Origin: a virus
Lineage: Duplodnaviria > Caudoviricetes
Direction: 5' to 3' (one strand)
IMG/VR virus record: IMGVR_UViG_3300049174_000045
Span: 1 to 40,907 of that record
Length of the DNA stretch: 40,907 nucleotides
The notes under the pieces were generated by a model. It was not told the origin of the DNA, did no database searches, and saw only the letters and a list, made by a program, of their open reading frames with translations. Positions 1 through 40,907 of the stretch are shown here, piece after piece (the stretch's first letter is position 1; the number at the start of each line of letters is the position of its first letter). The position numbers and the translations under genes were made by a program.

Positions 1-85
1 CGCACTTATGACGTTTCCGGGCGCGCGGCGTTGTCACCGTGCAGAAGGTCGGCGGATCGTAATCGCACCAGCAGTCGTAACTCAT
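1..85 (-). CDS. 5' part of a Cys-rich phage protein, truncated by the window edge
   Basis: Manual translation MSYDCWCDYDPPTFCTVTTPRARKRHKC...; RBS-like AGGGA upstream; runs off position 1. Confidence 0.6.
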   Translation of the reverse strand, partial: MSYDCWCDYDPPTFCTVTTPRARKRHKC

Positions 86-147
86 TGCTAGTCCCTATTT
101 CTGGTCCGCCCTACTGCGGAGTGCGACGTCTTCATGTGCGCGAACGG

Positions 148-402
148 CTATGCTGCTTGGGTCTCATGCGCAATGGCAAGAACCGCCCGCTGTCGTGCCG
201 TGCCGCCCTTTTCGAAAGTTTTCATCCATAACGAGAGCGCGGCGCGCGCCTCTTTCTTGTCGTTGATCGAAAACTCATCAGCGAGATAAGACGCCGCGCC
301 GAACATATTCGTAACTCCGCTGTCTCGAAGTTCATCGAGGTAAGCGAAATAGAATTGAAGCTGTTCGATCCGCTTTGAGTTGGTCGTCATATTTTTCTCC
401 AT
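148..402 (-). CDS. small conserved phage hypothetical protein
   Basis: YLDELRDSGVTNMFGAASYL motif, which I recall from small phage proteins; likely start 390 after GGAG. Confidence 0.7.
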   Translation of the reverse strand: MEKNMTTNSKRIEQLQFYFAYLDELRDSGVTNMFGAASYLADEFSINDKKEARAALSLWMKTFEKGGTARQRAVLAIAHETQAA

Positions 403-414
403 CGCGTATCTCTG

Positions 415-750
415 TCAGGACCGCGGCGCGCGCCCTTCGGAAAAGTCGATGATGTCCTGTGGCACCGGCCGCTTGGACTGCCCGGCGACCTGAAGCTGCG
501 TCTTGATCGTGCGCAGTATCTCACGCGACTGCGCGGCGATGGCGTCGGCACGGTTCGGCAGGATGTTCTCGTGCCGAAGATCGGTCAGCGTCTCCCAGAG
601 CATGTCTTTGAGACTACCCGCCGTGAGCGGCCGAATGACTTGGACGGCGGTCTCGGAAGCGCGGGCGAGTGCGCGACCGCTCCGTCTTGCCCTCACGGCG
701 CCGTTGCTGGATTTTGTTGAACGTGCCGTTTGCTTGGCGGATTTGTTCAT
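415..750 (-). CDS. hypothetical protein
   Basis: AGAGGA RBS before ATG 750; in the leftward operon; overlaps the 3' end of 614..1192. Confidence 0.6.
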   Translation of the reverse strand: MNKSAKQTARSTKSSNGAVRARRSGRALARASETAVQVIRPLTAGSLKDMLWETLTDLRHENILPNRADAIAAQSREILRTIKTQLQVAGQSKRPVPQDIIDFSEGRAPRS

Positions 751-1192
751 CGGTCATCCTCTCTTTGATGGCACGGTTGAGATCGATGCAGAGCCGGGCC
801 GCCTCTGCGAATGGTCCATAGGAGATGTCATCACGTCGCTTGCGGTCGTAATCGGCCTTCCAACGCTTGTACTCTGGCTGACGGCAGTACTCGGCGTGTG
901 CCGCCGAACGCTTCTTGCGCTCTATGCGGGCCTTGTCGGGATCATAGGTCCGCATGAAGTAATCGTGTTTTTTGGCCTTCAGCACCGTTCGGTTCTTCTT
1001 GCGGTATGCCGCATCGTAGATCGCTTTGTTTAGGCGCTTGACCGATTTTGGCACATGCTTCCGCCTGGCGAGCCCGAAGCAGCGCCGATTGCAATACAAG
1101 CTTTTTCCAGTCTTGCGCGCACGGTTGACGTGTCCCGGAGATTTGTCCGTGGCCTTTCCGCAATATACGCAAGTGATCTTCATCGCCGTCAT
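614..1192 (-). CDS. basic protein with N-terminal Zn-finger (CxxC...YCxxxC)
   Basis: CVYCGK...SLYCNRRC; Arg/Lys-rich. Confidence 0.65.
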   Translation of the reverse strand: MTAMKITCVYCGKATDKSPGHVNRARKTGKSLYCNRRCFGLARRKHVPKSVKRLNKAIYDAAYRKKNRTVLKAKKHDYFMRTYDPDKARIERKKRSAAHAEYCRQPEYKRWKADYDRKRRDDISYGPFAEAARLCIDLNRAIKERMTDEQIRQANGTFNKIQQRRREGKTERSRTRPRFRDRRPSHSAAHGG

Positions 1193-1208
1193 CCTTCAGG
1201 ACCGTGCT

Positions 1209-1466
1209 TCAAGTTGCAGGGCTAAGGTCAGCTAGTGTTTCGCCTTCGAGTTCTGATCGATAACGGCACCATGCGGCCTTGAAGGCTTCGGCCTCAGAGC
1301 CATCAATCCAGATATTGTTTGCCCAAAAGTCCTGTTTGAAATCCCAGCGGGTATGCTTAGTGATAACGATCAATCCGTGCGCATTGCTCAGATCGATGTG
1401 CTGCACGTCGGCAAGCGGAACGATTACGCCTTTGCCGTTGTAGATGCTCTCGGTAACCTTTCCCAT
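1209..1466 (-). CDS. hypothetical protein
   Basis: GAGGAGG RBS before ATG 1466 (alternative start 1487). Confidence 0.65.
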   Translation of the reverse strand: MGKVTESIYNGKGVIVPLADVQHIDLSNAHGLIVITKHTRWDFKQDFWANNIWIDGSEAEAFKAAWCRYRSELEGETLADLSPAT

Positions 1467-1483
1467 TTTGTCCTCCTCAGCCG

Positions 1484-2470
1484 TCATCCCGCAGGTGCGC
1501 GTTGCTTATCGACCTCTCGCGCTGCTGGCTTATGCCGACGATCAAGCGCGCCTTTCAAAATTTTCTGCAAATCTTTTGTCAGCAAATCCCACGTAGTTTT
1601 CAGTACCTCAGTGCCATGCGTTGCTGCATCGGCAAGTATCTTATCGGCGTCGGCGACCTGATAGCTGCTGTATTGAGCCTCGGAGGCCGCCGCGTTGCGA
1701 CTCGGGGGTGAAGCGGCGGCCTCCGGCTCGCCCCGCGCTTGGTCCGCCTCTGTTTGGCGCGGGGAAATCTCGCCGCGGGCCCATTCGGCGAGCGCACGGC
1801 CTGATTGGATGCTGATCGGCTTTCCGGTCTCGATGATGTTGCTGAGTTCGGGCAGCGTGTATTTAGTGGCATTGAAATTGTGTTCGGCATCGATCCAGCC
1901 GTGCACGAACATTTCGAATAGGATGTCGTCGGCCTGCTTCGGGTCGAGCTTGGTCGAGCGCACCCACTGCACACCCTTCTGTTCCATCGGATATTTTGCG
2001 CGCATGCACACGATCACGAGTGGGATCGGCGTTTGCATGAGGCGAAGCATGAAGTGGCGCTGGTGATCGATCTTCGGCTGCTGCCAAACCAAGACGCCCT
2101 TCTTTCCGGCAGAGTCATTGGCCGCCGCCATCGCGAGCACGCCGCCAGCGCCTTCCCACTCATGCGATGCGCTGTCGATGATCAAGGCATCAAGCTTGGC
2201 GTCCTCGGCGTCGCTTATCGCTTTGCCATATTCCTGCGGTGAGAACACTTGCCGGATCGGCCGCACGAGATATTCGCCAACAGGTTCACGTCCGACGTAT
2301 GCCTCGCCGCGCCCGCCCTCGGTTTCGATCATTCCGATCTTGCCGGCCGCGCCGACATAGCCGCGCGCCAGAAGCAGCGCCGACCATGTCTTGCCGCATC
2401 CGCTTTCGGCATAGAGGCCGATCAGCGGCTTTGCTTCGACGCGCGAGGCGGGGCGGAATCCGGTGTTCAT
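1484..2470 (-). CDS. AAA_24/Sak4-like P-loop ATPase (putative ssDNA-annealing recombinase)
   Basis: Walker A AESGCGKT, IETE, Walker B LIIDSASHEWEG; adjacent to RecE-like nuclease. Confidence 0.8.
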   Translation of the reverse strand: MNTGFRPASRVEAKPLIGLYAESGCGKTWSALLLARGYVGAAGKIGMIETEGGRGEAYVGREPVGEYLVRPIRQVFSPQEYGKAISDAEDAKLDALIIDSASHEWEGAGGVLAMAAANDSAGKKGVLVWQQPKIDHQRHFMLRLMQTPIPLVIVCMRAKYPMEQKGVQWVRSTKLDPKQADDILFEMFVHGWIDAEHNFNATKYTLPELSNIIETGKPISIQSGRALAEWARGEISPRQTEADQARGEPEAAASPPSRNAAASEAQYSSYQVADADKILADAATHGTEVLKTTWDLLTKDLQKILKGALDRRHKPAAREVDKQRAPAG

Positions 2471-2472
2471 GG

Positions 2473-3384
2473 TTACCCTGCAGCGATGACGTTGACCGGC
2501 ATGCGCTCACGCGCCGCCGTGCTGATTTCGCGGTTGAGCCATTGCGCTTCCGCCCAACCGGGATACTCGGGATAGACGATCTCGGTCGGATAGCCTGGCC
2601 AGCGGTTCTGCACGATGCAGCGTTCCCAAATCTGGATCGCATGAGCCAGCTTCTTGCGGCCCATGGTCAGCACGGACTCGGGCAGCTCGCACAGCGTGAG
2701 TGCGTAGGGCTCGGTATTCTCCTGTGCCACGAACCGGAACTTGCGACGTCCGGCATTATCGGGGTCCAGCGCGTCAAGCCCGCGCTCGTGCATCGCAGCC
2801 TGAATGTCCCATCCGCCGTTGAGCATAAGCGAAGGAATCGCGTGTGGTGCGCACGACATGCCGGTTGTTTTGTAGTCGCATACCATGCGCAAGTCTGAAC
2901 GCAGCCAGTCGATCATGCTGCGAAACCAGATGCCGTTATCTTCCCAGATGATGACGGTCTCGCCGCTGCCGCCCTCACCAAACATATCGCCGAGCTGCTC
3001 TTGTGCCACGTCAACCATGTTGCGGGCGCGCACGAAATGGCGCTGAAGGATGGCGACGGTCCCGGCGCGTTCGGCATCCTCGCGGAACGCCTTGGCCTCT
3101 TTGCTGCGCCAAGCGTCGAAGTCTCCGACAGCCACATCCTTACCGCGGCCGATCAGAAGCTTGTGCGCCGCGTTACCGATCGCTTGGGCTGAGTCGTATT
3201 TGTCGACCTCGCCCTCGTCCGCGGCCTTTGCGCCGAGCCTGGGGTGCTGGTGCCATGCGTGCAGCGGCGACTGCTCGAGCAGGATCTTGGCGATCGACTG
3301 CGTCAGCGATGGCTGCGGCGCCGGGTCGGAGAAATAAACCGACGCCGGGACGTCGAAATGGATGCCTTGGCCAAGCTCAGCCAT
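2473..3384 (-). CDS. RecE/exonuclease VIII-like PD-(D/E)XK nuclease
   Basis: SLTQS..K, GNAAH, RSMIDWL...DYKTT, GWDIQAAMH, FRFVAQE motifs; start placed at MAELGQG (3384). Confidence 0.85.
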   Translation of the reverse strand: MAELGQGIHFDVPASVYFSDPAPQPSLTQSIAKILLEQSPLHAWHQHPRLGAKAADEGEVDKYDSAQAIGNAAHKLLIGRGKDVAVGDFDAWRSKEAKAFREDAERAGTVAILQRHFVRARNMVDVAQEQLGDMFGEGGSGETVIIWEDNGIWFRSMIDWLRSDLRMVCDYKTTGMSCAPHAIPSLMLNGGWDIQAAMHERGLDALDPDNAGRRKFRFVAQENTEPYALTLCELPESVLTMGRKKLAHAIQIWERCIVQNRWPGYPTEIVYPEYPGWAEAQWLNREISTAARERMPVNVIAAG

Positions 3385-3505
3385 GGAACACCGCGAACAT
3401 TGCAACGCAGAGCGCAAACAACAGCGGCGCAAGGACCAGATAGAGGACCGGATCGGGCCTCAGTTCGGTGGCGCGGACGTGCGGACCGGTTGGATTGCGT
3501 TTCAT
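3377..3505 (-). CDS. 42-aa single-TM protein (not in ORF track)
   Basis: MKRNPTGPHVRATELRPDPVLYLVLAPLLFALCVAMFAVFHG; start overlaps the upstream stop (ATGA). Confidence 0.55.
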   Translation of the reverse strand: MKRNPTGPHVRATELRPDPVLYLVLAPLLFALCVAMFAVFHG

Positions 3506-3741
3506 ATCGCTGCCCTCAGTTTGTCGAGTGCCGAGCGACCCCATAGAGGATCGCCAAGGAAAATCTGCGACAGGGTACGCGGTGCACTGAATGCTCTGTC
3601 GCGCTCGCGCAGGACTTCTAGCGGCGGCGGTTCAGTCGGATCGGCGCGATGTTCGAACCCGTTGAACCAGAACTGCGAGTACCCTCTCTTCCATAGTCTC
3701 CATTGCTCATTTTTATTTGCGTACTTACGCCCGCGAGACAC
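3502..3741 (-). CDS. hypothetical protein
   Basis: GGGAGG RBS, GTG start. Confidence 0.6.
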   Translation of the reverse strand: MSRGRKYANKNEQWRLWKRGYSQFWFNGFEHRADPTEPPPLEVLRERDRAFSAPRTLSQIFLGDPLWGRSALDKLRAAI

Positions 3742-3760
3742 GCACAGCCTCCCTAGCTTT

Positions 3761-3782
3761 GTGCCGGTCTCTCCCGGCTGTC
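3761..3782 (-). promoter_or_regulatory. GACAGCCGG-GAGAGA-CCGGC hairpin in the early leftward transcript (boxB/nut-like candidate)
   Basis: 5-bp stem with purine-rich loop in an intergenic gap. Confidence 0.35.
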
Positions 3783-3879
3783 CCTCGTATTCATGACCGC
3801 GCGGTCAACCGATTCCGGTTCTAGAGGCGCGCGGCTTGTGCGAGTGAACATCCCGGTTCAACGGGCACCGCACGGAATT

Positions 3880-4206
3880 TCAGGCAGCGGCAAATGTCGG
3901 ATCATAGGCCCGTGGAATTGCTGCATCGCATTGCGCCGTCACCCAATCGTAGAGCGCAGGGTGCGGGCGCGTGTGGTCGTGGTCGAACATCGCATTGATG
4001 CACTTGGCGCACGCGCGGGCGATATCCTCGGTGACGTAGCGCGACCAGCCCTCGTCAGGGTCGTATGACACGATGTCGTCGATATGAGCCGGATCGATCT
4101 TGCCATGCATGATCGCGTCGATGACCTTGGCCTCGGCTTGCGAACCCTTCTCGCTGGTCTCGCCGATGACGAGACGCGTCGACCAGTTGATGACGTAGGT
4201 GATCAT
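3880..4206 (-). CDS. hypothetical protein
   Basis: GAGGAG RBS; ATGA coupling with the upstream gene. Confidence 0.65.
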   Translation of the reverse strand: MITYVINWSTRLVIGETSEKGSQAEAKVIDAIMHGKIDPAHIDDIVSYDPDEGWSRYVTEDIARACAKCINAMFDHDHTRPHPALYDWVTAQCDAAIPRAYDPTFAAA

Positions 4207-4622
4207 CGCGGCTCCTCCGGCGTGTCCTCCTGTGCCGCCCATGCATCGAGCGCGTCCGCCATCTCGATCGGAGTGGTCGGCGGCTTATCGCCGATGATCT
4301 CGCCCGCGATCGTTTTGAGCTCGCGATACGACAGCTTGCGGATCAGGAGCTTGATAGCCTCGATCGGCGGCTCCATCTCGGGCGGCGGATCGTCATCGGA
4401 CTGCTGCATGTATGGCTCCTCGGCTACGATCTCGACGATCGGATCGTGGATGACGTCCTGCAGATCGCTGCTCACTGCGCGTTCGATTGTGCGCAGGCTT
4501 GCTGTGTCGCGATCCTGCCGCAGCAAGAACGCGGGAACCGGGTCATTCTGATCGATGATGTGAAAGTCGTGAGGAATTTTGCGCCCGCGGGCCAGCTTCG
4601 GGGCCCAGTCTTGCAAGCTCAT
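4203..4622 (-). CDS. acidic hypothetical protein, first gene of the leftward operon
   Basis: GGAGGG RBS; directly downstream of the PL-like promoter. Confidence 0.65.
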   Translation of the reverse strand: MSLQDWAPKLARGRKIPHDFHIIDQNDPVPAFLLRQDRDTASLRTIERAVSSDLQDVIHDPIVEIVAEEPYMQQSDDDPPPEMEPPIEAIKLLIRKLSYRELKTIAGEIIGDKPPTTPIEMADALDAWAAQEDTPEEPR

Positions 4623-4652
4623 GATGCCCTCCGGTGTGATGGTCCGGAGAGA

Positions 4653-4682
4653 AAACTACGTCACGGCGCGTGACATTGTCAA
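4653..4682 (-). promoter_or_regulatory. PL-like sigma70 promoter with operator in the spacer
   Basis: TTGACA-N18-TAGTTT; spacer contains palindrome GTCAC-GGCGC-GTGAC (4660-4674). Confidence 0.75.
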
Positions 4683-4736
4683 GGGAGGTAGTCACAATTT
4701 GTGATAATCACGCGTTTGTGATCACGCAAATGTGGC
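4660..4736. promoter_or_regulatory. OL-like operator cluster (RTCAC-N5/6-GTGRY x4)
   Basis: Sites at 4660-4674, 4691-4705, 4707-4722, 4721-4736. Confidence 0.7.
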
Positions 4737-4796
4737 TCGGTATTGGTTAACCGGCGTAAGCTATTCTGGGTGGATGGTCCTAGTGAGGGTAAAAAG

Positions 4797-4961
4797 ATGC
4801 GCAAACGCAAGCCCAAGAAGACGTCGGCTATCCGAAAGCAAGCGTTTCAAATTGCTCTACAATTGCCTGAAAACAAATCCGACGCAGACGCGGTGCTCAG
4901 CACCGCCCGCAGCCTTCATGAATGGATGAACGGAACCAGTCGCTTGCCCAAGGCCAGCTAG
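4797..4961 (+). CDS. 54-aa protein convergent with the repressor gene
   Basis: GAGGG RBS; MRKRKPKK...AFQIALQLPE; stop overlaps the repressor stop (CTAG). Confidence 0.55.
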   Translation: MRKRKPKKTSAIRKQAFQIALQLPENKSDADAVLSTARSLHEWMNGTSRLPKAS

Positions 4962-5344
4962 CGGCGGGCAGCGTCTCGGGGACGACGACGCTGCCTCTGC
5001 TTGGCTTTTTCTATCAACAGCTTTTCTTGGACCCGCAAATTTTCCTTGAGCTCCGAGGAAAGATAAAATTCGTTCCCGGTGTAAATCCAGTCGAGCGAGG
5101 CTCCGCTGATCTGACAAAGACTTAGCGCCACCGAAACGGTGATGACGCGCTCGGGATCAGACGCCTCATAGTTCGCAAGCTGTGACCGGCCGATCTCGAG
5201 CCGATCAGCCAGGGATTCCTGGGTATGTCCTAGGACTTTCCTCAATAATACCAGACGCTTGCTGATCTTCTCAGCGGTCGCTGGGTTGGAAAATCCGCGC
5301 GGCATGGCGGCCGCAGTGTCTACATACGCAAACATTTCCACCAC
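4958..5344 (-). CDS. CI-like XRE-family HTH repressor (no peptidase S24 domain)
   Basis: RLVLLRKVLGHTQESLADRLEIGRSQLANYE...SLDWIYTG; divergent from a cro-like gene; true start may be 5335 or 5306. Confidence 0.85.
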   Translation of the reverse strand: MVEMFAYVDTAAAMPRGFSNPATAEKISKRLVLLRKVLGHTQESLADRLEIGRSQLANYEASDPERVITVSVALSLCQISGASLDWIYTGNEFYLSSELKENLRVQEKLLIEKAKQRQRRRPRDAARR

Positions 5345-5396
5345 TCACATACTGTGACGCCTTGCATCAAGTCACGACGCGTGGCAAAAAGCAACC
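5345..5396 (+). promoter_or_regulatory. OR/PR-like region
   Basis: TCAC-ATACT-GTGAC (5345-5358) and GTCAC-GACGC-GTGGC (5371-5385); TTGCAT at 5362, 35 nt before the cro ATG; no SD, so cro may be leaderless. Confidence 0.7.
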
Positions 5397-5618
5397 ATGC
5401 CGAAGCGAAAAACACTTACCACCGTGCGCGAGGTCCTGGCGATCGTCGGCGAGGATCGGGCGCGCAAAATCGCTGGCGCCAAGGCCCGGACCGCGCCCGG
5501 AACATGGGCCTGGCGCCGCAAGTTCCCGGCCGACACCTACCTGGCGTTTGCCGCCGAGCTCAAACGGCTCGGCTATACGGCGCCGCCCTCATTGTGGGGG
5601 CAGAAGGCCGCTGCCTGA
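5397..5618 (+). CDS. Cro-like HTH regulator
   Basis: Small, divergent from the repressor; W..R..FP motif typical of Cro-like proteins. Confidence 0.75.
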   Translation: MPKRKTLTTVREVLAIVGEDRARKIAGAKARTAPGTWAWRRKFPADTYLAFAAELKRLGYTAPPSLWGQKAAA

Positions 5619-5660
5619 TTTGCGTCGCGTGTGTGCTGCCAATTGCACGGGAAACAACGC

Positions 5661-6086
5661 ATGCGCGCCAGCGCAGATATCACGACTATTGATAGACCAT
5701 TTGCTCCGCCTATCGAGTGCATGGTGGACCTGCCCTTTCCGCCGTCAACGAACCGGATATGGCGCCACGAGTCCAACAACCGTCGCAAGATGATCCACCT
5801 CAGCGCGGAATATCGCGCCTGGAAGGCACAGGCGGACGCCTGCGCGCTCGCTGATCGAGGGTGGCGCTCCAAGGCCCGGATGCCGGGACCCTTCTCGGCG
5901 GCCATCCTATTGAGCCGCAGGCACCGCGCAGGCGACGTCGATAATCGCATAAAGGCGGTGCTCGACTGGGCGCAGCGCGTCGAGCTGATCCGCAATGACA
6001 GCCTGGCCGAGGAGATCACCGCACGCTGGGTTGATCCGGGCGCCGCACCGACAGGCTGCCGGTTGATCCTGAGGTCGATCGCATGA
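5661..6086 (+). CDS. rusA: RusA-like Holliday junction resolvase
   Basis: LPFPPSTN, GDVDNRIKAVLD, IRNDS motifs; start uncertain. Confidence 0.85.
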   Translation: MRASADITTIDRPFAPPIECMVDLPFPPSTNRIWRHESNNRRKMIHLSAEYRAWKAQADACALADRGWRSKARMPGPFSAAILLSRRHRAGDVDNRIKAVLDWAQRVELIRNDSLAEEITARWVDPGAAPTGCRLILRSIA

Positions 6087-6295
6087 CCAAGCGCATGACC
6101 CTAATACCATTAAGGCTCAGGCCGGCCACCGTCGAATATCTCGATCGGATGCGCGCTGAGGGGGGTCACTCGAGCCGCGCGGCGCTGGTGCGGTCGCTGA
6201 TCGAACAGCTCGTCGCCGATGACAGGCACGAGCACGGAGAGGGATGGCAACCGATCGGACAAGTCGCCCAAAAAATTGTCGAGGAGTTGAAATGA
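6083..6295 (+). CDS. ribbon-helix-helix (CopG/Arc-like) protein
   Basis: IPLRLRPATVEYLD...SSRAALVRSLIE. Confidence 0.7.
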   Translation: MTKRMTLIPLRLRPATVEYLDRMRAEGGHSSRAALVRSLIEQLVADDRHEHGEGWQPIGQVAQKIVEELK

Positions 6296-6990
6296 CCGGG
6301 CGGTGGTGGCGCGCATATGACGAGGCGGTCGACGACCCAAAATTGGGTGGCCTGTCCGATAAGCTGCATCGCGCCTGGTTCAATCTGATGTGCGTCGCTT
6401 CAGCGAATGGAGGTGTTCTGCCGTCAATCGACGCCATCGCTTTCAAACTCCGGACATCGATCGATAAGGCTGCTGCTTGGATCAGGGCGCTGATCGAGGC
6501 CGGGCTGATCGACGAGACCGACGCGGGACTGGTTCCACACAACTGGTCGTCACGGCAGTTTACGAGTGATAAAGATCCGACCAGTAACGCACGACAGAGG
6601 CGTAAGCGTGAGCGTGACAAGGAGCGTGACGTCACGGTCGATGTCACGCGTGACATCACGGACATGTCACGGGCCCCAGAGACAGATTCAGAGACAGAAG
6701 CAGAAAGAAAGAAAGAAGAAGATGCGCCAAAAGGCGCGACGATATACGCATTCGAAAGCGGGGTAATCAAACTCAACGAACGCGATCTAACCCGTTGGAA
6801 AGCCGCTTTTTCTCACCTCGACGTACCTGCTGAATTGGTCGGTCTAACCAAATGGGCCGGCGATCAACGCGATTGGTTTTTTGCCGTTTCCGGCGCGCTC
6901 GCAAAGCGAAATCGCGATGTCGCAATGAAGAAAAATGCGACGGAAAAACCATCGGATTTCAAATGGAATGGCATCGAAGGGGTCCTATGA
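6292..6990 (+). CDS. phage replication initiator (lambda O-like position)
   Basis: WWRAYDEAVDDPKL N-terminus, HNWSSRQF, RQRRKRER, internal VT/RD repeats; upstream of helicase. Confidence 0.75.
   Translation: MTGRWWRAYDEAVDDPKLGGLSDKLHRAWFNLMCVASANGGVLPSIDAIAFKLRTSIDKAAAWIRALIEAGLIDETDAGLVPHNWSSRQFTSDKDPTSNARQRRKRERDKERDVTVDVTRDITDMSRAPETDSETEAERKKEEDAPKGATIYAFESGVIKLNERDLTRWKAAFSHLDVPAELVGLTKWAGDQRDWFFAVSGALAKRNRDVAMKKNATEKPSDFKWNGIEGVL
6607..6671. repeat. iteron-like CGTGAC/GTCACG cluster, putative origin
   Basis: Multiple direct and inverted CGTGA(C)/TCACG copies followed by an A-rich tract (about 6690-6720). Confidence 0.6.
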
Positions 6991-7814
6991 CCGACAACGT
7001 CGTTACGCTGCGGCCACCGCTGCCCAAGGGATGCTACACGCTTGCCGATCTGCCCCAACGGCCGCCGATTGACGGGGTCGCGATCTCGACCGGATGGTGG
7101 GAACTCGACGAAATCTGGCGACTCTACCCCGGCCAGTTCACGGTTGTCACCGGCATCGCGGGCTCGGGAAAATCGACGCTGATGCTCAACGTGATCACTA
7201 ACATTGCAGCGCGCGGCTACAAGTCGTTCATGTTTGTGCCGGAGAACGAACAGAGCGTGCGCGATAAGCTGCGCCGGATTTGGGGCGAGCGTCCAGGCTG
7301 GGACGACTTTTCAAGATACCTCAGTTTCGTCCAGTCGGCGGCCGAAGGATCGTTCGGCGACGAGCCGGCCGACCTGCGCAGCGTGCTCGACCATGCCGTG
7401 CAGGCGATCGAGCGCGAGCAGATCGAGGTGCTGCTGATCGATCCGTGGAACGAGCTTGAGCACCTCAAGCCGCCACAGCAACTCATGACCGACTATATCC
7501 GAGAGGCATTGATGTACCTCAAGCGGATCTGTCGATATCACGGCGCTGCGGTGATCATGGTCGCGCATCCCACCAAGGCGGTGACCGAGAACGGTGGCCG
7601 CGTGCCGGGTCTCGCCGATATCGAAGGCTCGATGAACTGGTATAACAAGTGCGACAACGGGCTGATCGTGGTGCGCGACAACGCCGCCAAGAGCACCCGC
7701 GTCATCAGCGCCAAGGTGCGCGAGCATGGTGCTGGCCGGATCGGCATCTGCCATTTCCACGTCGATCCTGACACCGACCGGTTTGCTCCGCAGCACGGAG
7801 CTGTCACGCCATGA
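6987..7814 (+). CDS. SF4 (DnaB/twinkle-like) helicase domain protein
   Basis: Walker A TGIAGSGKST, LLIDPWN, VAHPTK, DIEGSMNWYNKCDNG. Confidence 0.85.
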   Translation: MTDNVVTLRPPLPKGCYTLADLPQRPPIDGVAISTGWWELDEIWRLYPGQFTVVTGIAGSGKSTLMLNVITNIAARGYKSFMFVPENEQSVRDKLRRIWGERPGWDDFSRYLSFVQSAAEGSFGDEPADLRSVLDHAVQAIEREQIEVLLIDPWNELEHLKPPQQLMTDYIREALMYLKRICRYHGAAVIMVAHPTKAVTENGGRVPGLADIEGSMNWYNKCDNGLIVVRDNAAKSTRVISAKVREHGAGRIGICHFHVDPDTDRFAPQHGAVTP

Positions 7815-7972
7815 CGCGCAAATTCACCCATGCCGAGATCGAGGCCATGAAGGCGCGCATCGAGGGCGAACTGAAAGACCTGGAGGAAGCAAATTTCACT
7901 TACGAGATGTGGTTGCTAGATTGGCGCCGGCGCGAAGCAGAGCGTTGCGCGCGTCATGAGGCCGCCGAATGA
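7811..7972 (+). CDS. 53-aa hypothetical protein (not in ORF track)
   Basis: MTRKFTHAEIEAMKARIEGELKDLEE...; ATGA overlap with the helicase stop; GGAG RBS. Confidence 0.6.
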   Translation: MTRKFTHAEIEAMKARIEGELKDLEEANFTYEMWLLDWRRREAERCARHEAAE

Positions 7973-7984
7973 TGGCGCCGGACC

Positions 7985-8176
7985 TCAATCATCCGCCAGT
8001 ATGCCATATACACGGTACATCTCGAGCAGCCGCGCGACCGGGCCCGGAACGTCGGAGTGTCCTGCGGCGATACGTTGGCATTGGCGCAGGGAAAGCCCCA
8101 GCGCGGCCGCAGTTGCCTTACCTGACGTGGAGAGGCCTAGCGTTTTCAACGCATGTAGGTACTGTTTCTGGGTCAT
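7985..8176 (-). CDS. small HTH DNA-binding protein
   Basis: GGAGG RBS; LKTLGLS...AAALGLSLRQCQRIAAG..VPGPVARLL. Confidence 0.7.
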   Translation of the reverse strand: MTQKQYLHALKTLGLSTSGKATAAALGLSLRQCQRIAAGHSDVPGPVARLLEMYRVYGILADD

Positions 8177-8207
8177 GGCGTGGCCTCCGATCTGGAAGGA
8201 TCGCCGC

Positions 8208-8684
8208 ATGACAGCGCCGGGTCGGCAGATCGCGATCGTGCGCAGCTACGACGAACTGATCGACGCATTGCGGGCGCGTGCGCTTGAGCTCGGCGCGACC
8301 CGCGAAGCGATCGACGATGTGTCAGGCCTCCAAAAAGGCTACAGTGCCAAGGTGCTCGCGCCAGCCGCGCCCAAGGGACTGGGTCGGATCTCCATGGGGC
8401 CGATCCTCAATGCGCTGGGCGTCATGCTGGTCATGACTGAGGATGCAGACGCAATCGCCCGATACACGAAGCGTCTTGGAACCGGAAATCTGAGCTACAT
8501 GCTCAACGGCGCTAAGAATGCGCCGGTAATTTTCAAGTTCTCATTGCGGCACATGAAGAAAATAGCATCGCGAAGCGCCGCAGGCCGTATGAAAAAGATA
8601 CCGGCCTGGAAACGACGGGCTATTGCCCGGAAAGCCGCCCGCGCACGCTGGCGGTCTATACGCGCCGCTGCACAGGTTCAATAA
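8208..8684 (+). CDS. HTH-like basic protein, candidate late regulator
   Basis: LRARALELGATREAIDDVSGLQKGYSAKVL; very basic C-terminus. Confidence 0.65.
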   Translation: MTAPGRQIAIVRSYDELIDALRARALELGATREAIDDVSGLQKGYSAKVLAPAAPKGLGRISMGPILNALGVMLVMTEDADAIARYTKRLGTGNLSYMLNGAKNAPVIFKFSLRHMKKIASRSAAGRMKKIPAWKRRAIARKAARARWRSIRAAAQVQ

Positions 8685-8844
8685 GCGGTTCACAATCCCC
8701 GCATTCCCCGCAAAACAGCGTCGGATAGCGAGAACCGCGCATTGGCACAGCGACAATTGCCTGATGGCCGCAACTTTCACAGCGGACCGACAGCCTCACG
8801 ATCGGTCCGCAATGGCGCCGAAGGTCGATCGCCTGAGTTCCCAT
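8656..8844 (-). CDS. putative Zn-ribbon protein
   Basis: CESCGH...FCGECG; AGAGGA RBS. Confidence 0.5.
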   Translation of the reverse strand: MGTQAIDLRRHCGPIVRLSVRCESCGHQAIVAVPMRGSRYPTLFCGECGDCEPLIEPVQRRV

Positions 8845-9037
8845 TGTGTCCTCGCATCATCAGCCTGTGCACATGCGCCAAACGTGTCGCTTCGGTCCAA
8901 ATCCCCGCCCGCTGGCGCCACAGCCGCACGAGCGGTGGGTCGATCTGGCATGCCCGCGCAATCTCGCCAGGCGTCGCAAGCCCGCGTCGCATCAGGAACA
9001 CAGCCCGATCGCGCAACGGATGTGCAGCCCTCGACAT
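8777..9037 (-). CDS. HTH protein expressed from a GGTGCGTTGC promoter
   Basis: MSRAAHPLRDRAVFLMRRGLATPGEIARACQIDPPLVRLWRQRAGI; ATG 34 nt from the TTG of the motif copy at 9066-9078. Confidence 0.65.
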   Translation of the reverse strand: MSRAAHPLRDRAVFLMRRGLATPGEIARACQIDPPLVRLWRQRAGIWTEATRLAHVHRLMMRGHNGNSGDRPSAPLRTDREAVGPL

Positions 9038-9065
9038 GGCCCAATGATGCGCGCACGTCATCAAT

Positions 9066-9078
9066 CAGCAACGCACCC
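9066..9078 (-). promoter_or_regulatory. phage promoter motif copy 1 (GGGTGCGTTGCTG)
   Basis: TTGCTG-N16-CATCAT-N6-ATG. Confidence 0.7.
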
Positions 9079-9182
9079 CAATGATGTGCCAACGTCATCA
9101 AATCGCACAAAGCAAAACCTGAATGAAATCAAAGCGCCGCTTATAAGCCTACGCGCGGCTCAGTACAGAAGAGGAAGAGATA

Positions 9183-9410
9183 GTGAAAATGCACCGATCT
9201 GAGGAAGCTATGATCAGCCAAACTGCCAGCATCAGAGACGACGGGAAAATCATCATCGAAGAAATCTGGGATACAAACCATCCCGCGTCCCCGTTCGTCA
9301 TCCTCAATCCATTCCCGCATGGCCGAGTCTATCGATGGCGCATCATGTCAAAACAGGAATACGAGGAATTGTGGGGCAAAATGATCTCTTCCCCGCGAGA
9401 CATGCGATAA
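9183..9410 (+). CDS. hypothetical protein
   Basis: ORF track; GAGGA RBS before ATG at 9210. Confidence 0.45.
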   Translation: MKMHRSEEAMISQTASIRDDGKIIIEEIWDTNHPASPFVILNPFPHGRVYRWRIMSKQEYEELWGKMISSPRDMR

Positions 9411-9426
9411 CGATATTATGGAACAT

Positions 9427-9630
9427 CGTTCCGTATAGCGGAACGCTTACACATAGGTCATGTGTGAACAATCTCCAGCAACACATTGATATTGCTCATA
9501 TTGGTGTGAGATGTGGACCATACCGGATAGGTATGGCCTTGAGTTCGGCGCGGAGACGCGGGTTGATTGCTGGCGAGGATCATTGAAAATGCTACGAAAA
9601 AGACCGGGGTGGGGGTGGGTACCCCCCGGA
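9427..9630. other. putative packaging-initiation/terminus region
   Basis: Three N5-spaced palindromes, an IHF consensus (9479-9491, minus strand TATCAA-TGTG-TTG), a G-run/C-run element (9604-9629), directly upstream of terS. Confidence 0.5.
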
Positions 9631-9708
9631 GCGTCGCTGCGCCGTAATCTCGACCTTCTCTCTCTTTTTCGCGCCGATTTTTGAATTTGCTGGGCTTTTC
9701 TGGACAGA

Positions 9709-9720
9709 GGTGCGTTGCTG
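9709..9720 (+). promoter_or_regulatory. phage promoter motif copy 2
   Basis: GGTGCGTTGCTG; TTG 36 nt before the terS ATG; no SD. Confidence 0.7.
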
Positions 9721-9750
9721 GCGTGCGGATAAATCCGCTAACCGGTTATT

Positions 9751-10263
9751 ATGTCCATGACTGACCTGGATACCCTTGGGCCCGCGATGCGGGCATTGAC
9801 GGAGAAGCAGCGCCGTTTTGTTTTGGCGATGGCGTCTGATCCATTTGGAAATGCAGCGAGTTGGGCGCGGGCAGCGGGATACTCCGATACGAAGGAGGGG
9901 GCGAAGGTTAGGGGGCACCATCTGATCCATGATCCGCGGGTTGAGGAGGCGGTTAGGGAGTATGCGACGAGTTCGCTTGGCACGCTGGGGCCGATGCTGG
10001 CGGCCAGCGGAATGCTGCGGATTGCGAAAAACCCTAGGCATCCCAAGCATTTGAGGGCACTTGAGTTGATCGCGAACCGGGTCGGAATGCATGAGAAGAC
10101 CGAGCACAAGGTGACGGTTGATCATGGGGATCGGAGTCCGGAGGGGATTGAGCGGCGGATTGCCAATGCATTGACCCGACTTGAGAAGTTGGGTCGTCTG
10201 CCAGCTTTGCCGCCAGTGGTTGAGGTTGATTTCGAGACTGTCGATGACGGATCAGGCAATTGA
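9751..10263 (+). CDS. terS: terminase small subunit
   Basis: LTEKQRRFV...ARAAGYS HTH motif; directly upstream of terL. Confidence 0.85.
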   Translation: MSMTDLDTLGPAMRALTEKQRRFVLAMASDPFGNAASWARAAGYSDTKEGAKVRGHHLIHDPRVEEAVREYATSSLGTLGPMLAASGMLRIAKNPRHPKHLRALELIANRVGMHEKTEHKVTVDHGDRSPEGIERRIANALTRLEKLGRLPALPPVVEVDFETVDDGSGN

Positions 10264-11683
10264 TCGTCTCGCGCTTGCGCGGGAGCTCGAGGCGCTTGCC
10301 GAAGAGGCGACCTACGAGGGTCGCCTGCGGTCGTTTGTACCATACGACAAGCAAAAACGGCATCTTGCGCTTGGCAAGACGAAACGTGAGCGGCTGTTGA
10401 TGGCCGGCAATCGGCTGGGCAAGTCGGAGACTGGAGCGTTTGAGGCGGCCTGTCATCTGACGGGCGAATACCCTCCGGATTGGCCTGGACGCCGGTTCGA
10501 TGGGCCGACGAAAGGCTGGATCTCGGGAGTGACGGCGCTCGACGTGCGCAATGTGTGTCAGACCAAGTTGTGCGGGCAGTACGGGGTTGAGAGTGCGTTT
10601 GGGACCGGAATGCTTCCGAAGAAAGCGTTTGTCGACAAGTCGCTTGCGCGCGGCGTGACAGATGCGTTTGACACGATCCAAGTCCGGCACAAATCTGGTG
10701 GCGTCTCGGTCGCGCAGTTCAAGTCGAATGAGCAGGGACGGCAGAAGTTCCAAGGTGAGGGGCTGGACTGGATCTGGTTCGACGAGGAACCGCCGCTTGA
10801 TATCTACGGCGAGGGATTGACCCGCATCGGCGAGCGCGATGGCATCCTATGGATGACCTTCACGCCGCTCGAGGGGCGCTCGCAGGTGGTTATCCGATTC
10901 CTGGATGAGCCGTCGCCGGACCGGGCTGTGACGACGATCACGATCGACGAGGCGCCGCATATCTCGCCGGCGGCCAAGGCCCGGATGATTGCCGGCTATC
11001 TGCCACACGAGCGGGAGGCACGGGCTCGCGGCGTGCCGATGCTCGGCTCAGGCCGCATCTTCATGACACCGGAGGCCGGAATTATTGAGGCTCCCATCGA
11101 TCATATTCCGGCCTATTGGGTAAAAATCTGGGGCATCGACATTGGTATCGGCCACCCGTTTGCGGCAGTGCTTCTGCTGTGGGACAAGGACAACGACGTC
11201 ATCCACGTCCATCACACGATCCGGATGACGGATGCCCTGCCGATCGTACATGCTGCAGCGATGAAGATGATCGGTGCCGAGGTGCCAGTCGCCTATCCGA
11301 AGGATGCGGACGATCGTGAGCATGGCAGCGGCGAACCGGTGTCCAAGCTCTACCGGGCGCAAGGTCTCAAGGTATTGCACGAGCATGCGACTTGGCCGGA
11401 GGGCGGGATCTCGACCGAGGCCGGCATCATGGAATGGGACGAGCGCGAGAAGACCGGGCGGCTCAAGGTTTCCGCGCATCTCTCCGACCTGCTTGAGGAG
11501 CGTCGTTTCTACCACCGCAAGGATGGCAAGATCGTCAAGCTCAAGGACGATATCCTATCGGCCGGCCGGGTTGGGCTGATGATGAAGCGTTACGCGCGCG
11601 CTGTCGGTCTCGGACCCAGTTTTTCGAAACGCTCTCCCACCAAGCCGGTCGCCGACGGCGTCGATTTCGACGTCTTCGCCTGA
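10244..11683 (+). CDS. terL: terminase large subunit (P22-like)
   Basis: MAGNRLGKS Walker A, WFDEEPP Walker B, TFTPLEG, GIDIGIGHPFA nuclease motif, DDILSA. Confidence 0.95.
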   Translation: MTDQAIDRLALARELEALAEEATYEGRLRSFVPYDKQKRHLALGKTKRERLLMAGNRLGKSETGAFEAACHLTGEYPPDWPGRRFDGPTKGWISGVTALDVRNVCQTKLCGQYGVESAFGTGMLPKKAFVDKSLARGVTDAFDTIQVRHKSGGVSVAQFKSNEQGRQKFQGEGLDWIWFDEEPPLDIYGEGLTRIGERDGILWMTFTPLEGRSQVVIRFLDEPSPDRAVTTITIDEAPHISPAAKARMIAGYLPHEREARARGVPMLGSGRIFMTPEAGIIEAPIDHIPAYWVKIWGIDIGIGHPFAAVLLLWDKDNDVIHVHHTIRMTDALPIVHAAAMKMIGAEVPVAYPKDADDREHGSGEPVSKLYRAQGLKVLHEHATWPEGGISTEAGIMEWDEREKTGRLKVSAHLSDLLEERRFYHRKDGKIVKLKDDILSAGRVGLMMKRYARAVGLGPSFSKRSPTKPVADGVDFDVFA

Positions 11684-11693
11684 AGCCGCACCG

Positions 11694-11706
11694 GGGTGCG
11701 TTGCCG
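11694..11706 (+). promoter_or_regulatory. phage promoter motif copy 3
   Basis: GGGTGCGTTGCCG just after the terL stop. Confidence 0.7.
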
Positions 11707-11803
11707 CATGACAGTACGCGCGCGAACCTGATCCTGCACAGCCTCTCTCAGACTTGCCGGCCGGCCGGTATGGGGCCGGCCGGCCTGTTTCCATGGAGCA
11801 GAT

Positions 11804-11956
11804 ATGGGACCGGAACACCAGCACCTGCTGATCGTCCTCGCCCGTGCCACGCATGCTATCTCGGATGACGAGCATCGCAAGCACATCGAACAGGCTCTTG
11901 AGCCGCTCGGCGTCTCGCACGAGCATCCGAAAGAGGAGCATGTGGAGGAGGATTGA
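11804..11956 (+). CDS. 50-aa His/Glu-rich protein (not in ORF track)
   Basis: GGAG RBS; MGPEHQHLLIVLARATHAISDDEHRKHIEQ...; TGATG coupling to the next gene. Confidence 0.55.
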   Translation: MGPEHQHLLIVLARATHAISDDEHRKHIEQALEPLGVSHEHPKEEHVEED

Positions 11957-12165
11957 TGCCTGCAACCAGCGCCAAGAACGGTCCGATTTCCGGCGCCTAT
12001 GGCTACGGGCTCGGCGACAATCTCCACCAGCAGGTCGAAGACGAAACCGAAGAGGCGCGCAAGCGCCGGCTGTTGCAGGAGCAGATGAAATCGGCCGTCA
12101 ATCCGGTGCGCTCTGGCCTCGGCATCACGGCGGGTGCCGCGCCGGTCTCGGCCGTCTACGGGTGA
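11956..12165 (+). CDS. small protein upstream of portal
   Basis: GGAGGAGG RBS; LGDNLHQQVEDETEEARKRR. Confidence 0.7.
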   Translation: MPATSAKNGPISGAYGYGLGDNLHQQVEDETEEARKRRLLQEQMKSAVNPVRSGLGITAGAAPVSAVYG

Positions 12166-12358
12166 GACGTGCAGACCGTTCCAGTGAATATCAGCCGCCC
12201 CGTTTTCCGCTGCTCGGCAGGGCCTCCGCAGCGCAAATACGCCTCCGATCGGAAGGGGCGGGCCGAGGTGATCGGTTCATGTAGCAATCGGAGGAATCAA
12301 GCGCAGGCCCGGAATGAGTCGGGAAGCGTGGCCCGACTTTCATAGGAAAGTATGTATT

Positions 12359-12619
12359 ATGCTGATCACGGACTTTCGCGTGCGCAAGATGGATCACGAT
12401 GACCCGCGTTATCCTGACGCGGATTGGATGAAGCGCACCGACGGCAGCACCATTCCGTTTTCGGATGTCTATCTGTTCGAGGTCGACCACGCCGATGGTT
12501 CGTTTGAATGCCCGTTTGTTGTCACACGTGATTATGCGCTCACGCCGGATTCAGTCGCAAATATCATGGAAGCGTTCTCGGCCGCGGTTAGAGCTGTCGG
12601 CAACAAGAAGGCTGCCTGA
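12359..12619 (+). CDS. hypothetical protein
   Basis: AGGA RBS; coupled to the next gene. Confidence 0.6.
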   Translation: MLITDFRVRKMDHDDPRYPDADWMKRTDGSTIPFSDVYLFEVDHADGSFECPFVVTRDYALTPDSVANIMEAFSAAVRAVGNKKAA

Positions 12620-13077
12620 TGGAGCTTATCATAGACACATGCCGCCACGCCCAGGAGCTCCGCGAGACGTGGCAGGCGAAACTTCTGCTCGGCAGCCAGG
12701 AGATGATGGCGGCGGTGGTTCTGTCCGTGCTCGCCCATAGCTTCGACGAGGCCATGCCGACGCTGCTGCGTGTCGTCTTTCCCGGGTTTCGATCGATCAC
12801 GGCGCCGTTCTTCTGCTCTGCCGGCCGCATCCTGAAATCGGGCGACGTCGCCGCCGACATGGTGACGAGAGATGGTCAGGTGCTCAAGAACGTCGGCATT
12901 TTCCGCAGTACGCGCGCCATGGAAGGCGCATTCCGCCGTCTCGCGGATCGTCTCAGGCTCGACGATGCCGATCGCGCGCAACTGTTCATCGCAGTCAAGA
13001 ACTGGGTCGTATGCGACTACCGCATCGACCCGAGTATGAACCCGGCCGATCCAGATGCCCGCCGACTCGTACACTGA
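12619..13077 (+). CDS. hypothetical protein
   Basis: ORF track; TGATG coupling; overlaps the portal start. Confidence 0.7.
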   Translation: MELIIDTCRHAQELRETWQAKLLLGSQEMMAAVVLSVLAHSFDEAMPTLLRVVFPGFRSITAPFFCSAGRILKSGDVAADMVTRDGQVLKNVGIFRSTRAMEGAFRRLADRLRLDDADRAQLFIAVKNWVVCDYRIDPSMNPADPDARRLVH

Positions 13078-14812
13078 CCTGCTGACGGCGGCGCCACGAG
13101 AGATTTCCGATCGCGAACGCGAAATCGTGGCAGCGATTCTGCACGAGTTCTCCCAGCTCACGACATGGCGCAATAATTTCGCGCCGCAATGGGAGGAGAC
13201 GGCCCAACTCATCCTGCCGACCAGCCGCAACACGTTCTATTATCAGAACTTCAACTGGCCGGGGATGAAGAAGACCGATCGGCAGATCGATTCGACTGGC
13301 GCGCTTGCGCTCAATCGGTTTGCCGCTATCTGTGACTCGCTGCTCACGCCGCGCAACCAGATATGGCATGCGCTGACGGCGAACAACGACTATGTCATGA
13401 AGGACCGGGGTACGCGGCTCTGGTTCGAGCAGGTGACCAAGATCCTGTTCAAGTATCGCTATGCGCCGATCGCGAACTTCTCGTCGCAGAACTACAGCAA
13501 TTTCCAGTCGCTCGGCGCGTTCGGCAATGCGACGATGTTCATCGATGCGTTCGACGGACGCCAACATGGCGGGGCGCGCGGCCTGCGCTACAAGGGCGTG
13601 CCGCTCGGCGAGACGTTCTTCGGCGAGAGCCATCAGGGCATCGTCGACCGCGTAATCCGCTGGTTCCGTCTCACTGCCGTGCAGGCCGCGCAGAAGTGGG
13701 GCAAGGACCGCCTGCCGCAGAACCTCCTGTCTGCGATCGCCAACAATTCGCAATGGCCATACAGCTTCCTGCACTGCATCAAGCCGCGCGACGATTACGA
13801 TCCGGGCCGGCTCGATACGCGCGCGCTGCCGTTCTCTTCGCATTACGTCTCGGTCGAGGGCCAGTGTTTGATGGCGGCAGAGGGCGGCTACCGGACGTTT
13901 CCCTATGCGATCTCGCGCTACGACCAGACACCGAACGAGGTCTACGGCCGCGGCCCGGCGCAAATGGTGCTGCCTGCGCTCAAGACGCTCAACGCGCAGA
14001 AATCCGTGTTTCTCAAGCAGGGCCACCGTGCCGCCGACCCGATACTGCTGATCGCCGATGACGGCCTGATGAACATGAACATGGTGCCCGGCGCGCAGAA
14101 CAAGGGCGGCGTGACGCAGGATGGCAAGGAACTGGTCAAGACGCTGCCGACCGGAAATATCCAGATCAACAAGGAGATGATGCAGGAGGAGCGTAGCCTC
14201 ATCAATGATGCATTCCTGGTGACGTTGTTCCAGATCCTCACCGAGACGCCGCAGATGACGGCGACCGAGGTGATCGAGCGCACCAACGAGAAGGGTATCC
14301 TGCTGGCACCGACCATGGGCCGCCAGCAGAGCGAATACCTGGGGCCGATGATTGATCGCGAGCTCGACGTGCTCAACGCGCTGCGTGCCCTGCCGCCCAT
14401 GCCGCCGCGACTGCGCGAGGCGCGAGGCGAATACCAGATCGTCTATACCTCGCCGCTCGCGCGCGCCCAGAAGGCGCAGGAGGCAGCCGGCTTCATGCGG
14501 ACCGTGGAAAGCGTCAAGGAGCTGGTCAACATCACGCAAGACATGAGCCTGCTCGACCGGTTCAACTTCGACGCCGCGGTGCCCGCGATCGCCGAGATCC
14601 AGGCCGTGCCGGAAAGCTGGATGGCGGACGACCAGATGGTTGCCCAGAAGCGCAAGGCGCGCGCGGCATCGCAGCAGCGTCAGGAGCAGATCCAGGCTGC
14701 GCCGGCGCAGGCCGCGATGATGAAGGCGCAGGCCGCGCAGACCAAGGCTGGCATACCATCCGGTGGCATCCCGCAGGCGACCCAGCCGCAGGTGCAGGCA
14801 GGTGTTCAGTGA
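13055..14812 (+). CDS. portal / head-tail connector (T7 gp8 / BPP-1-type)
   Basis: DSTGALAL, GAFGNA, YGRGPA, MTATEVIER..EK..LLAP..GR, YTSPLARAQ motifs. Confidence 0.93.
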   Translation: MPADSYTDLLTAAPREISDREREIVAAILHEFSQLTTWRNNFAPQWEETAQLILPTSRNTFYYQNFNWPGMKKTDRQIDSTGALALNRFAAICDSLLTPRNQIWHALTANNDYVMKDRGTRLWFEQVTKILFKYRYAPIANFSSQNYSNFQSLGAFGNATMFIDAFDGRQHGGARGLRYKGVPLGETFFGESHQGIVDRVIRWFRLTAVQAAQKWGKDRLPQNLLSAIANNSQWPYSFLHCIKPRDDYDPGRLDTRALPFSSHYVSVEGQCLMAAEGGYRTFPYAISRYDQTPNEVYGRGPAQMVLPALKTLNAQKSVFLKQGHRAADPILLIADDGLMNMNMVPGAQNKGGVTQDGKELVKTLPTGNIQINKEMMQEERSLINDAFLVTLFQILTETPQMTATEVIERTNEKGILLAPTMGRQQSEYLGPMIDRELDVLNALRALPPMPPRLREARGEYQIVYTSPLARAQKAQEAAGFMRTVESVKELVNITQDMSLLDRFNFDAAVPAIAEIQAVPESWMADDQMVAQKRKARAASQQRQEQIQAAPAQAAMMKAQAAQTKAGIPSGGIPQATQPQVQAGVQ

Positions 14813-15078
14813 GACGCATGACACTATCGACATTCCGGCAGCGCAAGCAGGAATTCGAGGTCACCTTCGGATCGTCGGCCGGCCAGCAAGTTCTCGCCGA
14901 TCTCGCCCGGTTCTGCCGGGCACACGAGACATGCGCCGTTCCCGGCGATCGCGACCGCACGATGCTGCTCGAGGGCCGCCGTGAGGTATTTTTATATATA
15001 CAACAGAACTGCAAGCTGACGGAACAGCAATTGCTCGCGCTGTTCAAGGTGAACGTCGAAGGAGAGGACAATGGCTGA
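14809..15078 (+). CDS. Bbp19-like protein
   Basis: FGSSAGQQVLADLARFC...EGRREV between portal and scaffold. Confidence 0.75.
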   Translation: MRRMTLSTFRQRKQEFEVTFGSSAGQQVLADLARFCRAHETCAVPGDRDRTMLLEGRREVFLYIQQNCKLTEQQLLALFKVNVEGEDNG

Positions 15079-15886
15079 AAACGAAAACGGCGGCGGTGGA
15101 CAACCATGGCACCAGGGAGTTGATGCAGCGATTCTCGGCCACTGGCAGAACAAGAACTACGATTTGTCCGATCCCGGCAAGGTCGCGATCGAGGCGACCA
15201 AGGCCGCCATTGCGGCGCAGGCGCATATCGGCGTGCCGCCCGATCGGCTGCTCAAGTTGCCTGAAAAACCGGACGATGCCGCCGGCTGGAATGGCATCTA
15301 CACCCGGCTCGGCAAGCCGGCCGAGGCCAAGGACTATGATTTTGCCGGCATCAAGTTCAGCGACGGGTCGGAGCCGGAGACCGGATTTCTGGATACCATG
15401 CGCACGTCGCTGCACCGCGAACACATCAACAAGGACGCCGCGCCCCGGATCATCAAGGATGTGATCAAGTATCTGGAGGATGCCGAGAAGACCGAGACCA
15501 CGGCGGCGACCACCCGGCGCGGCGAGCAGCTGGCCAATCTCGATAAAAGCTGGGGTGTAAACAAGGCGGCCAATCTCCTGCAGGCCGACAACGGCGCCCG
15601 CCGGCTGGGACTCTCCTCCGATGACGTGAAGGCGATTGGCGATGCCATCGGCGCCGACCGGGTCGCCGAACTGATGCGCAGGATCGGTGCCGGGACCACC
15701 GAGGATACGTTCGTCGAGGGCCGCACCGGCGGCAGTGGCAGCCCGGCAACGCGCGAAGGCGCCATCGCCCGCATCAAGGAACTCGAAGCCGACAAGGGAT
15801 GGGTCAAGCGGTTTCTCTCGAACGGGGTGGCCGAGACCGCCGAATATCGCAATCTGCACAAGCAAGCATTCGGGGAGGCCGCATGA
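15071..15886 (+). CDS. capsid scaffolding/assembly protein
   Basis: LPEKPDD..W..IYTRLGKP, L.KSWG, GTTED motifs; synteny. Confidence 0.75.
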   Translation: MAENENGGGGQPWHQGVDAAILGHWQNKNYDLSDPGKVAIEATKAAIAAQAHIGVPPDRLLKLPEKPDDAAGWNGIYTRLGKPAEAKDYDFAGIKFSDGSEPETGFLDTMRTSLHREHINKDAAPRIIKDVIKYLEDAEKTETTAATTRRGEQLANLDKSWGVNKAANLLQADNGARRLGLSSDDVKAIGDAIGADRVAELMRRIGAGTTEDTFVEGRTGGSGSPATREGAIARIKELEADKGWVKRFLSNGVAETAEYRNLHKQAFGEAA

Positions 15887-16113
15887 CGAAACTCGCATTG
15901 AAGAAAGAAGACGAGGATTTCGAGGGCCTGACGCTGAGGGAATGCGCAACGCTGTGCGATCAGGACCGTTGCGTCATCACCGGGCAGAACGTCTGCGGAC
16001 ACCCGCGCAAGGGCGGCCTGCAGGCGAGCCACATGATGAATCGGAAGGTTGTCGATCGGTTCAATGCGGCCAAACGATACCTCAAGCGCCAGGAACTCGA
16101 CGCAGAGGCCTGA
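15883..16113 (+). CDS. small Cys-cluster protein (C-x3-C-x4-C-x7-C-x-H)
   Basis: ATGA coupling to scaffold; GGAGG RBS. Confidence 0.65.
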   Translation: MTKLALKKEDEDFEGLTLRECATLCDQDRCVITGQNVCGHPRKGGLQASHMMNRKVVDRFNAAKRYLKRQELDAEA

Positions 16114-16117
16114 TCCC

Positions 16118-16303
16118 ATGCCATCAAGCGAGGTGCTGCACAAGTTTAAGGCCGGTCGCCTGCGCTCGTCGAGCGGCAAGAAGGTCACGAGTGAGAGGCA
16201 GGCCATCGCGATCATGCTGAGCGAGAAACGCAACGAGCAAGCGCATGGCGGCCATTACAGAGAGGGTCGCATGAGTGCAAGACATATCCGCAAGAGGGCG
16301 TGA
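16118..16303 (+). CDS. DUF6496-like small basic protein
   Basis: VLHKFKAGRLRSSSGKKVTSERQAIAIMLSE. Confidence 0.7.
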   Translation: MPSSEVLHKFKAGRLRSSSGKKVTSERQAIAIMLSEKRNEQAHGGHYREGRMSARHIRKRA

Positions 16304-16546
16304 ATGCGACTGAGCAGCAAACACGTTCGCAAGATCGACGACGAGAGCGGCGATACCAAGGCCAGGCCGATCGGCCTGGCCCAGAACCCGCCTGGCAAGC
16401 CATTCCGCTGCGGCGACTGCGAGTGGTTTAACACGGGCGCGAGCCGCTGCCAGAACAAGAACCCTCGATTGAACGGCCGTCACGTGCAGCCCGAATGGTG
16501 CTGCAATCTCTACGACAACGACGAGATGAAGATCATCGTGCGGTGA
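16304..16546 (+). CDS. small Cys protein with HiPIP-like spacing
   Basis: CGDCEWF-x6-RC...VQPEWCCNLY. Confidence 0.6.
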   Translation: MRLSSKHVRKIDDESGDTKARPIGLAQNPPGKPFRCGDCEWFNTGASRCQNKNPRLNGRHVQPEWCCNLYDNDEMKIIVR

Positions 16547-16550
16547 TACC

Positions 16551-16727
16551 ATGGCCAAAAAACACTTCATTGCCAAGGCGATAAAGCATCCCGGCGCCGA
16601 ACGGACGGCAGCCAAGCGGGTCGGCATGTCGACCCATGCCTATGAGGAGGCGCACAAGGATAGTCCGGGCCGCGCCGGCCGGCGCGCGCGGTTCGGCCTG
16701 CTGCTCGGGCGGCTGCGCAAGAAATGA
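16551..16727 (+). CDS. 58-aa basic phage protein (AIKHPGA motif; not in ORF track)
   Basis: MAKKHFIAKAIKHPGAERTAAKRVG...GRRARFGLLLGRLRKK. Confidence 0.7.
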   Translation: MAKKHFIAKAIKHPGAERTAAKRVGMSTHAYEEAHKDSPGRAGRRARFGLLLGRLRKK

Positions 16728-16730
16728 TCC

Positions 16731-16766
16731 GGGTGCGTTGCCGCAAGTAAGCGCACAGCCCATTCT
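16731..16766 (+). promoter_or_regulatory. phage promoter motif copy 4 (capsid promoter)
   Basis: GGGTGCG-TTGCCG-N17-CATTCT. Confidence 0.75.
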
Positions 16767-16792
16767 CGCGCGCATCAGACGACCGGACGCCA

Positions 16793-16900
16793 TCGCGAAC
16801 CCGCAAGGACACTTCGCGAAGGTATCCGAGGAAATGCGGCCCCCTTGCCAAAGGAGACGGCCGAAGGTGACGGCCCCCGCGCGCATGCGTGGACACGGCT
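16793..16900 (+). ncRNA. structured capsid 5' leader: three hairpins with C/ASAC internal loops
   Basis: Hairpins at 16793-16819, 16837-16863 and 16872-16900 share geometry but differ in stem sequence. Confidence 0.6.
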
Positions 16901-16938
16901 TCAGCACGTTCGGATCAACTCCACACGGCGGGAAGGCC

Positions 16939-17865
16939 ATGTCCGAGAACCTGTTCAAGCTATTCGTCACGCAGTTTTCCAGCATCCTCAAGCTGAAGCT
17001 GCAGCAGGAGCAATCCATGCTGCGCGGCCGGGTGACGGAAGGCGCACACTTCGGCAAACAGGCCTCGCCGATCCAGTACATCGGCGCAATCCAGATGAAG
17101 GCTCCGGCAGGCCGATTTGCGCCGCTGCAACGCCAGGACGTCGATTTCACCCGGCGCTGGGTGTTTCCGGTCGACAAGGAGGCAGTCCAGCTCATCGACC
17201 GGTTCGACGAGGAGAAGTTGATCGCCGGCCTGCAGGACCCGACCTCGCAGTATTCGAATGTCGCCGCCGCTGCCGTCGCCCGCGAATGGGACGACCGGCT
17301 GATCGGCGCCGCCTTCGCGACCGCGCAGATCGGCGCCGACGCAGGTGGCCTCTCGTCCGAGACATTCAACACGTCGCTGTTCTCGATCGCGGCGAACTTC
17401 AACGCCTCGGCGAACGTCGGCCTGACGGTCGCGAAGATGATCGAAGCCAAGCGCATCATGCGCAAGGCACAGGTTCCGGTCGACACGGAACAGATGACCT
17501 GGGTCACCAACAGCCAGGGCGAGAGCGATCTGCTCAACCAAGTGACGGTGGTCTCGTCCGACTTCAACGATCGGCCGATCCTCACCGATGGCAAGGTCAC
17601 CCGCTTCATGGGCATGGACATCTGCTATTCGGAGCGCCTGACCTCATCGTCGAATATCCGGCAGAACATCATGTTCGTGAAATCCGGCATCTATCTCGGT
17701 GTCTGGAAGGATGTCGAGAACCGGGTAGCGCAGCGCGAGGACCTGTCGAGCATCCCCTATCAGCTCTGGACTGGCATGTCGTCGGGCGCGACGCGGCTCG
17801 AGCCGGGCCGGCTGCTGCAGGTGCTCTGCGCCGATACCTCGGCCGCCGCCGATGTGACGCCGTAA
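16939..17865 (+). CDS. major capsid protein (Bbp17-like)
   Basis: FVTQFSS..KLKLQQEQSMLR, DPTSQY, SSDFN..LTDG.V.RFMG, GATRLE motifs; synteny. Confidence 0.9.
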   Translation: MSENLFKLFVTQFSSILKLKLQQEQSMLRGRVTEGAHFGKQASPIQYIGAIQMKAPAGRFAPLQRQDVDFTRRWVFPVDKEAVQLIDRFDEEKLIAGLQDPTSQYSNVAAAAVAREWDDRLIGAAFATAQIGADAGGLSSETFNTSLFSIAANFNASANVGLTVAKMIEAKRIMRKAQVPVDTEQMTWVTNSQGESDLLNQVTVVSSDFNDRPILTDGKVTRFMGMDICYSERLTSSSNIRQNIMFVKSGIYLGVWKDVENRVAQREDLSSIPYQLWTGMSSGATRLEPGRLLQVLCADTSAAADVTP

Positions 17866-17875
17866 GGGGGCCGGG

Positions 17876-18091
17876 ATGGCGAGCCATTTCGTCAGCCTCA
17901 ATCGTGGTCAGGAGGGCTTCCAGTTCTCCGACTTCACCACTGGTGCCGCCACGAGTGGCGCCGTGATCGAGCTCCGGCTTGATGATGCTTCGAACTTCAC
18001 GCAGCTCGAGGTCGTCAAGGCGATCGAGGCATTCCAGCGATTTTTCGAGAACCGGCAGCAATTCAATCCCGCCGGCTTCGTCGTCGGTTGA
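17876..18091 (+). CDS. small virion-associated protein
   Basis: Follows MCP; AAGGGG RBS. Confidence 0.7.
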   Translation: MASHFVSLNRGQEGFQFSDFTTGAATSGAVIELRLDDASNFTQLEVVKAIEAFQRFFENRQQFNPAGFVVG

Positions 18092-18105
18092 GGTAGGAGA
18101 GCCAC

Positions 18106-18669
18106 ATGGCTACGGAAGCACTCAAGTCGAATCCGATCGTCAACCTCGACGCGTCGCCGATGGTGCAGAACACCACGGGCGAGGGCCAGGATGCGATGAT
18201 GCGGACCGCAAATGGTCACGTCGCGAGCACCGCGGGTGTCACCACCGGTTCGACCTATCGCCTGGTTCGCATTCCGACGATCGCCAAGGTCAAGCGTGTT
18301 CTGCTCACCAATGCGGCGCAGGGCGCGACCGGCGCGGTCGATATCGACGTGGCATTCTCGGATGCACCAATCGAAAGCGCGGCCTACCAAGGATTTGCAG
18401 GTGGCATCGTGCAGATCACCGGCCCGGTCGACAACAAGCTGTTCGGCGCCGCGACCGCGATTACGGCTGCCGGCAAGAATACCGATGTGACCTTCGGCAA
18501 CACGTTCACGACCGATCATCAGAACCTTCCGCTGTGGCAGGTGCTCGTGAACCTCGGCGCGACGCAATTCACCACCGATCCGGGCGGCTTCTTCGACATC
18601 GTGCTGAAGTCCACGGCGACGCTGGCGAATGGCGGTGATATTGCGATCGAGGTGGATTACGCGGTCTAG
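18106..18669 (+). CDS. putative capsid decoration/cement protein
   Basis: Beta-rich; GSTYRLVRIP; synteny with BPP-1-type Bbp16. Confidence 0.65.
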   Translation: MATEALKSNPIVNLDASPMVQNTTGEGQDAMMRTANGHVASTAGVTTGSTYRLVRIPTIAKVKRVLLTNAAQGATGAVDIDVAFSDAPIESAAYQGFAGGIVQITGPVDNKLFGAATAITAAGKNTDVTFGNTFTTDHQNLPLWQVLVNLGATQFTTDPGGFFDIVLKSTATLANGGDIAIEVDYAV

Positions 18670-18672
18670 CCG

Positions 18673-18885
18673 ATGGCGCAGAACACGTTCATTAATGTCA
18701 CAGTTGATCCGGCGGCTTCCAAGAAGCCTGATCGCACCGATCATGTCCACACGGTCGTCACCGGAACGTCGGCGACGGGTGATCTCACAGTCTCGTTCGA
18801 CAGCACGAAGGTGACTGGCCTCTCGATCCTTGACTCGCTGCTGGCTTCCGCGCGCATCAGGGCTGCCGGCACCGGCCTGAAATGA
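18673..18885 (+). CDS. small structural hypothetical protein
   Basis: ORF track; operon context. Confidence 0.65.
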   Translation: MAQNTFINVTVDPAASKKPDRTDHVHTVVTGTSATGDLTVSFDSTKVTGLSILDSLLASARIRAAGTGLK

Positions 18886-18893
18886 GGTAACCC

Positions 18894-19232
18894 ATGGCAA
18901 CCTCGGCCGAATATACCTATGTCTCTTCCGTGGCCAAAGCGGAAGGCGTGCGGCAGACCGCAAAGGCCGCGGCATTCACGACGAACCAGGTGAACGGCAT
19001 CATCCCGCCGGCCAACCTCGCCGCCTACGTCACGGCGATCGAGGCGGCGGACAATGCCTTCGTGACTTCGCTCAATGCGGCGGCGAGCACCGCGGGCGCC
19101 GTGGGCACTGTGGTCGGCGGACAGACAGGGGCGGCCGGGCAGGCATTCATTCCCAGCGTGACGCTCGGCGGGGCCTTTGCGGGCGACGGACCGATACGCG
19201 GCAACACGGCGACGTTCGGATCGATCGGATGA
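18894..19232 (+). CDS. Ala-rich hypothetical protein
   Basis: GAGGT RBS; KAEGVRQ motif shared with the next gene. Confidence 0.7.
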   Translation: MATSAEYTYVSSVAKAEGVRQTAKAAAFTTNQVNGIIPPANLAAYVTAIEAADNAFVTSLNAAASTAGAVGTVVGGQTGAAGQAFIPSVTLGGAFAGDGPIRGNTATFGSIG

Positions 19233-19444
19233 GTGCAGGCAACAGCGGCGTCAAGACGCATGACGACACGGTCAACAAGAACGAGGGCATCCGCCAGGCG
19301 GCGGCAGCCGGCGCGACGCAATCTGCCATCATTACGGCCGAAATTGCCTTCTATCGCGCCTGTGTGAAGTCGGGGCTGGCGAACAACTGCGGCGTCGAGC
19401 CATTCATGCAAGTATTGCGCACGTTGGGGGTCGGTGGCCAATGA
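19229..19444 (+). CDS. hypothetical protein, probable paralog of the preceding gene
   Basis: KNEGIRQAAA; ATGA coupling. Confidence 0.65.
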   Translation: MSAGNSGVKTHDDTVNKNEGIRQAAAAGATQSAIITAEIAFYRACVKSGLANNCGVEPFMQVLRTLGVGGQ

Positions 19445-19890
19445 AACGTGTCCTTGCAGTTGTCGGCCTCATCACTGCCGTCGGCCTCGGCGGTGTGCAT
19501 GCCCAGGTTCCCCCGGTCGGCACCGGCGGCGTGGGCGGCGCAATCCAGATTTCGGCCTCTTCCGGCAACGTGGCGGCGGCGACGGCAACCGCGACGCTGG
19601 CGGCGGGCGGCGGCAACAAGATCACCTATATCTGCGGCTTTCAGGCGACCGCCGGCGGCGCGACCGCCGCCGCGGTCGTCACGCTCACTGTCACGAACCT
19701 CGTGACCGGAACGATGAGTTTCACCTATGGCGCCAATACCGGCGTCGGCATTCCGACCGCGCCGCTGGTCATTCCATTCAATCCGTGCCTTCCCGCGAAC
19801 GCAGCCAATACGACGATCGTCGTCTCGATGCCAAGTCTTGGGGCGGGCAACACCAACGCCACCGTGAGCGCCTGGGGCTATCAGCGGTAA
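19441..19890 (+). CDS. signal-peptide-bearing beta-rich protein
   Basis: MKRVLAVVGLITAVGLGGVHA|QV Sec signal; two Cys. Confidence 0.75.
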   Translation: MKRVLAVVGLITAVGLGGVHAQVPPVGTGGVGGAIQISASSGNVAAATATATLAAGGGNKITYICGFQATAGGATAAAVVTLTVTNLVTGTMSFTYGANTGVGIPTAPLVIPFNPCLPANAANTTIVVSMPSLGAGNTNATVSAWGYQR

Positions 19891-19903
19891 GGGTGCGTTG
19901 CTG
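19891..19903 (+). promoter_or_regulatory. phage promoter motif copy 5
   Basis: GGGTGCG-TTGCTG-N17-CAACGT-N6-ATG. Confidence 0.7.
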
Positions 19904-19932
19904 CATAGGAGCGGCGGCGTCAACGTGCCACC

Positions 19933-21246
19933 ATGGGCCGCTTTCTTTTTCCCGTCGACATCGCGAACCGGGGCCTGCAACATGTCGGGTCGACCCGGAT
20001 CGACCAGGCGCTCGGGTTTACAGAGAACAGCAAGCCCGCAGCCGAATGCGCATCGGTTTACGATCAACTGCGCCGCTCCGAGCTCCAGCGCAATACTTGG
20101 CGGTTTGCGATCAGGGAAGCCGTCATCCGGCCGATCGATCCGACCTCGATGCTGCTCACTCCTGCGCTATGGTCGATGTTCACGACCTATTTCGTCGGCT
20201 CAATCGTCGCCGACCAGACCGGCACGATATGGATCTCCAACCAGGCCGACAATCTTGGCAATGATCCGCTGAGCACCATAGCCTGGGACGAGTATTTCGG
20301 TCCGCTGACGGTACAGCCATGGGATACGTCTGGAACTACGGCCTATCGCGCCGGCGAGCTCGTCTACACATTCGCGGGCGGCGGCACGAACCGGGTCTAT
20401 CTCTCGCTACTCGACGGCAACAGCGACAATCCGGCGACCGCGACCGCATGGAGCTCGGCCGTCACATATTTCAAAAACCAGGTCGTGACCAAATCGGCGA
20501 CACCGTATATGAGCCGGATCGACCTCAATCTCAACCAGGACCCGGCGACGACCTTCGTGGCCGATTGGGCCATCGGCACGACCTATGCGATCACCAACAA
20601 GGTGACCGGCTCGGACGGCGTGATCTACCAGTCGATCGGCAACGGCAACATCGGCAACAATCCGGTGAGCGACGGCGGCATCCACTGGACGAATACAGGC
20701 GTGCTGTCGCCATGGGATACGACATTTGTGGCCGGTCTTGGATCGCTCAACTGGCGACAGATCGGCGGTGCCGAGTTCCCGGCCGGTGTGACATTGCGGC
20801 CATTGAACCTGGTCTATGCTCCAGGCACCGGCCCATCGACGCAGACGACGACGCAGAATGTCTACAGGCTGCCGGCAAATTTCCTGCGCGAGGCGCCGCA
20901 AGATCCAAAGGCCGGCATCGTCTCGGTGCTTGGCGCTCCTGGCAATCGGATGGCCGACGACTGGGAGTTCCAGGATCAATTCCTCGTCACGAGAAATTCG
21001 GACCCGATCAACCTGCGTTTTGTGGCCGATGTCGTCGATGTCGGGCGTATGGATGACATGTTTTGTGAAGGTCTCGGCGCACGCATCGGCTATGAAGTAT
21101 GCGAGGCGCTGACACAGTCGACCGCCAAGGAGAACGCCTGCGCGCAGGCCTATCAGCGTTTCATGGGCGAGGCGCGCATTTCGAATGCAGTCCTGATCGG
21201 GGTGGACTTGCCGCCGCTCGATGACTGGATCGCCTGTAGGGCCTGA
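19933..21246 (+). CDS. tail tubular protein A / adaptor with inserted CBM-like repeats
   Basis: DIANRGLQHVG...YDQLRRSEL..NTWRFA N-terminus; YRLPANFLR...DDMFCEGL C-terminus. Confidence 0.8.
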   Translation: MGRFLFPVDIANRGLQHVGSTRIDQALGFTENSKPAAECASVYDQLRRSELQRNTWRFAIREAVIRPIDPTSMLLTPALWSMFTTYFVGSIVADQTGTIWISNQADNLGNDPLSTIAWDEYFGPLTVQPWDTSGTTAYRAGELVYTFAGGGTNRVYLSLLDGNSDNPATATAWSSAVTYFKNQVVTKSATPYMSRIDLNLNQDPATTFVADWAIGTTYAITNKVTGSDGVIYQSIGNGNIGNNPVSDGGIHWTNTGVLSPWDTTFVAGLGSLNWRQIGGAEFPAGVTLRPLNLVYAPGTGPSTQTTTQNVYRLPANFLREAPQDPKAGIVSVLGAPGNRMADDWEFQDQFLVTRNSDPINLRFVADVVDVGRMDDMFCEGLGARIGYEVCEALTQSTAKENACAQAYQRFMGEARISNAVLIGVDLPPLDDWIACRA

Positions 21247-21248
21247 CA

Positions 21249-23837
21249 ATGCCGGGCGCCTCATGGGTCCAAAGTAGTTTTCTCGGTGGCGAGTGGTCGA
21301 ATACCGCGCAGGGCCGGATCGACGATCCGGCCTACGAAATCGCGCTCAATGTCTGTCTCAATTCCTTGCCGATCGAATCAGGCGCATGGACGCGGCGGCC
21401 CGGCACGATGCACGCCATGCCGACGCGCATCGGCGCGCCGGGGCGTGTGATCAGCTTCAATTTCCAGCAGGCAGCCGCCTACACGATCGAATTCACCAAT
21501 CAGCACATGCGTTTTCGCAGTGGCGCGACGTTGGTCACGACAAACGACAGCATGCAGGTTGCCTCGATCTCGACCGCTAATCCGGCTGTCGTGCAGCTCA
21601 ATTCATCCGTAACATGGTCGACGAATGATCAGGCCTATTTCACGGCTCTTGGAACAACCGCGCCGACACTGCAGAACCGTGTCGTCATTCTGACGCAGAT
21701 CGATACGACGCACTTTTCCATTGCGGACGGCATCAGTGGGTTGCCAATTGATGGCTCGACACTTGGTTGGGTCACCACTCCCGGTACCACGCTCAACCGC
21801 ATTCTCGATATCCCGATCTCTTACGACAACGGCACGTGGCAGAACATCCGCCCGGTGCAGGCCGAATTGACGATGTATCTGATCGATGGATCAGGTATGA
21901 CCAAACCGCAGGTATTGACAGCGACGCCGCCGACCGGGCCGCAGCAATTCGCGACGTTCTCCCTGGCGAACGAAAATTTTCTGGATGGTCCTTATCTCGA
22001 TGCAGTGCCGGGCGACAATCGCCGATCCGCACTGACGATCCAGGGTGATGGCAGCTTCCTGGTTACGACCGGTAAAATTCCGGACCCACGCCGTGCGGTG
22101 CTGACTGCAAAGGACGTCGGCCGATATGTGCGGCTGTTCAACGAGCCGCCGAGCTGGCCCGGCCCGGGGGCGGTTGTCAAAGGCACTGTTTACACGCTTT
22201 ACGGTCAGACCACCGATACCGCAACATATTGGCTGTGCCTCACCACTGCTGCAACGACCAAGCCAGGTGGTAGTTTGACCGATTGGCAGGCAGTTCCCGC
22301 GGATCAGAATGTCGTCTGGTCCTGGGGCGTTATCACGGGCATCGTTCCGCCCGGTGACAGGTTCTCGGTATCATTCGTGGTGGGTTTGTTATATGGCACA
22401 GTCGGCACGCAGATTAACACTTGGCGGCTCGGTGTCTATTCGGACGAAGTCGGATGGCCGACCATCGGAGTCTATCATGAGGGGCGGCTATGGCTCGGCG
22501 GCGCCATCCCGAACCGAGTCGATGCGTCGCAATCGAACCTTACGAATTCATTCGCACCGACCGATATCATCGGCAATGTGAACGCTGACAATGCGATCAG
22601 TTATACATTCCTGTCCGACAACGTGAATCCGATCCTGTGGATGCAGAGCGACGACCGCGGCGTCATCTGCGGGACACAAAGCGCGGAGTTTCTGATCTCG
22701 GCGACGACGCAGAATCTCGCGCTGTCGCCGACGAATATCCAGGCGCATCCGGTCACGCATTACGGCTCGGCCGCGGTTCAGCCGCGCCGCGCCGGCGGGC
22801 CAATCATCTTCGTCAAACGCTTTGCCCGCACGCTGTTGGAATACTTTCCCGATGTGTTCTCGGGCCGGATGGCTGCGCCGAACCTGACGCGGGACTCGCG
22901 CCACCTCACGCAGTCATTCATCAGGGAGATCGCCTATCAGCAGGAATTGTCGCCGAACATCTGGGCACGGCGCGGCGACCAGGTTCTCGTGGGCTGGGCC
23001 TACAAGCGCGACAACTTGATGTCGTCGCAAGGCCCATCCTTCATCGGCGGGCACAGACATTTGCTCGGTTCCGGTCGTGGTGTGGAAAGCATCACCGGTG
23101 GCCCATCGATCGGCGGCAATCTCGACACCATCACCATGATTACGAACGACTTTGCAACCAGTGTGCGCCATGTCGAGATGCTGACCGACCTGTGGGAAGA
23201 GGGCAGCCCGGTCACATCGTCCTGGTATCTCGACGATGCGGTGAGGCCGAGTTCATACACGTGGGATCTCGTCGCCAAGACTGTGACGCTCAACGGGATG
23301 TGGCATCTCAATGGCAAGTTCATCTCCGTGTTCATGGCCGGGGTAGATGCTGGCGACTATACGGTAATCAACGGCTCAGTAACGGTGCCGATCGATGGTA
23401 CGGCTAACAGTCTGTTGACGGTGCAGACTGTGCAACCGTTTCTCGCGGCGCTGCCGGCTGTGATCGGGTTCACCTACAACTCTGATGGCCAGGTGTTGCG
23501 CGGCGGCCCGCAGAAGAATTCGGGTGCCGCAACCGGTCCTGCATTCGGCAAGGTTTCGCGCGCGCACAAGATTGCGGTTCTGGTGCAGGATACGGCCGGC
23601 GGCAATGCCGGGCGGGGACTGATGTTCGGCTCATTCTTCGATCAGCTCAAGCCGGCATTGTTTCGAACTCCAAACCAGAAGCTCATCGCCGAGAATGTGC
23701 TGTTCTCCGGCGTCTACAAGACGACGGTCGACAATCCGTATACCTATGATGAGGCGCAATTATGCTGGCGGATCTCGCGGCCGTACCCGGCGACGATCGC
23801 GGCATTCTCCGCGTTCCAGATGACGCAGGACGAGTGA
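21249..23837 (+). CDS. tail tubular protein B / nozzle (T7 gp12-like)
   Basis: QSSFLGGEWS, GAWTRRPGT, YHEGRLWLG, THYGS, APNLT motifs; ISTANPAVV FCCH-like insert. Confidence 0.85.
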   Translation: MPGASWVQSSFLGGEWSNTAQGRIDDPAYEIALNVCLNSLPIESGAWTRRPGTMHAMPTRIGAPGRVISFNFQQAAAYTIEFTNQHMRFRSGATLVTTNDSMQVASISTANPAVVQLNSSVTWSTNDQAYFTALGTTAPTLQNRVVILTQIDTTHFSIADGISGLPIDGSTLGWVTTPGTTLNRILDIPISYDNGTWQNIRPVQAELTMYLIDGSGMTKPQVLTATPPTGPQQFATFSLANENFLDGPYLDAVPGDNRRSALTIQGDGSFLVTTGKIPDPRRAVLTAKDVGRYVRLFNEPPSWPGPGAVVKGTVYTLYGQTTDTATYWLCLTTAATTKPGGSLTDWQAVPADQNVVWSWGVITGIVPPGDRFSVSFVVGLLYGTVGTQINTWRLGVYSDEVGWPTIGVYHEGRLWLGGAIPNRVDASQSNLTNSFAPTDIIGNVNADNAISYTFLSDNVNPILWMQSDDRGVICGTQSAEFLISATTQNLALSPTNIQAHPVTHYGSAAVQPRRAGGPIIFVKRFARTLLEYFPDVFSGRMAAPNLTRDSRHLTQSFIREIAYQQELSPNIWARRGDQVLVGWAYKRDNLMSSQGPSFIGGHRHLLGSGRGVESITGGPSIGGNLDTITMITNDFATSVRHVEMLTDLWEEGSPVTSSWYLDDAVRPSSYTWDLVAKTVTLNGMWHLNGKFISVFMAGVDAGDYTVINGSVTVPIDGTANSLLTVQTVQPFLAALPAVIGFTYNSDGQVLRGGPQKNSGAATGPAFGKVSRAHKIAVLVQDTAGGNAGRGLMFGSFFDQLKPALFRTPNQKLIAENVLFSGVYKTTVDNPYTYDEAQLCWRISRPYPATIAAFSAFQMTQDE

Positions 23838-23840
23838 GCC

Positions 23841-24338
23841 ATGGCTGGCACATTATTCGGCGGCAGTGGCCTTAGCCTCGGTTCCGATTTTGGCGTCTCC
23901 AGCATTTTCGAAGGTTTCGGTCACGAGGCCAAGGCGAAGGGTGATTTGCTTGAGGCACAGGCTTATAGCGAGGCAGCGGGACTCGCTGATCTGAATGAAA
24001 AGTTCACTGAAGAATCAACCGCCATCAAGGACATGCAAACCCAGCGCACCATCAACAAGACGCTGGGCCAGCAGCGCGCCGATGTGGCCGGTGCCGGTTT
24101 TGCCGAGAGCGGATCGGCGCTCGATCTGCTGCGCGAATCATCAAGCCAGGGCGCGCTGCAGCGCCAAGTGTTGCAGCGCCAGGGACTCATTACCGAGGCC
24201 GGCTATCGCGAGCAAGCTGAGTCATACCGTCTGATGTCGCAGGCCGCAACCGAGGCGGCGAGCGCGGAGAAGACGGCTGCGACAGGTTCTTTCATCAGCG
24301 GCACAATAAAGGCGGTCGCCAGCGTCGCTGCGCTCTGA
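23841..24338 (+). CDS. small internal virion/ejection protein
   Basis: LGQQRADVAGAG..ESGSALDLL motif; Gly/Ala-rich termini. Confidence 0.75.
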   Translation: MAGTLFGGSGLSLGSDFGVSSIFEGFGHEAKAKGDLLEAQAYSEAAGLADLNEKFTEESTAIKDMQTQRTINKTLGQQRADVAGAGFAESGSALDLLRESSSQGALQRQVLQRQGLITEAGYREQAESYRLMSQAATEAASAEKTAATGSFISGTIKAVASVAAL

Positions 24339-24347
24339 GGATACACT

Positions 24348-26030
24348 ATGGCACAAATCGCAACATACAGCGCGCCGGAAAATCTCGGCCTGCAGCCGAC
24401 GGAAGTCGGCATCGAGGCCAAGGCCGCGGCCGCCCGGCGGCTAGAAGCGTTCTATTCGCAGATTTCAGAATCACAGGTCTCGATCGGTCGCGACATTGCT
24501 GGCATCACAAAGACGGCGGGTGATCTCTATGACAAGGTAGAGACACATCGCGAGGTCAGCCATGGCGCAGCGGCATTCTCATCGCTATTCAATAATCTCG
24601 AAACGCAATGGAATGATACCGCGAAGGGTGCCGATCCGAATGATCCGTCGGTCGCAGCGAAATTCCGCGAGACAGTACTCGAACCTGAACTAAACAAATT
24701 CCGTGCAGGTTTCACGACCGAAAAATCCCAACAGTGGGCCGAATCGCATGTCGACTCGTTGCGTCAGCATATGTTCCAGAAGACTGCGGCGGATATGTCG
24801 ACGCTCGCCGGTATCGCAGTGCAGAAGAATTACACGCAGGCATCGAACAGCCTCGCCAGTGCGGCACGCAATGATCCGTCGTCACTCGACATGGCGCTCA
24901 AGACCGCGGAGACATCGATCGGCGGTATCGTCGACTCGAGCCCGACGCTCAAGGCGAGCGATGCGGCCCGCGTGAAAGAGGAGATGCTGCAGAAGACCCA
25001 AGAGGCCATCGTCAAGTCGGCGGTGGTCGGCATGATCGAGAAGAATCCGAACATCGATTTGGCCGAAATCGAGAAGAAGTACGGCAAATACATCACCGGC
25101 CCGGAAATGCAAATGTTCCAGAAGGCCGCAAAGACGCAGGCCAAGAGTGATCTGTTGACCGAACGGCAATTGCAGCTCCACGCCCGACAGATGGCCGATC
25201 AGGATGCACATGCCGCGGCGAACAAAAACTTCTCCGACAATGTATCGATTGACGAGCAGACCAATCGTCCGATCATCAATCCGCAGTTCTTCAAAGGCGC
25301 GCTCGATATTGTGCGCAACAATCCCGGCGCGCCGAGCGCGAACCAGATCGCGCGCACGTATATCGACTGGGGCGAGCATCAGCAGAACCTCAAGGACGAG
25401 GCGATCCGCACCGATCCTATGGTCAAGGCATCGCTACTCAACGGCATGTTCGATGCCAGCAAGCCGACGACGGAGCTCGATATCCTGCGCCAGGAAGCCG
25501 ACAACAAGCTCTCCCCGCGTGACGGCACGATCCTGCGCGCCATGGTCAAGGAGATGGGGCCGAATCTCAGCAAAGACCCGATCATTCATACCGCGATCGA
25601 TGCTGCAAAGGAGCGTGTGGGCGAGACCCTGATGGTCGACGGGCATGAACGGTTCGCCAATTTCATGCAGGCGTTCCTGCCCGAATACATGCGGCAGAAG
25701 GCTGCCGGCACGCTGCCGCCGAATGCGCTCGACCTCAAGGATGAGAAATCGCTGATCCGGCAGTCGCTCAAGGCTTACGAGCCGAGCGCATCCGAGCGCA
25801 TGTACGCGCATACGCTCAAGTCGATCGGAGCAACGCCGCAGTCGCTCAACCTGACCGGGCCGGACCGAACGACGGCCGTGCAGTCAGTGCAGAACAAGCC
25901 GCCATTCGTTCCGCCACAGACATGGGAATATTCGGCCAGCCGCGACCAGTTCCGCGATCCGGCGACCGGCAAGTTTTATGATCGCGCCGGCAAAGAGGTA
26001 AAGCCCCGCGTCGTTCCGATGAGCCGCTGA
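24348..26030 (+). CDS. internal virion/ejection protein
   Basis: MAQIATY start; helical composition; synteny. Confidence 0.7.
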   Translation: MAQIATYSAPENLGLQPTEVGIEAKAAAARRLEAFYSQISESQVSIGRDIAGITKTAGDLYDKVETHREVSHGAAAFSSLFNNLETQWNDTAKGADPNDPSVAAKFRETVLEPELNKFRAGFTTEKSQQWAESHVDSLRQHMFQKTAADMSTLAGIAVQKNYTQASNSLASAARNDPSSLDMALKTAETSIGGIVDSSPTLKASDAARVKEEMLQKTQEAIVKSAVVGMIEKNPNIDLAEIEKKYGKYITGPEMQMFQKAAKTQAKSDLLTERQLQLHARQMADQDAHAAANKNFSDNVSIDEQTNRPIINPQFFKGALDIVRNNPGAPSANQIARTYIDWGEHQQNLKDEAIRTDPMVKASLLNGMFDASKPTTELDILRQEADNKLSPRDGTILRAMVKEMGPNLSKDPIIHTAIDAAKERVGETLMVDGHERFANFMQAFLPEYMRQKAAGTLPPNALDLKDEKSLIRQSLKAYEPSASERMYAHTLKSIGATPQSLNLTGPDRTTAVQSVQNKPPFVPPQTWEYSASRDQFRDPATGKFYDRAGKEVKPRVVPMSR

Positions 26031-26031
26031 C

Positions 26032-29000
26032 ATGGCCGACGATTGGCAGCCGGTTAGTTCCTCGATATCCACACCGCCTGCGCCGCAGACCGGCGATGAC
26101 TGGCAGCCGGTGAGCGCAGCGCCTCCGATGAGCGCGGCCGCGCTTCCGGCTGACGATTTTCGTCCCGTTACGTTCGACAGCCACGACAAGGCACAGCAAG
26201 CCGTCGTGCAAAACACCAGTCTCGGCTCGATCTGGCGGACATTCTCCAGTGGCTATCGCGAGGCGTTTGGCGACGAGCCGCTCGGCATGTCGGACGAGAA
26301 CATTCAGTGGTTCCGCGATCATGGATTTTTCCGCAAGTCTCAATACGGTGAAGGCATCAACGGCGTCTTCCGCGCCTTCAATGAGGGCGTCTTCTACAAT
26401 GGCGCACAGGTGCTCGACTATTTGAGCCGTGGCACCAGGGGCCTGTTTCGTGGTGCCGGTGCGGCAGCATTCGAGGCTGGTGCGCCGCGTGACATCGCTG
26501 GCATCATCGCTGGTGAATATGTACCGGAAGGCGCTTTCGGCGTTCGTTCCGCACGCAACTATCCGCTGCCGCCAACGCCGCGGACTCTTGCCCACGCCCG
26601 CGACCTCGGCGTGATCGGGCCGGAGCGCGCATCGGTTGATATGGCCAAGCCGATCGAGACGGCGGTAGAGGCGGCACGGTCGGGCATCTCGCTTGAGCAA
26701 ATGACCCCATCATTTGATGAGGGAAAACAGATGTTGAGCCAAGCACTCAACGTCTTTGATCAAGGGGAAAAGCGAAGTACTTGGGTTCCCGTACCTGAGG
26801 CAGGTGAGAGTGGATTTGGTATCTATCTCCGTCAAATGAAGCATGGTGATCAGAAAGTTTTAACAATCGCAAATGTCAGATTCGAGCAGCGCGGAACGGG
26901 AGCATTTACAGCATATCTTGATCATTTGGAACGAGAAGCGGCAGCGCGTGGTTACACTAAGATTGAGGCGGAGAATATCGAAAATCCACGCCTTGAGCGT
27001 TTCTTGAGAGATAGAGGCTACAAAGAGGAAGAGGGTTTGCCATCGTTCGGCGGATTGCCAACACTCTCAAAAGAGGTCAAAGATATCCAATCTCGGGAGA
27101 ATTTGCGCAAGCAACTTGAATCTGGCGCCTCGATCAGTGATCTCAATCAGCATCCATATGTTAAGAAAGCGATAGCTGATCAGCAGATACGGCTGCAAAC
27201 TGGAACGCTCGCTGATTTTGAGAATCCGGAATGGCGTGCAGCGCGCGTATTTGATGTTGAGGGTGAGCGCGTCCAAGGTTATGATGCCGCAATTCCAAGA
27301 TTAATCGATCAAGCCAAATCATTTAGTGGTGGTGAAATAGAGAATTTGCGTCACGCAACAATCATCATCGGCCCTCCTGCATCTGGAAAATCTACCATTG
27401 CACAACCTATTGCCCGACAAACTAGATCTGCGCTTGTGGATGCTGACGAAGCCAAGAAAATTATCCCTGAATATCAGGGAGGGCTTGGTACCAGTGCAGT
27501 TCATGAAGAAAGTTCCGTCCTCGCGGCTCATGTCCTTGAAGAACTTGTGGCTCAAGGTGCAAACATCGTCTTGCCAAAAGTCGGAGAGAAGGTGAATCGC
27601 ATTCGCGAAATTTCACAAGGGCTGAAAGAGGCTGGATATTCTGTCGATCTAGTACATGTATCTGTTCCACATGAGGTTTCCGCTCGACGCAATATTCAAC
27701 GATTTCTTGACACCGGACGCCTTGTGCCGCCAGATTATTTAGCTTCGGTCTCTGGAAAAACAAATGAAACCTACCATATCCTCAAAGGAGAGGGACTCTT
27801 CCGTGACACACTCAACATCGATACAACCGCCGGTCGAAAAATCCTCGATGGCGAAGGTCCCCTCTCCGAACTATTCCAAGCAGAGCGAAATTACGGGCCG
27901 GGAACTCGCGAAGGGGATCAAGCGAGCCTTGCAGCGGATCAAGAAGAAATAATCGCTCGGCCCAGTGGGCCCCCGCGCACCATGGCGGCCGAGCGCATTG
28001 GCGATGAAGTGATCCGCGGTCCAGAGCCGGAAGCCAAGCCAAACTCTTGGCGCGAACAGTTCGACCAGTTCGTCGGCAAGATCAAGACTGATCAGGACGT
28101 CAAGGATCTGCTGACCAACGCGGCCGACGAGAATGATAATTTTCCGGCGGCGCGTGAAGGCAAGATCCCGTTGCGACAGGTGGAAAGCCTTGCCGATGCG
28201 GCGGGCGTCGAGCCGACCACGGTCAATCCGGACGGCGTCGGCCGATTGCTGCAGAACGACAACATGGTGCGCAACGCCATGCAGGCCATGCTGCAGGCCA
28301 CCGAGGACGTCAAGGCTGCCGCCCGCGAGGCGCGACTTGATGGCTCAACCGAGAACTTGCAAAAACTCCAAGAGGCTATGCTGCGGCGCGATACATGGGT
28401 CGAGCAGGTCGTTGGCCACCGGGCGGAATGGGGCCGCACCGGCAACGTTTTTCAGGAATTCCTGCAGCGTGTGAAGGACGAGCGATCATTCAGCGACTTT
28501 ATGAAGGATCAGGGTCGCACTCCGGATGGCCTCAAGAAGATCGCCGACGCGCTCGACGGGCTCGATCCGAACCAGATCCCGAAATTCCTGAGCGACGCCA
28601 ACAAGCCGTCGTTTGCAGACAAGGCGTGGTGGTATTGGATGAACGCCCTTATCTCCGGCCCGGTCACCCACGCCAAGTACATGGTTGCGAACGCGGTGTT
28701 TGCCGGTTACGAGGGCGGCCTTGTGACGCCGGTGGCCGGCGCCGTCGGCGCGGTGCGTCGCGGGCTCACAGGCGGCCGTGAAGGGGTGTTTACCGGAGAG
28801 GCTGGTCCGCGGCTATGGGGTCTCGTGGCGGGCGTCCCTGACGCGCTGCAGGCCGCCGTGAAGGCCGTCAAGACCGGCTTGCAGACGCCGCTTCCGGGCG
28901 AGGTGGCTCAGAACATCATCCCGAAGCAGAATGTGGCTTTTGCCTCCAATATCCAGCCGATCCCGGGCTGGTTCGGCAAGATCATCGGCATCCCGAGCCG

Positions 29001-30672
29001 CGGTGCATCCGGCATCCACAGTTTCTTCAATTCACTTGGTTACCGGGCCTCGATCGAAGCGCAGGCCTACAGGCAGGCCGTCAAGGAGGGGTTAAATCCA
29101 GCGCAATCAGGGCCGCCGCCAGTAGCAGATGGTTTGATCCGGTTTTATCATGGCACGAGCTATAAAGACGCCTCTGGATTCACTGGGAAGACCTTCGTCA
29201 CTCCGCATGAGAATTATGCTCGCAACTATCACGGCAGCCAAAACAACGTCCTCTATACTGACTTAACCAAAGATGAGGCCATTGCACGCGGCCTTTATGA
29301 TGAAATCAACAATATCCCGATAAACGGATCGATTGATGATGGTGCAGCGCGACTAAAGCCTCTCGCGCCAGAAACGACGGGCGATAGTTTCTGGCAGCGC
29401 AAGCAGTACTGGTCGAACAACCCCACCCCGGAGATGATGACGCTGGCCAATGAAGAAGGCTACCGGCTGACCTATATCTCCGAGCTCAGCCCAGCCATGA
29501 AAGCGGTCAGCAATGCAGTCCGGAAGGTTCCGGGCGGCCGGTTCATCATGCCGTTCTTGCATATCCCGTTCAACATTCTGACCCGAGCGACTGAGGGCTC
29601 GCCACTCGCCTTCTTGCCGGCCGAGACCCGCGCTGACCTGAAAGGCGCGAACGGTGCCGTGAAACAAGACATGGCGGTCGCGCGCCTGGTGGTCGGCTCG
29701 GCGGTCGGCGCCTGGGCGATGAACATGATCCTCAACGACCGGATGACCGGTTTCGGGCCGACCGACCAGAAGGAACGCGACCAATGGCTCGCGACCGGCC
29801 ACCAACCGTATTCGGTGCGGATCGGTGACTATTGGTACAGCTTCAACCGGTTCGGCTCGATCGGCACTATGTTGGGTCTCTATTCGAACCTCGGCGAGGC
29901 GCTGCCGCATATCAAGCCGGACGCTGAGGAGGCCACCAAGGCGGTCGCCATGACAGTGCATGCCACCGGTCGGCTGCTCGAGGACGAGGTTGGCATGCAG
30001 GGACTCGCCGGTCTGATGGGAGCCATTGACGAACCGGACCGCAAGGGTGCGCGCTACGTGTCGTCCTTCGCGGGCTCCTGGCTGCCATTTTCGTCGCTGC
30101 TGCGGCAGACTGCCAGCGCCATGGACCCGTACATGCGCGAGACAAAATCCGTGGTCGACGGCCTGCGCTACTATATTCCGACCGAGCGGCAGGGGCTCAA
30201 TCCGAAACGCGACTGGCTCGGCCAGCCGATCGCCAACGCTGGCTACGGCGGGGATATCCCGGGCCTGCCCGGAGCATCGGCCATCATCCAACATCGGGCC
30301 GCGGAACCGTCTCCGCTAGCGCTGGAGATGAAGACGCTTGATCTCCATCCGGCGCCGCCCGAGGACCGTATTGCTGGTGTCAAGCTGACGCCGGCACTCT
30401 ATGACCGCTATCAGGCTACCGCAGGCCCGATCACACAGGCCATGCTCGAGCATCTTATGGAAATGCCGAACTGGAATAGCCTGCCTCCTGTGATCCGACA
30501 GGAGGCATTCCAGAAGGCCATCGGCAGCGCCCGCAAGGCAGCGCAGGTCACCATGCAGGTGCAGTATCCCGCGCTGATCCAGGCCGCGGTCGATCAGCGG
30601 ATCAATCATATCAGCGGTGAGCAGCTGTCACGGTCGAAGAAAGCGCCGGCCAGCCTGGAGGGGCTGCAGTAG
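26032..30672 (+). CDS. large polyvalent ejection-type protein with GNAT-like, zeta-toxin-like kinase and ART-like domains
   Basis: DDWQPV repeats; EQRGTGAF..RGY; IIGPPASGKST/DADEAKK/VHEES/TGRLVP; FYHGT..FVT..YARNY; C-terminal PF..IP.NI, QPYSVRIGD, RDWLGQ. Confidence 0.8.
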   Translation: MADDWQPVSSSISTPPAPQTGDDWQPVSAAPPMSAAALPADDFRPVTFDSHDKAQQAVVQNTSLGSIWRTFSSGYREAFGDEPLGMSDENIQWFRDHGFFRKSQYGEGINGVFRAFNEGVFYNGAQVLDYLSRGTRGLFRGAGAAAFEAGAPRDIAGIIAGEYVPEGAFGVRSARNYPLPPTPRTLAHARDLGVIGPERASVDMAKPIETAVEAARSGISLEQMTPSFDEGKQMLSQALNVFDQGEKRSTWVPVPEAGESGFGIYLRQMKHGDQKVLTIANVRFEQRGTGAFTAYLDHLEREAAARGYTKIEAENIENPRLERFLRDRGYKEEEGLPSFGGLPTLSKEVKDIQSRENLRKQLESGASISDLNQHPYVKKAIADQQIRLQTGTLADFENPEWRAARVFDVEGERVQGYDAAIPRLIDQAKSFSGGEIENLRHATIIIGPPASGKSTIAQPIARQTRSALVDADEAKKIIPEYQGGLGTSAVHEESSVLAAHVLEELVAQGANIVLPKVGEKVNRIREISQGLKEAGYSVDLVHVSVPHEVSARRNIQRFLDTGRLVPPDYLASVSGKTNETYHILKGEGLFRDTLNIDTTAGRKILDGEGPLSELFQAERNYGPGTREGDQASLAADQEEIIARPSGPPRTMAAERIGDEVIRGPEPEAKPNSWREQFDQFVGKIKTDQDVKDLLTNAADENDNFPAAREGKIPLRQVESLADAAGVEPTTVNPDGVGRLLQNDNMVRNAMQAMLQATEDVKAAAREARLDGSTENLQKLQEAMLRRDTWVEQVVGHRAEWGRTGNVFQEFLQRVKDERSFSDFMKDQGRTPDGLKKIADALDGLDPNQIPKFLSDANKPSFADKAWWYWMNALISGPVTHAKYMVANAVFAGYEGGLVTPVAGAVGAVRRGLTGGREGVFTGEAGPRLWGLVAGVPDALQAAVKAVKTGLQTPLPGEVAQNIIPKQNVAFASNIQPIPGWFGKIIGIPSRGASGIHSFFNSLGYRASIEAQAYRQAVKEGLNPAQSGPPPVADGLIRFYHGTSYKDASGFTGKTFVTPHENYARNYHGSQNNVLYTDLTKDEAIARGLYDEINNIPINGSIDDGAARLKPLAPETTGDSFWQRKQYWSNNPTPEMMTLANEEGYRLTYISELSPAMKAVSNAVRKVPGGRFIMPFLHIPFNILTRATEGSPLAFLPAETRADLKGANGAVKQDMAVARLVVGSAVGAWAMNMILNDRMTGFGPTDQKERDQWLATGHQPYSVRIGDYWYSFNRFGSIGTMLGLYSNLGEALPHIKPDAEEATKAVAMTVHATGRLLEDEVGMQGLAGLMGAIDEPDRKGARYVSSFAGSWLPFSSLLRQTASAMDPYMRETKSVVDGLRYYIPTERQGLNPKRDWLGQPIANAGYGGDIPGLPGASAIIQHRAAEPSPLALEMKTLDLHPAPPEDRIAGVKLTPALYDRYQATAGPITQAMLEHLMEMPNWNSLPPVIRQEAFQKAIGSARKAAQVTMQVQYPALIQAAVDQRINHISGEQLSRSKKAPASLEGLQ

Positions 30673-30707
30673 GGGTGCGTTGCCGGAAACAGGGCCATCC
30701 ATAGCTT
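30673..30707 (+). promoter_or_regulatory. phage promoter motif copy 6
   Basis: GGGTGCG-TTGCCG-N16-TAGCTT-N7-ATG. Confidence 0.75.
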
Positions 30708-30714
30708 GCCGGGC

Positions 30715-31761
30715 ATGAGAAAGCTCACGCTCGCCTTCGCCGCCGCGCTGGCCGCTTGGCCGGCATTCGCCCAGCAAACCATCATTCTGCCGCCCGACAG
30801 TGTGTATGGCCGTGTAGGGCCGCCAAATTCTGGGCCTGGTGCCGCAGTTGCGCTACAAACCCTCCAAGGTCGTCTGCTCGCCGGCGAGCGGACGATTGCC
30901 GATACGAACTATTCCGTCTCAGCCACGAACGACGCCACGATCCGGGTCTTCGTCTATACAGCGCTGTCGACCGCGCGCACGCTGACGTTGCTGCCTGCGT
31001 CAAGCTACCTTGCCGGGACGCAACTCACGCTGTTTGACCGATCCGGTTCGGCTTCGGGCTCGAATACCGTCTCGATCGCACCGACCGGCGCCGACCTAAT
31101 CAACGGTACGAATGCGACGCTTTCCGGCGCGATCCAGACCGCACTCGGCGGATTTACGATCGAGACGGATGGCGTGAGCCGATGGACCGTCATCGGCAAT
31201 CCTACCACGAACGCGGCGATCCCAAATTCCAAACTGGCCGCGATGCCGGCTGGCACAGTCAAGTGCAACGACACCGGTTCGTCGACCACGCCACAGGATT
31301 GTGTGCATCTCGCGGCCTATTTCCATAAGAACGGCACAAACCAGACCGGAATGTCGACCGGCGCCTATACGCGCGTCACGTGGTCGACCACTAAGTTCAA
31401 CACCACCGGCGCGGCACTGTCATCGAATACTTGGACCGCGCCGATATCCGGCATGATCTTCATGGAAGGATCGCTATTCTGGAATGCCCATGCGGCATCG
31501 ACAGCAAATCCGAATTTCACGGCCAAGTTCATCAAGAACAGCGCGGGTACCTGCAACGGTGCAGATGTATTTGCCAACGTTGGAACGCCGGTCGTGGGTT
31601 TTCCGACCACGGCGATCACCAAGATTTCGGGCATCGATCAGGCCACTGCGGGCGACGTGTATGAACTCTGCGGCTTCGGCACATCTGACGACTCGCTCAA
31701 TGATCTCGGCCTGGATGGCAATCAGGCTCATACCCATTGGTCGGTGGCCTATATCCGATGA
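30715..31761 (+). CDS. tail-fibre-like protein with Sec signal peptide and C1q/TNF-like C-terminus
   Basis: MRKLTLAFAAALAAWPAFA|QQ; RTLTLLPA...ETDGVSRW module; WTAPISG...AGDVYEL. Confidence 0.7.
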   Translation: MRKLTLAFAAALAAWPAFAQQTIILPPDSVYGRVGPPNSGPGAAVALQTLQGRLLAGERTIADTNYSVSATNDATIRVFVYTALSTARTLTLLPASSYLAGTQLTLFDRSGSASGSNTVSIAPTGADLINGTNATLSGAIQTALGGFTIETDGVSRWTVIGNPTTNAAIPNSKLAAMPAGTVKCNDTGSSTTPQDCVHLAAYFHKNGTNQTGMSTGAYTRVTWSTTKFNTTGAALSSNTWTAPISGMIFMEGSLFWNAHAASTANPNFTAKFIKNSAGTCNGADVFANVGTPVVGFPTTAITKISGIDQATAGDVYELCGFGTSDDSLNDLGLDGNQAHTHWSVAYIR

Positions 31762-33686
31762 AAAAATTTGCGCTGCTCGTCGCTATCTCACTTTCGATGC
31801 CTGCACTCGCGCAGCAGAGCGGCATTCCTCCAATTCCATTGCCGGCCAATACGGTGTTCGGCAATCCACAACCTGTCACGGCTTTCGGCTCCGCTATTCC
31901 GCTCCCGCAGTTCTTGTCCCTGATCTTGCCGGTATCAACGTGCGCAGCTAATCAATTTACGATTGCACTCTCGACTAATGGCATAGCATGCGCTCAGCCG
32001 AATTTTGCTGGTCTTGCAGGTTCAATTGGTTCTGGCCAGATCCCGGCGAATATCATCACTAATGGAATGCTGGCGACTGCGACACAGAACACGGTCAAGG
32101 GTGCGGCGACCTCGACGGCAGAAACGGATCTCGCCGTGCCTAGCTGCTCGACTGCCTCCAGTGCGCTGCAGTGGACGACGAACACAGGCTTCGGCTGCAA
32201 CGCACTGAGCGGATTGTGGATTCATTCCAAGACCTTCGCGACCGGCAACGGCTCGACCGACGACACGACGGGCCTGCAGAATTGGATCAATGCCTGCAAG
32301 GCGGTTGATATTTGCTATCTCGATCCCGGGACGTACAAGACCTCATCGGTTCTGACGGTCAACAACTGCATCAACATCCTCGGCGCGGGCCGCAATCTCG
32401 CAATCCTTGCGCCGTCGAATGCCACGCAGGACACGATAGATATCAACACGACCTGCAATTTTGGGTCGTTTCAGGCCTTCTCTATCATTCCATCGGTGAC
32501 CAAGACCGGTGGATCGGCGATCAGCAGCACGGGCTCATCGAGCAATTTGGTGTGGGTGTATCGCGATATCCAGATCGCTATCGATTTCATTGGGATTACG
32601 TTTGTTAACAGCGCCATTTATACGGTCGACAATGTACTGATCACCTGCACTAACACCTGTATCTCGACTGCTGTCACCGGCGACAGTACGATCACTAATT
32701 CAGTCATCCAGCCAGCGGCCACGAACGCCATCGGAGTTGTCATTGCAAACGGTGCCGGATTACGTTTTGTCAATAATAAGATCAATTCGGTTAGCACTGG
32801 ATCGATCGGCATCTCCTGGCAGGGTACCAATGCTTGCACGACATGTTCCGATCTAGTGATCTCTGGCAACAGCATCGAAGTTGTAGGAAACGGAATCCAG
32901 TTCACCAAAACGACAACACCGTCCTTCGTCAATATCTCGATCACCGGAAATCCAGACATCGCGGCGACAAACACTATCGTGATGAACGATACCACGTCGG
33001 GATGGTTAGGAACGATCACCATCAGCGGAAACACGCTGGAGCCAGTTGGCGGTACGGCCATAACCACGGCTGCGTCGGTCAAAAATATTACGATCGGCAA
33101 CAATACGATTACTGGAAGTAGCGGTGCGACGAATGGCATAACGATTGGTACCGGCACGACAGGCTGCATTATCGGTGTCAATCAGTTCTCCGGTGTCATT
33201 ACCAATTTCACGGATAATTCGGGCACCTGTCGCGGCATGAACGGCGGTGCTCTGCTCGGAACCACGACGAACGATAATGCGATAGCTGGAACGCTCGGAG
33301 AATATGTTTCTGCAACATGCGGAACGGCATCCATCACCAATGCTACACAGACGAATTGTACCAGCATTTCTCTGACTGCGGGAGACTGGGACGTTACAGG
33401 CGTGATCGCTTACGCCCCAAATAACGCGACAACGAATATGCAGGACGGGTTTTGCAGCATTAGCTTGACAAGCGCAACTCTTGATCAAAACACCTTTAAT
33501 TTTGCCAGGGTAGCATATGGAACATCGGGAATAGTTCCAGGCTTGAATGTGACAAACGTGATTGTCTGCCCTATACGCAGAGTAAGCATTGCTACCACAA
33601 CAACAGTTTTCGTAGTTGCGTTCGTCGATTTCAGTGTGAGCACGATGAACTTCAACGGTGGAATTGAGGCCAGAAGAAAACGCTAG
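31758..33686 (+). CDS. tailspike-like beta-helix (pectate lyase 3-type) protein with Sec signal peptide
   Basis: MKKFALLVAISLSMPALA|QQ; FATGNGSTDDTTGLQNWIN...YLDPGTY; I-x-G-N repeats; SISLTAGDWDV C-terminal domain. Confidence 0.8.
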   Translation: MKKFALLVAISLSMPALAQQSGIPPIPLPANTVFGNPQPVTAFGSAIPLPQFLSLILPVSTCAANQFTIALSTNGIACAQPNFAGLAGSIGSGQIPANIITNGMLATATQNTVKGAATSTAETDLAVPSCSTASSALQWTTNTGFGCNALSGLWIHSKTFATGNGSTDDTTGLQNWINACKAVDICYLDPGTYKTSSVLTVNNCINILGAGRNLAILAPSNATQDTIDINTTCNFGSFQAFSIIPSVTKTGGSAISSTGSSSNLVWVYRDIQIAIDFIGITFVNSAIYTVDNVLITCTNTCISTAVTGDSTITNSVIQPAATNAIGVVIANGAGLRFVNNKINSVSTGSIGISWQGTNACTTCSDLVISGNSIEVVGNGIQFTKTTTPSFVNISITGNPDIAATNTIVMNDTTSGWLGTITISGNTLEPVGGTAITTAASVKNITIGNNTITGSSGATNGITIGTGTTGCIIGVNQFSGVITNFTDNSGTCRGMNGGALLGTTTNDNAIAGTLGEYVSATCGTASITNATQTNCTSISLTAGDWDVTGVIAYAPNNATTNMQDGFCSISLTSATLDQNTFNFARVAYGTSGIVPGLNVTNVIVCPIRRVSIATTTTVFVVAFVDFSVSTMNFNGGIEARRKR

Positions 33687-33787
33687 TCGTGCATGCGCCA
33701 ATCCCTGCATGCGGGGATAAGCAGACCAAAATAAAATATGATGAACGCTGCGATCACTCCCAGACTTATCCACCACATGGTCATCAT
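33683..33787 (-). CDS. TM micropeptide (CRDWR; not in ORF track)
   Basis: (MMT)MWWISLGVIAAFIIFYFGLLIPACRDWRMHD; GGAGG RBS. Confidence 0.6.
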   Translation of the reverse strand: MMTMWWISLGVIAAFIIFYFGLLIPACRDWRMHD

Positions 33788-33812
33788 CCTCCGTGGTTGG
33801 CGTACAAGATAA

Positions 33813-33932
33813 TCAGCAGCGCCAGATCGAGCATTCGTGCTGAATGGCAACAGGTGTGGCGGCGGTCTGGCTCATCCAGATCGTGGCCACGGCGATCGTC
33901 GATCCAAGTATCAAGCCTGTGAGAATACGCAT
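33813..33932 (-). CDS. 39-aa TM micropeptide (ECSIWRC; not in ORF track)
   Basis: MRILTGLILGSTIAVATIWMSQTAATPVAIQHECSIWRC; paralog at 37087-37215; TTGCGG-N17-TACGAT just upstream. Confidence 0.65.
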   Translation of the reverse strand: MRILTGLILGSTIAVATIWMSQTAATPVAIQHECSIWRC

Positions 33933-33953
33933 AGAGACAAATCGTATATACGA

Positions 33954-33988
33954 GGGTGCGTTGCCGCAAGTCAAAATTTTAGCATTTT
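33954..33988 (+). promoter_or_regulatory. phage promoter motif copy 7 (lysis promoter), overlapping a divergent promoter
   Basis: GGGTGCG-TTGCCG-N16-CATTTT-N6-ATG. Confidence 0.75.
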
Positions 33989-33994
33989 GCTGAC

Positions 33995-34435
33995 ATGAAT
34001 GATCTTATCTGGAAGATTGCCGGCTGGATATTTCTGGGTACAGCCGTTCTCATCATCATCAAACTAGCGTTTGCCCTTGTCGGTCTAGACGCCTTCCATT
34101 TCGGCTCGCTGGTCACGCCGGCCTATGCCCACGACACCGGTCCCGGCTCTTGGATCAACCATCAGGGCCTCAGGAATCCCCGCACGGGCGCGGCATGCTG
34201 CGGCCCAAATGACTGCACACCCCTACCAAAACAGGTAGTACACCGGGTCGGCGGCGGCTTCCTGGTGGAACATCTCGGCTATCCGAATCGGAACGACTAC
34301 GCGCACATGGGGATGGTTTCGGATTTTATCCCAGACAATGAGATCAACCCCTCAGCCGACGACCAGTATTGGCTGTGCCACGGGGCGGACTTCTCGGTCC
34401 GCTGCTTCATGGCTCCCGTGGGACCAAACACATAA
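33995..34435 (+). CDS. exported Cys-rich protein (CCxxxDC...C...RCF)
   Basis: N-terminal TM, AYA|HD, ACCGPNDC, YWLCH...VRCF. Confidence 0.75.
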   Translation: MNDLIWKIAGWIFLGTAVLIIIKLAFALVGLDAFHFGSLVTPAYAHDTGPGSWINHQGLRNPRTGAACCGPNDCTPLPKQVVHRVGGGFLVEHLGYPNRNDYAHMGMVSDFIPDNEINPSADDQYWLCHGADFSVRCFMAPVGPNT

Positions 34436-34448
34436 CCGGGCTTGATCC

Positions 34449-34958
34449 ATGGAACAAAATTTTACTGAATGTCTCAAATTCGTCCTGGCCGACGAAGAAG
34501 GCAACGATGACGACCCGGCTGATCACGGCGGCAGGACATCCCGCGGTATTACGCAACGGGAATATGACGCCTGGCGCACGGAACGCGGCCAGCCGCACCG
34601 GGACGTATGGACAGCCGATGATGGCGAGATCCGCGACATCTACCATGACGAATACTGGCTGCCGATCTGCCCATCGCTGCCGCAGTCGGTCGATTATCTG
34701 TATTTCGATCTTGCGGTAAACGGAGGTCCGTTCCGGGCCACTATCACACTGCAACGAGCTCTTGGCGTGACCGACGACGGGCGTATCGGCCCAGTGACAC
34801 GAGCGGCCATAGCGGCTGCAGATCCCGAGAAATTGATTGTCGATTTTTCTAATGCAAAACGCGCCTTCTATCGATCCCTACATCAGCAGCGTTTTCTGAA
34901 AGGCTGGCTCAATCGCACCGCCAGTGTTCAATCTCGCGCCGAGTCGATGCTTGCATGA
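34449..34958 (+). CDS. endolysin, glycoside hydrolase family 108 with PG-binding domain
   Basis: EEGNDDDPADHGGRTSRGIT, FDLAVNGG, LQRALGVTDDGRIGPVT, FLKGWLNR. Confidence 0.92.
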   Translation: MEQNFTECLKFVLADEEGNDDDPADHGGRTSRGITQREYDAWRTERGQPHRDVWTADDGEIRDIYHDEYWLPICPSLPQSVDYLYFDLAVNGGPFRATITLQRALGVTDDGRIGPVTRAAIAAADPEKLIVDFSNAKRAFYRSLHQQRFLKGWLNRTASVQSRAESMLA

Positions 34959-35602
34959 GCCTCACCCACCGCGACCTAGCCGATCTCGTGGCCGCGCTCT
35001 ACGACGCCCCGGATAGCGTCCCGTGGCTCTATCGGTCGAACCTCGACGCGAACGTTTACATGGGAATAATCCGGCAGGGTGGGGCGTTCATCGTCGCGAC
35101 GAGGGGATCGTTCGACTTTGAGGACTGGCTGCACGACCTGCGCGCCAAGCCGACCAAGCCTGTTGGTCGCCCCGAGCTCCAGAAGGTCCACGCCGGCTTC
35201 TATGGAGGCACCCCAGAAGCCTGGGACATCATCGCCGAGCACATGGACGACGAGCCGGTGGTGTTCTGCGGGCATTCTCTGGGGGCGGCTCGAGCTGTCA
35301 TCTTGGCCGGCCACATGCTGGCGGTCGGATTTCAACCGACGTTCGTCTGTAGGTGGGGCGAGCCGGCGGCGCTATTCCCCGAGGGCAACGAGTTCATCAA
35401 GGACGTCCCAGGCGTGAGCTATTGCAACGGCGTCGGCCCGTTCGTGGATGCTGTGACGCAGTCGACGCTGCCCTTCGGCTATCGCCATTCAGTCTCGCTG
35501 ACCAATGTGTCCGCGTCGCCCGGGAAGGTCAGCATGCTGGACCCGTTTGCGTTGCACCATTTCGCGCTCTACCAGAGTGTCACACCGACAATGGAGATTT
35601 GA
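34955..35602 (+). CDS. class 3 lipase (alpha/beta hydrolase)
   Basis: VATRGS, DWLHD, VHAGF, GHSLG nucleophile elbow, DAVT, C-terminal His. Confidence 0.88.
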   Translation: MSLTHRDLADLVAALYDAPDSVPWLYRSNLDANVYMGIIRQGGAFIVATRGSFDFEDWLHDLRAKPTKPVGRPELQKVHAGFYGGTPEAWDIIAEHMDDEPVVFCGHSLGAARAVILAGHMLAVGFQPTFVCRWGEPAALFPEGNEFIKDVPGVSYCNGVGPFVDAVTQSTLPFGYRHSVSLTNVSASPGKVSMLDPFALHHFALYQSVTPTMEI

Positions 35603-35604
35603 CC

Positions 35605-35793
35605 ATGATGAAAGGCTGGAAGACTCTAGGATTCGCGCTCGCGCTCGCGCTCGGTGGCGTGCTGCAGACGTTTGATTGGGCCACTGTCATCCCACAGAAT
35701 AAGACATGGTCCGGCGTCGTCATGGTGGCGATTGGCGGGATCGTGGCTGGCTTGCGCGCTATCACGACGACGGCGGTAGGCAAGTCACAATGA
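35605..35793 (+). CDS. putative holin (2 TM)
   Basis: MMKGWKT...LRAITTTAVG; GGAG RBS; lysis cassette. Confidence 0.7.
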   Translation: MMKGWKTLGFALALALGGVLQTFDWATVIPQNKTWSGVVMVAIGGIVAGLRAITTTAVGKSQ

Positions 35794-36299
35794 ACCGCAT
35801 CCTCATCGCATCCCTCGCGCTCGCACTGGCGAGCCCAGCCATGGCGCAGGCGCCGAAGATTGGCGGACCGGCGGGCCGGGTGCTCGACCGGATCGAGGGC
35901 CAGCAGGGCAGCAACGAGGCGCAGCTTGGTGGCGGTGGTCAGGGCGGCGGCATCTGCGACAGCAACGTGATCGGTTCGTTCCAAGCCAAGAGCTTGCTGG
36001 GGCAGATCAAGACTTGCTTGGCGCTCAAAGGCGCGATCGACGCGCAAGCCGCGCTCGACAGCGCCACCAAGGCCAACGATACCGTGGCGCAGACATGCCT
36101 CAAGCCAGTTGTGGCCCTCCTGCAGGCCGCCGAGGGGACAACCACGCCGGGCGCCACATCTGACGCGCCGTCCACGGTGACACCCGCCGGACCGCTACTG
36201 ATCTTCCAGAAATTCCGCGAGTTTGCGCTTGCCGGCGGCGTTCCGAATTGCCGTTCATGGGTCAATACCACGCTTGCTGCAGGTGCACCGATCCAGTGA
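35790..36299 (+). CDS. secreted protein with 4 Cys
   Basis: MNRILIASLALALASPAMA|QA signal peptide; ATGA coupling to the holin. Confidence 0.7.
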   Translation: MNRILIASLALALASPAMAQAPKIGGPAGRVLDRIEGQQGSNEAQLGGGGQGGGICDSNVIGSFQAKSLLGQIKTCLALKGAIDAQAALDSATKANDTVAQTCLKPVVALLQAAEGTTTPGATSDAPSTVTPAGPLLIFQKFREFALAGGVPNCRSWVNTTLAAGAPIQ

Positions 36300-36369
36300 C
36301 GTAAGGCGGGACGCCCAGACGCGGTAACGACTGGACGCCCCTACCACTACCAAGAGGAGCCCCTTGGCA

Positions 36370-36441
36370 ATGGGTACAACCATCATACGGCATTCATCGT
36401 TAAACGGACGTGAATTCGAATGCATTGGGTGTTCCCTATGA
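36370..36441 (+). CDS. 23-aa leader uORF coupled to the downstream TM gene
   Basis: MGTTIIRHSSLNGREFECIGCSL; AGAGGAG RBS in a hairpin; stop overlaps ATG 36438. Confidence 0.45.
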   Translation: MGTTIIRHSSLNGREFECIGCSL

Positions 36442-36704
36442 TCGATTGGTCGATCAGGCTTGGGGACATCGCCGTGCTGGCGGGACTTGCTGGTACCTCG
36501 ATCACGCTCGCATTCAAGGCCGGATCATTCTCGCGCAGCATTTTGGACATGCAGAGCGAGATCAGCGAACTCAAAGATGTGGCAAAATCCATCAGTGGAG
36601 TTCTCACCACGGTAGCTGTGCAAAAGTCTGAAATAGAACACCTACGTACCGACATCGATGACATGAAGCGCGGACGAGGATTTATCAAGCAGGGCAATCC
36701 ATGA
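36438..36704 (+). CDS. N-terminal TM plus coiled-coil protein
   Basis: MIDWSIRLGDIAVLAGLAG...; heptad pattern. Confidence 0.7.
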   Translation: MIDWSIRLGDIAVLAGLAGTSITLAFKAGSFSRSILDMQSEISELKDVAKSISGVLTTVAVQKSEIEHLRTDIDDMKRGRGFIKQGNP

Positions 36705-37090
36705 TGCACGGCGACGTGAAGAAATGGACGATTACCGTCGGCGGCGTCGGCGCCGTCATCGGCGTACTGCTCAGCGGCATGAAATTGTATCAAGAGCTCG
36801 GCCTGCCCATGATCGCCACGCAGGAGCATGTCGAGCAGAAACTCGCCCCTGTTATCAGCAATATACAGGGAATGCGTAATGACGTGAGCGGCATTGCCCT
36901 AGAACAGGCATTGCAACAACGGGCCCAGATCGAAAATCATATTGCCCAATGGACGCTAGAACTTAGTCGCGAGACGACAGACGAGCGAAAAACGCTAGAT
37001 CAGGCGCAGATCAATGATCTCACTGATCACCTCAATCAAGTCAAGCGCCACATCGATCAGCTACAGCGCGATGCCTACGGGGCGCATTAG
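36701..37090 (+). CDS. N-terminal TM plus coiled-coil protein
   Basis: WTITVGGVGAVIGVLLSG; helical C-terminus. Confidence 0.7.
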   Translation: MMHGDVKKWTITVGGVGAVIGVLLSGMKLYQELGLPMIATQEHVEQKLAPVISNIQGMRNDVSGIALEQALQQRAQIENHIAQWTLELSRETTDERKTLDQAQINDLTDHLNQVKRHIDQLQRDAYGAH

Positions 37091-37215
37091 AGACATCGCC
37101 AGATCGTGCACTCCACCACCTGTCGTTGGTCGACATATTGCGGTGCAAACCACATGGTTGCGACGGCTGCGCCCAGAAGCGCGATGATTGCTGAGATCCT
37201 GAGTGTGTGGTTCAT
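37087..37215 (-). CDS. 42-aa TM micropeptide (ECTIWRCL; not in ORF track)
   Basis: MNHTLRISAIIALLGAAVATMWFAPQYVDQRQVVECTIWRCL; GGAG RBS. Confidence 0.7.
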   Translation of the reverse strand: MNHTLRISAIIALLGAAVATMWFAPQYVDQRQVVECTIWRCL

Positions 37216-37232
37216 GGTACTCCACTCTTCAT

Positions 37233-37457
37233 CTATGTGCGCCATGGTTTTCCGGTTAGCTCAATGCCGGGAGCAAAGTTGCTAGACCAGTCGAGCCATC
37301 GCGCATAGCCTTGATCCACCAACCAACGCGCCGCTCGATAAAGCTCGGGGTCAGGCCCGCGAGGGGGTCGCCGCATCAGCAGATAGCGACCGCCTCCAGT
37401 GTTTGCTGCGCGAAGCCACATCCCACGCGCGCCGGTGTGCTGGTCTATGTAACGCAT
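37233..37457 (-). CDS. hypothetical protein
   Basis: TAAGGA RBS. Confidence 0.65.
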   Translation of the reverse strand: MRYIDQHTGARGMWLRAANTGGGRYLLMRRPPRGPDPELYRAARWLVDQGYARWLDWSSNFAPGIELTGKPWRT

Positions 37458-37613
37458 CGCGTTCCTTACCTATCATCGCTGCATAGAAAGATCGTGCCGC
37501 ATTGCCGATAGTTGCGCAGCATCGGAGAGCCTGTGATGCTCCACACGAAAGCGGTCGAGAAAATCGCAAGTATCCAAACCGCGATTGCCTGTTTCATCGC
37601 GTTCCTTACCTAT
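37455..37613. repeat. 19-bp direct repeat CATCGCGTTCCTTACCTAT x2
   Basis: Exact copies at 37455-37473 and 37595-37613. Confidence 0.85.
37466..37597 (-). CDS. 43-aa TM micropeptide (QCGTIFLC; not in ORF track)
   Basis: MKQAIAVWILAIFSTAFVWSITGSPMLRNYRQCGTIFLCSDDR; TAAGGA RBS. Confidence 0.65.
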   Translation of the reverse strand: MKQAIAVWILAIFSTAFVWSITGSPMLRNYRQCGTIFLCSDDR

Positions 37614-37779
37614 GTGTGATTTCGTGCCTCGCTGAGAGCCACGCAATCACTTCCTTTAGAGTGAAATGCCGAGGGGGGCCACCCAAGGCGATCCGAAAGG
37701 CGTCCCATGCCATGCAGATCGCGAACTCTTGCGGCCACCAACTCCGTCCGTTGTATTCAAGTTTTCCCATCGCCGTCAT
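37606..37779 (-). CDS. 57-aa hypothetical protein (not in ORF track)
   Basis: MTAMGKLEYNGRSWWPQEF...; ATGA coupling. Confidence 0.55.
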   Translation of the reverse strand: MTAMGKLEYNGRSWWPQEFAICMAWDAFRIALGGPPRHFTLKEVIAWLSARHEITHR

Positions 37780-38066
37780 TGCCCATCACGGCGTTCATGC
37801 AATATGCGGTTAAATGCTGCCGTGTGTTGATCCGCAAGAATTGATATTTGAGCACATGGGATGGTTCCATCGTGCGCCTGCCGAGTCAGAAAGGCAACCA
37901 TCACCTCGCGGAATAGTTTTGCAGCGTCGCCCTCTATCTTTTCATTCTCCGCGCGGAGGCGGTCGATCTCGTCGGCAGCAGAAAGACGGAGCACAAAATC
38001 CCCAGCCGGCTTTTTTGGATATGCTGGGTCGCGCAAGCGTTCGATGATATCTCTGCTATCTGTCAT
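37776..38066 (-). CDS. hypothetical protein (DIIERLR...AADEIDRLRAE type)
   Basis: Common phage early-protein motif. Confidence 0.7.
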   Translation of the reverse strand: MTDSRDIIERLRDPAYPKKPAGDFVLRLSAADEIDRLRAENEKIEGDAAKLFREVMVAFLTRQAHDGTIPCAQISILADQHTAAFNRILHERRDGQ

Positions 38067-38299
38067 GGCGTTCCATCCGCGTGACCGCTCTGCACGTTGA
38101 TGACTACCCCAATCCCGCGCATCCTGAGAATCGCATGACCGGTCTCCGTCAAGCGCCAGTAATGGCCGTCATAAGTGACCAGCCCGTGGCGGTTATCATC
38201 TTGGCTGATCTGCGGGCCGAGTTCTTGCGGCGTTGCAGCGCCATCCCATCGCTTGAGTTTGCGAAGAAATTCCATCTGCTTTTCGTCAACTGTTTTCAT
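38063..38299 (-). CDS. small winged-helix-like protein
   Basis: GLVTY...YWRLTETG; GAGGA RBS. Confidence 0.6.
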   Translation of the reverse strand: MKTVDEKQMEFLRKLKRWDGAATPQELGPQISQDDNRHGLVTYDGHYWRLTETGHAILRMRGIGVVINVQSGHADGTP

Positions 38300-38331
38300 T
38301 TGTTCCTCGCGCTCAAGAGACGGGACTGCGC

Positions 38332-38439
38332 TCACCATGGAAGACGCGGCTTCGCGGTTGCAATTAGAAGAAAGATCAGCACAGCGCCAATCGCGATCCC
38401 GCCAACAAAGGCTATGATTACGGAGACTGTTTCATCCAT
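38332..38439 (-). CDS. 35-aa single-TM peptide (not in ORF track)
   Basis: MDETVSVIIAFVGGIAIGAVLIFLLIATAKPRLPW; GGAG RBS. Confidence 0.55.
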   Translation of the reverse strand: MDETVSVIIAFVGGIAIGAVLIFLLIATAKPRLPW

Positions 38440-38473
38440 CTTCGTTCTCCATCGGCATCAAGAGACGTGTGCG

Positions 38474-38635
38474 TCAGTGTCCAATGTGGTAGCCGCTGCA
38501 AAACTTACAGCGGTAGACATGCATCGTGCCCCATTTGAATTTGTTTGCCCGTAGTACCTTCCACGCCCGGCCTTCATTTGGATGCCTCACTTTGCCCCCG
38601 CATGATCGCCGCCTGATTCTGCGTTTGCTGGCCAT
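38474..38635 (-). CDS. 53-aa basic Zn-binding protein (not in ORF track)
   Basis: MASKRRIRRRSCGGKVRH...YRCKFCSGYHIGH; GAGGA RBS. Confidence 0.7.
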   Translation of the reverse strand: MASKRRIRRRSCGGKVRHPNEGRAWKVLRANKFKWGTMHVYRCKFCSGYHIGH

Positions 38636-38659
38636 GTTTCCTCAAGCGGCGTGTGCAGA

Positions 38660-39010
38660 CTACAGCGTTTTCGGGTAGCCGATATTCCGGGACTTCGCAT
38701 TGAACACCTCAATGGCGGCGTCGGCGATCGAGAACCCAAGCGACTGCGCCATCAGATCGAGATACACAAAGACATCGCCAAGCTCTTTGCGGAGTTGGTC
38801 GCGCAATTCATCGGCTGTAAGCTTATTGCCGGGAACTCCATCACGGTATCGGTTGAGCTTCTTGACGATATTGGCGGCTTCCCCAACCTCGCCAACTAGG
38901 GCCGTCATCCAATCGGAGGATGACCATCCGTTCAGCGGATGATTGAAACCTTGCGGGCTCTCGCATCGGCCACGATTGGCTTGGCTAAATTCTTCGAACG
39001 TCATAGGCAT
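38660..39010 (-). CDS. MazG-like nucleotide pyrophosphohydrolase
   Basis: LVGEVGEAANIVKK...KELGDVFVYL...FNAKS. Confidence 0.85.
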   Translation of the reverse strand: MPMTFEEFSQANRGRCESPQGFNHPLNGWSSSDWMTALVGEVGEAANIVKKLNRYRDGVPGNKLTADELRDQLRKELGDVFVYLDLMAQSLGFSIADAAIEVFNAKSRNIGYPKTL

Positions 39011-39013
39011 TTT

Positions 39014-39460
39014 TCATCCCTCACTGGTGGCTACACCGTTGTGCTCATGGCGCAGTCGGATCGTCGCGCCACCCTGCTTAACAGTCTCTTCGGCCTGTTC
39101 TTCCGCAGTTGCCATGCGATATTCGTGTTCGTAACCACGTACGTAGCGCCGGAATGCCTGCAACGTCGTGCAACGACATTTTGTCTTTCCGAACTCGCGT
39201 CCCTTCGGATCGGCCCAGCGCCGCGTAAAGAACACACGCGTCGGATAGTGCCCCGGTTTGTGGACCGACACGACAGTCAGAACGATCTCGCCCATGGCAT
39301 CGGCTACCGCTTCGGTATCCTCAGGACCACACCATTCGTGGCGCACTCCAGGTATCCACGTCTTGATCTTGTGGATACCGTCCTGATCCATTTCTTCATA
39401 TTCGTCGCGTATGAAAGGATACGAAGCTCGGAACACGTCACCTTCCTTGATATCTTCCAT
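39014..39460 (-). CDS. hypothetical protein
   Basis: GAGGA RBS before MEDIKEGD. Confidence 0.65.
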   Translation of the reverse strand: MEDIKEGDVFRASYPFIRDEYEEMDQDGIHKIKTWIPGVRHEWCGPEDTEAVADAMGEIVLTVVSVHKPGHYPTRVFFTRRWADPKGREFGKTKCRCTTLQAFRRYVRGYEHEYRMATAEEQAEETVKQGGATIRLRHEHNGVATSEG

Positions 39461-39495
39461 GTGATTCCTCGCGGTCAGGCGGCCCTGATCTTCAG

Positions 39496-39702
39496 TCACA
39501 GATAGGCGGTCCAGTTGTCCCGCACGTCCCGGCGCACCGCCTCGAGGTTGGCCTCGCAAGCCTTCAGGCTCGACTCACAGAACCGAATACCCTCGAGATT
39601 GCCCACCGCCTTCTGCTGCTCGAGCGCCTCGGCCCAGCTCACAACCGCCTTTTTCGCCTTCGCCACTGCGAACCCTGCGTTGATCTGGTAGGAATTGGTC
39701 AT
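39496..39702 (-). CDS. hypothetical protein
   Basis: ORF track; operon context. Confidence 0.6.
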   Translation of the reverse strand: MTNSYQINAGFAVAKAKKAVVSWAEALEQQKAVGNLEGIRFCESSLKACEANLEAVRRDVRDNWTAYL

Positions 39703-39711
39703 CTCTCGTCT

Positions 39712-40347
39712 CTACCGCATTGTGAGGGCTGCTCGCCCGATGTATTCGCTGTAAGCTGGCGGGATTGCCTGGCTCAGTTCTTCCAGCTCCATCCAATCGA
39801 TGCCCATGGCCTTTTGCTGGACATCAAGCGGGATGCGCCATACGCCAACCTCGACGGTCTTCCGGAGATTTTTGCGGTTGGTGGCCGGCTTAAAGCGGGG
39901 CATTTGCTTGCTGTGCTGACATTCGGGCTGCAGGATTGGGAAGCTTGTTTCGAATATGCGATGTCTGCGCACGTCCAGGCCGAACATTGAGCCACAGAGC
40001 GAAATGGGGTTCTCAAGCGGAGCTCCAGGCACGTTCTCGATAACCCAATCGCCCAGATCGCACAGGCGGTCTCGAATGATGGAGATCAGATCCTCGCGAG
40101 GCGCAACGTGGTTCGGCCGACGCTTATAGGCCGTGAACGCCTGACAGGGCGGAGAGGCCCAAACGAAATCAAAGGATCGTAGCGTTTTGTTCGAGATCAG
40201 CGTGGCATCGCCCTGCCAGAAGCGAAACGGATAGCGAGGCTGTGGCCTAATATCGACGCCGGTGACATCGAAGCCGGCGCGATGCAGACCCATGCTGGCG
40301 CCCCCTGCACCGCAGAAGAGATCGAGGGCTTTTGGTTTATAGGTCAT
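39712..40347 (-). CDS. short phage C5-cytosine DNA methyltransferase
   Basis: Motif I DLFCGAGG, motif IV ASPPCQ, motif VI IENV, RRHRIFE, QAIPP. Confidence 0.88.
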   Translation of the reverse strand: MTYKPKALDLFCGAGGASMGLHRAGFDVTGVDIRPQPRYPFRFWQGDATLISNKTLRSFDFVWASPPCQAFTAYKRRPNHVAPREDLISIIRDRLCDLGDWVIENVPGAPLENPISLCGSMFGLDVRRHRIFETSFPILQPECQHSKQMPRFKPATNRKNLRKTVEVGVWRIPLDVQQKAMGIDWMELEELSQAIPPAYSEYIGRAALTMR

Positions 40348-40381
40348 GACTGTTCAACAGCATTGTGAGGGCTTCTACGCT

Positions 40382-40603
40382 CTACTTCTCATCTTCCTCG
40401 ATTGCGTCGCGTGCGATGTTCATCATCGCCTTGGCGCCTTCCGCATCGAGGAACTCATCCATGAATCCGATTTTCTCAAGTTCAAGGCGCAATCGCTCCG
40501 ATCGCGCCCTCTCGCGACAGAGAGGACACAATTCGTCATCGCGGCTGTCATTGTGGCCGATCTCCTGATGGCCATCGCGGCACATATGCGGATAGCTGCC
40601 CAT
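40382..40603 (-). CDS. hypothetical protein (C..H..CPLC)
   Basis: MGSYPHMCRDGHQEIGH...CPLC. Confidence 0.6.
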   Translation of the reverse strand: MGSYPHMCRDGHQEIGHNDSRDDELCPLCRERARSERLRLELEKIGFMDEFLDAEGAKAMMNIARDAIEEDEK

Positions 40604-40611
40604 CTTCTCTC

Positions 40612-40854
40612 TCAACAGCGTTGTAGGGTCGGCGGCGGCGTCGGCAGCGGCATCCAATATTCCGGCCTGTAAAGAAATTCGACGCCATCCGTCCAGTGGC
40701 CAGGAACGCCGAATCGCTCTGGATCTGCTTCGGGGAGCCACCGACCGGAGGCAATCCAAATCCCGTCTTCGCCGAGCTCGGCATAGCCGCTATAATCAGC
40801 GAGCAAGATCAACCTCCCATCTTTAGGCGCTGTCTCAATCGGTTGCCACTCCAT
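40612..40854 (-). CDS. DUF551-like protein
   Basis: MEWQPIETAPKDG...PEYWMPLPTPP. Confidence 0.85.
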   Translation of the reverse strand: MEWQPIETAPKDGRLILLADYSGYAELGEDGIWIASGRWLPEADPERFGVPGHWTDGVEFLYRPEYWMPLPTPPPTLQRC

Positions 40855-40907
40855 CTCTTTTTCTCCTATCCTCTTCCGATCTCACACCAGCCCATTGATT
40901 CTGCTAG

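Follow-up and report, generated by a model that had tools for sequence, protein, structure and literature searches.

Duplicated Membrane Micropeptides with a Repeated Cysteine Tip around the Lysis Cassette of an Uncultured Soil Podovirus

Introduction

Small membrane proteins are plentiful in phages and mostly unexplained, and, to our knowledge, little has been learned about how alphaproteobacterial phages achieve exclusion. The closest described systems are the following. The moron protein gp15 of HK97 is small, sits in the inner membrane, and prevents entry of the genome, and its gene forms an independent unit among the late genes that is expressed from the prophage; a disulfide tip is not mentioned in the portion consulted (PMC3594210). 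SieA of P22 is an inner-membrane protein (162-164 aa) for which three helices are predicted and which has a cytoplasmic motif; it is encoded between genes 16 and 9 and found in only 22 of 66 relatives, and mutants that escape it map to ejection proteins (PMC10883804). MgrB (PF13998), the PhoQ inhibitor of enterobacteria, is bitopic and N-in; its periplasmic C28-C39 disulfide is essential, and W20 is of functional importance (PMC10576120). In the antiholin RI of T4, the N-terminal helix is a signal that is cleaved off, and the remainder, ~70 residues long, folds into a soluble domain whose binding partner is the periplasmic domain of holin T; RI inhibits its holin from the periplasm (PMC8385771).

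Here, we analyzed 40,907 nucleotides (hereafter the window; IMG/VR record IMGVR_UViG_3300049174_000045) from an uncultured temperate podovirus from soil, which is probably a phage of Hyphomicrobiales. An earlier note had pointed to four minus-strand ORFs (P1-P4) around the lysis cassette and had grouped them as one family of membrane micropeptides with a C-terminal Cys motif.

Results

The gene layout of the phage is temperate, with a repressor-like gene at 4958-5344, a cro-like gene, RusA, and a replisome organiser, and the internal virion proteins of a podovirus are encoded. No integrase was found on the phage contig, which is 92% complete; among related records, 11 of 16 had one. The lysis cassette contains endolysin (GH108), lipase, and holin-like genes and is flanked by P1-P4 (table 1); the holin candidate, of 62 aa, has no Cys and, judged from its sequence, lacks a large periplasmic domain. 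For the divergent neighbor at 33995-34435, viral relatives were not found. Small single-helix ORFs are frequent in these phages: 13 relatives carry 27 of them, 19 on the anti-late strand. What is new at this locus is the repeated Cys tip, small single-helix ORFans being in themselves common in related phages.

Table 1. Coordinates of the micropeptide ORFs and associated elements in the window
Feature	Position	Strand	Description
P4	33683..33787	-	31-34 aa; single helix, one Cys; stop overlapping that of the tail-fibre gene
P1	33813..33932	-	39 aa; single predicted helix ~3-21, W19, C34-x4-C39 at the extreme C-terminus
Candidate sigma70-type promoter of P1	33941..33969	-	TTGCGG-17-TACGAT, ending 8 nt before the ATG
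18-nt late motif, one copy	33952..33969	+	Likely late promoter element, serving the lysis cassette and facing away from P1
P2	37087..37215	-	42 aa; helix ~7-25, W22, C36-x4-C41
74-aa ORF	37233..37457	-	Shares the operon of P3 and P2 and lies between them; matches no family
19-nt exact repeat, copy 2	37455..37473	-	Contains the P3 stop codon, together with the Shine-Dalgarno site and start (ATG) for the 74-aa ORF
P3	37466..37597	-	43 aa; helix ~4-22, W19, C33-x5-C39, tail of four residues
19-nt exact repeat, copy 1	37595..37613	-	Contains the stop codon upstream of P3, together with the P3 Shine-Dalgarno site and ATG

All four ORFs were present where they had been placed, with lengths of 39, 42, 43, and 34 aa for P1 to P4, and each had a hydrophobic N-terminal stretch (best 19-residue Kyte-Doolittle means of 1.77, 1.92, 2.01, and 2.44, respectively). 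The overlaps with convergent genes were also confirmed: P4 shares part of its stop with the stop of the tail-fibre gene (33684-33686), and P2 does so with the stop of the final late gene (37088-37090). Two C-termini had been misread, since P3 continues for four residues past QCGTIFLC and P4 for three past ACRDWR. The statement that the ORF track had missed these genes held for the track first used, whereas the public protein collection lists P1 with 39 aa and P2 with 52 aa, both solely from this contig.

Sequence comparison indicated that P1 and P2 are duplicated phage genes, in agreement with their earlier description as paralogues. Their alignment score of 55 was unmatched by 5000 shuffles and by 539 decoy TM ORFs. 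The two shared blocks contain 11 identical residues, and the best conserved N-terminal block is A-x-A followed by T. At the identical residues, six of nine degenerate codons differ silently at the third position, which indicates that conservation is at the protein level. The spacing from Trp to the first Cys is 14 residues in P1 and 13 in P2 and P3. The P2 start at 37215 is preceded by GGAG; an alternative start at 37245 would give 52 aa.

P3 is a probable, distant third member. It has the same build (helix, Trp, 13 residues, and a Cys pair) and differs by its C-x5-C spacing plus tail. The homology tests disagreed: local and HMM tests were negative (433 of 539 decoys scored as high), whereas in a global alignment of the tails, with settings chosen post hoc, only 4 of 5000 and 46 of 5000 shuffles were as good. 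P4, with its single Cys and a score against P1/P2 at background level, is not a member. Thus, the proposed family of four shrinks to two or three (P1, P2, and probably P3), and the C-x4-C motif ascribed to all of them is not general. P4 is likely a real gene co-transcribed with P1: GGAGG lies 9 nt ahead of the ATG at 33778, and in the 31-aa form that has this Shine-Dalgarno site the sole Cys is at position 24.

The combination of a helix and a Cys pair exceeds chance. A filter for this shape, defined post hoc with the peptides already known, retrieved three ORFs in the window versus none in 1,336,937 bases (1.34 Mb) of related phage loci, which overlap one another; on the shuffled window it retrieved a mean of 0.02, and none of 100 shuffles reached three. 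With a looser shape filter, there were five ORFs in the window and 30 in the relatives, and 1 of 100 shuffles reached three. Another reading is that the ORFs are selectively near-neutral or decaying ORFans, that is, real frames acquired with exchangeable cassettes and having little present function. The peptides are known from one contig and one sample, the linkers between the conserved blocks of P1 and P2 have fully diverged, and P3 lies between the exact 19-nt repeats (shuffle mean 0.00), which also occur in another contig of the source run with a different sequence following in P3's place. However, both intact copies of the P1/P2 pair retain the same tip despite near-saturated synonymous sites, and a third ORF shares the shape, so that little present function appeared quite improbable.

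One Lys/Arg precedes the helix in P1, P2, and P3, and the predicted topology is N-in/C-out, which would place the Cys pair in the periplasm. The earlier note had proposed a periplasmic disulfide tip that binds a host target; its location agrees with this prediction, and the disulfide and the target are what we infer. An AF2 model of P2 has helices at 3-22 and 25-38 (mean pLDDT of 73.8), with a low-confidence tip (pLDDT of ~63-67) in which a disulfide is not shown. If the N-terminus were instead a cleaved signal, disulfide-ring peptides of 23, 23, and 27 residues would be released into the periplasm or the medium as signals or inhibitors. Cleavage-like sequences are present (A-V-A in P1 and P2, S-T-A in P3, with the Trp at +3), the P1 and P2 products would be of equal length, and T4 RI provides a precedent for a cleaved N-terminal helix in a phage protein (PMC8385771). 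However, no receptor, transporter, or protease gene was recognized nearby. In addition, the hydrophobic residues run four positions past A-x-A; the resulting helix, of 18-19 residues and with its Trp at the interface, is typical of an uncleaved membrane anchor. We therefore regard release of the peptides as unlikely, and the role of a cleaved signaling peptide, which the earlier note had offered, is possible but less likely.

The description of the family as unrecognized was upheld, as Pfam, PHROG, NCBIfam, PADLOC, and the PDB gave no match. A word search with P2 in 5.8 billion proteins returned only P2 itself, and a P1-P3 profile in the same search returned only P1 and P2; HMMER against 1.84 billion representatives gave two self matches and two repeat-rich artefacts. 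No homologue was found in the related-locus search (0 of 36 viral candidates, 0 of 121 metagenome contigs, and 0 of 14 genome contigs) or in two MAGs. Motif scans yielded no ORF with a helix and short tail among 17 viral matches and 120 of the ~400 metagenome matches, nor did a scan for W-x13-C-x-I-W-R-C in 120 of ~300 viral loci (122 matches). In tblastn searches of cultured phages with P1, P2, and P3, and of plasmids with P2, the best E value was no lower than 4. Conservation of the frames or the Cys motif in related phages was not borne out: 50 related records gave no convincing match, the single match at E <= 1 (E 0.115) lying inside a 253-aa frame, and no shape match. Foldseek against BFVD, PDB sequences, and Rfam each gave no match, and no RNA data set was listed as containing the sequence. 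The best ESM Atlas matches, which are leads only, were unnamed clusters of 49-53 aa (0.77 and 0.81); 53-aa clusters with 97 and 59 members ranked first with P1 as well as with P2. In the open-access literature, where unnamed peptides are hard to search and a negative is weak, neither these peptides nor a phage MgrB-like protein was described.

Host genomes bear on a further explanation, in which P1-P3 bind a host sensor kinase or another membrane protein and retune the envelope, either as MgrB-like modulators or as mimics of a Hyphomicrobiales family that has no name and is likewise built as helix-Trp-x13-Cys. [quoted passage not shown] However, its spacing is W-x7-C-x10-C versus W-x13/14-C-x4/5-C in the peptides, so that the MgrB loop (C-x10-C, 7 after W20) is absent here; unlike MgrB, P1-P4 have no Pfam match and are encoded by a phage, whereas the MgrB gene is chromosomal in Enterobacterales. 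As for the mimics, a P1-P3 profile gave 15 matches at E <= 0.02 in 301 family-level genomes (~6 expected), which were helix-only or chance; 351 genus-level genomes gave seven matches (~7 expected). Four of the 15 weak matches belong to one unnamed host family of large size (of 7998 candidates, 6350 scored), whose members are annotated as hypothetical proteins of ~59-140 aa.

Like P1-P3, members of this family, in the probable host order, have a single helix, Trp, 13 residues, a Cys pair, and a short tail, and the models of P2 and of the family both end the predicted helix at the first Cys. The hhalign probability against P1-P3 was 92.5%, for a pair that was chosen from the matches and is helix-driven, and it was 63.4% for P1/P2 alone. 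When a profile was built from 14 other members of the host family, P2 scored 6.4 bits (6 of 539 decoys and 9 of 1000 and 26 of 1000 shuffles were as high), P1 and P3 were at background (equalled by 76 and 440 of the 539 decoys, respectively), and an 18-sequence profile of the family had no match in the window at E <= 0.5. Unlike the peptides, the family has a seven-residue loop, an invariant C-x3-G-R-x2-C, and a cytoplasmic N-terminal extension. The W-x13-C architecture is shared, and the profile scores, borderline or at background, do not establish homology. The long form of the family is often directly upstream of an acyl-carrier-protein/FabZ-like gene pair, and the family often precedes lipid A very-long-chain fatty-acid genes. 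Taken together, action on a sensor kinase or another host membrane protein appears doubtful, and we consider it quite unlikely that the phage trimmed a conserved, uncharacterized disulfide-looped membrane regulator of the host to a 40-residue mimic, triplicated it, and, with this phage-borne MgrB-like regulator, remodels the envelope of lysogen and infected cell alike through an undescribed host pathway.

The transcription layout is informative about the link to lysis. The 18-nt motif has five plus-strand copies ahead of late genes (<=3 mismatches; shuffle mean of 0.08) and three to four copies in each of the related loci L074, L076, L077, L256, and L304. P1 is divergent from the late transcripts, P2 and P4 are convergent with them, and P2 and P3 are at the end of an early leftward operon, of which P2 is the final gene. 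The pattern of the P1 promoter candidate occurs at 3 of 1455 ATGs in the window, and because it ends 8 nt before the ATG, the mRNA would be leaderless. Several findings weigh against the reading proposed in the Discussion: P1 has no Shine-Dalgarno site, which P2, P3, and P4 do have; the -35 of the candidate sits within the late motif of the opposite strand; and a stricter scan found no promoter ahead of P1 and no terminator past P4 or P2. P1/P4 have a GC content of ~0.51 versus 0.59 overall, and the adjacent end of the fibre gene is equally low. We did not accept the 12-bp palindrome at 33942 as an operator, since the window has 26 perfect 12-bp palindromes, and a supposed sibling promoter at 33954 was the window's own repeated late motif.

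P1-P3 could in principle be antiholin-like lysis-timing factors whose target is the holin, or another membrane protein, of the cassette that they flank, and T4 RI is likewise small, phage-encoded, hydrophobic at its N-terminus, and active in the periplasm (PMC8385771). The proposed link to the cassette is positional only; P1-P4 are encoded on the strand opposite to it, and P1 and P2/P3 lie outside the late programme, which argues against lysis timing. Furthermore, the peptide tip of ~20 residues is no folded domain of the RI kind, the holin candidate offers neither Cys nor a large periplasmic domain, and 35 loci carrying related endolysins have no such peptide. Lysis timing, one of the roles suggested earlier, is thus disfavored and very unlikely.

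Discussion

The peptides likely act on the cell envelope, and two of the roles offered by the earlier note, exclusion and kinase modulation, are retained as candidates. By analogy with gp15 and SieA, we tentatively propose that P1 and P2, and probably P3, act in superinfection exclusion. P1-P3, at ~40 residues, would cross the inner membrane once and present a small disulfide ring on the periplasmic side: the helix would continue 13-14 residues beyond the interfacial Trp and stop at the first Cys, a host periplasmic oxidase would close a six- or seven-residue ring, and binding would take place on this ring, which has a conserved I-W-R face. P1, together with P4, would be transcribed from its own promoter and would be on in the lysogen, since no repressor-operator-like site lies near that promoter (inverted repeats of the form TCAC-N-GTGA are clustered at 4661-4708 and 5345, with none near P1), and P3 and P2 would be made early, as the last genes of the leftward operon. 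In this way, the peptides may block DNA entry of competing phages. Supply in both the lysogen and early lytic growth, location in the inner membrane, and a host attacked by short-tailed phages, which construct a conduit through the periplasm for ejection, would fit exclusion of the SieA/gp15 kind, and so would the absence of P1-P3 from the 50 related records, a pattern like that of accessory moron genes.

The comparison with the described systems is nevertheless partial. P1/P4 appear placed and wired as a unit like HK97 gp15, which, unlike them, comes from an E. coli siphophage; no PHROG or Pfam sequence match and no terminator were found here. As with P22 SieA, the phage is temperate and short-tailed, has ejection proteins, and carries genes that are not general among its relatives; in contrast to SieA, the peptides have ~40 aa, one predicted helix, and no sequence similarity, and P1 comes after fibre genes, whereas SieA lies between ejection and tailspike genes, which speaks against exclusion. 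No homology to a characterized Sie protein was found in PHROG, Pfam, NCBIfam, or PADLOC, and, because single-helix ORFs are common in the group, neither the location of the genes nor the hydrophobicity of their products points specifically to exclusion.

As orphans of a single genome, the peptides are of modest importance for now. If they act in exclusion, they would represent a very small exclusion device; if they mimic the unnamed host family, they would open a family of thousands of proteins to study. In either case, a duplicated 40-residue protein with a conserved predicted disulfide tip is cheap to synthesize and assay, and Cys-to-Ser replacement would provide a built-in control.

A Family of Two, Probably Three, Peptides

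All four minus-strand reading frames (P1–P4) that the earlier note had described as a family of Cys-tipped membrane micropeptides around the lysis cassette were present in the window; the family is real but smaller than claimed, and P4 is not included. P1 and P2 are paralogues, with an alignment score of 55 that was matched by none of 5000 shuffles and none of 539 decoys, which were small membrane ORFs taken from related phages. Their two shared blocks contain 11 identical residues with silent third-position differences in six of nine degenerate codons among them, which indicates likeness at the protein level rather than a DNA repeat; the blocks were picked for identity, so this result describes diverged DNA under kept residues and no formal dN/dS. 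P3 is built in the same way, with a helix, W19, then 13 residues, C-x5-C, and a four-residue tail. By local alignment and a P1/P2 HMM it scored at background level against P1/P2, with 433 of the 539 decoys equally high, and a global alignment of its tail, with settings chosen post hoc, was reached by 4/5000 full shuffles and by 46/5000 with W, C, and C fixed. We regard P3 as a probable distant member.

A shape filter set post hoc (short ORF, N-terminal helix, first Cys downstream of the helix, and Cys pair near the end) recovered P1–P3 and nothing else in the window, no ORF in related loci totalling 1,336,937 bases, and on average 0.02 ORFs per shuffle over 100 shuffles; a looser filter gave 5, 30, and 0.36 (shuffle mean), respectively. 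P4 was rejected as a member, having one Cys, no positive charge N-terminal of the helix, and no similarity, and is likely a gene outside the family.

Genome Context and Expression

The window is one contig of 40,907 bases, classed as a linear virus record (completeness about 92%); it occurs in only one soil metagenome run, possibly the run from which it came. Pfam and PHROG scans revealed a short-tailed phage gene set (terminase, head-tail connector, capsid, and tail and internal virion proteins), followed by fibre genes, a GH108 endolysin, and a lipase. The repressor-like gene, a cro-like gene, RusA, and replication genes constitute a lambdoid layout; no integrase was found on the contig, and 11 of 16 related records have one. 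Capsid relatives were located in two MAGs, one of Hyphomicrobiales (71%) and the other of Reyranella (54%), which suggests that the host is likely an alphaproteobacterium.

Positions of the peptide genes, regulatory elements, and neighboring features
Feature	Position	Strand	Remark
P1	33813-33932	-	39 aa
P2	37087-37215	-	42 aa; alternative start 37245
P3	37466-37597	-	43 aa
P4	33683-33787	-	31-34 aa
18-nt motif	11692, 16729, 19889, 30671, 33952	+	five copies
19-nt exact repeat	37455-37473, 37595-37613		two copies
TCAC-N5/6-GTGA inverted repeats, TTGACA element	4661-4720, 5345-5357		around repressor gene; possible operators and possible promoter for leftward transcription
Repressor-like gene	4958-5344	-	
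Small single-helix ORFs	38332-38439, 3377-3505	-	early strand; ribosome-binding sites; lack Cys pair
Internal virion protein	26032-30672	+	1546 aa; zeta-toxin/polynucleotide-kinase-like P-loop domain, residues about 442-592 (Pfam, PHROG)
Fibre-like genes	30715-31761, 31758-33686	+	N-termini Sec-type signal-peptide-like; even Cys counts (4 and 18)
ORF resembling these fibre genes	35790-36299		4 Cys
ORF heading lysis cassette	33995-34435	+	146 aa; hydrophobic N-terminus, C-terminal domain with 5 Cys; no Pfam/PHROG family or viral relatives found
Class 3 lipase	34955-35602	+	in lysis cassette, immediately 3' of endolysin (Pfam, PHROG); copy with 45% identity in genome G017
Host family loci	L323:1084-1404, L324:1258-1653, L325:1444-1872, L327:1447-1836, L331-L345		
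Host family long form	L324, L332-L335		5' of acyl-carrier-protein/FabZ-like pair
Host family long form	L323, L325		convergent with RlpA-like gene; short paralogues elsewhere

Shine-Dalgarno sites precede the starts of P2 (GGAG), P3 (TAAGGA), and P4 (GGAGG). The P1 start has none; TTGCGG-17-TACGAT, a pattern found at 3 of 1455 ATGs, ends 8 nt 5' of its ATG, and the spacing of this candidate promoter is as expected for a leaderless mRNA. A standard scan did not report this promoter and found no terminator 3' of P4 or P2. The -35 of the candidate promoter is, read on the opposite strand, a portion of an 18-nt plus-strand motif (core GGTGCGTTGCC; shuffle mean 0.08), every copy of which in the window lies between late genes. 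With three or four copies of the core in each of the relatives L074, L076, L077, L256, and L304, the motif is likely a late-promoter element of the phage group.

The motif copy ahead of the lysis cassette, 20 nt from the P1 start, is directed away from P1; thus, P1 and P4 appear to form a leftward unit of their own, with a late transcript on either side. P3, a 74-aa ORF, and P2 are the end of a leftward operon entering from the contig's right end. Operator-like inverted repeats were clustered at the repressor region, with none near P1. We infer that P1 is on in the lysogen and that P2 and P3 are early. The peptide genes lie on both sides of the lysis cassette because the genome has its accessory slots there, and not as members of the cassette; a putative role in lysis timing is highly improbable.

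The P3 start region is one copy of the 19-nt repeat, each copy of which contains a stop, a Shine-Dalgarno site, and an ATG. A second contig of this soil run (X1; depth about 7) has three short pieces in common with window positions 37594-38087, namely the repeat and two pieces upstream of it, and different sequence between and beyond them, including P3's place (a weak observation: one contig, 21-letter side). This suggests that P3 occupies an exchangeable slot, and the contig may represent a sibling phage with a different gene there.

Distribution

Homologues were found neither among about 5.8 billion proteins nor among 1.84 billion representatives, nor in viral, metagenome, and genome contigs (two motif scans covered part of their collections), cultured phages, plasmids, or 301 + 351 sampled genomes; these searches are insensitive with 40-residue queries, and "orphan so far" is therefore the right wording. 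Conservation in related phages, named in the earlier note as the refuting test, was not borne out in any of 50 related phage records. The internal duplication is the sole conservation evidence, and the family is confined to one genome. Small single-helix ORFs are ordinary in this phage group: across 13 relatives, 27 with a ribosome-binding site were counted, of which 19 were on the anti-late strand and three had at least two Cys after residue 20. That the peptides are near-neutral ORFs is very unlikely.

A Host Family of Similar Architecture

The P1–P3 profile gave 15 weak genome matches, four of which belong to one chromosomal Hyphomicrobiales family with a single helix, Trp, 13 residues, and an invariant C-x3-G-R-x2-C. 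Of 7998 sequences scored, at least 6350 belong to this family, which is named in neither Pfam nor NCBIfam. It has several paralogues per genome, and a viral contig (L331) carries a single copy. The long form is often found directly 5' of genes for an acyl carrier protein (PRK06508) and a FabZ-like protein, presumably the lipid A synthesis genes acpXL and fabZXL. By hhalign, the family gave 92.5% with P1–P3 and 63.4% with P1/P2, and in AF2 models of both a phage peptide and the host family a helix ends at the first Cys. Controls did not support relatedness: when scored with a profile of 14 host members that the phage profile had not selected, P2 was borderline (6/539 decoys; 9/1000 and 26/1000 shuffles) and P1 and P3 were at background; the full host-family profile had no match in the window. 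The architecture is common to both, with homology unproven.

Possible Functions

One Lys/Arg lies N-terminal of an 18-19-residue hydrophobic run ending near the Trp, which predicts an N-in/C-out membrane anchor. DsbA oxidises paired Cys in the proteobacterial periplasm, and a disulfide ring of six residues makes a stable loop for binding. Between the peptides, the ring and the outer half of the helix are conserved and the linker is not, a pattern to be expected if the two conserved regions, as we propose, would touch a partner. MgrB acts on PhoQ in such a manner (PMC10576120); modulation or mimicry of a host regulator is, for our peptides, somewhat doubtful, and a cleaved peptide is unlikely.

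The best-studied small inner-membrane proteins from prophage islands are DNA-entry blockers, namely HK97 gp15 (PMC3594210) and P22 SieA (PMC10883804); mutations that escape SieA map to ejection proteins, and the window phage encodes proteins resembling these. By this analogy, we tentatively propose that the peptides may act in superinfection exclusion; the probability beyond exclusion and its four rivals is left unallocated. Membership in the MgrB, SieA, gp15, T4 RI, or host family was rejected by the features tested, and no description of these peptides was found in the open-access literature. Most likely, they are putative small accessory envelope proteins of a temperate phage, in which the new element is a repeated tip with a predicted disulfide ring, and the large Hyphomicrobiales C-x3-G-R-x2-C family merits its own study.
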